Assembly (NCBI GenBank): GCA_001179505.1
Contig: CDMY01000170.1
Location: 62,001-126,000 of the forward strand
DNA length: 64,000 bases
Origin: Vitrella brassicaformis CCMP3155
Taxonomy: Eukaryota; Protista; Chromerida
Direction: 5' to 3'
Part shown: positions 1-64,000 of the stretch, in pieces
Position numbering within the stretch: position 1 is the first letter of the stretch
Layout of the letters: every line of letters begins with the position of its first letter
Program-made: the position numbers and the translations under genes
The notes under the pieces: model-generated
Databases searched by the model: none
Seen by the model: only the letters and a program-made list of their open reading frames with translations
What the model was told of the DNA's origin: nothing

Positions 1-1491
1 ATTGGTGGAGTAGCTCGTATGGCCCCCTTCCGAACAGCCAATCCGGCAAAGACGATAGACGGTCAGGCAGAGACTCGTGGGAAGGGGCGGCGGGGGAAGG
101 CGCTGGAGAGAACGAGATAGACATGGGCGGAGGGCTGGCTGGCCTTCTATGTGTCTGGTTGCATACCGGATTCCCTTTCGTCGGCCTCCATAGATGCGCC
201 TGAGCTGAGTGTTCTGAGGTACTGCTGGCTCTTGGGTAGGTAGAGGGGCATGTCCAGCCATGGGAGGGCATCCCTGCCCTGGGCCTTGAGCTCCTCTGGC
301 GACTTGACGTTGGCCGACGAGGCCATCAGCTCCTGTGTACTTGACTGCAAAAGCTCTACTGACGTGCCCTGGGGCAGCTGCAGAATCAGATGGCGGAAAA
401 AGAGAGAGGGGGGGAAACTTTTTCCCATATTCGTTTGTGCCTCGCACATACACTGACCACTGCGCACGCCCATGTGATGTGAGGCTCGGTAGTCGTCTTG
501 ATGACCACGGTAGTGCTGTTGGGGTGATTTGCCGCCCGCACCACCACATGATCGAAGGCCAGACGATTGTTGGCTCGATCGTTCGGGGATTTAAAACGGA
601 GAGCTACCTGCAGGGAGGGGACACAGTGGAGACATGTGATCAACCAGTTTCTTTCTTCTTTCGTCTCTCTCTGACCCATTGAAAGCCCAGAAATTCCATG
701 AGTGACAGGGTGTACTGAGGAGTTGCATGGATATCTCCCTTCTCGACAGCCGTGAAGACCTGCAGGCTTCGGTCCACCTCAAACCTCTCCTCAGAACCAC
801 CCCCACCAACACCACCGGCACCCTTGCCCTTCCTGCCGCCCTCGCCCCGGCGACCACCAGCACCAGCATTCGCACCAGCCAGCAGCCGATACGCAAACAC
901 CGTGTACTTCGTCTCCTTACTCTTGCCGTTCCTCATCTGCGCCGACCCCATTCGAGTGAAAAATGTCCCCAGGTTGCTGAGCATCGGCTGATGCGGCTGC
1001 TGCCGGTAGGCCGTGATGTCACCGGGCGAGGGAGCGGACCATCGACGGCCGGCCAGGGGCCTGGGAAGTGGCACAGATGAGTCTGGGTGGACCGCAGAGG
1101 GCTTGAGGACAATGTGACGGTCTGGCCGGTCGTCTGTCGAGGCGGGCAGCTGCCCGTATGGTGCATGCTCCGGCAGGGAGGGGAGAGGTGCGAAGCGGGG
1201 CACAAACCGAGGGGAGCCCTCATCCATGCTGGACCGGCTCGACTGGCGGCTTCTCATCCCACTCCCCTCGAGCTCAGCCTCTTCCCCAAGGCGGCTTCTG
1301 CTTCGACGCCTCTCTAGCGGCAGGCCGGCAAGGATGCGCGTGGCTGTGTCGATGGCGGAGGGGTCGCTGGCCCGGCGGTGGGCCAGTTGTGCCTGGAGCT
1401 GCTGTGTGTAGTCCGCATTGAGGGGTTTGTGGGCAGCGGCCTCCTCGAACAGATCCACGAAGTTGAACCGCTTCTTGGGGGAACGCGCCAT
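1..1491 (-). CDS. Hypothetical protein, multi-exon, continues beyond the left edge of the window
   Basis: ATG at 1491 opens a long first exon (MARSPKKRFNF...). GT-AG junctions give further open exons at about 608-464 (VALRFKSPNDRANNRLAFDHVVVRAAN...) and 379-170 (LPQGTSVELLQSSTQELM...). No family recognised. Confidence 0.65.
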
Positions 1492-1619
1492 GGTGAACGG
1501 ACGAAGGAAACGAAGTCACGGACGAAAGGTGATGATCACCAACTGAGAGAAAGCATGAGAAAGCCACTGAACGTCTCGAGGACGGAAGCCAGAGCCCCCA
1601 CGCCCCCCGTTTGCATGTG

Positions 1620-1627
1620 AGCTCGCA
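1620..1627 (+). promoter_or_regulatory. Candidate promoter motif AGCTCGCA
   Basis: Lies in a 151-nt head-to-head gap; the same 8-mer recurs upstream of other genes in the window. Confidence 0.45.
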
Positions 1628-1642
1628 GAAGCCCGTGTAAGA

Positions 1643-2693
1643 ATGAAGCTCAGCGCTGTTGTGACAGGTCTGTGGTGCTGGCCTGTGGCGGCTCTGGCAT
1701 TTGCGCCAGTTCCTGATGCCAGATCCAGAACAACTCTTCGCCGAGGCAACGGCGCATCGCGACTGCAAGAACGCCGAGAGGTCAGCACGACTGAAGCAAA
1801 CAGGCAGCGAAAGGATGTCATCACATCTATCACTGCTTTTCCATGTGGATGACACTGTGTGCAGGCACATGTGCTGGTGGAAGATGCGATGAGTTCATCA
1901 TCACGGCGTGTCCATATCGGCACGCTGCTCATCGCACCAGCAGTGCTGACCGCCGCATCGCTCCCTGCAGTAGCAGACAGGTCGGTGCCTTCATCTCTGA
2001 CCGAACCACAGGGGCTCTCTCTCATCTGTGTCGGTGGCGTCTGCAGCACTGGTCGCTACTCGAGCATTGCGACGGCCAAGAAGCGCTATCTGCCGCGGAT
2101 CAACCGGGGCATCAGCGAATTCGCCTCACTCAAAGGCGAAGTCAACGGCGGAGGGTAAGGTGGCCAGCAGATACACACGCCCTAGACGATGGCACTGCAT
2201 CCACTTGTTGTCTGTTCCCCTTTGTGTGTGTCAGTTTTGATGGCGTGAGCACGTTTCTGACCTCCCGGGCACCGGACATGGTGGCGGCTCTCGATCTGTA
2301 TGCCACTGGTGCCCTCAAAAAGGCAGGCTTGGCGCACTCGCAGACACTTTTTGCGGTGGGTCAATGGCATCCCTGCCCCTCCGTGTGTTTGTCAGGGTGA
2401 GTACCTGGACAAGAAGAGCCTGGGCGCCAAGGGTGCGGCCGACGAGTTCACCAAACACGTCGACGAGATGAGAAGCGCCGTCAAGGCCAAAGACAAAGAG
2501 GCACTCAAGGTGGGTAGGGGACCACAGGACGGCACTCGCCTTCCGTGTGTGTCGCATTTGATCGTTCTCACTTTGTACTGGGTGTGTCGATGTGTGTCAG
2601 ACTGCGTATTTGGCTGCTGAGGAGGACTTGACGAGCTATTTGTCCATCGGCGAGCTGCCACCGATCGGCGACGCGACCTATGCCAAGCTCTAA
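1643..2693 (+). CDS. PsbQ/Psb31-like thylakoid-lumen extrinsic photosystem II protein, nucleus-encoded with a tripartite leader
   Basis: Signal peptide ends ALA|FAP, followed by a Ser/Arg-rich transit peptide and a twin-arginine lumen signal (RRVHIGTLLIAPAVLTAASLPAVA). The mature helical region (ATAKKRYLPRI...ALDLYATGALKK...AVKAKDKEALKTAYLAAEEDLTSYL) resembles PsbQ/Psb31 four-helix bundles. About 6 exons; TAA at 2691-2693. Confidence 0.6.
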
Positions 2694-2770
2694 TGACCCC
2701 CTCAGTGCGATGCGTGCGCTCGATGGGTCGTGCGAGACGTGGCTTTCGATTTTTGTGCCGTTGTGAGAGA

Positions 2771-2940
2771 CCTCAGCTCATGTGTGCGGCGATTTTCCTC
2801 TATTCGCAACTATTCACGTTTGAGCAGAGAGGTGATGGACTCACACATGGATGCGTCAGAGAATCAGCCGGCCACATAGAGGTGTGCGTCCATATGCACA
2901 GATGGACGTCCAAATCCAGCTAATAGACATTCCCACACCA
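2771..2940. repeat. 170-bp duplicated block, copy 1 (left end of tandem duplication unit)
   Basis: Ungapped hand alignment to 5267-5436 shows 9 mismatches in 170 nt. Confidence 0.95.
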
Positions 2941-3235
2941 GTACTCGTGCCATCCCTCGAGCCAGCCACGCACCTCACCGCACCGCACCTGTCTGTCTGT
3001 TTGTCTGTCTGTCCGCACACTAGACGTCCCCGGATGAGTCCATCATGCAGCAGCAGATATGAGATGCACACACCACCAGACAGACACGCAGCCCGCCTTC
3101 ACGCCCGCCAGACAGTCAGCTCCTTCTGTGGCGTTCCTTGACGCCAGCCAGCCTGCAGGACACACCCCAACACCCACACAATGCACACATAGATCAGGTA
3201 CCCTCTGCATCATCTGGGTGGTTCCCACCCTGTAC

Positions 3236-5167
3236 CTAAGGCGCTTGGCCATCGAGCACGATGGCTGCGATGGGCCCGAGGACGCGACGCACCTTGGCGG
3301 CCGTCAGGGGGAATCGCTGGGCGAAGGGCGCGTTCTGAGGGACACCTGCTGCTGGCGCTTCGAAGGTGGTGATAAAGATGTGTACTGCACGCACACAAGA
3401 GAGGAGCGAATAATCAGACGACAGCATGAGAATGTGCGTACCGTCCTGATTGTTGTTGTCTGGTTGAATGCTGAAGAAAATCCATGCGATGAATGGGTCG
3501 TCCGACGTCGTCAACACGTGCGACTGCCCACACCGCCCATTAGCCGCCTCCCATGTCATCACGTCCGAGCATCCGTTGAGGGGCGTGTGCGGCGATTGGG
3601 TCATGATGCGGTCGAGGTGGCCGTCACGCACACTCCTGACACACACATCAATAACGCACCATATGGCCATTCGCCCTCGCCGTCCATCCACTCACCGGTC
3701 CACCACCACTGCTGGCGCCTAGGTGAAGCCGCCCACAGCCTCCATCCGGTTATACAGGAGCAGCCCCTTCAGCTGGGAACTCGCCGATGCGTAGACAGCC
3801 GCGTTTTTGGCGCCAACTGTCACCCACCCCACACCATCCTGCCACCCAATGCGGCTGCGGACGGGCGGGTCGTGTGGCTTGGCGTGGTGGGCGAAGGGGT
3901 GCTGCGAGAAGGGATGAACGGGGCGGTTGGGGAGGGGGAGGGGCGGGGTGAGAGTGATGACGAAGCCGGGCTCGTTGCGGAGGATGATCCGGATCTCGTT
4001 GTTGTGGTAGAACAGCTGTAGTCTGCCGTCTTGCTGGCCGTTGGGGCGACGGAGGGCCACACGGCGGCCGACGACCATCCACTGCGCACAGAAACGGGGC
4101 AGTGACAAGAAGTCCTGAATGAAGACCACACACACACATCCAGCAGCTCACCCATTGCCTCTTCTGTGTTTCGTGTTTACCGCCTTGGTGGCGTGTGTCT
4201 GCAGGTCTGCAGCACTCACAGTGACGGGCAGCTGGCAATAGCCGCACTGGTCACCGACTCTGAGTGTGTCGGCCACCTCCCCCCAGCCGCCCTCGCCCCC
4301 CTCCTCCACCAGCCACATGGCCTTCATCACATCGCCGTGGCTCAGCTGATCGTCGAACTGCACCACACCGCCCACCCCCGCACATTCGATGGCCTTCGGC
4401 AGCCGAATACGGCGGATGATGGGCCGCAGGGCATTTCTGATGGGGCGGGCTGTCGACTTGAAGCTGGTGAGGGTGGTGAGGTCAGACAGTTCGGTGATGT
4501 TGCTCATGGGGCCGGCGGGGATGTTACTCAGGTGCAACCGTCGCGGCTGATGACACACAGACAGAAGGACATGCACACACACGCCGTGCACACCACATCA
4601 GTGTGGGTCTTGTTTTTGTGCCTGCCTGTGGTCACTCTCTTGCTGACCTGTGTGCGGCCGTGTCTTGTGAGTGCGATGGTCGAGTTGATGGTGTCTGTCA
4701 ACTCGGCCAGCAGGTCGGACACAGCAGCAAGTTGACGACTCACCTTATCCACCATCTGACGAATGAATCAACACGACGAAAGCACCATGAAACAGAGGGC
4801 TTTGTGCTGTGTGGTGTGTTTGGCAGCCTGCCGCACCAGTGGTGTGATCGAAGCGGCGGTGTCCATCTGCAGAAGTTGGTCGATGCAGCTGTTGACCTGC
4901 ACACACACACACACACACACGCAAGCAGCCGATGAGCTTTGGATGCACTGCATGGAATGGACGAGTTGGTATGTGTGTTGGTCAGCTGATACCTGAGCCT
5001 GCTTCAGCCGATAGCCTTCTACCTGAGGCAGCAGCTGCCCCCCTATCGCTGCGCCCATCTGCACCAAACCGAATGACAAACCACACAGACAGCACAAGTG
5101 ATTCACGTCAATGATGTAGGGATTTGCCTGGCCTGCAGCTCCCTCTTCTCACCTGGGTGGCAGCCAT
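3236..5167 (-). pseudogene. Lineage-expanded F-box-like family protein, copy A, with premature in-frame TAG
   Basis: 8 exons spliced in frame from ATG 5167 (MAATQ|MGAAIG...) to TAG 3236. An in-frame TAG at 3721-3719 aligns with GAC (Asp) in copy B, and the downstream exons remain open. Confidence 0.7.
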
Positions 5168-5266
5168 CGTGCGACCAAGCAGCAAAAGCTATGAATCGGA
5201 GTGCTCTTCTGTGGCTTCAACGGGCTCTGCACGCCTCTGTCGTCGCTCTTCTACATCCTCTTCGCT

Positions 5267-5436
5267 CCTCAGCTCGTGTGTGTGGCGATTTTCCTCTATT
5301 CGCAACTATTTACGTTCGAGCAGAGAGGTGATGGACTCACACATGGATGCGTCAGAGAAGCAGCCGGCCACATAGAGGTGTGCGTCCATATGCACAGATG
5401 GACGTTCAAATCCAGCCAACAGACATTCACACACCA
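5267..5436. repeat. 170-bp duplicated block, copy 2
   Basis: Matches 2771-2940 with 9 mismatches. Confidence 0.95.
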
Positions 5437-5783
5437 CCAGCACCACCCCAGCCAGCAGTAGCTAGTCCCTCGTGCATCAGTGAGGCGCTCACCTCCGTGT
5501 GTCCTTGGTGGTGTGTCTCGTGTGGGGTGTGTGTGGGGTGTGTGGCGAGGTGCAAAACATAGAGCGGGCGACGACACACCTTGCATGTCAAATAAGAAGT
5601 CTCGAAGTTTCGTCCACCACGCGCACTCATTTGCACGCGCTACAGCCACCTCATACGGCCCTCCTTCAACACGCGTAGCCTGCCAGCGCGCCTGCACACG
5701 ATCCATCTACACATATAAAGACACATGACTATAGACGCGCATCGTCATGCCATCATGATCTGTGTGGCTCTCACCTTCATGGT

Positions 5784-7770
5784 CTAAGGCGCCTGGCCGT
5801 CGAGCACGATGGCGGCGATGGGGCCGAGGACGCGACGCACCTTGGCGGCCGTCCGAGGGAATCGCTGGGCGAAGGGGGCATCATGGGGGACACCTGCTGC
5901 TGGCGCCTCGGTGGTGGCGATAAAGAGGTGTACTGCACGCACACAAGAGAGGAGCGCATAATCAGGCGACAGCATGAGGATGTGCTGTGAATGTGTATGC
6001 GTACCGTCCTGGCTGTTGCCTGGGAAGATGCCAAAGCTAATCCATGCGATGAACGGATCGGCGGCCGTTGTCAGCACGTGCAGCTGCACACACAGCCCAT
6101 TAGCCGCCTCCCATGTCAGCATGTCCGAGCATCCGTTGACGGGTGTGTGTGGCGATCGAGTCATGATGCGGTCGAGATGGCCTCCACGTACACGACTGAC
6201 ACACACACCACATGGCCATTAACCCTCTCATTGTGTGCCGTCCATCCACTCACCGGTCAACCACCACCATTGGCGAGTCGGTGAAGGGGCCAGCAGCCTC
6301 AATCCGATGACACTGGAGCAGCTCCTTCAGCAGGCAGCTCGCCGATGCGAAGACGGCGCCACCGTTGACACCGACCGTCGCCCAGCCCACACCATTCTGC
6401 CACGTAATGCGGCTGTGGACAGGCGGGTCGTGGGGCTTGGTGTGCTGCTGGAAGGGGTGGCGCGAGAAGGGATGGACGGGGCGGTCGGGCCGGGGGAGGG
6501 GCGGGTTGATGGTGATGGCAAAGTTGGGCTCGTTGCGGATGGCGCGAATCTCATGGTTATGGCGGAACAGCTGGAGTGTGCCGTCATGCTGGCCGTTGGG
6601 GCGGCGGAGGGCCACACGGCGGCCGACGAGCATGCAATGGGCACAGAAACGGGGCAGCGACAAGAAGTCCTGAATGAAGACCACACACACACACACTTCC
6701 AGCAGCTCACCCATTGCCTCTTCTGTGTGTGGTGCTTACCGCCTTGGTGGGGTGTGTCTGCAGATCTCCGGCGCCCACAGTGACCGGCAGCTGGCAGCAG
6801 CCGCACCGCTCGGCGAATCTGAGTGTGTCGGCCACCTCCTTCCAGCCGCCCTCGCCCCCTCCTCCACCACCCACATGGCCTTCATCACATCGCCGTGGCT
6901 CAGCTGATCGTCGAACTGCACCACACCGCCCACCCCCGCCACCTCGATGGCCTTCGGCAGCCGAATATTGCGGACGATGGGCCGCAGGGCGTTTCTGATG
7001 GGTCGGGCTGTTGACTTGAGGTGGGCGATAGTGGTGAGGGCAGACAGTGACAGGATGACGCTCATGGGGTTGGCGGGAATGTCAGAGATGTGCAACCGTT
7101 GGGCGTGATGACACACAGACAGAAGGACATGCATACAACACACACATAAGAGGTGCACACCACATCAGTGTGGGGCTTGTGTTTGTGTCAGCCTGTGGTC
7201 ACTCCCCCACTCACCTGTGTGCAGCGATGTCTTGTGAGTGCGATGGTCGAGTTGATGGTCTCTGCCAACTCGGCCAGCAGCTCGGACACAGCAGCAAATT
7301 GACGACTCACCTTATCCACCATCTGACGAATGACGTGAAGCAGACGAGAGCACCATGACACAGAGGCCTTTGTGTTGTTGTGTGCGGTTGTCATTGTGTG
7401 CCAGTCTGGCCGCACCAGTGGTGCGATCGCAGCGGCGTCCATTTGAGTGAGTCGGCCGATGCCATTGTTGACCTGCACACCGCAGCACACACAAACAACA
7501 CAAAGCAACCGATGAGCGACGGATGCACTGAATGAGTGACTGAGTGAGTGTGTCGGTCAGATACCCTCGTCTGATTGGTCTGATAGGTCTGAATCTGTTT
7601 GAGCAGCTGATCCCTCGTTGCCATTTCACTCATCTGCACCAGACCGAATGACAACACAATCACAGGCAGACAGACAGCACACACGATGACTCATGATATG
7701 ATTCTATCATTCACGTGCTGCTTGGCCTGGAGGCTGCTCGTTCTCTCACCTGAGTGGCATTGCCATCCAT
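5784..7770 (-). pseudogene. Lineage-expanded F-box-like family protein, copy B, with 1-nt frameshift
   Basis: Same exon structure as copy A, from ATG 7770 (MDGNATQ|MSEMAT...). The C run at 6855-6859 has 5 C against 6 in copy A (4296-4301), shifting EEGGEGGWxEVADTLR to EEGARAAGRRW. Confidence 0.7.
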
Positions 7771-7868
7771 CGTCGTGCAGAAGCTATGGATGAGACTGAT
7801 TCCTCGGGGCCTCACGGAGCAATACACGCCTCACGCATCTGTCGGGATCCCCTTTTCCCCTTTCTGAT

Positions 7869-7891
7869 TGCGAGCTCAAATTTTGCGAGCT
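7869..7891 (-). promoter_or_regulatory. Candidate promoter motif TGCGAGCT x2
   Basis: Two copies between divergent ATGs 7770 and 8143. Confidence 0.5.
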
Positions 7892-8142
7892 TGTGGAAGC
7901 AGGAAACTGTAGCGATGCCGTGAGTTTCCTGCTGAAGACGAAGCCTAGATCAGCAGCAAAAGCCGACTCTCAAGCTGTTTCAGCAGCTGACCAACACACT
8001 TCCTTCAGCAGGTACGAAAGAAAAGCAGGCGACACACACGAGCAGCAGCAGCTACATCAGCAGATCAGGCAGACCGCAAAGATCACGTTGCCTCTGCTTG
8101 TCAGGTGTGCTGACCGTCCGTCCATAGGGCGCTGTGTGCGTC

Positions 8143-11100
8143 ATGAGTTGGAGCCGCAAGCCGCCCTCCCCCTCCGTCGAGCCGTCCCTGCCGCCCCTGC
8201 CGACCGGCGTCCATCGGCCACAGGCGGGGAGGAGCAAACAAGAGAAGTCTCGCAGGGGGTCCCAGTCGAATGTCAACATAGCCCCGCCACCCTTCCAGAT
8301 GTGTGTCCAGGTGCCGCAGCTGGAGCCATCGGCCGCCAGTGAGGACTGGAGCTTCAACCCCAGGCTGGTTCCGGCCAGCAATGTGTCGGTGTCCAGCGGT
8401 GACAGCGGGCAGGATGGCGGCAGCACCTCGGGTGGTCAGAGTGGTGTGGGGCGGGGCAGCAGAGGCAGGCACGGCAAGGGCAAGAGGGAGATGGACCACC
8501 CAGCTGAGGACTACGACGCGCCACTCTACCCGCTGCCCATCATGCCTATCGCCCCGCCTCTTCCCCCCACCGTCAGACGTGATCAACTGCCTGACGAGAC
8601 CCCTCCCCACACCGACACACCACTCGCCAGCCCTCTCAACGACACCCAGACTGCCGAGCAGACACGCACTCTCTGGAGAGGCGGGGAGAGCTTCTCTGGC
8701 CGATCGTCGCTCGAGTCCGGGTCCAGACGGGCCATGACGTCCGAGTCGATCCTGGTGGAGAGCAGACGGGCGTCGGTGGAGCTGCCGGGCGCCAGCGGGG
8801 AGGCCGCACCCCTGACGCCCATTGTGGTCGGTGGTCTGCCGAATGAGATGCTGACTCGCATCGTGTGCGAGTACCTGGACGTGTGTGGCGTCGGGCGGAT
8901 GGGCGGTGTGTGTTGGAACATGCGGCGGCTGATGTACGCCCAGCGGTGGGTCAAGAAGTGTGTCTTGAAGGGCGGCGTCCTGCCCTCACAGAGAAAGAGG
9001 TAGGTGCAGTACACACGAGACAGACAGACAGACAGACCTTTCCCATATTCTTTTGCTTCTGTGCATCCCTGATGAATGGAATGTCTGCCTGCCTGTGTGT
9101 GTGTGCGCTGTGTGTCAGGTTCTGGTTGCTGTATTGTGCGGACGTGCCATCGCTACAGCGGCAGGTCGCCAAAGAGCTGCACATGACCGACATGCTCGGC
9201 TCACCTTCCAACACCAGTACCCATCCCGCCCGCCCCACTCTCTCCAAGGGCCCTTCTCTGTTTGGCCTCGGGTCGCTCGTCATGAACGGCGGCAGCAGCA
9301 CGTCGCCCTCACGCGGCAGAGGGGGCGACGGGGGGTCGCTGGGAGACCATTTGTATGAGTATTTGGCGGGCGTGCCGCTGGACGATAGTCGCTCGGACGA
9401 GATACGCAGAGATGTCTCCAGGACATTCCCGACGCACCCTAGGTCACACACGCATACACACAAAGAGGCAGGCACACAAATGGAAGTTTGTATGCATGTG
9501 GTCGCGTATGTGTTTCAGGTTTCGTAGTCGCGACAGCGAGGGTCAGTTGTGGCTGTATTCTGTGCTGCACGCGTTGGTGGCCCTCGACCCAACTGTGGGC
9601 TACTGCCAGGGAATGAACTTTCTTGTCGCCGGTACACCACCACACACCCCACACACACCGCACACGCCGCACACAGCAACCACAGGAACGATTCCCATCC
9701 TCCCGTCTGACCGTCCCTGTGTGTGTGGTGTGTGCATCAGGGCTGCTAATTCACTTGGAGTGTCCCGTATCTGCGTTTTGGATGGCGCTGGCGGTGCTGC
9801 GCCACTTCGACTTTGCCCTCATCTTCTCGCCAGGCGTGCCCCTCCTCTCATGCAGGCTCTACCAGTTCTCAAACATCGTCAGGTGCGCACACACACACAC
9901 ACAGACAGACAGACGGACCGGGTTGCGGGATGATTGGTGTCTTTGCTTGTGTGCTGTTCAGGAATCACCTGCCCGATCTGTGGCACCACCTGCACCGCAA
10001 TTCGCTCAATGTCGACTTCTTCGCTCACCAGGTGCGCACACACGTCCCCTCGCACACAGACACGCATGCTGGCACGGTGTCGTCATTGTGTGTTTGGCCC
10101 GTTTCATCGTTGGTTCAGTGGTTCATGACGATATTTGCTTACTACCTTGAGCCGAGCATATTGGGTCTGGTGTGGGATCTGTTCTTCGTGGCGGGGTGGA
10201 AGATGCTCTTTAAAGTGGGCGTCACGCTGCTCGCCTCGCTGCGCCCGACACTCCTGGCACTTGATGTGGAGGGCATGCTCAGAATCGTGCAGGTATGTGT
10301 TTGTGTATCGTAACACGGGAATGTGTGTATGGGTGTGTCTGTGTGTGTGTGTGTTGGCTTTTGTATGTGTAGAGCTCGAAGCGTGCGGTGGAGATGGAGG
10401 AGGGAGGGGCTTATCGCCAGTTCCTGGCCAGCGTGGCCAGCTACAAGGTCACCAACGCGCAGCTGCGACACTACTGCAGGGAATACCAAATCGTCAAATT
10501 CCTGGTCAGTCTCACACACACTCAGCCCCCCCTCCCCCCAAGACGTCCATCCATCCATCCATCCATCCATTCTGCGTGTTTTCCCCCTTCGTCCACAGAG
10601 TGTGATCCAGTCGGTCCCCCTGCCCACCAACTCATCCCGCACCGAGAACGACAATTTTCCCGCCCCCAACTCCAAGGAGTCCTCCCAAGTGGACCCCACC
10701 ACACTCATGGAGGACCTCACACGCACCTGGACGGCCGGCAGCGGACCCCACGGCGGCGGGGAGCCCCTCCGCGGCGTGGTCGTCAGGGCCCACCAGATCA
10801 TGTTCGTCGACATGCGCACCACCGTCACCAGAGACGTCCCGCTGCAGGGGGTCAGCTACTCGAGGCGACTGCAGATCCGCCGCGCACTGATTGCGGGCAG
10901 AACGGGCGGCAAGAGCGGCGGTCTGGTGAGGCGGGGGAGCGCGCCCGTCCCCCTGTATTACGATGCCTGCACGTCGCCGACGAGCCACGGGGGGGCGGCA
11001 GTGGAGTTGCGTCGCGACTCGCTGATAGCGTTTGTGCCGCCGCCCATGCAATGGCAGGAGGAGAATGGCGATGTGAGCGCCCCCAGCGGCCTGTTTCTGG

Positions 11101-12932
11101 TGACGCTGGTGGGCGGGAGTGAGATGGGCCGGTACAAGGTGCTGCAGATGGAGGGCATGATCAAACTCAAGCTCATGATACACCGAATGGAGAGACAGGT
11201 ACGCATCAAGCCAGAGAGGGGAGGTTCGTTCTCGGGTGTGCTGATGTGTGTGCATTTATGTTTTGCAGACGGCTCAGGACACCAAGTCGCTGATGGACAA
11301 AATCGCACACTCAGAGAAACAATTCACTGCTGTGCAGAGGTACACGCAGACGCATGAGAGAGCAGCCATTACACACTGTGCAATGGTGGGCCGATCGTAT
11401 GGTGTGTATCCGTGTGTGTGTTGCTCAGGGATTACGAGCGGTGCAAGCAGCGTGCCAAAGACATCGAGACGGCGTGGCTGGAGGCAAAGGAACAGAAACA
11501 GACACTCGTAAGCGCCACCACTATTCGCGATAAGCTTCTCCTGTCCATTTCCCCACCTGTCCGCCTCTCTGTGTGTTCACACACAGTCGGCCACACTGAG
11601 GACCCTGGTTCATTCGAGCTCCTCCATCCCTCCCTCACACGCAGCGGCTATTCCCGTCACCCCACCGGCCACAGGCCGCTCAGGGCCCCCAGTGGATTTC
11701 CCCTTCCGGCCGCCTCTCTCGCCACTCACACCGCCATCATCTCTATCGCGCCAACAGGCCAACTTCTCGGCGCCCCCAACGCCCATGAACGACAACAAAC
11801 TACAAGATGACGGCGATTCGGCTGACGGCATTAGTGGTGGCCCGCTGCAGCGTGCCATAGGCGGCCGGCCGCCCAAGAGTCCTGAGAAGCTGCTGGCGGC
11901 ACGGCTGCCATCGCCCCCGCCCTTCCAGACGCTCCCAATGCCGGCGTTCGACCAGCACACGACGCATGACCACGACGGCAATGGCGAGTCCACCGTGCCC
12001 CACGCATCATCAGCCATCTCGCTGCCTGTGGCCCGCCAGAACAGGGCGATCAGCCCCGACCACTCGTCTGCCGGTGAGGACCATCTGTCGTCCCCTGGAG
12101 GGACGGCAGCCCACCACGACGCTCCCTCGCCGTCTGTCAGTGTGACGGGCCGGCTGTCACTGGCGGAGCTGGCGAGGACGGGGGTGAGCCACATCTCGAG
12201 GTCGCTGTCGAGCAATCTCTTCAAGCCGGGCGGCATGTGGGATGTCAGCAGCCCGTCGGCGGCCGGGGGGGCCCGCGGGACCAGAGGCAGCAGTGGTGGG
12301 CAGAGGAAGGGCGACCAGGGCATGATCATGCAGTGCCTTCAAAAGGTAACAACGGACATCCGTTGCGTGTACACGTTGACACACACGTGTGTGTGTGTGT
12401 GTGTGTGTGCAGGTGATTCAGGCTGAGAGGGCGTTCGATAGCGTCAACATGGAGAAGAAGGAGTCCCTTCGGCAGCTGCACGACACAGAGGAGACGCTCA
12501 GCGAACTCAAAGAAGTCAAAGAGAGGTAGGTCTGGCCCTCTGTCGATTGCACACGATGGATGGATGGATGAGTGCCACTCAGACAGACTGTTCATTCTAC
12601 GTATTGGTGTGATGTGTGCAGATACATGCAGGCCATGTATGACCTCGTGTGCGCGCAGGTATGTGTGCATGCCACTCAACCACAATCACCCGCACACGGT
12701 GGATCAGATCTGTGTCGCCGTGTGTGTGTGCGTGTGTGTGCAGGAGCAGCAGAAGCGTGACCTGGTGTGGGCGTACATCCAGTCAGGCCAGTGGACACAC
12801 GCCATCCCACCTACATACCTGGCCGACCTCAACATCGCCCACCACCTCGCCATCAGTGCCACACCGAACAAGGGAGGCCGGAGGGGCTCTCACAAGCTGC
12901 CGCCCCTCGCACCACAATTAGCCAATACATGA
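8143..12932 (+). CDS. Rab-GAP TBC-domain protein with an N-terminal F-box-like motif and C-terminal coiled coils
   Basis: TBC motifs: IRRDVSRTFP, YCQGMNFLVA, WFMTIFAY, VWDLFFVAGWKMLFKVG. F-box-like LPNEMLTRIVCEYLDVCGVGRMGGVCWNMRRL at about 8837-8932. Last exon ends PQLANT* at 12932. Confidence 0.88.
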
Positions 12933-13149
12933 ATCGATGAGCAAATCAGTGGTGCCTCATGGCATTGTGTAGAGAGGCACAGACAGCCGGGTGACAGAGT
13001 CTGACCGACTCGGAGAAGGCCCTCTGGGAGGATGAGTAGATGAGCATCGCGCAACGTGGCTGGTACCAGTTCGCTGCCACAGTGTGGATTCGAGTTCTGG
13101 CCGAATCCTGGCCTGTGGGCGATGGGGGCCCCCTTCCGCAAGACAAAAA

Positions 13150-15506
13150 ATGCGTTTCAATTTGTTGGCGGCGTTTTGCATGGTCCTTGCAGTGAGGCTG
13201 GGAGCAGCTGGCGTCCTCCCTTGTTCTTCCTCAGCTGAGCAACTACTTGGGCAGTGCGTACTCGATGCAGAGGGAATGCCGTCCTCGATGCCAATGCAGG
13301 GCCCGGTTCCGCCGCCTTCTCCGCTCCCAATTCCACCACCTTGGCCCGGCACAACCAACTTCCAGGTGCGAGCGATGATGCAGGAAGCCCGTACGGGTCC
13401 GCCATGGTTGATTTGTGGGCTTGCTTCGCAGGAGTTCCTGGATTATTACTACGGCTATCAACGTCGGCCCCTGAGCCACGCCGAACATGTGGAGGCCGAG
13501 GTACGAGCCATTCACTGCTGATTGCATGTTGTCACTGGCAATGGCTCTTGTGCTGTGATTTGAAGGAGATGAAGCCTACGGGAGGGGCGCTGAAGAATGT
13601 GGACATGAATGATGCCGCGTCGATGCTGCAAAAGCTGGAGACAAGTAGGCGACAAATAGGGGCGCGCCGAGGAGAAGACTATGCATGTTCTCCCTCTGTG
13701 TGTGTCTGCAGCGCTGCAGCAACTGCGAGAGGTGAACGCAGTGGAGGACCTGGTACGGACAGATAGAGGGAGCGAGCCGGTATGAACGCCCCACCCATTG
13801 CCGTGTGTTTTGCTGCTCAGATGAACTTCGAGACATCCCGTCACTCCAATAAGGACGTCGTGTTTATCGCCCCGCTTATGGCAAAGAACAGTGTTTCGCG
13901 TACGGAATTCGAAGAGCTCTACAGGACAGTGGAACGTCTGCAGAAAGAGGAGTTCGATATCGGCCCCGGCCATATTTTACCCTATTATGGCCCGGAGCTG
14001 TTTGACGTCTATTCTAATAATGACACCATCAGTTGCCTCCAAGCCTTCCTGCATGACACAATCCCTCTGAGTCGCAAGCGTTTGACATATATGCTTCGTC
14101 CAGCAGGACTCTTGCGGCCTCTGCAGTGCTTTGTCTTCCAACATTTCTACATCAGGGTCCGCTCACCCGAGACCTTCCAACCTGTAAGGCTGAGCTTGCG
14201 GGCAGATATCGTGTATGAAGATATGAGGGACGTCTACGCCTCAACCGACCTTCTCGTTCGCCTCAGCGGCAGATCGTTGATGTATTCCGAGTCATTTCGT
14301 GAGGAATTCTTTGCTCGTCAGGAGGCCAAGAAAGGACAAGCCAATTATGCACCGATTATCAAATCGGCGTTCCAGACCTTTCATGAGCTTAGCAAGCACC
14401 ATTGTCTTCGGGATCCTTTCAATTTCTTCGGCAGCATCCTGTTCTTCAACCCTTTTACAAGATATATCGAGATCTGGAAGGTGCCTACAGTTCGATCGCT
14501 GAAATCACTTCTTCGCACCCTCAATCGTATTCTGAATGCGAGGACAAAAAGAAAGCTTCTCAAGGCTGCCCACGACATCAATGTTCTTAAAACTCCATCG
14601 AAAGAGAGGGGAAATCGCGTCTCAGCGAATCAGAGGCGCATTCTTGACCTCAATGACGTGAAGCGAATTGAAGAGCTACGAGTTGCAGCAGGCCCAACGA
14701 CAATCAAGCAAGGAAACCAGGTCGTAGCGGAGCTTGCTGCTTTCTCTATTCGCCAGGCCGACAAATCCAGAGGTCATTTTGAGAGCAGAAGCCAAAAGCT
14801 GTTCTTCAAGATCCTCCATGACAAGTCAGAGCAGAAAAGACCACTGCAATATGTAAGTGAGAAAGTGAGCAGGTCATTGAATAAACCATCATGCCAAACT
14901 GACGTCTTGTTTTGTCCTGCCAGCTTTTTTCTGCCGCTGTCAATGAACGGGTTGCACAACCCATTCTTGGGCATCCGCAGATGCGTGGACGGGCTGAGCT
15001 TCCCCTGGAAAGCTCTGACTGGATCGTCTTAAAAGCTGCGACTATGTGCAACGATACCTGTTCATCCCGTGCCCCAGAGTGTGAGAAAACACCAAAGAGG
15101 ATAAGCATGCTGGCCACCGTGGAGACTCTATCTATCAACCGCCTCAAGGGCCTGGCCAGCGAAGCGGCTTTATTCTCTCTTGACGTGAGCGCTGTTTGCG
15201 TGGTCACAGATCTATTGGAGAAATGCAGATCGATATAGAGGAGTTGATACAGGTGTATTCTATGTGTGTGGCACAGAATGTATTTATCTTTCCTTTCGGT
15301 AACGTCATAGCGGCCTTTGATTCCCTTTATCAACGTCTTCGATCCACTCTTGAGTCGGCGATATACATATATGAGCGCCAAAAAGAGCGAATGGAGATAC
15401 GAAGGAGACAGGTCAGAATATAAATGAATGTGGTGGGTTGTCATTCATAGATGAGCACATCCTTGTCTCTTCCCTCTGTGTACACCTGTATGTGTGCCTA
15501 CAGTAA
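13150..15506 (+). CDS. Signal-peptide protein of unknown family; probably the N-terminal ectodomain part of the STRA6-like locus
   Basis: MRFNLLAAFCMVLAVRLGAAG signal peptide and a Pro-rich linker. Six exons join in frame, including one exon of about 1 kb (13821-14852). TAA lies immediately after the acceptor at 15503. Confidence 0.75.
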
Positions 15507-15717
15507 ACTGAGATAACTCGCGTTTTGACGAGAAGTCTGCGCGCAAAGGTTGATGGCGGTAGACGGCGACAGGTTACGGACATCATTTTCAAAGAAGGCC
15601 AAGCACAGGTGACTTCCTCATCCACCGAACAACCTTGCCTCGCTTGAAGGGGAGAGAAATTGTCTCTTTCCTTCACTGTCTATAAATGGCGTAGGACAAG
15701 TTTCCACTCTACGGCAA

Positions 15718-16765
15718 ATGGGAGAATTTCGTCGCCGCAATTGTTTCGCCGTTGCGTGTGTAGTGGGCTTCTGTTGCCTCAAAAAAAGAGCCGATGACAC
15801 GTCAATTGGGTCCTCTGACGATGTGCCGCTGGCGAACGAACGGCGGTGGAACTGGGTTACGTGCACCTTTCTCGATCTTCTCACGCCGTATGTATACATG
15901 CACATCCATGTATGCGTGCGTGTATGTTATTGTCGACTCTATAGATTGTCCCGTTTGTGTACTATCAGTCAGATCAAGTTTCAAACGGTCACTGTGGTTG
16001 GGATTGTCGCGCTTTCGCAAGTCATGCGGCAGGTCATTATGCTGGTCCAGCCGGAAAAGATAAGCAACGGATTCAGCACCAATGTACGTAGCAATGCAAA
16101 AAACCACCGAAGTTTGAGGACAAACGAGAGGGGAGGGGCACGTCATGTCGTCTGTGTTGTGCCTCCCTAGGTTATTCGAGGAGGGATGCTTTTTGCTCTC
16201 ATTTTGGCAGCGTCTCCACTCTTCCTCGGCAACAATATCCATCAGCCGAGATGGCGGAGTCTTACTCTTCTTCTTCTTCTTGGTAGCCTTATGTTATGGC
16301 AATGTTCATACAAAACCTTCTTCCACCAGTCGGATCGGAAGCCGTGGGTCGAGAACATTCTGCTGACAATTCCCATTATGACCTTCTTTCTTGTTTGGAC
16401 GTCTATTGAGGTTGGTCTGACCAAGACGAAAGGCTGGTTCTACAACATACTCAATCGGGAGGCCCTGAGACACGCAAAGCAGTATCTCAACCGAAGGCGA
16501 TCCTCTACAAGTGATCTACCTGCCACTTCTATGGCCTTGGCTCAAGCTCAACGCACAGGTGTGAATGCAAAGAGAACGCAAAGTGCCTTTGTCTTATTTA
16601 TTTTCTTGCCATCCAGAGCCCCCAGAGCGGCCTCATGCTTCATCACTTAGCGAGGGGTCATCAAATGAGGCCTCTTCTTCCAGAGCGTCGCACCCTGCAG
16701 GGGATAGGGGCAACAGCGTGACAGAGACATCAGCTCTACAGAGAGAAAGGACGACGAGTCGATGA
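15718..16765 (+). CDS. STRA6/RBP-receptor-like protein, N-terminal half (TM1-TM5)
   Basis: Hydrophobic segments follow STRA6 order: ...VVGFCCLKKR; TFLDLL; LILAASPLFL; LLLLGSLMLWQC; ILLTIPIMTFFLVW; then EALRHAKQYLNRRR. In-frame TGA at 16763-16765. Confidence 0.6.
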
Positions 16766-16786
16766 GGTGGATTGTTTCTGTCCACC

Positions 16787-19700
16787 ATGTTTATCGGCTT
16801 GATGTTTTTAACGCTGGTATACCTCATTCGCACTCACGTGAGCTACGTTATGACGATTGAGCATGCCACACAGCAGGGGTTGAGCGTTATACGAAAGGCA
16901 CACGACTCCAAATACGTGTAAGCAGATGTGCAGTACAGGCAGACAAATACAAACCAAACTGGCCGACGACAGCTTCATGCATTGTGCTTCTCATTCTTTT
17001 CACTGCAATTGCAGACCAGAGCTGCAGATACAAGTAAGTGGGTGGCAGCGTGAGATGACGCATGCCATGTCCATGCCATTTCCACTTGCGTCACGTGTTT
17101 GTGAGGATTTGTATATCTGAATGTTATTCTTATCAGTTCTTCCGATTCAAGTTCCGAGAGCAGTGGTCGAAAGCTGTAGATGCCCTCTACGAGACGTACC
17201 CCGTCCAGAAAAACAAAGGAAGCGCATATTTCGTTTCCCTTCCCGGAATGGATGTTTCGAGGCTAACCGACTTCTTGGTGCGTACAATACGGGCCAGATA
17301 CCTATCGGCGGCTCCATAATTTTGGACGTTATCGTTTGTCCTGCTGGTTCGCAGGAAACAGTGGAAGCTCATATTGGGACCCTTCTTTATCGCTTCTTGC
17401 GCACTACTGGGAGAATGCGTCCATCGACTGCGGCGCTTTCGACAATTCTATCGTTCAGTGCTGCGACATCTCCCGCAACCGCCTGGCACCTATTTGATCA
17501 CCTCTATGAGACCTACAGCTTGAAGTCCGGGGGGCTGAAATCCGACACGCACAACTTGAAGAAGCGTGCGTCCAGCCCTCTAGAATACAAACTAGATTGG
17601 TTTCTGAGAAGCCACCCAGTGTACCGGTGTCTCGACATGCTCTCCACCTATTCTGACAAGGATCCAATCCCAAAGGGACCAGCGGCTAGGACGAAAATCG
17701 GCAGGCTTTCCGCCGTCGCTGAGATGGAGACATGCTCGCAAACGACATTCGCGACGGTGCCCGTGAGGTCGCGGGAGTGGGGAGAAGGGAATCCAGATGT
17801 ACAAGAGCTGCTCCAGGTACCGCGCCCGCGGTCAAGAAACATCACATACATTGACCCCTTCTCCCCGAGGCTGGTCGATTTCTTCTACCTTCAGGCATGC
17901 ACACATGCACACGCACGCACGCCAAACCATACAATCGAAATTCATCTAAAGGCTGCTGTCTCCTATTGATGTAGTCAACTGATTACGACAGACGCGCTTC
18001 GTTGTCGGAGATCTCATGGGTCTGGCAACAAGGGATACCGTATCACGTAAGGCTCACTATGGGTAGGGGAATGCCCCTTTGTGTGTCCCCACTTGTGTGT
18101 CTCTGCCATGTGAATGATGGGTAAATCGACGACCAACAGCAATCCCTTACGAGGTTCGGTCAGCGGATGCGGTCGGGGTCCAATCAGTATGCGGTGCTGT
18201 TGAGTTTGAGGAGAATGCGGGATCTTCTCTCATCAGCGGCATTCTTCGGCTTGTTCAAGCATGACCAAAGCGTGCCCATCCAAAGTCTCCTCAAGTATTT
18301 GGCAGGTCAAGCGATTGATCCTGTCGTCAATCAGATGAAAGGTGGGGACACATAGAGGCTCTGTCTTTCACGCCTTTCAGCATTTCCAGTCTTTTTCACC
18401 GCCCTTCTGTCTGATTTCTTCGCCAAACTCATTGATGACGGGGTCGACATTGATGAGAAGATTATCACCTACCTACTTATGAGCGCCATGCCAGAGTGGT
18501 CAGCTTGCTTGTCGCATACATGCACGCAATCCTCTGATGCATGCGTGTATGATGTGCCTTGACGTGCCTTTGGCAGGGTCAACTCTGTGGTCAACTTTGA
18601 CTATATCGATGCAACACTGGATAAGGACCTGCTTCAGGTCAACTTGAGCATCCTCCGATGGTGCCTCCACGTCATTGCACTCGTGGCGCTCATCTTCGTC
18701 GCCTTCCTTCTCATGCGGACCCACGCGGCCTACCTCGATATGATGGACAGGCGGAGCACCGGATTCTGCTTCCATGACCTGCTGCAGCGGCCGTTGTCGA
18801 GAAACCACAGAGACTCGGCGCCAATGCAGAAGGCCAGAAGGCGGTCCATACAGCAATGGAAGGACAGAATGGGAGATGATGAGGGGCCTCCGCCGGAGGC
18901 TCCAGAAGGCCACGAACGATCTGCATCATTGCTGCTCCATGCGACCCACATCTATTTCGACGCCTCCTGCTTTCCCGGCGTGCTCTTTGGGACTGTTCTC
19001 ATTGCAGTAAGCAGGAATCCATACATGTCGATTGCCGCTTTGTGAACCGTCTGCCTGTGTCGTGTCTCTCCCCTCTGTATGCAGTACAACGGTGTCATCC
19101 TTGTGTTTGGCTCTCTCACGTTTCTTGTGCTTTTCTTCCTCTGCATTCCGCGAGTGAGGTCGTGGGTCATCGACTCAGGCATACTGCTGGCGATCGGCTT
19201 TGCTGCCATTCCAATCGCACGTGAAATCTCCCGCAGGTCAGCTTGCAGCTGATGAAAGGAGAGACACGTTCGCGTCACATGCATCTCTCCTGTCTGTCGG
19301 ATGAATGCGATACAGTTATCTATTTCACCATCGGTCTTGCATGATGGACCCCACGACCGGCGAGCCAAGCCGCCATCTCGCCTTCTCAATCGCTTTCCTG
19401 TTCTCAACTCTGGTGAACTTCGTCCTGGGTGTCCTCAGCAGTGTGCGGCGATTCCTGCTGGCCGCGTACTTCGGTTTTGTCAGCGCGTTCAGGTTCGGAA
19501 TCGCCTCTTTTCTCTTTGGCCCTGCTCATATATATGTGTGTGTGGGATGGGTACGTGCAGGTTCGACAAGAGTCCGTTTCCGGGCCACTTCCAGCCCTTT
19601 GACAAGACGTACCAGTCGTTCCTGGCTCTCTGCGAGCTGAGCCATCGCGAGTACAGCCTGCTGTACCGCGCCGCTGCCAAAGTCTTCATGGAGCTCTATC

Positions 19701-19870
19701 GTGAAATACTCGGCAAGAGACCTGATGCCCAGGACGCAACGACGCTTGCTGAGTCGTCTCCCCAATCGCAGCAGAGGCAGGTGATCCGTCTGCGGCACCG
19801 AAACCGGATGTGGCTGGCGGTGCTGCTGTCGAGAAATCCCAGCTTGAGGATGTGGAGAAGAAGGGATTGA
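16787..19870 (+). CDS. STRA6: STRA6/RBPR2-like receptor, C-terminal half (TM6-TM9, intramembrane helix, cytosolic tail) with a very large loop insert
   Basis: C-terminal match to human STRA6 recalled from memory. RHLAFSIAFLFSTLVNFVLGVLSSVRRFLLAAYFGFVSAFRFDKSPFPGHFQPFDKTYQSFL compares with [82 protein letters not shown] compares with [22 protein letters not shown]. All exons splice in frame from CCACCATG 16787. Confidence 0.8.
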
Positions 19871-20202
19871 GTTGCTGCTGCCTTGTGGTTGACTAGCGAT
19901 TGATGAGTGAGTTTTTGAGTGAATTGTGCACACACGCGTACGTGTGGTATCCTTCTCTCTGTGGTGTAGGTATCGTGTGGATGAATCTGCGTAAGCCATG
20001 GGTGCCAGGGATGCATCCACCCACCCACACACACAGACAGGCGAGACAGACAGCACGTCAATGCATGCGAACAATGGGATCGATCGATGTGACTGCCTGA
20101 TTATTCGTTCATGTGTATGTATGCGGCTGACACACAAACATCTTCGCATCAATTCAATGTCCTGAAACTTTCGTGAGTGTGCTGCTTGGTCGCTGTGCAA
20201 CG

Positions 20203-21214
20203 ATGTACACTGCAAGTGTTGCAAGCGAGAGGCCCGCCCGTGGCTCCCCAGCAGTGCTGGTGCTGCTGCTGAGTCTGTTCAACCTCCTGACCGCACCTCT
20301 GCTTCTCTCTCTTGCCAACGTGGCATCGACGTCCGCCATCCGCCGCTTGCACCTCATCAGTGCGGCCGTGAGACTGATTTCTGCCATGTGAGTGTGTGAA
20401 GCACCGGATGATTGATGGACACATCCACTGGTCATTCGATTGCTTGTGTCTGTGTGCGTCTGTGCGTGTCTGTTTCAGTCCTGGGTTCGGCTACGTCAGA
20501 GTGGACGCATGTGTAAGATGGACGGCGACAGACATGCCAGGCAGACATGTCTCTCTCTCCATTTATGTGTGTGTGTGTGCGCAGGACAAGAAGCGTCGAG
20601 TGAATCTGCTGACGTGGTTCTGTGCCTGCAATTGGCTCAACGTGTCCCTGCTCGTGTGGATTCTCATCTCATACGCGATGAGAGTGTCCGACGGCCGCCT
20701 CGGTACCCACATGAGCCCCCCAGGCCACATCGCTTCTCTGTGTGCCTCTCTCTCTTCATTCAGGCCCTCAAGCGTTCGCTTCCGCGCTCATCCAGACAGG
20801 CGTGTATGCGTTGATCCATGGCATGGTGTGTGTGCAAAAACAAGGCCAGAGCAAAGCCGCCGACACACAACTGACCAATGTGCGTGAGTCATGCACGTGG
20901 GGAGCAAGTTGACACACTCAGGCACACACACACACACACACGCACACACACACACAGTCTCTGTCACTCATTTGTCTCTGTCACTCATTTGTGTGCAGGC
21001 GGACGTTTCCATGTTTGCGGCCAAGAGCGACCTGAGCATCTTCCATGAGTCTTGGCTGCACAGCGACGCACCCATCATCGGCAGCGGCAGTTGCATGTCC
21101 CAGCGCACGGCCTCCTACTCCTTCAAGTCCGCCTACGACGATGTTGGCACATTCTGGCGGCTGGACCTGTCAGAAGAAAACATGTCAGACGACGATTGTG
21201 GGGCACTCATCTGA
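20203..21214 (+). CDS. Hypothetical small multi-pass membrane protein
   Basis: About 5 exons splice in frame. Hydrophobic stretches VLVLLLSLFNLLTAPLLLSL and LLTWFCACNWLNVSLLVWILISYAM. Start and one donor site are uncertain. Confidence 0.55.
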
Positions 21215-21539
21215 GCGAACGAATGAAAGGACATGGCCACAGCAGAGACGAGCCACATTCTCAGACAGACAGACAAACAGACAGACAGACACGAAACCTG
21301 AAAACACTTTGAATGCACGGTCGCATTGCACCATCCACCATCATTGGTGCATCGATGGTGGGTGGTGGGTGGTGGGTGATTCATGGATTCAATCACTGAC
21401 AAACCTTCTCCATGTTTAACGGAAGAGTTTGCCCCAAAGTCCATCGTCACCCTTTTTCCTACTTGAATTCCCTTCGCCCCTCGCCGCGATATGTGGACGT
21501 TTAGGATCCCGCCTCCTCGACCGCAAGAGGACATCGAAG

Positions 21540-22616
21540 ATGACGAGATCGAGGCCGTCATGGCTCAATCAGCTGAACCGGAGCTTACAGAGAGAAACGG
21601 GCTCACACTCAAGTAAGGGAGATCCCATGGCCACAAGCACAGGCAACACACGCACAGGAAGCGTCGCGTCATGTCGTTGGTGCGTGGGTGTGGGCAGGGA
21701 GATGCGCATGTGCACGCAGTTCCTCCGAGAGCCTCCCACACACGAGGTAGCGACAAGCAGCGCTCAGCCGGAGGAGGTCAGCCAACACAGGCATCACTGT
21801 CCAACGACTGCAACTCCTGACGCTCCCCTGCCTGCTCTTCAGTTGTGCTCTATTTGTCAGGAGGATCTTCGTTCGGCCAGCACCACCTGCCTGCAGCGTG
21901 TGCAGAGGTGTGGACACCTGTTCCACATCGAGTGCCTCCATCAATGGTGTGAGAACAACCACACGTGTCCGAACTGCAAGAGGAACCTGAGGAACGACGC
22001 CGTAAGACACACCACACAGATGAGGCATCTCTCAACTCGGGCAGAATGTGTGTGTGTGTGTGTTTGTGTTTGTGTGTATGGACTCTCCCTATCTCAAGGA
22101 AACCGAGGAGAATCAGTTGCGAATGCATTCAGGTGAGGCTGAGAATGGCAACGTCGCCGTGTCGTCGAGCCGCCCGTCGGACCAGGAGCACCGCAGCCAT
22201 TCCTCGTCGATGCTGGAGGTGGACAACCCCATTTTCGAGGCCCTGCTCAACGCACATTACAACGCACCCGGTCTCGCCAGACAACAACTGGTATGAAACC
22301 CAGAGAGCACAAAACAGGCGCAACAGTCACTCATGGCTGCCTGCCGTCTGTGGTCGATCTTCGCGCCAATATCCGTGATGTCTGTGTGCAGCCGTTTCAC
22401 TCGTTGCGAAGCTCGTCATCTCTCCGTAGAAGCAGACCCGCCCACTCACACTCGTCCCCCCCTGGCCCATCACCCCACGACGGCCATCTTGACGACCCCA
22501 TCAGCCACATCATGGAAGTCACCCAGTGCAGCAGACGGGAGGCACGGCAGGCACTCATGGCAACGGGCGACGTCGAGGAAAGCATCGTGATGCTGCTGGC
22601 AGAATCAGCGCAGTGA
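21540..22616 (+). CDS. RING-H2 zinc finger protein (putative E3 ligase) with a C-terminal UBA-like domain
   Basis: CSICQEDL...CGHLFHIECLHQWCENNHTCPNC. C-terminal ISHIMEVTQCSRREARQALMATGDVEESIVMLL. Confidence 0.85.
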
Positions 22617-22838
22617 GTGACAGAGAGGAGGGGGAGAGGGGGAGGGGGTGGGTGTGAGTGTGGATGTATGGACATGTGAATCGCTGACCGTGTATGCGTG
22701 TCTGCATAAAGCATGCAGGCATGCAGCATTTGTCCTGGTTGGGTGTTTGTGTGCTCCATCCATGCCTCTCTGTGTATCATTAGACCGACGAATTGCGCTC
22801 TTTTTTTGAATGATTGATTCGCTTGCAAGGGGTTTTTC

Positions 22839-22853
22839 AAACCCTAAACCCTA
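22839..22853. repeat. Two tandem plant-type telomeric units (AAACCCT)2A, interstitial
   Basis: aaaccctaaacccta lies about 140 nt upstream of ATG 22995. Confidence 0.5.
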
Positions 22854-22994
22854 CAGGCCGTTGGCGTACGTTTACATGGCATCGTTCTTCATGGTGCTTA
22901 GATCAACGCTCCCCATCGGGCCACCGATGACGTATTGACGAGGCGAAGTCGAATTCGGCGGGACGGGATCTCGCCGCGTGTATCGCACTGACAT

Positions 22995-25900
22995 ATGAGG
23001 GTCTGCCCCGCGGCTGCCGTGACCTTCTTCCTGTGCTGCTCTGCGGCATCGCTTGTCGTGCGAGCACAAAAAGGTAGGGCGCCTGACTGCACGAGTGATC
23101 AAGGAAGGCAGGCATGGCCGCTTCCTCCCGTCCGTTCGTTCGCTCACCTCACCTGTGTGCAGGTGCTCACTTCGCGTCTGTCAAGAGGGTGCCGCAGGAC
23201 GCGACAGAGGAGAGGAAGCGTCAACCAGTGGACTTGCCAAAATTGGCTGAGTGAGTCAATCAGGCAGCCTGTGAAGAAGTCTGATTGGGCCCTCTGCTTT
23301 GCTCTCTCCGGTCAGGTCCTTGAACCTGGAGTTGGAGGATGACGGAGGCGACGGCCGCACACGGCTGCACAGAGAGGACGAGCGGGGCAACAGGACGCGA
23401 GCAAGCCGCGAGAGATCGTCATCCGGCGTCATCCCCATATTCGGCACGGAGAATGTCATGCGTAAGCCCGCGATGGCAATCAACCGTGCACTCTCTCTCT
23501 CTCTTGATGCATGTGCGCCCTGCAGCCGACCCTTCTCCCAGACCTCGTCGAGTGGTGAACACGATAGATCTCGAGAACTCCATTCGCATGTTTGGCATAC
23601 TGGCCAATCCCGCCGACCCCGCCGGCGCCCTCGGACCCAAGACGCTGCTCACCGCCACCAACACGGGACTCGTGCTGCAACACCCCACCACGGGCAAACT
23701 GGTGACCGGACAGCGATACACATACACACCAAGTGGAGGGATGGCATGTGGCATGGCAGATTGCGGCTGAGCGTCCGCGTGAGTTCTTTCTGCCTGTGAT
23801 TGCTGGCGACGGCCGGAAGTACCCCCTGGACGTCAACGGCGAGCTCGAGGAGTTCGCCTTCTTCTCGAAGCCCGCCGCACAGTACGACCCCTCCAGCGGG
23901 CGATTCTTCGTCGCCTACCTGCTCAACCAGTGCGAGCAGGTGCTCGCCGTATCCAAGACCAGCGCGCCCAAGTCATTCAGGCCCAAGGAGTGGCTCATCG
24001 GGCGATTCCCGGTGAGCGCGCATCAGAGGAATCGCTGTGTGTGGCTGCACAGTGGGATATCTGTGCGTGCATTTGGTCATCTGTCAGATTGACGAGCGCG
24101 AGCCCAGCACCATCTTCAACGCCACTGAGGAGCAGGATCGCAACAGAACGGTGACGGCGGCGATCTTGTCGGATCTGCTGCAGGAGCTGTTTGGCTTCAC
24201 GAACCCGGATCCGATTTGCCAGCCGAAATTCTACCTCTCCCACCACAGCCTGGGGGTCTCCCCCACCATCCTCGGCTTTGCCTACAACGTCTTCGACACA
24301 AATATAAGTAAGTACAAACATACAGAGAAAAGCGGCTGATCTGCCCACTGTAGTCTCTATGTGTGCGTGGTCTGTGTGGCCGGCCAGACGTCACGCGTCG
24401 TCTTCTTGGCAGCCGCAGCGCATTCATTCCAATGCGACAGATCCTTGACCCCCAGAATTTTGCAGACCTCTTGATACGGGATGATGACACCCCCGACGAA
24501 CCCCCTCTTCGTCCTGAACGATGGCCGTCGAACCGATTTGAGTTGGGACTCATCGACGAAAACAACACTGACATTCTTGATAAGCCTACCATCGAGATTG
24601 TGGACCAATTCGGATCGCTCTCTCTTGTCCCATACGTGCAAGGTAGGTCAGTGCATGTCGCACGCAGACAGGCAGACAGAAACACGCGCACGGGCATTCC
24701 CATTCCTTTCCGTCTCTTTGTCACAGTGCCCGAAGATCAGAAAATTCTGTTGGGTCCCGTCGGCAGTGAGATCTTCGCCAGCTTCGACCGCTCCGAGAAC
24801 CCAGCGGAGCCAACAATACTGCAAGAGACGGCAACACAGCTGGCGGGCTACTGGCTCTACGGCTTCACCAATCGTGGCCCAGGTACGTGTGACCTTGGCG
24901 GGAATGTCCCGATGACACACGTGGAGTTATGTCTCCCTCCCCTTCCCCCTCTGCACACACAGGGCGGCCCGACCCCAAGCAATCGTTCCACACGCCGCTG
25001 AACGGCATCTTCACCCCCCTGACGGCCTTCAGCCTTGACAGCTTCCTCAATGGCAACACCGCCGCGCGAAAACTCATATTCGACCGTGTCATCAACGAGA
25101 CCAGCCCTTTCACCAATGAAAGCCGTGTCGATAACCCGATCAAGGGCCTCAACTTCACCGATCTAAACAGGCCCTTCGACCTGTCAGACCTAACACTGTC
25201 GGAGCTCTTAGATTGGGACACCAACCGGCAACTCAACGAGACGACCCGGATAGAAGTTAGAAAGGAGCTGGAAAAGGTGTTGGAGGTGCGGAACGACATA
25301 CTGTCGTCCCTGCAATCCGGCATCCTCACCGTCGGACCGAACGCATTCTTCCCAGTGAGCCGAGCCGTGTGTTTGTGTACATTAAGATACATGTGTGTGT
25401 GTGCGTGTCTTGACTTGTATACATGTATCAGGCCGTTCAGTTCGACGATCCGGATGAGGACACGACAGGCAGCCAGCTGGGAGGGTTCGAGATATCCCTC
25501 GGTGATGACTTCCTGCAGGTCAGAAGACAGGGAGATATACATAAACAAAATCGATGGATGCACCATGTTTGTGTCTCGTTTTGGTTCGGCATTCGTGCCT
25601 GCAGTCTTGTCGGCAGACACAGCTGGCCATCTTCTGCGTGTGGACGGGGTTCAGGACGATCAAAGACGCCAGCCTCGGTCGCTCACCGCCCCACACATGC
25701 ACACAGAAAGGCCGGTCATCTGATTGAGCGAACGGAACGATTGGATATCTGATGTGTGTGTGTCTCAGATAAGCGACGTCAGCAGTCGTTCATAGCCTTT
25801 GCCCAGCTGGACGTATTTACCATGTTCTCGCGGTCATTCGACGCCCTGGTGCCGCCGCCACCCCAGAAGGCCGTCACGCCAATAGCCATACCTGCACTGC

Positions 25901-27008
25901 TCACCAGAGCCATCCTGGTCAGTGGACAGCCGACACACCACACGGATCGACCGATGTAGGGGTGCACTGCACTTTGTGTGTGTGTTGGGTGCGTGCAGCC
26001 GCCCAAGGGTTGGGATTATGCGTATCCGTCGGTGGCAGCGACGGCCAGCGGCGATGTGCTGATCGGCTTCACGGCCTTTGACAGGGCGGGGTTCCCCTCT
26101 GCCGCATACACATTCCGGCCCGCAGACTGCCCGGACTTCTACACGCCCGTCATATACAAGGCAAGGCACGCAACACAACACAACACGCAGAATGCCACAC
26201 TACCGAACCAGCAGCACTAAGTGTGTGTGTATTGTGTTGGTCTGGTTGTGCAGAAGGGCGAGGCCCCCTACATTCGTCCGACGGCTGAGGTGAATCTGGG
26301 TCGGATGAACCTCCATCCACACAAGAACGTGTCCGCATGGTATTACCACCCACACCACATCCAGACAAACCATGCAATGCACCCTTGTTTGTTATGCTGG
26401 TCGTGGTGCAGGGGCCACGGCTCTGCGACAGTCAACGACCCATCAGACCCCAGCTGTCTGTGGACGCTGCAGGTGGGTGGGAGGGCGAGACACGTACGTC
26501 AGGCATCGCAGCCATACGTTTCTGTCTTGTGTGCGTCATTCACTGTGTGAATCAGCCTTATTCGAAGATACATGGCCCCCTGACCAACGGCCTCCTGCTG
26601 CCGCCCGGCAAGGGCAACTGGGCACTGATGTGGGCACAGGTGTGCGTGGACCCCCACAGGTATCTGGCGCGGCGGCGGCTCAAGCACAAGAACGACATGA
26701 AGCACCGAAATCTGCAGAGGACACAGCAGCAGGCGGCCAAGAGGAAACGGCAAACAACACACACACAGACCAACAACGTCAAGAAACCACCAGACAAAGA
26801 CAATAGGAAGGTCAAGGAGGACCAGAAGCAGCAGGAGACCGCTGAGGCCGACATGTCGTCAGTCTTCGGCAGCGAGGCGTGGCTGGCGCGTCAGTTCCGG
26901 TCACTGCTGTCGCGGGACAGCGCGCGGCTGGGTCTGTCTGCGCTGCTGGGGCGGGAGAGGGTCAGCCAGCTTGATGAGTTTCTCTCATGGCGGAGGGATG
27001 ATCAGTAG
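22995..27008 (+). CDS. Secreted protein resembling a bacterial uncharacterised beta-propeller-like family, with a basic C-terminal tail
   Basis: Signal peptide MRVCPAAAVTFFLCCSAASLVVRA. Motifs PADPAGALGP, QYDPSSGRFFVAY..LAVS, AYPSVAATASGDVLIGF..FPSAAY, KGEAPY, WGHGSATVNDPSDPSCLWTLQPY. About 13 exons. Confidence 0.65.
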
Positions 27009-27095
27009 CCCGCCAGCCCCCATTCATTGGATTTACCGGTGGCGCGAGGGATGGTGGGTGGTGTGTATGATAGTGCAGAGACCGAACTGGCCTCC

Positions 27096-27135
27096 CTCCC
27101 TGTCTCCCTGTCTCCCTGTCTCCCTGTCTCCCTGT
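27096..27135. repeat. (CTCCCTGT)5 octamer tandem repeat
   Basis: Five perfect units read directly. Confidence 0.95.
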
Positions 27136-27858
27136 CTGCTTCTTGGTGTACATAAAGCACCCACACATGACATGAATACATGCACATACATACGGATACA
27201 CAGCTGTCCTCCGTTTCTTCTTTGTCTGTCTTTGTCTCTCTGTGTGTTGGGTATGGTGCGGCGTGGTGCGGTGGAGTCGAGTCGAGTCGAGTCGAGTGGT
27301 GCTGTGTCTACGTGTAGCTGACAGACGGATGTCGTCAACAGGACGACAACCCAGCTGCTGGGCGAGTGGGGTGGGTAGATCGGTCGTTGGCTGACTGACT
27401 GACTGCAGCGGCCGTTTTCCACGCGTGTGGGATGGATGGATGGATGGATGCGTCATTCATGTGGATGTGAGGACAGGTAGGTACGGCCAGCTGCGGTCAT
27501 GCGTGCGTACTTCTCACCCCCCTGCCTATTTTTGGGCCTCAACACAATCAACCTACTCACGCCAATCAACGCAGAGAGAGGGGACAGATTGACATGCAGC
27601 ATCCACTCGCCCCAGGATACTACCTGCACTCAGGACCGACCAGCATCAAAGCAGCCTCAGTCACTGCACCCGTTCGTCCACCGCTGACATGACAGCCCTG
27701 GGTAAGAAGGGGATGTCTTGCTTGTGTGTCTCGTGGTTGCGATTTGTTACATGTAAACCTGCCTGCCTGTTGATTGTCTGTCCATCGCTATCCTCCATGC
27801 TCGCCAGGACACACACCGTCCTGCATGCACTGCACTTCACTCTCTGTCCCCTGGCTGG

Positions 27859-30800
27859 CTACAATCGTGGTCTGGTGAGGTCAAAGTCATATCGATGTGC
27901 CAGCAGCGCACTGTCCAGTGCCCGCATCATGGCCTGGCACCGACTGCTCAGCTCGCTGTCCGCGGCCTCCTTCTCGCCGCCACCATGGAGTGCAATGGAG
28001 CTTGGCGAAGGGGATGGGGCTGTGGGCGTCGGCTGCTGCAACTCCAGGGCCAGGTCTTCGTAAAGGCTGGAATGCTCACTCCTGCACCACACACACTCAT
28101 GGAGGAAGGTGCATTCATTTGTCTATGGGTGTGTGTGTGGATGTGTGTTGGGGGGGNNNNNNNNNNNNNNNNNNNNNNNNNNNNNNNNNNNNNNNNNNNN
28201 NNNNNNNNNNNNNNNNNNNNNNNNNNNNNNNNNNNNNNNNNNNNNNNNNNNNNNNNNNNNNNNNNNNNNNNNNNNNNNNNNNNNNNNNNNNNNNNNNNNN
28301 NNNNNNNNNNNNNNNNNNNNNNNNNNNNNNNNNNNNNNNNNNNNNNNNNNNNNNNNNNNNNNNNNNNNNNNNNNNNNNNNNNNNNNNNNNNNNNNNNNNN
28401 NNNNNNNNNNNNNNNNNNNNNNNNNNNNNNNNNNNNNNNNNNNNNNNNNNNNNNNNGGGGGGGGGGAGTTACTTGATGAGGTGTATGAGCTGTTCCTGGA
28501 ACATGGTGATGGACCGGAAGGTTGGGTGGGAACCGATGAAGAAGTAGAGGAGGGCCGCCCGCATCAAGATGACCATCTCCACCAGCCTGAAGGGGCGGTC
28601 GTGCCTCTGCGCAAGGATCCATGGCAGGGCGTCAAGCGACTGCAGCTCCTCCTCCTCCCAGAAATCGACGTGAATCCTGCAACACACATCGACAAACAAG
28701 TCATCGGCCATATATATCACCCACCCCTCTCCTCCCTGCTCACGCGCACCTGAGCTCCTTCTGGAGCTCCAATCGATCGTGCTCACTCTGACGCTGCACA
28801 CACACATAGATGCCATGCCACAACAGGTAGGTTCTTCCGTGGCTCGGCTGTCGACGGGTGAATGTCCTCCCTCTCGCTCAGCTCACTTGGTGCATTTTCC
28901 TCCTGACGTCCCTTGCGAGGTGGCGCAGCAGTGGGGGCTGGAAGGGAGGGGGCGGTCCCAGCGGCAGATGGGCCAAATCCAACGACGGATACAGACCTGT
29001 TTGTGAAGATGGATACACCACACTACACCAGCAGCATAGCTGCATATGCCCGTGTGTTTGCGGACGGACGGACCTTTCCGTGTCGGCTCAGACGCCAAGT
29101 GGATGCACACGTCGGACTGGGGCGCTGAACAGACAGGGGAAACAGAGAGAGAGCCACAGACACGGTAGTTTCTTTGTCATAGCCGCCCGCCGACCCACCT
29201 ACCTAGTGTGGCGGCACACTCGCTGGCGACAGTGTGAGCCCGCACCGATGCGGCGTCTCGGCCCTCAGGGACGGTGTCGATGACGCCTACCACAGTCAGG
29301 CTGCCCGGCTCGCTGTCCGATCGACGACCTGACATCACACACCGATAGGTACGCACACACACGCGTGTTGATGACCCACACGTGTGTCTTACCTGCGTGG
29401 GTCATCAACGACGAGTAGAGAGACGTTGAGGTCTGCAGACAGACAGACAGACAGACAGACAGACACGGCACATGCCCACAGTCGTGTGTGTAAAGACCTT
29501 ATTATATGTTGGGCTTACGAGTGGAAGCTGGCATTGGGCGTCATCCTGGAGCTCACGGGTCAACACGCCGTGACCTAATCAATCCACACAGCCACCCCAC
29601 CCAGACACACACAATGGTCACCGTCCGTCCACCCCTGCCCGCATTTCTCACCCGCCCATCCCACCTGTGAGGTCATCGACGATGAGCATGACCTTCCTGC
29701 CCTCATCCCTGGCCCGCCTGGCCACATGGACTGCCACCAGCACACTCAGGTACCGAGCAAACAGACCCACGCTGCCGTCACATCGGATGTCCAACACACA
29801 CGGGCTGGTGGGGGCCTTGACGGTGGTACTGGGAGAAGAGGATATGATGGTGGGGGTGTGTACGACGAGGTCGGGGGGCGACTGGGAGGCCAGCAGGGGC
29901 AGCAGCAGGGAACTCTTCCCTGACCACAAACGGTTGGTTGAAATGAATAATGCATGGCGGGCCCTCTCTCTGTCTCTCTCGTGTGTGCGATGGATAGATA
30001 CCAGTGCCGTATGGCCCGACCACAACCACACGATGGCCCTCAGCTGCGTGAATACACACACACACACACACACACACACCGGGTCACTGTGGGTCGACTT
30101 CTCCCTTGCTCTGTCTCTGCCTGCCTGCCTACCAATGGGGTGGAGCACATCGATGGCCATCACGCCCGTCCGAATGAATGACGGCACTGTGGTGCGGGCG
30201 ATGGGAAAGACAGACGCCGAACGACCCAGAGAGAAGAGGGATGGACCCGGCTGCAGTGCACACAGCACAGCCAACAGAGAGAGAAAAGACAGGCTGCATG
30301 CCATGCAGCAATAACTATCTGGTCTCTGAGCCTCTCCTCTCGGCACACCGACCTGACCTGTTCTCTCGGCATCTCTGCCGTCAATGTGAGCGGGCTCACA
30401 GACACGCCGCCAGCCACAGGCCTGGTGCCACATCATCCCCACACACGCATCAATCATCTCACGGATGCTCGAACGAATCGATCTTGCTTCTTTCATACGT
30501 GGGGAGGACGTTGAGAGTGCCGCCCAATGTGCATGCCTCCCCCACCCCGACAGACACACACTGCGATGGCGGGTTGTCCGCTGGGGCAGGGGGGCTGTCC
30601 AGGAGACCCACTGTGCAGTAGGCCGCATCCAACTCGCACACAAGACCGCGGCCTCCTGTTTAATGAATGGCAGGCAACCAAAGGACAAACGAGAGGTCAC
30701 GTCATGCGAATGTCTTGTGCTGTGCGTGGTATTCCCGTTCGTCAGTCAGTCATGACAGTCACCCTGCTCGAAGTGGACGACAGAGCCCACTCTTGCCTCC

Positions 30801-31129
30801 TGGATGCCCGACACCCGGACAAAGCTGCCTGCACGAGCAGAGGCGGCAACACAGACAGAGGCAACCAACACATGGATAGATCCATCAGCAATGGGAAGAT
30901 CCGTGTCGGTCACCCACCCACCATGCTGCGCGACGACTTTCCCATCGAAAGAGCCGCCTTCGAAGCCTTCAGAGAACAGCTTCTCCAGCCCCGACACGCT
31001 CTCCATGCCAGCCGCATTGTGGCGAACACGGCTCACACGGGTAAAGTGCCGAGCGTGGCGAATGACTGATGGATTCTTGTCAAATGCACGAGCGCATGAA
31101 TGAAGCAGACGAAAGAATGTGACAGGCAT
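27859..31129 (-). CDS. Divergent F1-ATP synthase alpha-subunit-like protein with a putative mitochondrial presequence
   Basis: Spliced motifs run collinear with F1-alpha: GKVVAQHGSFVRVSGIQEARVGSVVHFEQG; RTGVMAIDVLHPIAEGHRVVVVGPYGTGKS (Walker A); VMLIVDDLT; GSLTVVGVIDT; SDVCIHL...GLYPSLDL; WILAQRHDRPFRLVEMVIL. The leader is Arg-rich and poor in acidic residues. Confidence 0.8.
28157..28456. other. Assembly gap (300 N), flanked by poly-G, apparently inside one intron
   Basis: The flanking exons join in phase 2 (AA|C = Asn), so no exon has to be missing. Confidence 0.95.
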
Positions 31130-31162
31130 CACGGATCTGCCAGTTTCGGACACTTCCTCAAA

Positions 31163-31191
31163 AGCTCGCCAAAGGCAAAGCTAAGCTCGCA
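31163..31191 (+). promoter_or_regulatory. Candidate promoter motif AGCTCGC(C/A) x2
   Basis: Lies in the 150-nt gap between divergent ATGs 31129 and 31280. Confidence 0.5.
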
Positions 31192-31279
31192 GACCCGGCG
31201 ATGAAGAAACCGGCTCTGGATGCATGACGAAGGCTGTATCGCAACGCTAGGACCACTGATCTGACGATCCAAGCACAAA

Positions 31280-33148
31280 ATGGTACGAACTCACACAATC
31301 ACATGAAGTACCGGGACTCATCAACTCATGCCCCTCCCCTCGTCCGGTGTCTGATGTGCTGTGATGCGTGTGTGTGCAGGATGAAGCACTCCGTCAGGAG
31401 CGTGCTGCCCAGTACCGACAAGCGCATGGGCAGCCGGCCGGGCCTGACCAGGTGTTCCTCCTCCCTGGCAATGCCCGCAACTGGATGCCCAACTGGGGCG
31501 GCGTTGGCGGGGTGCTGGGCACATCCCGCAACAGGAAGTGGCTCATCGGTGGCGGCTGCTGCTTCCTCGTGGTGGTCTTGATCTTGATTCTGCTCTCGCT
31601 GGGCGCCGTCCGACCGACCGAGTACGGCCTGGTCTACAATGCGATAACCAAGAACGTCGACACGAGGCACGTCTATCACGGCGGGCGGCACTTCATCTGG
31701 CTGTTCCACTCGTTCATCCCCTTCCCGGCAATTTTGAGAACGATAGAGTTCTCTGACTATCATCACATTCCCGGTGCGGCGCATTTCGATCCGCTCAAGA
31801 CGAGGACGCCCGAGGGGCTGCAGATCGTCCTGTCTGTCGCCCTGCAATACCGCCTGATCAAGTGAGTCGGCAGGCACACAGCGGAGAAACGCTGCGTGTG
31901 GTGAGGTGTCGGTCTCCGTATGTGAGGGTCTGTGTGTGTGCGTGTTATATAGGGATGAGGTGGGGACTCTGTACACGAGGGCGAATGTGCAGTATGAGAG
32001 CCTCTTCATGCAAAATGCCAGAGATATCCTGCTCAAGGTGTGTTGGGTGCACGCACAGAGGGAGGGAGGGAGGGAGGGAAGGACACACAAACATGGACAC
32101 ACACAGAGCCACATGGGGGTGGGTGTTTTCAGACTGTGTCTCGTTACAACGCCACGAGCTGGTGGCTGGAGCGAGCCAGGATCGGCCGGGACATGCTGGA
32201 GCGAGCCAATGCCACGCTCACATCCCTCCACGCACACGTGAGCACACAACTATTGCCACCAACACGCAGCGAATGGTGTGAGGATGTATATATGTGTATG
32301 TGTATTGTGCCGGCTGTGTGGTTTGGCTGAGTCAGGTGGAGATGCTCCAGATCCTGCGCATCGACTTGCCGGCCGATTGGGAGAAGAAGATTGTCGAGAC
32401 GCAGGTCGCCCAGCAGCAGATACAGACCGAACAAAACAAACAGCAGGTACTTATCTGCCCACACACGCACAACGATCTTTCCCTCCTCCATGGATGCCCC
32501 CCTCTGTCTCTGTGTGTGCAGGCGGCGCGCATCCGTGCGCAGACCAAGGTGATTGGTTCCGAGTTCGCCAGAAACGTCACCGTCATCAACGCGGGGGCAG
32601 TCGCCAACGCCACATACCTCAAACAAAAGGCAAAGGTCAGCCTGGCCGGGCTTGCTGATGTGATGTGTGTGGGTCAATCCAATCCACACATGGAGCCATG
32701 GTCGTGTGTGTGTGTGTCTGTGTGTGTGCAGGCCGAGGCGGTACAGCGTCAGCTTGACACGGAGGCCTACACTCTGGCTATGGCTGCACAGCTGCTGGGG
32801 GCAACGCCAGAAGAGATCGTCAGGTCAGCCACACACGCACACAACACGACACACACACACACACAGAGACCACGGTAGCTATGCAGTGCACGTACCGGCC
32901 GTCTGTTTGGTCTGCTGCTTTCATGCAGGTATCAGCAGATGGCGACGTACGCCTCGCTGGCCAACGCGACTTTCCTCTACGGCATGGACAAGTCCTTGAC
33001 GCCACTGATCAACATCCCCTCGGCCCCGCCCATCGGCAACCCACCTCCCCCGCCCCTCCCCAACGGCCCCATACAGCCCAACGACTCCCGCTCTCTCCTG
33101 CAGACCTGTGAGGACGAGTCATGCTGGAACAGACCGCTGCTGCTTTGA
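31280..33148 (+). CDS. SPFH/band-7 (prohibitin/HflC-like) domain membrane protein
   Basis: N-terminal TM (LIGGGCCFLVVVLILILLSL), AVRPTEYGLVYN, KTRTPEGLQIVLSVALQYRL, coiled coil (VETQVAQQQIQTEQNKQQAARIRAQT), Pro-rich tail. The first coding exon is probably ATG only (31280-31282). Confidence 0.85.
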
Positions 33149-33898
33149 TTTGATGAAGGGATGTGTGGTTCGTTCATGTGTGTACCCTGGTCGTGTGGCA
33201 GCGTGATGGCTGGACGTGTGGCGTGGCGGTTGTCTGTCTGGCCAGATCAGATCTTTTTAAGCTTTTTCGTCTTGCCTGCCTTGTATCGTCAGTCAGCGAG
33301 AAAGGACTTGTGCGTCCATCACACAGACAGAAAGGGGAGGAGGCAGGCAGTGAGTGTATCATCTCGTGCTGTGGTGTGGTGTGGTGTGCGGCTGTCTGTG
33401 TGAGTGAGGGGAGGCCGTGGGTGCGGTGCGTGCGATTGACGGCCGATTGTGACATAGTTGAGGACCATCGGTGACTGACGCCATGTAATGTTATGACCAA
33501 GTCAGTCCATCCAAGCATCAGCTGAGGAACACGCCACTGAGCTGTATAGATTCGTGCACAAACATTCAAGTCGCCCGCGCGCAACAAGTACCAAGAAGCC
33601 GTCACATGGGCACTGGATCAACTGGATTCAACAATGCTCCGCGATCACCATCCAGGTTACACACAAAGATGGCCAAACGCAAATTGAATCGGACACCCAC
33701 TTGATCGAATCGACCCGTGATTGATGGATTGCGTCAGTCAGGCTACCGAGGCCAATGGACCAGCCCATCACCCATCCCATTCAGTGGCAGCAGGATACAA
33801 TCGGTCCCACATATATCCCACCCATCAGCTCAATGTCTGTCTGTCTCATGTCCCATCTCTGTCTGTACACCCATCTATTCTATGCCTCACGCATCATG

Positions 33899-36889
33899 TC
33901 ATGGCCTCGCTGCCTGCCCGTAGCCCTCAGTGCACTCGAGCACAAACACCGACGGGTCGGTGACCGAACCGTCACCACTCGAGTGACCGGTCTCTCCACT
34001 CGCACCATCTGCGTGTGTGTCCTCGTGTGCTGCCGGTAGCCTCATGTGCGCCAGGTCGTATTGCAGCAGGAATCGCGCCACCATCCTGCAGTGCAGTCAC
34101 GGGTGGCAGTGCAGTGCCGAGTGGAGAGAGAGGAGAGGTGTCTGCCTTCCCTGCATCTGATCTGATCCTCTCTCTGCAGTATGGCACACCTGTTCTTTTC
34201 GTCTTGTGTTTCGAGCACCCGGAAGGCATCCAGCGGCACCTTGATCACTGTCCAACCTGCGTGCGCACAGACGCAACACACACCTACTGACTGATGCATG
34301 TGATATAAGGCGCCATGCTGTTGCGGCGTGCTGACCTTCGGCCGTGAGGTATCTGTGTTTGCGCATGGTGAAGTCACGGTGATACTCGCGCTGCGGGAGA
34401 AAACCAACCAACCAGGTAACAAAGACAGACAAGGGACCACCACCATCCAGACGTCTCACACACGGGGGGTCCACCGTGCCCTCTTCATTCCTTCGGTTAA
34501 TCACCCACCCTGTAAGGCGGATAGAGCTCCCAATTCCTGTCCCACTCGACCAAAAGACGACCTGCACAAGCGCCAAGACGACACACACAGTGTCTGTCTG
34601 TCTGTTTCTCACTCAAAGAATGTCAATTCGCCAATCAACATGTCTGTCCTTGTGAGTGTCTACTTAACTTACCACGTGGATCGGTCAGCTTGAGCAGATA
34701 GGGTCCGTAGATGGCCGGGACGAACTGACACACATATGACATGATGTGCAGTCAGTGCACCCTGAGAGGCTTCCCTCCCTCCCTCTCCCCCGTTGTGCAG
34801 TGCACGTCACGTCACGAGTGTGTCTGTGTGTGTGCTCATAGCTACATGGAAGCCGAGGGTTTCGGTGACGTTGGCGAGCTCTTGAAGTACAAATGGCTGC
34901 TCCGGCACATTGAACTTGTCCACATACTGGCGCCATCCCATCCCATCCCATCCCATCCACACACGTCACATCACGTCCACCCACCCATCTGTTGCACATC
35001 CTCCTCCATACTCACTGCCCACCTCACTCACTCCTCACCTGTACAGTGTTGGATCTGATGCGCTCCAGGAAATGAAGCGTATGGGGCGAAAACAGACTCA
35101 GCGCCTGACAAAGAAATAAATGCTGACTCCGATCGTCATGAATGAAAACTGCCGTCGCCCCTCCCCTCCCTCTACACCTGATGCGATGCAGTCACTTACC
35201 TCTTGGTTGTCATGCCGCAGCCACATCTCCATGATCTTGAGCGGCACCAAGTACTCGTTGACGCGAGCGACCTCACGCCCATACTCGGACCATGCGATAC
35301 GCCGCTCCTCCGAAGAGGCGGCATCATCCGCAGAATGGTCGCCTGTTGGTGCGGGGGGGTATGTGAGGGGCACCCGGAGAGACAGGAACCGGTTGAAGAT
35401 CAGCTTCTGCAGACATCGCATCAGTGCGGTGATAGTGCATCTGTTTGAAGCATGTGTGTGGCGTGCGGGTGTGGGTACCGACCAGTGTGGCAGTTGCGCA
35501 GATGTCATTGAGGACGGCGGGATACACAGCCTGACACATAAAAGACGAGGAGAGAGGCATGCACGCCACACGCCAGCTTTCACGCCATCGGTATGCCTTC
35601 CTTTCACAGACCTACCTGTACAATTAGCGCAGGGTTGCTCCACCAACACACACTGACGATACGCACCGACACGCATCGCATCTTGGATCGATTCCTCACG
35701 GATCCCCCAGCCCCGCCCGCGTTCCTCCCTCCCTCCCTCCCTCCCCCACTCACTTACCGCTTCTTCAGCACGGCATTGACCTTGAGTATGTAGGATGGCT
35801 CCATGTGCATGTGGAGCCTCACGAGGATGGGAATCAACTCCCCAATACCTTCAGCGGGCAGCGTGTAGAACTCATCCATCGCCTGTACACCAGTCAGACC
35901 CACACAGGCAACACTGACTGACAGTGTGTTGTGTTGTGCTGTGGGTGGGCTGGCCTCCCCCTGCACCCACCTTCTTGGCAAGGACGGTGAGAAAGCTCTC
36001 GTCAGGGGACTGCACGGACAGATGCACACACCTTGGCAATGCATTAATGGATGAGGGAAGCCCCGGCAGTTGCCTGCTGTGTCTGGCTTACAGGCAGGTT
36101 TGCCGCTGCGACAAGAAGGCGCGTCAGCTGACGGGGAGCAAAGGTCTTTAGCCGGTCAACAACTAAGAGGCACACAGCAGACAGCCAAGGGCAGAGAGAG
36201 CAAGCCAAGCAATGCGAACAAAGGACGGGCACATACCATGTGTTCATATTAGTACCTTCACTGACGAGGAAGTCGAGGAACTTGGGCCTGTCCCACTGGC
36301 CCTTGGCATACGAGTACAGCAGCCGCGTCAGCCCCTCGTTGTCGTAGTCCCTGATGTGCCGCGCCACGTGACGCAGCAACGCCGTCAGCACATCACTATC
36401 GACACCCACCCTCAGCCGCGCCTTCGCATACGCCAGGTTCTGCAGCACCTTGGTCACATCCTCTGAAGTCATCTCATCAAGCAGGGCGGCCAGCCGGTCC
36501 TGGTAGCCTTTCCACAGACCCTCACCATCCAGCCGTAGCGCACTCGACCGGCCCATGCAGTACAGCAGCTGCCTCTTGGGCAAGGAACTGACGTCGAGTG
36601 CCGTCAGCTCCCCATCTCTGATGGTGAAGTCAGGCTCCCGCCTCCCTGCCGATGAGTCATCAGCACCAGCAGACGGCTCACTGGCAGCATCCTCACTCCC
36701 AGGGTGGCCCGCACCATCAGCAGTGAACTCCTCGTACTCGAAGCCCTCGAATGCCTCACGATCACGCGCGTCGAATGAATGCCGGGCGATGGATGACCGC
36801 CATCGAACCGAGGCGAAACGTTCATGACGCCGGCTGCCGCGCGCCAAGAAAGCGGCAGATCTCAGTGCAGACTGATAGATCCGTCGCAT
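33899..36889 (-). CDS. RAP-domain protein with helical repeats (FASTK/HPR-like), putatively mitochondrial
   Basis: Arg-rich leader MRRIYQSALRSAAFLARGSRR and helical repeats (EDVTKVLQNLAYAK, EGLTRLLYSYAK). The RAP domain is spliced over 5 small exons: GPYLLKLTD..RLLVEWD..FTMRKHRYLTAEGWTVIKVPLDAFRVLETQDEK. Confidence 0.8.
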
Positions 36890-36944
36890 CCTATACGTTG
36901 TCGAAAAGCCCTGAATGACGGGAGTTGGAAAAGCCAAGAAGGGA

Positions 36945-36965
36945 TGCGAGCTCATGTTGCGAGCT
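36945..36965 (-). promoter_or_regulatory. Candidate promoter motif TGCGAGCT x2
   Basis: Lies in the 146-nt gap between divergent ATGs 36889 and 37036. Confidence 0.5.
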
Positions 36966-37035
36966 AAGCTCCAAGCTCCATTTGGGAAAGGCACGACGAG
37001 CGTCTGCCCGAGATCTGCAGCTGTCGCAGGCCGCC

Positions 37036-38340
37036 ATGTTGACATCACTCTGTTTGCCCATCTTGATTCCCTTACTGATGGTGGTTCCAGCAGCCAAGGC
37101 ATTCACACGCCTGCCTTACGTCAGCAGCACGATACCACTGCGACGGTCCTCTGTCAGCAGACTCGCCAGCAGCACCCTCTCCACCCCGCCACCGATCCCA
37201 CTGGATGAAGCGGATGGTGGTGACGATGCCCATCTGAGGGTGTCAGATCAGCATGAAACAAGCGCGAAGACGGCAACAGCGTCGACGGCTGATGACGATG
37301 AAGCACAGCCGTCTTACCTGGCCAGTGTGTGGGAGTACATGCAGACCATGAGCCCGCTGCTGCTGAGGGCGAATGCGTCAGCACTGCAAGAGGCGCAGCG
37401 GATGGCTAGGGATGAGAGCTCGGACAAGGGGGCCAGGAGGAGGGCGCAGCTGGTCGTGTCAGCTAACTGTCACTCGCAGACCGGCCTGCCCCTCCCACTG
37501 CTGTTCCGTCTGTGCACGTTTGTGCCTGTCAACATCCCCACTGTGGCCGGCATGGTCCTCTCACCACCAACCCGCTTCAACACCATCTTCTGGCAATGGG
37601 TCAACCAGGTGAGGAGAGAGCACACACACACACCGACACATGGACACACAACACACCTGTCCGGGCCGGGCCGCTGTCGTGTGTGTGCGTCGATGTTTGT
37701 CCGTCTCGATCAGACGTACAATGCGCTGTTCAACTTCTGCAACGCCAACAAGAGCAGCAGGCCGGCGGTCGCCGTGGTCATCCTGGGTTACCTCGCCGCC
37801 GTCACGTCAGCCGTGTCCATCGCCCTCTACTTCCGCATCGTCTTTGCCCGCGTCCTGCCCCTCCCGCCAATCATACGGGGCGCCTTGGTGCCCTTCATAT
37901 CGGTCGCAAGCGCCAACATCGCCAATGTGCTTCTGATGAGGGTCACGGAGCTGCTGAAAGGGATTGCTGTGACTACTGAAGATGGAGTGGTGCTCGGGAG
38001 GTCAAAGCGGGCGGCGAGGAGGGCCCTGCTGCAAGTGTGCATCTCGCGGGTGATGCTGCCGCTGCCGGTGGTGGTGGTGCCGACGGTCTTCCGAGTGCTC
38101 TTTCGTTTCCTCCCTGCCGCCCTGCGGACACAGCAATTCTTCCCCTTTGTGTACGAGATGGCGTCGTGCATTGCCGCTTTATGGGCCGCCCTGCCCTTCG
38201 CCCTTGCGCTGTTTCCTGAGAAAGGCAGGATGTCTGTCGCGTCGCTGGAGAGCGAACTTCAGGCGGCATACGCCAATGAGAGGGGGAGGGGAGGGGGAGG
38301 GAGTGGGAGTGGGAGTGTGGTGTATGACAAGGGCCTGTAG
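37036..38340 (+). CDS. SFXN: Sideroflexin (tricarboxylate/serine carrier family) with a bipartite plastid-type leader
   Basis: HSQTG, FWQWVNQ|TYNALFNFCNAN, PFISVASANIANVLLMRVTELLKGI, SKRAARRALLQVCISR, PFALALFP, terminal YDKGL. GCCGCCATG start. One 105-nt in-frame intron at 37609-37713. Confidence 0.92.
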   Translation: MLTSLCLPILIPLLMVVPAAKAFTRLPYVSSTIPLRRSSVSRLASSTLSTPPPIPLDEADGGDDAHLRVSDQHETSAKTATASTADDDEAQPSYLASVWEYMQTMSPLLLRANASALQEAQRMARDESSDKGARRRAQLVVSANCHSQTGLPLPLLFRLCTFVPVNIPTVAGMVLSPPTRFNTIFWQWVNQVRREHTHTPTHGHTTHLSGPGRCRVCASMFVRLDQTYNALFNFCNANKSSRPAVAVVILGYLAAVTSAVSIALYFRIVFARVLPLPPIIRGALVPFISVASANIANVLLMRVTELLKGIAVTTEDGVVLGRSKRAARRALLQVCISRVMLPLPVVVVPTVFRVLFRFLPAALRTQQFFPFVYEMASCIAALWAALPFALALFPEKGRMSVASLESELQAAYANERGRGGGGSGSGSVVYDKGL

Positions 38341-39071
38341 ACAGACAGACAGACATTGGTGGATGGCATGAATGGGAGGTTGCATACTTTCCTGTAGATG
38401 GATGCGATGCGATGCGTGTGTGGCTCTAGGCAGCTGGCAATCGCATTCATTGCTCTGGGCTGCTTGAGTTGAGCCACGGCTGGTGTCCCTGCTCAGATGG
38501 ATGCCATGCATCGCATCCACAAACGCCTCTGAGAGGGTGGGTAACTGTACAGCGGTGGGACAGACAGACAGGAGGGAAAGCAGCATGGGTGTTCGATGTG
38601 CTGCGATACATGTCGTCTTGGTTCGTTCGGCTGGTTCTGTCCGCAGGGCACGAATGCGGTGTCGTCATCGGTGGACGACGATCGACGAGACCGCATTCGA
38701 GCCATCGAGCGAAAACCAACCAACGGACGAGCGGATGTAGAGAGAGAGATTTGAGAAGAAAAGGCAAAAGGGGTGGGGTGAATAGTGATTGATGCACCAG
38801 TCAGTGGTGTCGGCTGGACATCCACATACTATGATACCGCGTGTTTCAAGAGAGGTAGGAAGGTAGGTAGGTTGGTGAATTAGCTCATGTGTAATATCGA
38901 CAAATTGTGTGCACGTGTGAACTAACGCGATTGATTGAATTGAGGACAGACAGAGACACCAAGTCAGTCAGCCAGCGTCCAAGCTCCATATCACACACGC
39001 GTACATAGCGACGCACACGTGGGCGGATGGAAAGACGGTCTACGACACTTCAGTGCTTCTGGAGGGTTTTG

Positions 39072-39150
39072 ACTCACTGCAGGGCTGGCTCTGTCGCTGC
39101 AGGGCTGGCCTTCTGACTGCAGGGCTGGCCTTCTGACTGCAGGGCTGGAC
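39072..39150. repeat. 20-bp tandem repeat x4 (core CTGCAGGGCTGG)
   Basis: ctgcagggctgg recurs at a period of 20 nt. Confidence 0.95.
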
Positions 39151-39380
39151 ATTCAGGGGATATTGGAGCCGTGCATCGAGTACAGCTCAGATTTTGAACC
39201 GCCAGGTTGGAACCGCGTGTCGCAAGCTCGTTTGGGCAGGAGAGAGGGGGACGCTTTTATGCGCTCAAGGGGCTGTCGTCAGGCCATCGAAGAGCTCTCA
39301 ACGCCCAAAAAGCGCTTACTGGCATCATCATTAGGTTGCGACACACGGCTGTTCTTGCTTCCGTTGAAGCAGTCCATTAT

Positions 39381-39632
39381 CAAGAGAGAGACAGAACGGC
39401 TGCAGGAATTGGAAAACTTTTTCTCTGGAGCCGTGTGTCGTAACAGCTCCCAGAAATCGACTGACGCCCCTCCTTTGTTGTGACGCGGGGGGCGTGTCTC
39501 AGGGCGTCACGGGGGCGTGCGCACCTTGGCGGCTCCGCTCGTCGCCTCCCTCCGTTTTAAAGTGGGGGCTGTTGCGACACACGGCTCCGCATTAAAGCTT
39601 CCCCCTGCCGCAGCCGTTCTGTCTCTCTCTTG
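39381..39632. repeat. Bipartite inverted repeat (arms about 70 bp, spacer about 112 bp); possible MITE relic or cis-element
   Basis: caagagagagacagaacggctgc (39381-39403) is the perfect reverse complement of 39610-39632. ggagccgtgtgtcgtaacagctccc (39427-39451) pairs with 39564-39588 with 2 mismatches. Confidence 0.85.
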
Positions 39633-39829
39633 ACTTTCGCGACACACGGCTCCCTTTCTCCAGGGGCCGTGCTTGGTCGGGGAGGAGGCATATTCTCTGC
39701 TGCTGAGGGCCGGATCTATTGAATTGATTGCCGTCATTGCCATGGCACCTACACTTTTAGTCCCTGTCGGAGCTTTCGATCAGCTCGCAGGAAGTCGAAG
39801 GTGAGAATCGTAAGCGTGTTTTCGTGTTG

Positions 39830-41398
39830 ATGGAGCCCAACAAGCGGCAACGTTCTGCCATCGCCGCGGCCTCGGCATCGGCCGAAGACGTAGAGACCGA
39901 TATTCTGCCTTACCAAGTCGCTACAGAACTTTTCCCAGGTGGGCGACGACGCAATGGAAGGTTAACCCGGGGCGCACTGCTCTCCCTGTGTGTCGTGATG
40001 GTTCAGAGGTGTTGCAGTTTCTGACGCTGAGATGCCGCTGCAGCTTGGGGCTTGTGTGCAGGAGGTACAGAGATTCCGCCAAGGAGGGCACCGCGGCAAC
40101 GATCAACGAGAAGCTGCGCGAGAAACACATCGCTGACGTCATCTCTGTCGCCGACTGCAATGACCAGGCAGGGCACGCAACAGAGACGATGGGATGCCGA
40201 TTGGCCCATGGCATGACTGTGTGTGCCTATGGGTCCATTCTGTTCTATCTCGTCAATTGGGCAGGTCGGGCATGGGACGGGCTTTGGAGCGCTCGTGCGC
40301 CTCGATTGGATGATCGAGAATGGCGGGTCGTGGGAGGCCACGGCGCCGCTCCTCCGGCTCGCTCATCACTACGACCGCATCCCGGCCCTGCCGCTCAGCC
40401 TCACGACAGCGGACGTCATGAACGCACAGGACAAGACACTCTATCGCAGCCGACCTGAGGCTCTGCGCCAAGTATGCAGATGGGATGGGGACGGAGGGAG
40501 GACCGACGGGCTGGCTGGATTCATGTGCCGTTGTCTTGTGTGTTTGTTGCGCTATGTCAGTTTTCGGTGTTTAGTCGTCGTGTGTTGGATGACATGGGCC
40601 GGAGCATGACGGACCTGCGGCGAGACCCCATCACGCAGCGGGACCGCATCGCCGGCCTCGAGTTGGCGGTCTTCACCGACACACACACGGGTCCCAACAA
40701 CGTGCCCCCGCCGCCCCACCTGCTGCCACCCAACCACCCATTCCGCGACAACTTCGACGCCAATGACCCTGCATGCCGATGTGAGCTGATGGGGCGGGGG
40801 TGTGACGTGCCGCGCCTATGGGTCTGTGTGTGGTGTCTTGTCGGTGCAGTGAACGGACGTAGTGCTGGGAGTTTCCGATCTCTTATGATTGAGCAGTACG
40901 GACACCCAATGCTCCCTCTGACGGCCTTGTGGTGTTGATGTGTTCGTCTCTGCTTTCTCTCTGCCTGGCAGCATGATAGACGCGAGGGTCCACAAAGCCA
41001 TCGAGAAGAAGCCGCGCAAGCGAGAGGATCGCAACAGATACGACAAGGTGATCGAACTCATGAAGCGCGATGCGCCCATTTTCGGCTGCAAAACCATCGA
41101 CACGGTGAGCTCAGACAGCCAGACAAGGCTTCTGCGCACGCACATGGCACTCTCCCTCTCTTTCTCTGTGCAGTTGGGTCCAAGTGCCCGCTACGTCATC
41201 CTTAGCGGCGACAAGGCGGGCGACGAGTTCGCCGCCCACCTGTACATCAAGGGCGGGCAGGTGGCGGCGACAATCTCACTGTGGACGACCGAGCAGCCGC
41301 AAGGCAACAAGAAGATGAAGGTCGGCGAGAGATTCCCGCGGACGGTACAGCTGGTGAGGGAGAAGATGGGCGCAGAGGTGTCGGTTATCGGGCTGTGA
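39830..41398 (+). CDS. Lineage-expanded F-box-like family protein (third, distant member)
   Basis: LPYQVATELFP|EVLQFLTLRCRCSLGLVCRRYRD (F-box-like), LPLSLTTADV, NHPFRDNFDANDP, and C-terminal LWTTEQPQ...RFPRTVQLVREKMG. The start is uncertain. Confidence 0.7.
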
Positions 41399-42054
41399 GG
41401 GCGGAGCCGCGAGGGGGTAGAGAGAGTCGGTTGACTGCTTCATTGGTCGGTTGGTTGGTTGAGTCCGCTTTTGCCTGTCTAGTCCTGCGATGAGCGACGC
41501 TTGTGGGAAACCGGAAGGGTGACTGCGCTCCATTGTGACAGAAAGCAATGGAACGCATTGACCATTCGGTTCCTCACAGACGTCTCTCGTTGCGCAGAGA
41601 GGCAGGGAAAGCTGGCTGTTTGAGATTATGCATGCTTGTTTTGACGGGGAGGGGGTAGGCGTGTGGATACGATGGATTGATTGGATGCATGAGCATGAGA
41701 GGCCAGCGAATGACACTCCATTGCAATGCATCACGAGTCATCTCAATTCTTGTACAGACAGAGGGCGTGGAGAGATGTACAGAACGCACAGCAGGCCACA
41801 GATTCCATAGACTTGTCGAAGATGACAAACCCAACGACGTGTCAGCTCGTCGCCCGGGTTGGTCAGCTCCCACTGCTCTATGGTATCTATGGCCTGTATC
41901 TATGGCCTGTCCGCACCGGCCGGCTCTTTTCGCCACAGATCACCGTCAGACAGCCTGGCTATGGTCTCTCTCTCTGTCTGACTGACTGACTAACTGACTG
42001 ACTGACACAAATACAAGTGCTCGTCCTATCGACACATCTCATCTCGCCACTCGG

Positions 42055-45000
42055 TTAGCCGATAGTGCTCAGCACCTCAGCCGACGCAGAGCTCTCCCCT
42101 CTTTCCCCGCCGATCTGCGCAACGATCGGTGCCACAGCTGGCGAGTTGAAGAAGGAAGACAGCCGCTCGTCGAGGTCTGGGGCGGAGTGCTTCCGGCGGC
42201 CGACGATGGCCCGGAATATCTTGACCAGCCGGGGCAGCCGCGAGTGGTTGGGGTCCAGCACGTACACATTGCCCTGTGGGTACCCAAGGACACGCACAGA
42301 GACGTGGGAGAGGTATCATTTGCAGCTCTCCATCTTTGGTCGGTGCCCTGGCCTGTTGTACGGCATCGACAAGGAACCGATAAAAGTCGTCCGTCACCTC
42401 CGACGGATGTGCAAAGCATCCCCCAAAGTTGTAGAATGGCGCGGCCGACGACACACCCTGTCCCAGCAGAGAGTCCGTCGCCTCCCGTGCCAGCTCATCG
42501 GTAACAAAGCCGCCGCCCACATGCCGCACGCACACCGCCACCAAACAGGCCTGGGACGCCTCCCGCGCCATCCTGGCTTCTTTGCCCTCCCTCTTTGGTT
42601 TCTCCGGGGTGCTCTCCCTGCTCTCGGTCATCTCGCCGTTTTCCATGGCCGAAGACGATGACACGCTGCCATTTGGGCCCTCGTGGACGTTCTCTGGTTG
42701 CTGGGCTGTGGCGGTGGGTGGGATGGAGTTGGCGAGAAGCTGGGGGACGCACTGGGGGAGGTGCGGGCCGAGCGCTGGGTGTGCAGAGGCAAGCAGGATG
42801 ATGTGCGCGGCCCTTTTGCGGAGCTGGGGCTGGGTGGAGGAGAGGAAGGACACTACCAGCGGCAGCAGGGCCGACCAGTGGGGGCGGTCAGGCTGCATCC
42901 ATCCATCCAACACATCAGAGGACACAGCACCTCTGCCCCGTCATACATCGGAATCGTCTTTTCTTCTCTCTCTGCGCACCGTGTAGTGTTTGAAGAGGTG
43001 GAGGGCGAGCTTGAGTAGCTCCTGGTAGGAGCTGGACTCATCCGCAGAGGCGAGCAGGGCTTGCAACACCCTCGCCCATCGACTCAAGCAATCCTGAGAT
43101 AAGGAGAGCAACAAACCGAGGGTCGCGCAGTGGTCGTGGACACGTGTGTGTGTGTGTGTGTGTGTGTAGGTTGTCAGTAGCTTGCTTACCGTGGCATCGA
43201 AGTGGCTGGTATGGGTGGATATCAGTCGGCTGAGGCACGGCACCAGAGTGACGCGACACTTGCGCAAAGACGTCAGCTCCTGAATGGACCAACCAACCAA
43301 CTAACCAGTGAGTGTGTCGACAAGACATCCGTGTCTGCGCACGCTATCTACTCTACTCAGGAGGTGCAGCATACCATACCTCCTCTGCTTCCTTGTGCAC
43401 ATCTGCCTCCGTTTTGCGGCTCTACACGTCAGTACACAGACAGAGAAGTACGACCGACTCTGCCATGGAAAGGTGCAGGCAGGTGTCGTTGTGGCCACCC
43501 TGGCCTTCCTCGCGCACCTTTCTTGTGAGACTCTGCCTGATCTTTTGTTTGATCTGGTCGATGGACACGTGGAATCTCTCCAGCAGCCAGTCGCTCAGCA
43601 GCAGCACCTGCACAGTGCAGTGCACGACACAGCAGGCAGGAGACATCACAGTCTGCACACGAGCCAGCTGGTTGTGTGCAGACATGCAGTGCAGCCACTG
43701 GGTTTTGCTGACCTGCTGCTGTGTGAGCGTGTCTTTGCCGGGCGCCTCGAGGGCCACAGTCAAGGCGGCCACCTGACGGTTGATCAGAAACTCATCCCTG
43801 TCAGACGCACCCTGCCACACACACAATATGCAACAGTCCCGTGTCCGTGTGGCAATTCTTCCGTAGGTACACCCATACCTGTTTCTTGATGTCGTTGAGA
43901 ATCCACTGGATGGCCTGCCACTGATACGCCCCCACTTCCTGCAGCAGCAGCGCAGGCTGCTGCTGCCCCGCAGGCGATCGACGGTCTGCCATTTGCCTCA
44001 GCGTCTTGAGGTAGGCTTGAAGGACGTGCTGACCCTGCCCCATGACCTCGTCAAAGGGCAGGGTCATGACGTTGCGCAAATGCTGCCGAGAGAAGGGAGG
44101 AGGATGGTACGTGTCTGTCTGTCTGAGTGCTTAGAAGAATCTTTCTTTGTTTCTTGCCTGTGCGCCGACCTACCTGGAAGATCTCTGTCAGCATTTGGTG
44201 TGGGATGCGGTCACCGAACCGATTCAGCACCAAGGCCAGCAGATCGGCACTCCTGAACACACACACTCAGATACACACACACAGAGATCGCCCAAATCGC
44301 CCCCACCGCACCTGGAGATCTCTTCGATCTCGTCCACGCCCAAACTCACAATCTGTCCCGTCTCGTTCGAACTGCAGCACCGCGTCTGACAGACAGACAG
44401 ACAGACAGACACCCCTACCACGGCATCGCCCCCCAGGGACCTGACTGACTTACCTGTGTCTGCTGCCGCTGCTGCTGCTGTTTTTCCTCACTGTCCACGT
44501 CGTCGCTCTTGATAGGCTTCGGCCGTGTGTCCAGCGGGGCCATCACCCGAGGCCAGAACGCACTCAGATACGGCAGCAGCGAATCGCCGAGCGCCGGAAC
44601 CATGTCCCGCAACATCGGCTGCAGCCAGACGACAACAGCGCAGCGCAGCGCAGCGCAGCACAGCACAGCACATAAATGTCGATGGGATGAATGGATGTGC
44701 AGTCGTTTCCTCCTCCTTACAACGATGGAGTCGGTGACGGGGCTGTCTGCGGGGAAGTCTGTCTTGGTGAGGTAGTCCAGCACACACACCGCATCTGCGT
44801 GGAACCGAGCAAATCCTGCAAGCAGCCAGCCCATAGAACAACCATACACACACAAAGAACTGTGGCTCGCGTCACTTTGTTCACGAACCTGCCTTGGTGC
44901 CCAGCCGTGCGATGGCTTCGATGACCTCAGCTTTGAGCTTCTGCCCCTCGGGTGAGAGGGGCGACATCAGCAACTGCTTCAGGAACGGCATCCAGCTGGC

Positions 45001-47442
45001 GTATATCGACTCGACCAGCTCACGGGGGTCACACGCATCCACGGCCCACAGGGGCAGCAGCTGACGCAGTGCTCTCGTGGCGTACTGCTTGATCGACCAG
45101 CCTGCATCAAGCAAAACAGCCAACATTAGTCAGGAACGTGCCTCGGTGGGGTGGGTGGATGTCCTGTGTGTGAAGGGTGTGTATACCTGTGCCGGTCTGG
45201 ACAATGTGCAGGAGTGTCTTGGCGACTTCAGGAAAGACGGTCTCCTCCGTCATGGGGCGCACTGCCTCATACGCCTCACTCTCAGACTCACCCAGCTGCA
45301 CAACCACACACCGCAGCGCACGACGGACCACCTGCGTGAATGAACGAGTGAACACAGCACACACACACACACACACTCGTCACTCAGTTTCCGCGCCACC
45401 CTCTCTGTCACTCCAGCCATACGTTCTCATTCGGATGAGTCAGCAGCGGCATGAGCGCCTTGTCGAGCTCGTCGATGTCGTTGTTGTCCAGGTTGGCGCC
45501 GTGAGTGTCGAGCAGCGTCTCGAGTGCCCGGAGGCCCGTCAGCCGCAGTGCGGTGGGTGGGGGGTTGACGAACCTGTTGCGGCAGGTGTCGAGCAGGAAA
45601 CGGAACACACCCAGATGGTACTCCGTGTGGTAGTCATCGTCTCCACACAAGTCCTCCATAGAAAACAGCTGACAGAACAGACATCGATCAATCATGGGAG
45701 CTCGATTTGTGTTCCTGCCGCCGTGTTGTTGTCAGCTTACCACTGCGACGATCTCGGCGAGTGCGGCCTTGGTCCGTGGGTTGAGTTTCTTCATCTTCAT
45801 CTTGTGCTCAAAGAAGGGCCACGCATCAGCCAGGAACGACTTCAGGTCAACAGCCTGACACACACACACACACACACACAAACCAATGCGCACTCAGAGG
45901 CTGCCACCCTCCCTCCCTCCCTCCGTCACTCCCCGCCTTTTCACCCCCCCACCATGGCGACTCTGCCAATGCCCTCGAGTGCGACAACCTTTAGGTCGTT
46001 GCGGTCATCATTGTCGACTTCATCGCTGTGCACTTCCTCGTCACTCAGCGACCCCACTGGCGGCGGCTCGGGCTCCCCGTCCTCCTCAAAGGCAGACGCG
46101 GGGGGCGTGACGAGGTCCACAAAGAGGCTGCACAGCTGAGAGATGAACTGGGGGATCCTTCTGCACCTGCATGGCATGCAGGTTGGTTGGCATGGGAGAC
46201 CCGATGGTGGTCCTCCGCGCCGTGTTCTTGTTTGTTTACTTTGATGGATATGCTTCACAAAGGGAGATGAGGAACTCGTAGGTGAGGTATCGGTGGTCGT
46301 GCTCTGCCCACTCCTCCCCATCTTCATCGTCTTCATCCTCATCCTGACATATGCAGGCACACACGCCCAGCGGCCGTCCGTGCGCTCGTGCCATGTGAGT
46401 GTCGGTGTGGGTGTGTCCTATTCTTCCCACGTGCAAAATGCTGCTGGCTTTGGGCAGGTTGAAGAACGAAGGCGGCGACTGAGCGATGGAGAGGAACTGC
46501 GCCGCCACCGCGAGCAGGTGCTGCTCGAAGAAGCGATTTGCCTCCGTCAGCTGCACAAACGTCTCCAACATAGACCTGCACACACACAAACAACCGCCAC
46601 ACATGAAAGAATCGATACCTGGTTGCCGCGCCGACACAAAGAATTCCTGCTCACCTCGCTTGTTTCCCGTGTGTCTTGAGGCTCTGCATGGCCGCCCCCA
46701 CAGCTGCTTGCATGGTGGGCGTCAGCGACTGCAGGCCAGCGCAGTACTCACTCATCTGCACCCGCTGCCCGTCGCGGTCCAGCAGAGCCGCCTCATACAC
46801 CTCCTTGACCAGCCTTACAGCATCAGCCTTGATGGCCATGCTGGGGCTCTCCAGCAGCCCCCGCAGCTGAGCCACAAACGCCGCCGCCTCACCGCGCCTC
46901 TCAATCTCCTCATTCACAGTGTCGGCCACAGCAGACAGCACCCGGATAGCAGCGATGGCCCTCTGCTCGTTGTCAGATCGCATCAGCTGAAACATAGCCA
47001 TCAGAAGCTCCGGCCACTCGTCTGAAGTCAGCTCTCGCACCCTTGTAAGCAGGTGGCCGATGGCGCGTCGAGCGCTGCTGTCGGTTTCGTCCATGAAGGC
47101 TTGGAGAAGAGCGCGACGAGCGTCTGGCTGCGTGGCCGTGAGCACGAAAGCCGCTGCCGCCTCGTTGTCATCCTCTCCCTCCGCCCGCTTCAGCACAGTG
47201 TCACATAGCGCGGCGGCCGTCTTGGTGAGGATGGGATCTCCGCGCATCGTCGCGATGACCTGAACATACATCCGGCAGGTGGCCTCGGGAGCGGTGTGTT
47301 GAAGACGCTGCAGCTCGTCCCTCGCCTCCCGGACGCGCTTCCCGTCATCAGCCTCAGTCGGATATTGCACCCACGACATGATGAGGCCGACGAACGAAGA
47401 TAGCTCTTGGTCTGTCGGCATCTGAGGGAAGGATGAGGCCAT
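42055..47442 (-). CDS. Importin-beta family HEAT-repeat protein, importin-5/Kap121-like
   Basis: Over 1000 aa of HEAT-like helices (DEWPELLMAMFQLMRS; acidic loop DEDEDDEDGEE). C-terminal VYVLDPNHSRLPRLVKIFRAI resembles the importin-5 C-terminus. Confidence 0.72.
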
Positions 47443-47584
47443 GATATGATTTGTCCGTGGAGCAGCAGAAAGATGAATGATATGATATGGACGAGGGAAG
47501 AATCGACGCACGTGAATGCAACCCAGATCTTCGAGAAATAGATCTTCTCAGCTCCAGCTCCAAAAGACTGGGGGCTTTCAGGGG

Positions 47585-47595
47585 GCGAGCTCGCA
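47585..47595. promoter_or_regulatory. Candidate promoter motif, palindromic GCGAGCTCGC(A)
   Basis: Lies in the 172-nt gap between divergent ATGs 47442 and 47615. Confidence 0.5.
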
Positions 47596-47614
47596 GTCTG
47601 ACTCGGAAGACATC

Positions 47615-49366
47615 ATGGCGGAGGAAGGGTCCGTTCTCGAGGGTGATTTGCTGCGCTCCTCACTGTCCCAGATATCGAAAACAGTAGGTGAGGCGATGGG
47701 GCCAGAGAGATGAATGGACACACAGATTTCTGATGGGCTTGGTGTGCAGATGGCAGCGGCTATGCTTTTGCGCGACTCGACTGCTCGGGCAAGGAGGTTT
47801 CCTCTCTGGCCGAGGCAGTGGGTGACTACACACACATTCGATTCGTCCAAATGTCCAACAATCAGATCAAGGACATCACACCAGGTGGCCAGCTCCATGG
47901 GATGGGATGCTGGCATTGATGCTGGTTGGTCGTTGCTCTTTGTCTGCAGTGTCTCGGCTGCCGCATGTGCTGTCTTTGAACTGTTCCCAGAATGGCATTA
48001 CACAGCTCGAGTGCCTCGCAAACCCAGAAGGATGTCTCCCCTTCTGCCAAGTATATATGTCGATCGACAAAGAGAAAGAGAGCCGGGCCATCCCTTTCCC
48101 TCCCCTGTATGTCTGTCTGCACCTGCCATCATGCACACCCTCACGAGACATTGGATGCGTCGACGAACGCGATGGAGAAGCTCGGCAACCTCAAGATGGA
48201 GAGGCTCAAGAGAGCAAACGTCTCAGGTCAGAGATAAAGGCTCCCTGGGCGACTGTCGCGGCCACGGTAGCGTGTCTCGTGGTGTTTTGTCCATGCTGTC
48301 AGGCAACCAGATAGCTTCTTTGGAGGGCTTTGAAGGCCACGAGGCAATCGAGGTGACCACACATTCCAGGAACCCTCCTCCCTTGCTCATTTGTATGTAC
48401 GTGTCGATAGGTTCTCAATTTGTCCAAGAACAAGCTTATCAATTGCCAGGGCATCGGCAACCTGCCCGCGCTGAAAGAGCTGTTTATGGTACCGCACACA
48501 GCATACCTGATACCTTGCACATTGGCGGTGTGTGTCTCTTTCTTTCGCAGAGTGAGAACGAGATCAAGTCGCTCGAAGGCCTGCAGGAGCTGCCGAGTCT
48601 CGACCTGTGGGACCTCAGCGGCAACAAGGTGACAATTGTCCAACGAACGGCATGGGGCGGGACAAGACGGTTTCGTCTCTGTATTTCAGCTGGATACACT
48701 GGACGGCTTCGGGGGCGCCGCCAGTATCACCACACTCCTACTCAAGTACTTGAGACGAGACGCCTGTGTGTGCGGCAGTCAACTCGCAGAGAATGCCGTT
48801 GCGCTGGATGTGTGCATGTGTGTCTGCAGGGAGAATCAGGTGTCCACTGTGAAGGAGTTCGAGAAGCTCCGCGTGCTCCCCAAGCTGAGGAAATTTGACG
48901 CCACTGGTGAGTGAGTGCTCATGTCGTTGGTTGGTCTCTCTCTCGTTCTTGTATGCCTTCGTGTGCACATCCCATCAGGCAACCCCATTGTCGGGGAGCT
49001 GGGCGACGAAGCCTTCAGAATCGAGGTCTCTCGGCCCCTCTCCCCATCTCATCCACCCTGTGTCTCTGTCTTTCTCTGTCCTTCCATCTCTGTATGTATG
49101 TGCAGTTGTTGATAGTGCTGACCCGTCTGACCGAGATCAACGGCCAGGAGGTCACGCCAGAGGAGCGTCAGCAGGCCAAGGGCCTGGAGGCCGACAGAAT
49201 CAGACAGGAAGAGGTACGTACGTACCTGCAATCCCGCAAGTGATGCGATATATGCGATGGTCTGTGAACGCGTGTGTGTGTGTCTGATATTGATTAGGAG
49301 AGGAAGAAGGCCGAGGAGGAGGCGGCCGCTGCTGCGGAAAAAGAGGGCGAAGAGGCCGACCAATGA
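47615..49366 (+). CDS. LRRC23: Leucine-rich repeat protein, LRRC23-like (axonemal radial-spoke associated)
   Basis: N-terminal LSQISKTVDGSGYAFARLDC matches LRRC23 LSLLCKTGNGLAHAYVKLEV as recalled. SDS22-type LRRs, LRR cap LPKLRKFDATGNPI, and an E-rich tail. Confidence 0.78.
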
Positions 49367-50504
49367 AGACACAATCTCGTGCGTGCTGTATGCCAGTCAG
49401 TCTGTCTGCTCAGTGCGTGAGTGACGCCCCATTGCAGTGCACCTCACCACACAGACTCATTCAAGAGACATCATGGTGTATGTATGGATTGGCGGTCAAT
49501 GTTTTGCAACACAACGTTCCGGGGGCACCGCCCCGTCTGCTCGCTGGTGTCTTGCCGTGGCTGCCTGGACGGCATGGACGCTGGCTGATGAGAGAACCAG
49601 CCCCAGACCGTCAAGCCATCCCTGGCTAAACCAACAAACGGACGACAGGGGCTCACCGCTGGCTGACGGGCTTATATGAAGCAAGCCAGGCAGGCAGGTA
49701 GCCGTATGTTCACACAGGTACACTAAGATCAATTCTCTTAGTAGAGTCAAAGCATACACAAACACACAGAGAAAGATACCCAACCAGCCGAGCCAGGGAG
49801 CCTGGAACACGAGGAGAGGACACAGGGAGGGTAGGGGAGAAGTCAGACATGCTGTCTCGCCACCAAAATGCTGTCTCGCCACCAGATGGCATGGAGGCAC
49901 TTGGCAAGTGAGCGCACAGCACACGAGAGGTCGTCGGAGGGTATCGACAGACATCCGATATCGTTCAGTCAGTCAGGCAGGTAGACAGACAAGGGAGGGG
50001 AGGGGAGACGATGAGCGTGAGGTGAGGAGGAGGCAACGGGATGGATGCATCCCATCCATGCCATGGTACACACATAGATAGTCTGCACGTGCAGTGCAAA
50101 CAGATATATGTGGGCTGAGTGAGTGAGTGAGTGACTGAGTGAGTGAGTGTCCGTCGGCCTCAAGCAGCGAGGGAGGCAGCCGTCAAAACTGCACACACGA
50201 ATGCACGTACGTACGTCTGCACTCACTCACTCACGCATCTCCCTCCCCCCACGACTCGCCAGCCAAAGGCTTCCTTACGACCGACCAGAAAGAAATGGAG
50301 GCAGCCCAGCCATGCAGGTAGGCAGGTCACCTGGCCAGGCCAGGTCTCATCGATTGGTCTGCTTTGGCTTGAAGACCACCGGCTGCGGTGGCTTGACACC
50401 GACACTGACAAACAGATGGATGGATGGATGGATGGATCCACACACCAACAACACACAGAGCAAACAATGAGCACAGCTAGCGAGGTTCTAGGGGCGCGCA
50501 TCCC

Positions 50505-53500
50505 TCACCGTCCATTGATGGTCTCTCGCTCGTCTCCACCTGCCGCCTGCCGGTCGTCACCAGCCTCTCCCCGCCGCCTCGCCGCCCGTGCTGCCCTCTC
50601 GCTGGTTCCACCCCCTCCCCCTCCCCCATCCCCCGCCCCGCCCACTCCATCCGGCTGCTGTTGTTGCTGCGGCCCGCAGCCGTCCGTGTGCGATGGGTCA
50701 TTGTTGTCATTGGTGGTCTGGTCCACCTCCTCCACCTCCATGCGATCGTCGTGGTCGGCAGCGGCTGCCGAGGCCGCGGTGGGGGCACCTGACGGCTCGA
50801 CGTGACCGTCGGCAGCGTCAGACCTGACACACAGACATGGATGTCCTTGTGGGGGGAGGTATGTGTGTATGTGTGTGTGTGTTGACTGGCTGACCTGTGT
50901 CTGGTTGTGGCGAGGTTAGGCGTTTCGTCGTCGCTTGCTGCTGAGGGTATGAGGATCTCCTTGAGGGCCTGCCAGTGGTACTTGCGGGCGAACTCCTCCT
51001 CGGAACACTCCGGAGGCGTCAACTGCAACAATTGCAGCAACAGACATAGTCCCTCGCGCCGCGTCGTGTCGGCGGCTTGCTTACGTCCTTTTCCCACTCT
51101 CCCTCCTCCTCATAGATGTTGAGATCCTTCCGCACCAACACGGGACCGCCCCCTGACACACGACACACCACACACCACACACGCACAACAGAGAAAGCAC
51201 CACATATGTGTGTGGGAGGAAGCGCAAAAGAGTGCACTGGTGGGATGTCTGGCTGTGTGTGTGTGTGCAGCGCCCCACCGTGGAAGAAGGTGAAGAGCCC
51301 CCAGACGGCGGCGTTGACGCCGATGTAGTGGATGCGCACCTTCAGGTTCTTCTTGGGCTGCCATACGCCATCCTCTGATCCATGACACACACCCACACAC
51401 CCACACACGCACACAGAAACCTCATCATCCATTGATTTGTGTCTGTCTGTCTGTCGCCTCTCTGTGCTGTGCGTGACGTGACTGTACTTACTGCATTCGA
51501 GCAGATCGGTGTTGTCGACGGCTCCCGGCAGCGTGTTGAGGGCCTGGACGACCGAGTCGAAGCCGCGGGTGCGCTGCTGCTCGCCCCTGATGTAGGCCTT
51601 CCAACGGTCCACCCACTTGTTCTCAACCAAATACCTAGGCGGTGGGGGGAGACAGACCCATCGATGCATCCGTCCGTCATACACGCACGACACGATGCCT
51701 GCCTGCCTGCCCTTCATTGAACCGACCAGTAGTTGCCCTGTCCAGTGTCCCTGGAGTCATGCTCGCAGATGAGCTGATACTCCTGCTGACGGCGATCCAG
51801 CAACAGGTCCTGTCAGACAGACAGACAGACAGGGAGGAGGGAGCGAGGGAGCATCCACACGCGCACGGCGGCTGTGGTGTGGTTTGGTGTGGTGTGGTGT
51901 GGTGTGCTGACCACAAATTGGATGCACGTGTCGCATGGCGAGAGGTCGTTGATCTCAGTGGCCGGCCCGCCGTACATGGTGACCAGCCGGTGGTACAGCT
52001 GGTGACCCATCGGCCGCCACATCATCTACACACACACACACACCACCCAACACGGACACACATGAATGAATGACAAAAGATGTCCACACGTCGCCCTCCC
52101 CGGCTGTCTTCTGTCAGTGCCACTCGCCTCTGACCTGTGCGTGTGCCGGTCTGACAGTGGCGACCCGGCCGTGTGGGCAGAGGAGGCCGTTCATCTCGAT
52201 CGGCCCTGGGTTGCTCATCGTCATCAGCCGCTGATACCTAAACCCACACACAATGCATTCAATGCATCCATTTCATCTCCCAGTTTCCAAAGAAGCGCGT
52301 GTGTCCGACAGATAGACAGACAGACAGACAGGCTGACAGGCTGGGTGACTTACCATCTCTGGGGAACGTATACGATGCTGCCGACGGCGCTGTCTGACAG
52401 TTCGTCCTGCTTCTTCTTCCGTGCGCGCGTCATGGGTGCCTCGGCGCGTGGCTGTGGGAGGGCGCGCTGCCTCAGGTGCTCCAGCACACTCTTGCAGTGC
52501 TCCTTGACCGTACGACGATCCTTGACGCGCTGAACCGAACCAATGAGCGATCCATGTGCGGTGTTTTCTCTCTCTCTCTCCCTGTGTGTATGTGTGTGTG
52601 TGTGGTTGTGGTTGTGTGTTGACTGCCCTGCGTACCGACTGTGGTGTGACCTTCTCGTAGAAGAGGTAGTAGGGCTCTGACCTGGCGACCTGCGTCGAGT
52701 CGGATCTGGACACGAGGCCGTCGTCGAAGTGCACCCACTGGTCGCGCTTCTTGTGGTAGACGTAGGCCGTGTAGTGCCCGCCGCCATACGAACCGATATG
52801 CTCGATGATACCTGTCAACCTGATGGATGGACGGATGGATGGATGGATGAGCCGATGAACGATACACCACACACTGGGTGTGAAAGACAGACCTACCTAC
52901 CTGTACTTGTATGGCTTGGGGTTGGGGGGGTGCTTCTGTCGGTTCCGTGCGATGGCCTCCTCGTCGACAAAGGGCTCCACATCCAACTCCTCATCCACGG
53001 GGAACTGCACCGAACGACTGCACACACACACACACACGTGTGTGTGTCTCAATTCATTGGAATGCATCCACCCGTTCTGTTCCCTTCCCGCACCGCAGCC
53101 ACGGACCTGTTCTTGCTGGCGAGCCATCCTGCCTCGTACTTGAACCTCTTGAGGTGTAGGCAGAGCACCTCGGGCAGGTCGTACAGCTGCAGACGCTTCT
53201 CGCCGTCCTGCTTGCTCTGACCGACCAAGGTTGGAGGAACAACGGAAATACGTGTGCGTGGAGTGTAGTATAGTGTAATGGAGTGTGTGGGTCAGTCAGG
53301 TCAGCCAGCCAGCTGACCGCACCTTGCACTTGTCGCACTCGTACTGCTCCGACCCCCTCATGTACTCGGCTGTGCAGAACTTGCGCAGACAATCGGTCAG
53401 CATGATGGGCGGCGTGAAGATCAGCCTGATGGATGGAATCAACACACACACACACAAATGGACAATGGCTGTGCCGTCTGTCCCTGCTGTCTCGCTTCAG

Positions 53501-55976
53501 GTAGATCGCTCGCTCCCTGACCCCTTGACGCTGCTGGCCATGAGCTTGAGAGGGGATGTGAGTGCGCCGATCATCGTGGACGGCTGGGCGTCGGGGGAAT
53601 CGTCAGCACGGGGCACTCTGCTTGATGGGCAGGAAACAAAGAAAGGCATGACACGAGCTGGGCTGGTCTGTGGGCCTGCCCCTTTGTTGGTTGATGGCTC
53701 TACGAACCTGCAGAGTGCGCCAGCGACGGCCCCTCCGCCCTCGTCGCGTTTGTTGGGGATGGGCAGGTTGATCTCATACACCACGTCATAAGTACGCGAC
53801 ACCTGCATGGCAGTGCATGGCATGTACGCCACAGCAGACAGACAGACAGACAGACACCTCAATGTGTCAGTCGCCTCAATGTGTCAGTCGGTCAGTGGCA
53901 TGCATGTGATGTGTACGGCTACCGTTTGGCATTTGCAGCACTGGATGCTGCTCGACACGCGACCCGCGAACACCGCGGCAACGATAGATGTCGGCCGGAA
54001 CTCCTGCAACAAGCCACGCACGCCACACTATGCACCCACCCACGATTCCCTCCCTGCCTCTCCTCCCTCCCTGTGTTGGGAGGGATCCACTCACCTGTGG
54101 CTGTTTGTTGTCAGGCTCCTTCCTCTTCTCCTCCTCACAGTCATAAAACTGCGCCGACTGACCACCGGGCGACTCGTCGCCCCCGGCCCCGCCATCGCCA
54201 TCGCCGTCGCCGTCACCATCGGCCCTCCCCTCCCCCTCCTCGCTGGTGTAGTGCGACCGGGCCGTGGTCATCTCGCCACCGCCATCCTGCTGCTCCCTCT
54301 CCCTGCGGTTGGCCGGGCGGGGTACCGCTCGCGCGTCGGATGGCAGGACGCCGTTGTGTGGCGGGCCGCCGTCGAGAGTCATCGGCCTGGGGCCGTTCAT
54401 CTCCACTGCAGACGAGGAGCTGATGACAGAAATGGGAGAACCAACGCCACGCGTGAAGTGTCGGCTGTCTGTGTGTCGGACTGACTGGCTGACCTCTTCT
54501 TCTTTCGTTCTGCCGGGTCGGTCTCGGTCGGACCGTTGGGCTGTGGTGGGGGGGGCGGGGCGGGGGCGGGGGCGGGGGCGGGGGCGGGGTGCTCATTGAG
54601 ACCATCGCTGGCCACAAGAGCCCTCGACGAAGTGGACGCAGTGGATGGGGCGGCCTCGATGGGTCGTGGGAAGAGCACGGAGGGGTCGGTCTCACGCACA
54701 TTTGGATGCTGAGCGAGAAACGAGAAAGTCACACATATATGGGTCACTCACGTCACTCAGCAGCCATCCATCCATCGGCAGTCTGCCTGTCTGTCTGTCT
54801 GTCTGTGTCAGTGGCAAGCGTAGGGTGGTACCTGGCCGTGCAGCTCTTCGTGCATGATGTCGAGGACGAAGTTGAGGAACTCCTGAGTGTCGTGCTGCGC
54901 GTACCCCTGGAACATCGGATTCAAAGTCGACGCAACCTTCAGAATGTCCTGCAGTGGGTGCACCACACACAAGACAGACACCAACACAGCACACAACACA
55001 ACCAACAAAACCATTGGGTACTGTGTGGTCGATTGTGTTGTGTTGTGTACCCCCGGTGCCTCGACGGAGACGTTGGTCTCCCACGCGTGCTGAAACAGCC
55101 GGATCAGCTCGCGAACCAGACTGCAGTCAACGTAACGTCACACCCAGCAGCCAGCCGGTCTGTCTGTCTGTTTGTCTGTGTGGCGTCACGTGAAGTGACG
55201 TGCTTGGTGTTTGTTCAAGGCGTACAGCTGTGAGGGCTTGTCGCTTTCGCCTCTGGGGTAGAGCTCGGCGGGGCACGACTTGCGCAGCGCCTTCTGGAGA
55301 GGCCGCGTGTGGATCTGTGAGGACACAACACAAAACAACACAACACAACACAAAACACAATCACAGAGATACCCAATGAATGAGTGTTGGTGTCTGTCTG
55401 TCAGCATTTTATTCACTCTCTGACTGAGTCACTCACTCACCAGGCACTGGAGCGCGGCGTTCATGTAGCACGTGTTGCCGAGATTCGACAAACCCAACAG
55501 ACCAACTGGGGGCAACCACACACGTACAGGACAGATAGATAGATAGATAGATGTACTCATTGGGTTTCCACCAGTGCTGTCCGTGTGGTCCACTTGCTAC
55601 TTACCGCGGTCTCTCCTCCGCTGTATCATCTGACCCGTCGGCCGCCCATACACACCAGGCTGACACGACACACACCGCACACGACACACCAGCCATCCCA
55701 TCCCGTTGGTTGTCTGTCCCTGCACCGCACCCTCCCTCCCCCCACCCATTAGTGCACCTGTATGCCCTGGTTGTAGAGCCGTGCCTGCCTGCCGCTCCTC
55801 TGCCGCTCCACGCCCTCTTGCCGCCCCACGGCATCGTCGCCATGGCCGTACGGCACCTCGTTGTGAGAAGAGGGGGGTCGGTGGCGATTGGCGACGGGCG
55901 GCGAAGACGGCTCGCCACTCGGGTCGCTGAAGTGCATCATGTCGGGACTGCTGTAGTCGTGACTGTTATGCTCCAT
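50505..55976 (-). CDS. Ubiquitin-specific protease (peptidase C19), USP20/USP33-like, with C-terminal DUSP domains
   Basis: Cys box GLSNLGNTCYMNAALQCL, QHDTQEFL, LPEVLCLHLKRF, His box EHIGSYGGGHYTAY...WVHFDD. Two DUSP-like segments follow (PGPIEMNGLLCPHG; YLVENKWVDRWKAYI...PGAVDNTDL). Confidence 0.9.
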
Positions 55977-56491
55977 CGCTTGGGCACAGGGGACGGGATC
56001 ACTCGCTTAAAACACTGGGGAGAGCCCGCAACCAACCTGATTCGACAGCACACACACGCACATAGGCCAACCAACACATGGCCATCCATAAGTGAGAGGC
56101 CGGCAGGTGAGGGCAAGGTAAGGTGCCTGCCGTGAGTGATGTGTGACTGCATCGCATATATCTATCAAATCGATCACGGCTTCTCTCTTAAGCTGGCCTG
56201 GCCACGCTCGGCTCCTACCATACACCTTTCGCTCAGCTGACTGACTGCGCATATCGTTGATTGGCGTGGCCTGATCTTTGTCAGCCGTCTCGCTTCTTCA
56301 GAGCCTCTCTGTCTGGCCTGCCTATCCTGCAGCCCTGCCCTCCTCTCACCAGGCTCACAGATGAGCAGACGGCCAGCAACTCAATCACAGCTCCAATTTC
56401 TTCAGATGCGGCGACAGATGAAGGCAGCCATTGCCGGCGGCACTCTCAGCAGCCGCACACCACACCAAAACCGGAGAAAGGATTTTTGCCA

Positions 56492-56520
56492 AGCTCGCAA
56501 TCGTGGTGTTCGAGCTCGCC
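56492..56520 (+). promoter_or_regulatory. Candidate promoter motif AGCTCGC(A/C) x2
   Basis: About 75-105 nt upstream of ATG 56596. Confidence 0.45.
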
Positions 56521-56595
56521 TCAAGACGCGTCAAAGGAAGAAGACAAACCATCCGAGCTGGAACGCCCATGTGATCTGCAGCCCTCATTCAAACC

Positions 56596-59500
56596 ATGAG
56601 CAGCCTGCTCCGGAGCCGCCACTCCGAGTTCGGATCTTGCAAGGGCAACCTGTACCTCCAGCCCTTCGTCAAGGGCCCGCAGCAAGCACCACAGTTCAGG
56701 ACCCACTCGGGTGAGTTCCTGCGGCGCAAGGGCATGATCGTCCGAAGGCTTGAAGAGGGCGATGAGGAGGCGTGCGCACAGATGGACGGCGAGGCCTTCT
56801 GCCACGAACCGGCCAGCGACGCCCCTGACCGGCTGGTGCAGACGCTGCAGCGTGCGAGGAGCGAGTCGGCTGACCTGCTCTTCGGCCTGTTCTCGCAGTT
56901 CCCAAATGAGGAGGTGCTGCAGGGGGTGGTCATGGGGCTGCGGACGGCGTGTGAGCCGCTCGTGTGGGACCACATGCCCTCTCACGAGCTTGACGGAGGT
57001 GCTGCAGCACCACCAACCACGCCACACGTCAAAACACATTGATGGTTCTCGTGTGTGGTGTGGTGTGGTGTGGTTGGTTCAGGGACGTTGCAGCTGTATT
57101 GTGTTCGTCTGTCCCGTTGCAAGGCGAGCATGGGCATCGCGTGTTTGGTCAAGTGCTACCTGGAGGTGATAGCCGCCTCGAGCACCATCAGCCGTGTGTC
57201 GGTGTGCTGCAAGGCCTCCCAGCTCGGCAGCTTCCTCGAGTGCGGCATGGCCGTCACAAGACACTGCAACGAATTGGACCATCTGCCAGACGGTATGTAT
57301 GGTCGTATGCCACAGACAGCCACACAAACTGAGATGGACTCCGTCTTTGTGAGTACGTCACGTACGTCATTTGCTTTGTGTGGTGTGTTAGGTCCGTGGC
57401 TCGAGTTGTCCATGTGCCTGGACGAGTTGCGGACGCAGCCGTTTGTGATAGTGGACTGCTTCCCTCCCCAGGCCAAACCCTTCACGGGCAACCCCATCTG
57501 CTGCATCTTCACGCAGCAGGGGGGAGATGCCAACTGGATGCAGGTAGGTGCCCTCAGACACACACACACACACACACAGGGAGGGATGGTCGATCGAGTC
57601 ACACGGATCTGTGCACTGCACGTGTTGTGTGTTGTGTTCTTTCGTTTTCAGGGAGCAGCGAATGAGTTGGGTTGCAACGAGACGTGTTTTATCCAACCGT
57701 CGAGGGACCCCCGCATCACCTCGCAGGAACTGGCGGGCACCGGACAGTGCCACTATGACCTCAGGTACATAATGAGGGAGGATATCAGCCACGACAAACC
57801 GTCAGTTTGCACACGCCTGCATCTGCGTGTCCATTGCGTCGGTGCAGGTCGTTTACCCCGCACTGTGAGGTCGACTGTGGCCACGCGTTGCTGGGCGCCG
57901 CCAAGGCACTCTGGATCTCACAGAGAGCACCGGTAGGTAGGGAGGGAGATACACAAACAACGTCTGACTGACTCACCCATCCCATCATGGGCCATCCATA
58001 CGCCCCTGCTCTTCCTCCCTCCCTTGCATCTGAGCTCAGGACGACTGCGTGATAGTTTTCCACACCCGTTCGGGCGAGCTGAGTGCCCGCGTGTGTGGGT
58101 CGCAGCCGGCCGTGTTCCGCAAGGCCCGCCTGCCCATCATTGCCAACCACTCCAGCGAGCTCGGCCAGATCGGCCTCCCCGTTGCGTCATCCATGGACGG
58201 CGCCATGAGCGAGGCATCCGAGCCCTCCACGCCCATCTCCCCGGGACTGCCCCTCTCACAGACGTGGGACGAGCGGTCCGACCGTTCCTCGAGCTCACCG
58301 GGATCGGCTTACATGGGCGGCGTGCACGCGACGGTCCGTGACCGCGCAGAGTGGATCGAGTTGGACTTCCCGCTGATCCAAGCAGTCCCCGTGGACATCC
58401 ATGGGGCCGACATCCCATCTTCGGTGGCCAACATGAAGCGGACCAAGCCGGCAGGAGGCGACGATGACGAGGGGCAGGACAGCGACGAGACGGGCGACCT
58501 CGGCATGTGGCGGCAGGCGACGACGAGTGTCAAGAGCACCAGCGGTGAGGGCCTCAACGGCATCTCGGGCACGCCACCGCCACGTCTGCCTAGCAGATCC
58601 TTCTCAATGCTGGGAAGGTCGCCGGGCGCGAGGCTGCCGATTCCACTGGCGGGCGGGCCCAGCACGCCCCGGGTGGACAGCACGCTCGACGTTCTCGACC
58701 ACAACGAGCGTGCTGCCGTGTCGCATCGGAGGGAGTTGCTCATGGCACCGGTGAGAGAGACAAGACACCGACAGGCAGATGGGCAGATTGACAGTGTGTG
58801 TGTTTCTCTTCTCTCTCTCTCTCTTTGTTCGTTCAGTCGTTGGTAGAGGCGTTGGGTGTGGATGCCGACGAGGTGGTGTTTATCGGCCGCACCGACAGCG
58901 ACATGCTCATCGAGGTGACCGACCCTGCCGTCCTGCAGGTAAGTGGGTGGTGTGGGTGCAAGAAGACAGACACGTAGACGTAGACAAGGACTCGTGTGCC
59001 GATCGATCAATGCTTCTGTCGTTGCTGTGCAGAGATTGCGTCCCGAGTATCATCGTGTGGCTGCGTGTTGCCGTCGGGGCGTCATCATCACCTGCCGTGC
59101 CACGCCCAACGACCCCATCGTCAACGAACTCAAAAAGCGGTTCTCCACACGGGTGAGGGCGACGACACACGCAGCACGACCACATGGACGTCATGCTCGC
59201 CCGCCTCGTGTGTGCGGTGCGCAGATCGACTTTCTGTCGAGGTTCTTCGCCCCGAGAATCGGCATCCCGGAGGACCCGGTCACGGCGGGTATGCGGACAG
59301 ACACTCTCACATCCGTCCGCACTCTTTGCCATGTCGGCATTTCGTTCTTGTTTTGTGGGATAGGCATCTACAACTGCCTGGGTCCCTATTGGGCGTCATC
59401 TCTGGACCGTTTCGACCTCATCGCCTACCAGCTGTCGCACCGTGGGGGCATCGTGGCCATCAGTGTGGACCTCCGCAGCAGCAGGGTCAAGCTGTACGGC

Positions 59501-59602
59501 CAGGCGGTGAGCTCGGTGGAGGGCAAGCTGACCAAGAAGGCGGTCCCGATGAACAACCCAGAGGACCTGTCGCTCAGCGTCATGCGCATCTTCGCGTCAT
59601 AG
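56596..59602 (+). CDS. GNAT acetyltransferase-like domain fused to a PhzF-family isomerase
   Basis: GNAT part: IVRRLEEGDEEACAQMDGEAF...LQGVVMG...HELDGGTLQLYCV...MGIACLVKCYL...RVSVCCK. PhzF part: FTGNP, NETCF, RSFTPHCEVDCGHA, SRFFAPRIGIPEDPVT, AYQLSHRGG. Confidence 0.85.
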
Positions 59603-61075
59603 CTCGTGTGTAGCACATAGCAACAGAGGGCATGTGAGGGGAGGGGAGGGGAAGGAGGGGAAGGAGGGGAAGGAGGGGAAGAATGGAGAGGTATCTTTTT
59701 CGTGGTCTCCGGAGAGAGATGGGCAAATGGTTGTTTGGTTGTGTAACTAGATAGCTGTGTGTTGAATTTAGGGGCGGGTGGCCGACTGATTGAATGGAAT
59801 CTGCATTCGGTGACACAGAGAGAGAGAGAGAGAGAGGCGACTTTTGTAACATGACAAGACGTGAATGCAATGCATCTTTCGGGGGGCTGGGTGAGCGGTA
59901 ATGCTTTTTGCCTAGCTACTTGCCATGTTTTTCGTCGGTCGAGGGCGATACGATGCGTGCGGTGCTTTCTACGGGATGGGGTCGTGACGGCGCCCCAGAC
60001 AGCGAACGCGTGTGTGGTGTGTGCGTATCGTGTATGTGGTGTGGTGTGTCATGTCATGTCGCTCCGAATGGACGGACTGGTGGCGCACAGCACAGCTGGG
60101 GTTTATCTATCTATCGGCCGATCAATCGACGAATGAATGGGCGGTGATCGACGGGCAATGGGGGTGTGTGTGTGTGTGTGTGCGTCCAACCGGTGTGTGG
60201 TGTGTAATCCAGTGCAGTGTGTGCTGTGTATTTTTCTCCTCTGCGGGAAAGCTTTACTCGACCCCCGGTTTCTTTTGTAGTGTGGCTGCGTGTGGCTGGC
60301 TGACTGGCATCAGGAAGGGACAGTGACAAGACAGAGGTGCGGTTTGTTTGTTGATGTCGATCTGTCGCGAAGCCCGGTGGTGTTGCGGTCGTCCTTCGGG
60401 CCTCGTTCATCTCCCGCAGCAGCGAACACACATAGTCATGAGCGGCGCTGCGTGTCTGCTGCTGAGGGAAGTGTCTGCGTGACACGTGAGACGGCGGCAC
60501 ACACACAGGGCAGGCATGATTGGATGGACTAACGGACGGACGATGGATGGATGGATGGATCTGGCTGCCCCCACGACTGACTGCGTACATGGATGGATCT
60601 CTAGTGTTGCCTCCCTTGGTGGCGACTACACATTCACTCATTGGCGCCCAGCCAGCCAGAGAGATGACGATTTTTGCCTCTAGCTGTGTACGGCACAACA
60701 CATGGACGAGGGTGAGAGTGGGGAGGGGTGTGAGTCGCCGCATGCGGCTTTGCTGATCGGGGTATCTATCTTTTCATCTTGTGTCCATCATCGCGTGTGC
60801 ACGTGAGTGAGTGAGTTGATGACATACCATACACCATGGCTGCGTGTCCGTCCGTCTGTTCGTGCTTATAGCTGCGTGTGTATTTTTCTCCCATTGCTCG
60901 ATATCGATGCGTGGATGAATGAGTGAATCGGAATGCGTTGTGCGTTGCTGACAGACGTCTCCCTGCTTGCGTGTCTCGACACTTTCTGCATGCCTCCGAC
61001 CGTGTAATCAACGGCCAGCTTGAAGCTCGCAACGGTGGGGGCTCGACGCGAATTCAACTTCGGTTGTCCTCACAC

Positions 61076-63510
61076 ATGGCATCGCCAGCAACGATGGTGA
61101 GATATGACATTGGCCGTTCAGGTTAGTTGCGGATGTCATGTGTCCGTGTACCCCGATCAGAAACGGGGGAACAGCCTGTGCCGATCTGATGAGGCATTGT
61201 GCGAGGGTAAGGAATATGAGGATTTTTGCGCCAAATACGACGCAATAAGTGAGGCTAACGAGACGTTCAAGGATGCCGCAAGAAGGGGCGACGAGGAGGC
61301 TGTCACTCAGTTGATGAACACTCACGGCGTGGACTTCGTGGAGGTCCATTGGAGCGTGAAGAAGACAGCAAATGAACTCAGTGAATGTTTGTGCGTTCTC
61401 ATTTCTGCAGCGGGAACTCTTCCTTGAAGCTGCACTTCAGGGCCACGTGGGCATCATGTCTGTCATGTATAAGAGCAAACCTGACGTACTGCTGCAAACA
61501 AACAAGGTACCAACAAAGACAAACCATCTTGTGTGCTGCGACTGCTGCTGATGAGAAGATGTGTTGGCTTGATGGAATGCAGACTGGTGAGACTGCCATG
61601 CACTTGGCTGCCTACCATGGCCATCTTGCGGCGGTCGATCAGCTGCTGGAGTGGGATCCCAAACTGATCGATGCACGCGGCGCGGTAACAAAGCACACAC
61701 ATGTGTCTGAGCGACGAGGATGGTACTGGTATGTGCTTGTCGCATGATTGAGATGGTCCATTGACGCATGATGAGCGACCGCCGCTGTTGTGCTATGTGT
61801 CAACGCATTTTCCCCCGTCTGACGCCTGAGCGTGTCGATGGTGTGATTGCAGGATGGCTGGACGCCGTTCATGAGGGCTGCCGAGGAAGGTCATGTGGAT
61901 GTGATGGAGTTTTTGTATGCCAAAGGAGGGGTCTCTGTTCTGACGCAACAGGCTAATGTGAGACACAGTCGAGCGGACAATGTGTCTCTCATCTGATTGA
62001 TTGCCTTTCCCTCTGTGGATGACACACACACAGCCCGGAACCACGGCACTCCATAAGGCTGTAAACTGGGGCAAATCTGCAGCGGTGTCTCAGATGTGAG
62101 CGACACTGATGAATGACTGACGCGAACATCTCATCCACACACATTCTCTCTGCGTCGCTGGCTGGACAGGCTCGAGTGGGGCGGCGGTGCTCTGCTGGAC
62201 ATCAAGGACAATGACGTGAGTGCACACAGATGTGGTTCACACCATCATCGATGGTCGAGTGGTGTGCTCATCGTATCTCATGACGACAGGGGGACACGCC
62301 GTGGGACTATGCGGAGGACAAGCCGGAGATCAGAGAGACCATGAAGAAGTACAAGCAGCCTGTAAGGGAGTGACTTACACGCCCAGACACACGGAGCAAC
62401 ACACGCAATGAGGGGCCATCGGATGTGTGTGGGCATCCTTGACCAATGTCAGGCCGATGACATCTTCGACGCCGTGAAGCCGGCGATGAGGAAGCCGTTT
62501 GTATGTTCATCAACAAAAGAGGAAATGAGATCCTCAATTATTCGGGGAAATGCAAAAAAAACGTCTTCGGGGTATGCAATCGTGAGGACGACAGAAATGC
62601 ACTTCAGTGGTCTGTGTGTTTTGCGCAGCGGACACCCTTCCTTTGGGCTGCATTCTATGGTCACGTGGGCATCATGTCTGTCATGTATAAGAGCAAACCC
62701 GACGTACTGCAGCAAACAGACGGGGTACCGACACAGCTAAACCATCTTGTGTCCTGCTCGTGATGAGATGCATTTGCTTTGATTGAAATGCAGGTCCTTG
62801 GTGAGACTGCCATGCATGCGGCTGCCGAGAAGGGCCATCTTGCGGCTGTCAATCAGCTGCTGGAGTGGGATCCCAAACTGATCGATGCACGCAGCAATGT
62901 AAGGGAGCACACACATGTCTCTGGCGCCTCTTTTATGAGGACTGCATGGGGGTGTGTGTTGATTTTACAGTCCGGCAAGACGCCATTCGTCGGGGCTGCC
63001 GAGAAAGGGCATGTGGATGTGATGACTGCCATGATTGACAAAGGAGGGCACAAGCAGGACCTACTCACACAGAAGGACAAAGTGAGAGACGCAGGAAGAC
63101 AAAGTGTCTCTGATCTGTTTGAATGCCTTTCCCTGTGTGGATGCCACACACGCCAGGACGGCTGGACGGCACTCCATTATGCTGCATCTGGGGGCTGCTC
63201 TGCAGCGGTGTCTCAGCTGTGAGCGACACTGATGAATGACTGACGCGAACATCTCATCCACACACATTCTTCTGCGTTGCTGGCTGGACAGGCTCGAGTG
63301 GGGCGGCGGTGCTCTGCTGAACATCAAGGACAATGACGTGAGTGCACACAGATGTGGTTCACACCACCATCGATGGTTGAGTGATCTGCTCATCGTATCT
63401 CATGACGACAGGGGGACACGCCGTGGGACAAGGCGAAAAACCAGCCGGAGATCAGAGAGATCATGAAGAAGTACAAGCCTATGTGTCGGTCTCGCTGCAT
63501 GATTATGTGA
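61076..63510 (+). pseudogene. Ankyrin-repeat protein made of two tandemly duplicated modules; frameshift at the start of module 2
   Basis: GETAMHLAAYHGHLAAVDQLL, GWTPFMRAAEEGHVDVM, GWTALHYAASGG. Exons and introns of about 61410-62380 are repeated at about 62630-63480. 1-nt deletion at about 62480. Confidence 0.7.
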
Positions 63511-63799
63511 GTCAGAGTCTGTCGGTTACTCGCGTATTGTGAGTGTGTGATCTGACAGTAGGCTTCGACTGATAATGTGTCGTCATAAACCGAGGCTGTC
63601 ACTTGCATGTATTCATGGAAATGACTCTCTGTCTCTCTCACAGTGAAAGAACTGCTACGGCGCCTTCAGCTGGTGGTCCAAGTGCATGCCGCAGCGCAAC
63701 CGCACCTGCTCGCAATGCAGCGTCTACTCCGTCATCCGCCCGGCCTACGGCAACCGCCTCCTGCTGCCACGTCAGCTTGTCAAAGACAGGGTCATTCTA

Positions 63800-64000
63800 T
63801 CATGCACACTCTTCCCCCTCCTCTGACTCCATGTCTATCTGCGGCACATGATCCAAAATCGCCGCGAACCTACGCCGGTTCTCGTCCCCCAGGCCCCTCA
63901 GCAGCTTGTCCAGATAATGCTGCACCTTGCTGCTCTCACCAAGGCCTCGATTGAGCGCCCCAGCGCCGTCGCGATAGGTCTCGAGATCATCGACGTAGAG
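63800..64000 (-). CDS. 3' end of a hypothetical CDS entering from the right edge
   Basis: Open frame ...IEALVRAARCSIIWDKLLRGLGDENRRRFAAILDHVPQIDMESEEGEECA* ends in TGA at 63802-63800. Confidence 0.4.
   Translation of the reverse strand, partial: LYVDDLETYRDGAGALNRGLGESSKVQHYLDKLLRGLGDENRRRFAAILDHVPQIDMESEEGEECA

What the first reader, a model, noticed from the sequence alone, without database searches (positions are those of the whole stretch)
13150..19870. A giant STRA6-like receptor gene that appears interrupted at three points (TAA, 1-nt frameshift, TGA)
Seen, break 1: the signal-peptide gene ends at a TAA placed right after an acceptor (15504). The frame stays open for 34 more codons (TEITRVL...FKEGQAQ), then a GT-AG intron (15609-15694) leads in phase to DKFPLYGKWENFVAAIVS. 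Seen, break 2: adding one base at about 15747 fuses that to AVACVVGFCCLKKR, giving a full TM1 ending in basic residues as in STRA6. Seen, break 3: the TGA at 16763 is in frame with GGLFLSTMFIGLMFLTLVYLI (TM6) and the intact C-half. The two later pieces have strong-context ATGs (15718; CCACCATG 16787). Established: animal STRA6 is a 9-TM retinol-uptake receptor with an extracellular N-terminus and a calmodulin-binding tail. Inference: an ancestral receptor of roughly 1800 aa with an ectodomain of about 700 aa. It is now a pseudogene, split into co-expressed subunits, or rescued by unusual splicing (GAG acceptors at 15512 and 16766 would skip both stops) or recoding. A carotenoid/retinoid or lipid receptor in a photosynthetic alveolate would be notable.
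Basis: partly seen in the sequence, partly recalled or inferred. Interest (0 to 1): 0.9.

Follow-up and report, generated by a model that had tools for sequence, protein, structure and literature searches.

The report
Broken giant STRA6-like receptor gene
In the alga Vitrella brassicaformis, one gene for a very large membrane protein, whose tail matches the animal vitamin A receptor STRA6, is still transcribed and spliced but carries three in-frame stop codons and a one-base deletion, so it is most likely a young pseudogene.

Summary
The window is Vitrella brassicaformis CCMP3155 (CDMY01000170.1).

**The breaks are real.** All three reported breaks sit at the stated coordinates. They are present, without any base change or indel, in a DNA contig and in one spliced 9.4-kb RNA contig.

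**A and the core share one transcription unit.** Splice junctions 15411|15504 and 15608|15695 join the signal-peptide ORF (633 codons) to the membrane core through a 105-nt exon. Frame 0 has no ATG between the TAA and the frameshift. An intact TM1 therefore needs an ORF that starts at 13150. This supports one ancestral gene of about 1,700 codons.

**A fourth lesion.** TAG 18353 lies in a 75-nt segment. The public annotation (CEL93469.1, 720 aa) treats that segment as an intron, but the RNA contig keeps it.

**Rescue looks unlikely.** The proposed rescue acceptors (15512, 16766) score poorly and are not used in the contigs. Splicing cannot repair the frameshift.

**STRA6 kinship is only partly shown.** Only the last ~140 residues match PF14752 (36 bits, cut-off 25). 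The N-half shows no detectable similarity.

**Verdict.** This is most likely a recently disabled, still expressed copy of a lineage-specific family that pairs an ectodomain with a STRA6-like core. Unchecked notes from this scan describe similar fusions elsewhere in this genome. Interest is moderate to low.

The parts
13150..15506 (+). ORF A: a signal peptide plus a 633-codon soluble region, the former ectodomain. Exons are 13150-13500, 13566-13644, 13712-13752, 13821-14852, 14924-15184 and 15277-15411, followed by the stop. It is not annotated in GCA_001179505.1.
   Evidence: Introns 14853-14923, 15185-15276 and 15412-15503 are spliced in RNA contig X6, and the first also in X1. The three 5' introns are inferred from GT-AG ends and frame only. 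There is no annotated gene between the RabGAP gene and 16802. No homologs or Pfam domain were found.
15504..15506 (+). Lesion 1: TAA as the first codon of the 105-nt phase-0 exon 15504-15608.
   Evidence: Junction 15411|15504 is in the X6 contig. X1 contig 15508-15606 also contains the bases that the alternative acceptor at 15512 would remove.
15507..15747 (+). Former linker between the ectodomain and TM1. It has 51 sense codons in frame 0, spliced across intron 15609-15694, and contains no ATG.
   Evidence: Frame 0 is open for 56 codons after the TAA (p about 0.05 by shuffling). It has the best coding score of the three frames (0.13 against -0.09 and -0.39 bits per codon).
15745..15750 (+). 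Lesion 2: a one-base deletion inside TM1, shifting frame 0 to frame 2.
   Evidence: Reading with X at the break gives FVAAIVS-X-AVACVVGFCCL, hydropathy peak 2.55. The RNA contig has no extra base. There is no slippery heptamer at the site (read).
15718..16765 (+). ORF B (273 codons from ATG 15718): the rest of TM1, four more hydrophobic segments (three reach the 1.5 peak threshold; the fourth, WRSLTLLLLLGSLMLWQ, was read by eye), and a low-complexity loop. It is not annotated.
   Evidence: Introns 15888-15968, 16084-16170 and 16559-16616 are spliced in X6. Translation is and hydropathy. A 52-codon upstream ORF starting at ATG 15553 overlaps this start.
16763..16765 (+). Lesion 3: an in-frame TGA in the loop before TM6, inside exon 16617-16917.
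   Evidence: It is present in the X6 RNA contig and in the DNA contigs with no variant. No SECIS element was found.
16766..18352 (+). ORF C (379 codons): TM6 followed by a hydrophilic loop of about 370 aa. It includes the 19-nt micro-exon 17015-17033 and the GC-AG intron 17895-17974.
   Evidence: Joints and the X1 loose end are and the translation. The annotated protein P0003 starts at ATG 16802.
18306..18380 (+). Lesion 4: a 75-nt in-frame segment holding TAG 18353-18355. The annotation treats it as an intron, but the RNA contig retains it.
   Evidence: X6 piece 18140-18497 is collinear with the genome (358 nt on both sides). P0003 skips this segment. The donor scores 1.3 bits, below all 20 known donors (3.2-10.0). 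The acceptor scores 6.2 bits, which is ordinary.
18356..19870 (+). ORF D (403 codons): the last TM helices and the STRA6-like tail. The part coded by about 19320-19861 matches PF14752 positions 461-604 of 605.
   Evidence: Pfam scores are 36.2 bits (P0001) and 33.4 bits (P0003) against a cut-off of 25. 5SY1 gives E=0.024. The introns are confirmed by X6, X1 and JGI transcript L001.
19907..19969 (+). An intron in the 3' UTR. The transcript ends at about 20127-20145.
   Evidence: It is spliced in X1, X6 and L001.

Best explanation
This is one former gene of Vitrella brassicaformis. It encoded a signal peptide, an extracellular region of about 680 aa with no known relatives, and a multi-pass membrane core whose last ~140 residues belong to the STRA6/RBP_receptor family.

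In strain CCMP3155 the gene carries four disabling lesions:
- TAA 15504
- a 1-nt deletion in TM1 near 15747
- TGA 16763
- TAG 18353, in a segment that stays in the mRNA

The locus is still transcribed and at least 17 introns are removed correctly. The full-length receptor can no longer be made, because no splice choice repairs the frameshift. The locus is therefore a young, expressed pseudogene.

At most the first ORF, a 633-aa secreted protein, would be translated by a scanning ribosome.

**Shown:** the lesions in DNA and RNA, the exon structure, the physical linkage of the parts by splice junctions, and family membership of the C-terminus.

**Inferred:** that the parts were once one ORF, that the lesions are recent, and that the downstream ORFs are not translated.
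For: - **Lesions are not errors.** No base differences or indels appear in DNA-like contigs (X3, X5) or in the spliced 9,356-nt RNA contig (X6). Exon lengths match exactly.
- **The parts are linked.** The 105-nt exon 15504-15608 has an upstream junction to ORF A and a downstream junction to the TM1 exon. X1 confirms the downstream junction.
- **The frame continues past the TAA.** The phase-0 exon and intron keep frame 0 open for 56 codons after the TAA. Frame 0 has no ATG between the TAA and the frameshift, so a complete TM1 requires the ORF that starts at 13150.
- **A long open frame.** Frame 2 runs 1,078 codons with only two stops. All four pieces keep a coding signature in the proposed frame.
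- **Rescue acceptors are weak and unused**. No recoding RNA element was found.
- **The annotators could not model it.** The official annotation could model only the last 720 aa. It did so by inventing a GT donor at 17817 where the RNA uses a GC donor at 17895, and by splicing out the TAG-containing segment.
- **C-terminal family membership.**
- **Leads only.** Other first-reader notes describe STRA6-like cores fused to 545-630-aa ectodomains elsewhere in this genome.
Against: - The RNA evidence is assembled contigs, not reads. Minor isoforms (use of acceptor 15513, removal of 18306-18380, internal transcription starts) cannot be excluded.
- The DNA run identical to the window may be the assembly's own source.
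- No ortholog or paralog sequence could be fetched. Relaxed selection was therefore not measured, and the ancestral fusion was not checked against an intact copy.
- All splice sites and the coding signature are still intact. ORFs B and C begin with well-placed ATGs. Both facts also fit a functional split.
- Four lesions in about 1,730 codons is few.
Confidence: 0.6

Rival explanations
1. Gene fission with surviving function. The stops have split the receptor into a secreted 633-aa protein (ORF A) and one or more membrane proteins (B, C+D, or the annotated 720-aa product). The membrane proteins would be made from internal promoters or by internal initiation, and at least some pieces remain under selection.
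For: - ATG 15718 and ccaccATG 16787 have strong contexts, and each lies within about 8-10 codons of where its hydrophobic segment begins.
- The lesions fall at domain borders or in loops: between ectodomain and core, between TM5 and TM6, and in the TM6-TM7 loop.
- Splice sites and codon signature are intact.
- GC3 rises to 0.62-0.69 in C and D.
- Vitrella genes are packed with a median spacing of 92 bp (PMC4501334), so neighbouring transcripts are merged in contigs. The RabGAP gene upstream sits in the same contig.
Against: - B, C and D lie in exons flanked by spliced introns of the same RNA. No separate 5' end is seen.
- Starting at ATG 15718 leaves only 13 hydrophobic residues of TM1, with basic residues on both sides.
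- A 52-codon upstream ORF (ATG 15553) overlaps that start.
- The frameshift falls inside a TM helix, not at a domain border.
- Loops make up most of the protein, so lesions in loops are expected by chance.
Confidence: 0.25
2. The full-length receptor is still made. Unusual splicing (acceptors 15513 and 16767, removal of 18306-18380), stop-codon readthrough and ribosomal frameshifting would produce it.
For: - Both alternative acceptors and the 75-nt segment are in frame.
- Skipping the 105-nt exon would also be in frame.
- Some other alveolates read stop codons as sense. This rests on my own knowledge and was not checked here.
Against: - The RNA contigs use 15504 and 16617 and keep 18306-18380.
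- The alternative acceptors score -1.4 and -8.4 bits, and the donor at 18306 scores 1.3.
- The frameshift needs a -1 slip, but there is no slippery heptamer. No Rfam recoding or SECIS element was found.
- It would take four independent rescue events on one mRNA.
- The RNA is identical to the DNA, so there is no editing.
Confidence: 0.05
3. The breaks are artefacts of sequencing or assembly, and the real gene is intact.
For: The 1-nt break lies next to a TTT run. The DNA run that matches perfectly may be the source of the assembly.
Against: An RNA contig from a separate library shows the same bases at all four sites, and its exon lengths match exactly. Several runs agree without one difference.
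Confidence: 0.03

Closest known systems
STRA6 / STRA6L (RBPR2), Pfam PF14752 RBP_receptor; zebrafish STRA6 structure 5SY1
   Same: - The last ~140 residues (the final TM helix and what follows it, to the C-terminus) match the family profile above its curated cut-off. They align with zebrafish STRA6 residues 485-623, including the ...NPSL motif near the end.
- Language-model features place the 720-aa product next to STRA6 clusters.
- The hydrophobic segments follow a similar plan: about five, then a loop, then about four or five. There is a large loop after TM6, which is where STRA6 binds RBP (PMC3546623 for the 9-TM plan).
   Different: - Profile positions 1-460 are not matched.
- The protein would be about 1,700 aa, against 670 aa for STRA6.
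- It has a cleavable signal peptide and an N-terminal region of about 680 aa with no known relatives.
- The TM6-TM7 loop is about 370 aa.
- The organism is a unicellular alga, in which I know of no retinol-binding protein (not tested here).
- This copy is broken.
CEL93469.1 / A0A0G4EDL0 (annotated 720-aa 'unnamed protein product' of V. brassicaformis CCMP3155)
   Same: It is the same locus, 16802-19870. It carries the PF14752 hit and includes the 19-nt micro-exon.
   Different: - The model starts inside TM6.
- It omits ORF A and ORF B.
- It uses a GT donor at 17817 where the RNA shows a GC donor at 17895, which drops 26 residues.
- It splices out 18306-18380, which the RNA contig retains.
Transcribed unprocessed pseudogenes of multigene families
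   Same: The locus has several independent disabling mutations. Its introns, splice sites, promoter activity and codon signature are still intact. Unchecked notes suggest other family members in the same genome.
   Different: Relaxed selection has not been measured. The first ORF could still give a secreted protein.

Membership tests
STRA6 / RBP_receptor (PF14752) | Sequence match to the family profile above the curated gathering score | tested here: met
   P0001 scores 36.2 bits and P0003 33.4 bits against a cut-off of 25. The match covers only profile positions 461-604 of 605.
STRA6 / RBP_receptor (PF14752) | Similarity of the N-terminal TM1-TM5 domain and of TM6-TM8 to the family | tested here: not met
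   Single exons of B, C and the first part of D give no PF14752 match at E<=1. P0003 residues 1-580 are unmatched. Exon 16171-16557 gives no STRA6 signal in the Atlas. The joined spliced N-half could not be submitted to the tools.
STRA6 / RBP_receptor (PF14752) | Nine TM helices plus an intramembrane helix, extracellular N-terminus, large extracellular loop after TM6 | tested here: inconclusive
   The hydropathy scan finds about 9-10 hydrophobic segments in the right order, with basic residues after TM1. This is a window average, not a topology prediction.
STRA6 / RBP_receptor (PF14752) | Fold similar to the solved STRA6 structure (5SY1) | tested here: inconclusive
   The single-sequence AlphaFold2 model of P0001 has pLDDT 56.8. 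The Foldseek search of the PDB gave no match at E<=0.001. No family alignment could be built.
STRA6 / RBP_receptor (PF14752) | Binds holo-RBP and calmodulin; moves retinol | not testable with these tools
   This needs biochemistry. No RBP-binding loop similarity was seen.
Expressed pseudogene | Disabling lesions in the genome, not sequencing errors | tested here: met
   Four lesions are identical in DNA-like and RNA contigs.
Expressed pseudogene | No transcript isoform restores the reading frame | tested here: inconclusive
   The dominant contigs keep all lesions, and the frameshift cannot be spliced away. Contigs drop rare variants, however.
Expressed pseudogene | Neutral evolution compared with an intact relative | not tested
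   No ortholog or paralog could be fetched.

The most novel reading that the evidence does not exclude
The locus is a receptor caught in the act of splitting. The stop at 15504 would free the old ectodomain as a secreted 633-aa ligand-binding protein. A truncated STRA6-like core would still be made from internal starts. Together they would form a soluble carrier plus membrane receptor pair, arising by fission and analogous in logic to RBP plus STRA6, in a photosynthetic relative of apicomplexans.
Probability: 0.1. Interest if true: 0.75.

Novelty: new variant of a known kind. Interest (0 to 1): 0.33.

Why it matters
STRA6-family proteins are known as animal vitamin A receptors. A family in a chromerid alga that joins the STRA6-like core to a secreted region of about 680 aa with no known relatives would broaden what this fold is used for. 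It would also point to a lipid or pigment uptake system in relatives of apicomplexans.

This particular copy is probably dead. Its value is threefold:
- It records the ancestral architecture.
- It corrects the public annotation, which misses about 900 codons and mis-splices two sites.
- It shows that the other, possibly intact copies noted in the genome are the better targets for study.

Tried and rejected
**Searches for relatives, all empty apart from the locus's own proteins**
- ORF A exon in the 5.8-billion-protein set. The length filter also excluded the 633-aa product itself.
- ORF C exon embedded in a 282-aa stop-free frame.
- P0001.
- Exhaustive HMMER search of 1.84 billion representatives with exon 18578-19006. 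It returned only the locus's own P0001 and an unrelated repeat protein. In hindsight this exon was a poor choice, because it is mostly loop.
- Two metagenome scans.
- The scan's own index, searched by sequence.

**Structure**
- AlphaFold2 without an alignment gave pLDDT 56.8 for P0001 and 32.9 for the ORF A exon.

**Other checks**
- The last exon alone against the PDB and the Atlas gave nothing.
- Rfam at E<=1 found no SECIS or frameshift element.
- There are no paralogs inside the 64-kb window.
- Literature: no paper links STRA6 or PF14752 with Vitrella, no retrieved paper reports a STRA6-family member in alveolates or other protists, and the supplements of the chromerid genome paper do not mention it.

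**Limits and a rejected idea**
They could not be sent to Pfam or AlphaFold as whole proteins.
- I rejected the idea that the low G+C of 14-18 kb reflects decay of a pseudogene. Introns and exons share the low G+C, and so few lesions mean too little time has passed.


Full report
**Where this is.** The window is identical over 23 kb to Vitrella brassicaformis CCMP3155, assembly GCA_001179505.1, contig CDMY01000170.1 (window coordinate = locus L002 coordinate + 6801). The public annotation has a RabGAP-TBC gene ending at about 12932. It then has nothing until a 720-aa 'unnamed protein product' (CEL93469.1 = P0003) at 16802-19870. The signal-peptide ORF and the first third of the membrane core are not annotated.

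**Checking the observation.**
- TAA sits at 15504-15506, directly after the acceptor.
- Thirty-four more codons are open to 15608.
- Intron 15609-15694 is GT-AG in phase 0.
- One added base at about 15747 would join ...ENFVAAIVS to AVACVVGFCCLKKR.
- TGA 16763 is in frame with the next hydrophobic helix.
- ATG 15718 and ccaccATG 16787 have good contexts.

**RNA and DNA evidence.** I laid four public runs on 14200-20150.
- One run (X6) holds a single 9,356-nt contig in which 16 GT-AG introns and one GC-AG intron (17895-17974) are removed.
- A second RNA-like run (X1) confirms six of these junctions. Its loose end defines the 19-nt micro-exon 17015-17033.
- A JGI transcript (L001) confirms the four 3' introns.
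- No run shows a different letter or an indel.
- The lengths of the contig between anchored pieces equal the sums of the genomic exons: 417 nt across TAA and the frameshift, and 463 nt across TGA.

The lesions are therefore in the DNA and unchanged in the RNA. There is no editing and no assembly slip. One caveat: the DNA run that spans the stretch may be the assembly's own source.

**One gene or several?** The contig also contains the upstream RabGAP mRNA, about 3.9 kb upstream of ATG 13150. Contig continuity alone therefore proves nothing. Vitrella genes lie a median of 92 bp apart (PMC4501334), and the gap here is roughly 110-220 bp.

ORF A and the core are, however, tied together by splicing. 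The 105-nt exon 15504-15608 is joined upstream to the last coding exon of ORF A (15411|15504). It is joined downstream to the exon that carries TM1 (15608|15695).

Several further points fit a single ancestral ORF:
- The exon length is a multiple of three, and both flanking introns are in phase 0.
- Frame 0 stays open for 56 codons after the TAA (p about 0.05 by shuffling).
- Frame 0 has the best coding score of the three frames there, at 0.13 bits per codon. That is similar to ORFs A-C under cross-validation.
- Frame 0 holds no ATG between the TAA and the frameshift.

With X at the break, the frameshift site reads as a 19-residue hydrophobic helix followed by KKR. It is the second-highest hydropathy peak among the predicted TM helices of the core. 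Starting at ATG 15718 leaves only 13 hydrophobic residues with basic residues on both sides. A complete TM1 therefore needs an ORF that began at 13150.

My model of ORF A is 633 codons. Its three 5' introns are inferred and its three 3' introns are seen in RNA. It begins with a typical signal peptide. The ancestral product would have been about 1,700 aa.

Other first-reader notes report STRA6-like cores fused to 545-630-aa ectodomains elsewhere in this genome. I could not fetch those loci, so they remain leads only.

**A fourth lesion.** The spliced contig is collinear with the genome from 18140 to 18497. It therefore keeps 18306-18380, a 75-nt in-frame segment with TAG at 18353. The annotated protein removes this segment.
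- Its donor scores 1.3 bits on a matrix built from the 20 introns of the locus, below every known donor (3.2-10.0).
- Its acceptor is ordinary at 6.2 bits.

The same annotated model also uses a GT donor at 17817 where the RNA shows the GC donor at 17895. The model was evidently forced around obstacles. Whether a minor isoform removes the 75 nt cannot be told from contigs.

They score -1.4 and -8.4 bits, against 11.9 and 13.5 for the acceptors actually used. The contigs, including the X1 contig that starts at 15508, contain the bases those acceptors would remove.

Skipping the 105-nt exon would also be in frame. The reading frame would still run into the frameshift and stop at 15761. No splice choice repairs a 1-nt deletion inside an exon. 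The site has no slippery heptamer, and Rfam finds no SECIS or recoding element.

A ribosome that terminates at 15504 would meet ATG 15553. That ATG opens a 52-codon ORF overlapping ATG 15718.

**What the protein is.**
- The 258-aa C-terminal product (P0001) matches Pfam PF14752 RBP_receptor at 36.2 bits (cut-off 25), over profile positions 461-604 of 605. P0003 gives 33.4 bits for the same part.
- phmmer finds zebrafish STRA6 (5SY1) at E=0.024, aligned to its residues 485-623.
- Language-model features put P0003 next to STRA6 clusters of molluscs and chordates (0.93, 0.91 and 0.90, with 199-212 shared features). It also sits, more weakly (0.74), next to 990-aa hypothetical proteins of diatoms.
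- Nothing upstream of that region matches the family. Single exons give no PF14752 hit at E<=1, and the 129-aa exon of ORF B gives no STRA6 signal.
- Hydropathy shows about five hydrophobic segments, a loop, TM6, a loop of about 370 aa, then four or five more segments. This fits the published 9-TM plan with the ligand-binding loop after TM6 (PMC3546623), but it is not evidence of homology.
- Structure prediction without an alignment failed.
- ORF A has no Pfam domain and no detectable relatives.

**How it most likely works now.** The locus is transcribed, probably from a promoter just upstream of 13150, and is spliced normally. The mRNA has a 633-codon first ORF that ends at the TAA, followed by about 3.5 kb with 14 further exon junctions. 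In most eukaryotes such an mRNA would be a target of nonsense-mediated decay. This rests on established knowledge and was not tested here.

The full receptor cannot be made. Three stops and one frameshift in about 1,730 codons, with splice sites and coding signature intact, point to a recent loss of constraint. About 4-5% of random substitutions create stops, which gives very roughly 1-2% neutral divergence. This is my own rough estimate.

My confidence in each reading:

| Reading | Confidence |
|---|---|
| Expressed young pseudogene | about 0.6 |
| Fission with some surviving function (secreted ORF A, and/or a truncated core from internal starts) | about 0.25 |
| Rescue by splicing or recoding | about 0.05 |
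| Sequencing or assembly artefact | about 0.03 |

**Novelty and value.** The PF14752 hit of this protein is already in public databases. I found no paper that discusses STRA6-family proteins in Vitrella, none among the papers retrieved for alveolates and other protists, and nothing in the supplements of the chromerid genome paper. The inferred architecture, a large secreted region fused to a STRA6-like core, is a new variant of a known family. This copy, however, is probably dead. The intact copies reported elsewhere in the genome are the better subject.

Noticed in passing
window 13150-16801: The public annotation of GCA_001179505.1 has no gene here. RNA shows a spliced 633-codon ORF with a signal peptide, plus 273 further codons of membrane core.
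   Followed up: yes
window 17817-17974: The annotated model CEL93469.1 uses a GT donor at 17817. The RNA contig instead shows a GC-AG intron at 17895-17974. The annotated protein therefore lacks 26 residues (VPRPRS...FFYLQ).
   Followed up: yes
window 17015-17033: A 19-nt micro-exon lies between introns of 97 and 103 nt. It is supported by the loose end of an X1 contig and by the length of the X6 contig.
   Followed up: partly
window 8143-13041: The upstream RabGAP-TBC gene (1,219 aa) is in the same RNA contig as this locus. An open frame ending ...LTDSEKALWEDE* at 13039-13041 suggests its true stop may lie about 107 nt beyond the annotated end (12932). That would leave only about 110 nt before ATG 13150.
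   Followed up: no
window 14000-18000: G+C is 48-51% here, against 55-62% in most of the rest of the window. Introns (mean about 0.49) and exons share the low G+C, and GC3 rises along the gene from 0.55-0.57 to 0.69. The cause is unknown.
   Followed up: partly
window 19907-19969: An intron lies 37 nt downstream of the stop codon. It is spliced in three RNA data sets.
   Followed up: partly
Atlas hit, row 19: A cluster of about 990-aa hypothetical proteins of diatoms resembles P0003 by language-model features (0.74, 188 shared). They may be STRA6-like proteins with N-terminal extensions in another algal group.
   Followed up: no

What the first reader, a model, noticed from the sequence alone, without database searches (positions are those of the whole stretch)
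27859..31129. Full-length but highly divergent F1-alpha paralog: P-loop kept, arginine-finger segment lost
Seen: all three alpha domains are present in order and Walker A is intact (GPYGTGKS). However, [28 protein letters not shown] becomes DDLTGHGVLTRELQDDAQCQLPL, and AINVGLSVSRVG becomes SLDLAHLPLGPP. Established: canonical alpha is very highly conserved, and the Arg in SVSRVG is the finger that completes the beta catalytic site. Inference: this is not the working alpha subunit, but a nucleotide-binding pseudo-subunit, such as an F1 assembly factor, regulator or placeholder in the myzozoan mitochondrion.
Basis: partly seen in the sequence, partly recalled or inferred. Interest (0 to 1): 0.72.

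Follow-up and report, generated by a model that had tools for sequence, protein, structure and literature searches.

The report
Divergent ATP synthase alpha paralog (ATPα2)

Summary
A 15-exon minus-strand gene (ATG 31129, stop 27859) gives an uninterrupted 587-codon ORF. Spliced transcript contigs from three public runs support every intron. The assembly gap (28157-28456) lies inside the last intron and transcripts bridge it in frame. The protein is closest to F1 alpha over all three domains and groups with alpha in a tree, not with beta, FliI or Rho, on a branch about 18 times the median. Walker A (GPYGTGKS) and Walker B (DDL) are kept. The RRPPGRE segment is lost and the arginine finger aligns to Gly408. 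A canonical alpha with all motifs lies on contig C300 and a plastid atpA on C467, so this is an extra paralog. A related Vitrella-like contig carries an intact ortholog with conserved splice sites and dN/dS 0.22, so it is not a pseudogene. There it forms a small F1-like complex without Fo and is needed for F1-Fo stability. The family is therefore already known. Orthology to the Toxoplasma and Chromera genes could not be tested here. Added here: the finger loss, purifying selection, and a missing 41-residue presequence-like N-terminus.

The parts
27859..31129 (-). Complete CDS of the alpha-like paralog (ATPα2-type): 15 exons, 587 codons plus stop
   Evidence: Spliced transcript contigs; joined ORF without stops; residues 42-587 are identical to the public protein P0012 of Vitrella brassicaformis CCMP3155
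30922..31129 (-). Exon 1. Its first 41 codons (31129-31007) are an Arg-rich N-terminal extension absent from the public model, probably a mitochondrial presequence
   Evidence: Transcript contigs reach 31146 and 31135, and the ATG at 31129 is the first in them. Composition is 7 R, 1 K, 4 H, 1 D, 0 E. The extension is conserved in the relative L025 while the 5' UTR diverges with indels
30763..30828 (-). Exon 2 (N-terminal beta-barrel)
30499..30655 (-). Exon 3 (N-terminal beta-barrel)
   Evidence: alpha N-domain profile 19.6 bits
30358..30421 (-). Exon 4
30133..30250 (-). Exon 5 (start of the nucleotide-binding domain, RTGVMAIDVLHPI)
30002..30043 (-). Exon 6. It carries the first part of Walker A; GPYGTGKS spans 30017-29912 across intron 6
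29665..29919 (-). Exon 7: the end of Walker A (KS), a Ser/Thr/Pro-rich insert, and Walker B (LIVDDLT)
   Evidence: Pfam PF00006 on this exon alone, E = 0.0023
29519..29574 (-). Exon 8: HGVLTRELQDDAQCQLPL, the segment replacing [24 protein letters not shown]
29393..29432 (-). Exon 9
   Evidence: Placed from contig length (96 nt between flanking exons) and the only GT..AG solution
29203..29328 (-). Exon 10 (GSLTVVGVIDT, matching GSLTALPVIET of alpha)
29074..29124 (-). Exon 11
28887..28996 (-). Exon 12: SLDLAHLPLGPP in place of AINVGLSVSRVG. The codon at 28958-28956 (Gly408) sits where alpha has the arginine finger
28750..28793 (-). Exon 13
28473..28676 (-). Exon 14 (helical C-terminal domain)
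   Evidence: alpha C-domain profile 7.1 bits, above 2000 of 2000 shuffles
28082..28472 (-). Last intron. It contains the assembly gap 28157-28456, so its true length is unknown
   Evidence: The joint 28080>28472 (cut +1) appears in X1, X6 and X7 transcript contigs with 204 nt on the shorter side
27859..28081 (-). Exon 15: a paralog-specific C-terminal extension with a predicted long helix, then the stop codon
   Evidence: helix 508-534 of P0012 at pLDDT 70-83
27731..27858 (-). 3' UTR up to a poly(A) site at about 27731
   Evidence: The X1 contig ends at 27731 with a loose TTTTTTTT, which is poly(A) on the minus strand

Best explanation
The gene is very probably the Vitrella brassicaformis member of the recently described ATPα2 family. 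This is a nuclear-encoded, very fast-evolved duplicate of the mitochondrial F1-ATP synthase alpha subunit.

Shown here:
- It is transcribed, correctly spliced and single-copy.
- It is intact in a related lineage and under purifying selection there.
- It keeps the alpha three-domain layout with Walker A and Walker B.
- It has lost the arginine finger and the RRPPGRE segment, which line the alpha-beta catalytic interface.
- It coexists with a fully canonical alpha1.

Inferred:
- The Arg-rich 41-residue N-terminus sends it to the mitochondrion.
- As in Toxoplasma, it pairs with beta (plus gamma, delta, epsilon) in a small F1-like complex without Fo, OSCP or IF1, and this supports stable F1-Fo assembly.
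- Without a finger, an alpha2-beta pair should be a poor ATPase or none, so the protein would act as a holder, chaperone or regulator of beta and the central stalk rather than as a catalytic partner.
- It may still bind nucleotide through its P-loop.
For: Gene and expression:
- Spliced contigs in three runs, with GT..AG introns and the gap inside an intron.
- A 587-codon ORF. Public protein P0012 is identical from Met42 onward.

Alpha affinity:
- PF00006 scores 50.3 bits, above the cut-off.
- The best PDB hits are all F1 alpha, aligned 20-483.
- The best NCBIfam hit is F1 alpha over its full length.
- All 12 full-length alphas outscore FliI, beta and Rho in blastp.
- The ML tree puts it with alpha at 94/90.
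- Each domain scores against alpha-only profiles above 2000 shuffles.
- An MSA-guided AF2 model (pTM 0.65) matches only alpha chains among the top 50.

Motifs.

Extra paralog: canonical alpha1 is on C300, and no second copy exists in the genome.

Selection:
- The ortholog on L025 has exons 1-14 intact and all splice sites conserved.
- dN is 0.024 and dS 0.111, so dN/dS is 0.22 (Fisher p = 2e-9).
- Exons are 95.6% identical against 90.2% for introns.

Function by homology: bioRxiv 10.64898/2026.09.01.748362 reports alpha2 in Toxoplasma, coccidians, Chromera and Vitrella. It is mitochondrial and co-purifies with beta, gamma, delta and epsilon but not Fo, OSCP or IF1. The complex runs at about 250-300 kDa. 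Knockdown releases F1 from Fo, and alpha1 cannot complement.
Against: - Orthology to TGME49_236140 and CVEL_1661 was not tested by sequence. Those sequences could not be fetched, and the word searches found only the Vitrella protein itself. The link rests on the preprint's statement and on this being the only divergent alpha in the genome.
- The position inside the alpha clade is unresolved, and the 6.19 branch invites long-branch artefacts.
- The alignment around the finger lies in a Pro-rich, poorly conserved stretch.
- The AF2 model is only moderately confident (mean pLDDT 63) and leans on an alpha alignment. The single-sequence model failed with pLDDT 35.
- Toxoplasma alpha2 is about twice the size of alpha1 and is reported as under neutral to diversifying selection. 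The Vitrella protein is alpha-sized and under purifying selection, so properties may differ between lineages.
- No localisation, interaction or nucleotide-binding data exist for Vitrella.
Confidence: 0.8

Rival explanations
1. It is a decaying duplicate (pseudogene) of alpha that happens still to be transcribed.
For: Extreme divergence: it keeps only 53 of 192 alpha-conserved positions, and the branch is 18 times the median. Key catalytic-interface motifs are lost.
Against: The ORF runs uninterrupted through 15 exons. All introns are spliced correctly in three runs. The ortholog in a lineage about 12% diverged in DNA is intact with conserved splice sites, and dN/dS is 0.22 with p = 2e-9. The degenerate motif segments themselves are nearly identical between the two lineages. 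The Toxoplasma family member is required for fitness.
Confidence: 0.03
2. It belongs to another branch of the alpha/beta ATPase superfamily (FliI/T3SS ATPase, V-type A or B, or Rho) and only resembles alpha superficially.
For: NCBIfam FliI and T3SS models score 37-46 bits on the N-terminal plus P-loop part, not far below TIGR00962 alpha at 47.5. SsaN and V-type chains appear in the PDB list at about 1e-6.
Against: Only alpha models and chains align over the full length, 20-484. Every full-length alpha outscores every FliI, beta and Rho. The tree groups it with alpha and apart from a beta+FliI clade and Rho. The C-terminal domain scores against an alpha C-domain profile.
Confidence: 0.04
3. It is a working alternative alpha that builds a catalytically active alpha2-beta hexamer or variant F1, for example a stage- or condition-specific isoform.
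For: Walker A and Walker B are intact, the overall fold is alpha-like, and the gene is expressed and constrained.
Against: The arginine finger and the RRPPGRE segment are absent. In Toxoplasma the alpha2 complex is smaller than F1, lacks Fo and OSCP, and alpha1 and alpha2 are not interchangeable.
Confidence: 0.06
4. It is a Vitrella-lineage duplication independent of the coccidian alpha2, that is, a convergent divergent alpha with a possibly different role or compartment (for example the plastid).
For: Orthology was not tested here. It differs from Toxoplasma alpha2 in size and selection regime. The position within alpha is unresolved.
Against: The preprint's phylogeny and text place chromerid and coccidian alpha2 together and show that Chromera alpha2 is not plastid-located. 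The N-terminus has no signal-peptide-like hydrophobic core, and a plastid atpA already exists.
Confidence: 0.07

Closest known systems
ATPα2 of Toxoplasma gondii (TGME49_236140) and Chromera velia (CVEL_1661), bioRxiv 10.64898/2026.09.01.748362
   Same: A highly divergent paralog of mitochondrial F1 alpha (about 20-27% identity to alphas) that coexists with a canonical alpha1. The preprint states it is present in Vitrella. It has an alpha-like core fold and paralog-specific helical extensions.
   Different: The Vitrella protein is alpha-sized (587 aa) whereas the Toxoplasma one is about twice alpha1. Here dN/dS is 0.22, against the reported neutral to modestly diversifying selection in Toxoplasma. 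Complex membership and function are untested in Vitrella. The preprint text does not discuss Walker motifs or the arginine finger.
Canonical F1-ATP synthase alpha subunit (NCBIfam TIGR00962 / PRK13343; Pfam PF02874 + PF00006 + PF00306)
   Same: Same order of N-terminal barrel, P-loop nucleotide-binding domain and helical C-terminal domain. Walker A GxxxxGK[ST], Walker B DDL and the GSLT motif are kept.
   Different: It scores 59 bits against a cut-off of 554. The arginine finger (SVSRVG) becomes Gly, RRPPGRE is lost with a 5-residue deletion, and there are a 10-residue insertion, Ser/Thr/Pro-rich inserts and a C-terminal extension. Only 53 of 192 conserved alpha positions are retained.
F1 assembly chaperones Atp11p/Atp12p (yeast; ATPAF1/2 in mammals) — from established knowledge, not tested here
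   Same: Proposed working analogy: a protein that occupies an alpha-beta interface of an unassembled F1 subunit so that it stays soluble and inactive until assembly.
   Different: They have unrelated folds and are not P-loop proteins. ATPα2 is itself a subunit homolog and sits in a stable complex that also holds gamma, delta and epsilon.
Bacterial F1-like alpha paralogs (Mycoplasma MMOB1660 gliding-motor alpha-like subunit, MSC_0619 type, N-ATPase alternate alpha)
   Same: Divergent alpha-family proteins recruited to non-canonical F1-like complexes. MMOB1660 scores 47.7 bits.
   Different: These are bacterial, the hits are partial (N-terminus plus P-loop) and far below cut-offs, and there is no evidence of a specific relationship.

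Membership tests
ATP synthase alpha/beta superfamily (Pfam PF00006) | Nucleotide-binding domain scoring above Pfam's gathering threshold | tested here: met
   P0012 scores 50.3 bits, E = 3e-13, against a cut-off of 29.5. Exon 7 alone gives E = 0.0023.
ATP synthase alpha/beta superfamily (Pfam PF00006) | Walker A GxxxxGK[ST] and Walker B acidic residues | tested here: met
   GPYGTGKS at residues 214-221 and LIVDDLT at 297-303, aligned to GDRQTGKT and VYDDLSK.
Canonical F1 alpha subunit (TIGR00962 / PRK13343 equivalogs) | Whole-protein score above the curated cut-off | tested here: not met
   59.2 bits against 554 for PRK13343, and 47.5 against 484 for TIGR00962.
Canonical F1 alpha subunit (TIGR00962 / PRK13343 equivalogs) | Arginine finger in SVSRVG that completes the beta catalytic site | tested here: not met
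   The column is Arg in at least 90% of 26 alphas and Gly367 in P0012 (Gly408 of the full model). No basic residue lies from -15 to +10.
Canonical F1 alpha subunit (TIGR00962 / PRK13343 equivalogs) | Three domains in alpha order: N barrel, nucleotide-binding domain, helical C domain | tested here: met
   Alignments to alphas are colinear over 20-483. Alpha-only domain profiles give 19.6, 35.9 and 7.1 bits, each above 2000 shuffles. The C domain is weak, with no hit on its own in the PDB. Foldseek hits are all alpha, but the model was built from an alpha alignment.
Canonical F1 alpha subunit (TIGR00962 / PRK13343 equivalogs) | Groups with alpha rather than beta, FliI or Rho in a tree | tested here: met
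   The alpha plus this protein clade has 94/90 support, and beta+FliI and Rho are separate. V-type was not sampled in the tree.
ATPα2 (bioRxiv 10.64898/2026.09.01.748362) | A highly divergent alpha homolog (about 25% identity) present alongside a canonical alpha1 in a coccidian or chromerid | tested here: met
   Identity to alphas is 20-27%. Canonical alpha1 is on C300. The source organism is Vitrella brassicaformis CCMP3155. It is the only such gene in the genome.
ATPα2 (bioRxiv 10.64898/2026.09.01.748362) | Sequence orthology with TGME49_236140 and CVEL_1661 | not tested
   The sequences were not obtainable with these tools. The word searches and the exon-7 HMMER search returned no coccidian or Chromera protein.
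ATPα2 (bioRxiv 10.64898/2026.09.01.748362) | Mitochondrial localisation | tested here: inconclusive
   The 41-residue N-terminus has 7 R, 1 K, 4 H and 1 acidic residue and is conserved in L025. No predictor or experiment was available.
ATPα2 (bioRxiv 10.64898/2026.09.01.748362) | Forms a beta-gamma-delta-epsilon complex without Fo, OSCP or IF1 and is needed for F1-Fo stability | not testable with these tools
   Shown only for Toxoplasma. The complex prediction was not run because the spliced mitochondrial beta has no single reference.
FliI / T3SS ATPase (TIGR01026) | Full-length match above cut-off and the T3SS-type C-terminal domain | tested here: not met
   Best score is 45.9 bits against 587, covering only the N-terminus and P-loop. 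It separates from FliI in the tree.

The most novel reading that the evidence does not exclude
Loss of the arginine finger and the RRPPGRE segment is the defining functional change of ATPα2. On this reading the paralog docks on the catalytic face of beta and holds a beta-gamma-delta-epsilon module in an ATPase-dead state until it is handed to alpha1 and Fo. It would then be a subunit-derived assembly chaperone or safety catch for F1. The alpha-sized, purifying-selected Vitrella form would represent the ancestral state, and the doubled, fast-evolving Toxoplasma form a later elaboration. The preprint text does not discuss the finger or Walker motifs.
Probability: 0.35. Interest if true: 0.5.

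Novelty: already known. Interest (0 to 1): 0.3.

Why it matters
[quoted passage not shown] The ATPα2 family shows that core bioenergetic machinery can spawn a lineage-specific, essential accessory subunit in apicomplexans and their algal relatives.

For this window the biology is no longer new. The free-living Vitrella copy still gives useful comparative points:
- It is compact, about the size of a normal alpha.
- It is clearly under purifying selection.
- It keeps the P-loop but lacks the arginine finger, which fits a non-catalytic holding or assembly role.
- The public gene model appears to miss the targeting sequence. That matters for anyone expressing or localising the protein.

Tried and rejected
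- Exon-by-exon Pfam scans were nearly blank; only exon 7 hit, at E = 0.0023. Exon-wise genome searches with PF00006 and with plastid AtpA missed the gene entirely.
- The one HMMER search of 1.84 billion representatives, run with exon 7, found only a read-through gene call from a Vitrella relative (P0001) and low-complexity noise. It found no coccidian or Chromera ortholog.
- Word searches with full-length P0012 and with its P-loop region 130-270 found only P0012 itself. This says little, because Toxoplasma alpha2 is probably outside the length filter.
- The preprint has no supplementary files held as text, so no accession for the Vitrella alpha2 could be checked.
- Single-sequence AlphaFold2 failed, with pLDDT 35.
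- The C-terminal domain alone finds nothing in the PDB by sequence.
- Complex prediction was not run. The physiological partner, mitochondrial beta on C385, is a spliced gene with no single reference, and plastid beta would be the wrong partner.
- The joined 587-residue model was built only inside scripts and was never sent to a search tool. Searches used exon references, one stop-free frame reference (window:29651-30745:-) and then the public protein P0012.
- The pseudogene, FliI/V-type/Rho and active-isoform readings were considered and rejected, as set out under the rival explanations.
Full report
**Where and what.** The window is G000:C170:62001-126000 of a 72.7 Mb, 1064-contig assembly. 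The public protein that matches the gene is labelled Vitrella brassicaformis CCMP3155. This agrees with an earlier scan note. The finding lies on the minus strand.

**Gene model and the gap.**
- Contigs of four public runs were laid on 27500-31400. Runs X1, X6 and X7 give spliced contigs and X2 is genomic.
- Twelve joints have CT..AC ends, which are GT..AG on the minus strand. Two further introns sit in (CAGA)n and (CA)n repeats where joints were dropped. I placed them from the contig lengths between flanking exons and the only GT..AG solutions.
- The 15 exons join into 1764 nt: 587 codons from the ATG at 31129 to the stop at 27859.
- The joint 28080>28472 skips the whole N run 28157-28456. 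The assembly gap is therefore inside the last intron, and the transcript is continuous and in frame across it.
- One contig ends at 27731 followed by poly(A).

**How the searches were run.**
It exists only in scripts.
- Exon-wise Pfam scans gave one weak PF00006 hit, on exon 7.
- An HMMER search of 1.84 billion representatives with exon 7 returned only P0001, an unspliced gene call from a relative.
- A stop-free frame reference containing exons 5 and 7 then retrieved P0012, the 546-residue public model. P0012 is identical to residues 42-587 of my model and served as the reference from then on.

**Family assignment.**
- P0012 passes Pfam PF00006 at 50.3 bits against a cut-off of 29.5.
- Against PDB sequences, about the top 35 hits are all F1 alpha chains. 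The best is E = 2.3e-12, aligned 20-483 to 35-483. T3SS and V-type chains appear only near 1e-6.
- The best NCBIfam model is F1 alpha over its full length, but at 59 bits against a cut-off of 554. FliI and T3SS models match only the N-terminus and P-loop, and beta scores 14 bits.
- In blastp, all 12 full-length alphas score 54-80 bits. This is above FliI (35-48), beta (32-43) and Rho (28-34).
- An IQ-TREE analysis (LG+C20 PMSF, 23 rows) puts the protein with the 13 alphas at 94/90 support, apart from a beta+FliI clade and Rho. Its terminal branch is 6.19, against a median of 0.34. Its place within alpha is unresolved. V-type sequences were not in the tree.
- Profiles built from 26 alphas alone score the N domain at 19.6, the nucleotide-binding domain at 35.9 and the C domain at 7.1 bits. 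Each is above all 2000 shuffles.
- The C domain alone finds nothing in the PDB. The N domain alone finds only alphas, weakly.
- Single-sequence AlphaFold2 failed. With the alpha alignment A1 it gave pTM 0.65 and mean pLDDT 63. The top 50 Foldseek hits are all F1 alpha chains with TM 0.6-0.73. That model leans on the alpha alignment, so it is supportive rather than independent evidence.

**Motifs.**
- Walker A GDRQTGKT becomes GPYGTGKS (residues 214-221). The Gly, Lys and Ser/Thr positions are kept.
- Walker B YDDLSK becomes VDDLTG.
- [28 protein letters not shown] becomes QDDAQCQLPLTSTSLYSSLMTHA, with a 5-residue deletion.
- GSLTALPVIET becomes GSLTVVGVIDT, followed by a 10-residue insertion.
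- GIRPAINVGLSVSRVG becomes GLYPSLDLAHLPLGPP, with Gly408 in the finger column and no basic residue nearby.
- Only 53 of 192 positions conserved in at least 90% of alphas are retained.

**It is an extra paralog.** The genome has a canonical multi-exon alpha at C300:79372-82276 carrying every canonical motif. It also has plastid atpA and atpB on C467, mitochondrial beta on C385 and further PF00006 genes, probably V-type, on C243 and C477. No second copy of the divergent gene exists.

**It is not a pseudogene.**
- P0001 comes from ENA assembly ERZ893784, contig k147_2253543 (L025). L025:3384-6173 aligns to window 31193-28457 at 87.7% identity.
- Projected exons 1-14 are intact. All acceptors are AG and all donors GT, except one GC.
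- Protein identity is about 94.5%. dN is 0.024 and dS 0.111, so dN/dS is 0.22. Fisher p is 1.8e-9.
- Exons are 95.6% identical and introns 90.2%.
- The degenerate motif segments are nearly unchanged between the two lineages.

**N-terminus.** Transcript contigs reach 31146 and 31135, and the first ATG in them is at 31129. The extra 41 residues have 7 Arg, 1 Lys, 4 His, one Asp and no Glu. In L025 they are conserved apart from a few changes at positions 3-5 (a one-codon deletion and two substitutions), with only synonymous differences elsewhere, while the 5' UTR just upstream is full of indels and mismatches. I infer that the public model starts 41 codons too late and misses a mitochondrial presequence. 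No localisation predictor was available.

**Literature.**
- bioRxiv 10.64898/2026.09.01.748362 (2 September 2026, also PMC13684500) describes ATPα2 (TGME49_236140). It was found by crosslinking mass spectrometry as a partner of beta.
- It is about 25% identical to alpha1. [quoted passage not shown]
- It is mitochondrial and expressed at about 1/20 of the alpha1 level.
- It co-purifies with beta, gamma, delta and epsilon but not with OSCP, IF1 or Fo. The complex is about 250-300 kDa and also holds TGME49_230910.
- All alpha2-beta crosslinks fit one interface resembling the catalytic interface.
- Knockdown releases F1 from Fo and collapses cristae and membrane potential. Alpha1 cannot complement.
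- The preprint text has no mention of an arginine finger.
- I could not fetch the Toxoplasma or Chromera sequences. Orthology rests on the preprint's statement and on this being the only divergent alpha in the genome.

**Mechanism.**
- Shown: an expressed, constrained alpha-fold paralog with a P-loop but no finger, alongside a canonical alpha1.
- Inferred: it is imported into the mitochondrion.
- Inferred: it binds beta at a catalytic-type interface, as in Toxoplasma.
- Inferred: lacking the finger and the RRPPGRE segment, it cannot support ATP hydrolysis there. It would hold a beta-central-stalk module in an inactive state, in service of F1-Fo assembly or stability.
- Nucleotide binding by its own P-loop is plausible but untested.

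**Differences from Toxoplasma alpha2.** The Vitrella protein is alpha-sized rather than doubled, and it is under purifying rather than relaxed or diversifying selection.

**Verdict.** Novelty is low because a preprint precedes it. The modest additions are the motif-level reading, the selection test, placing the gap in an intron, and a corrected start codon.

Noticed in passing
window 31007-31129 (-): The public protein model (P0012, 546 aa) starts at Met42 of the transcript-supported ORF. The upstream 41 codons look like a mitochondrial presequence and are conserved in the relative L025.
   Followed up: yes
window 31168-31865 (+): An SPFH/Band 7 family gene (PF01145, E = 3.6e-5) is transcribed divergently, with its own GT..AG splice joint 31281>31379. 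Its transcript contigs begin only a few tens of bases from the 5' end of the alpha-like gene, suggesting a shared bidirectional promoter.
   Followed up: partly
L025:1-3383 versus G000:C410:58556-61963: In the related Vitrella-like contig (ENA ERZ893784), the DNA upstream of the alpha2 ortholog carries genes with DSHCT and CBM_20 hits. It matches a different contig of this genome (C410, 82% identity), not the window. This is either a rearrangement breakpoint next to the gene or a chimeric or mis-scaffolded assembly.
   Followed up: partly
L025:3384-6173: A second Vitrella-like lineage, about 88% identical in DNA and about 94.5% in this protein, exists in a public metagenome assembly. It is useful for dN/dS tests on other genes of this genome. 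Intron 9 there has a GC donor instead of GT.
   Followed up: partly
window 29429-29471 and 30044-30087: (CAGA)n and (CA)n microsatellites lie inside introns 8 and 6 of the gene. They break genomic Logan contigs and caused splice joints to be dropped from the read table.
   Followed up: yes
P0012 (ESM Atlas look-up): Among the nearest embedding clusters are all-eukaryote clusters, mostly Chlorophyta, of 490-640-residue PF00006 proteins with only partial PF00306 coverage. Divergent alpha-like paralogs may therefore exist outside the apicomplexan-chromerid lineage. This is a lead only, because no sequences were retrievable.
   Followed up: no
window 27500-27731: X6 and X7 transcript contigs continue at least 390 nt beyond the poly(A) site seen in X1 at 27731. 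This is either a longer 3' UTR isoform or an overlap with the downstream neighbour's transcript.
   Followed up: no
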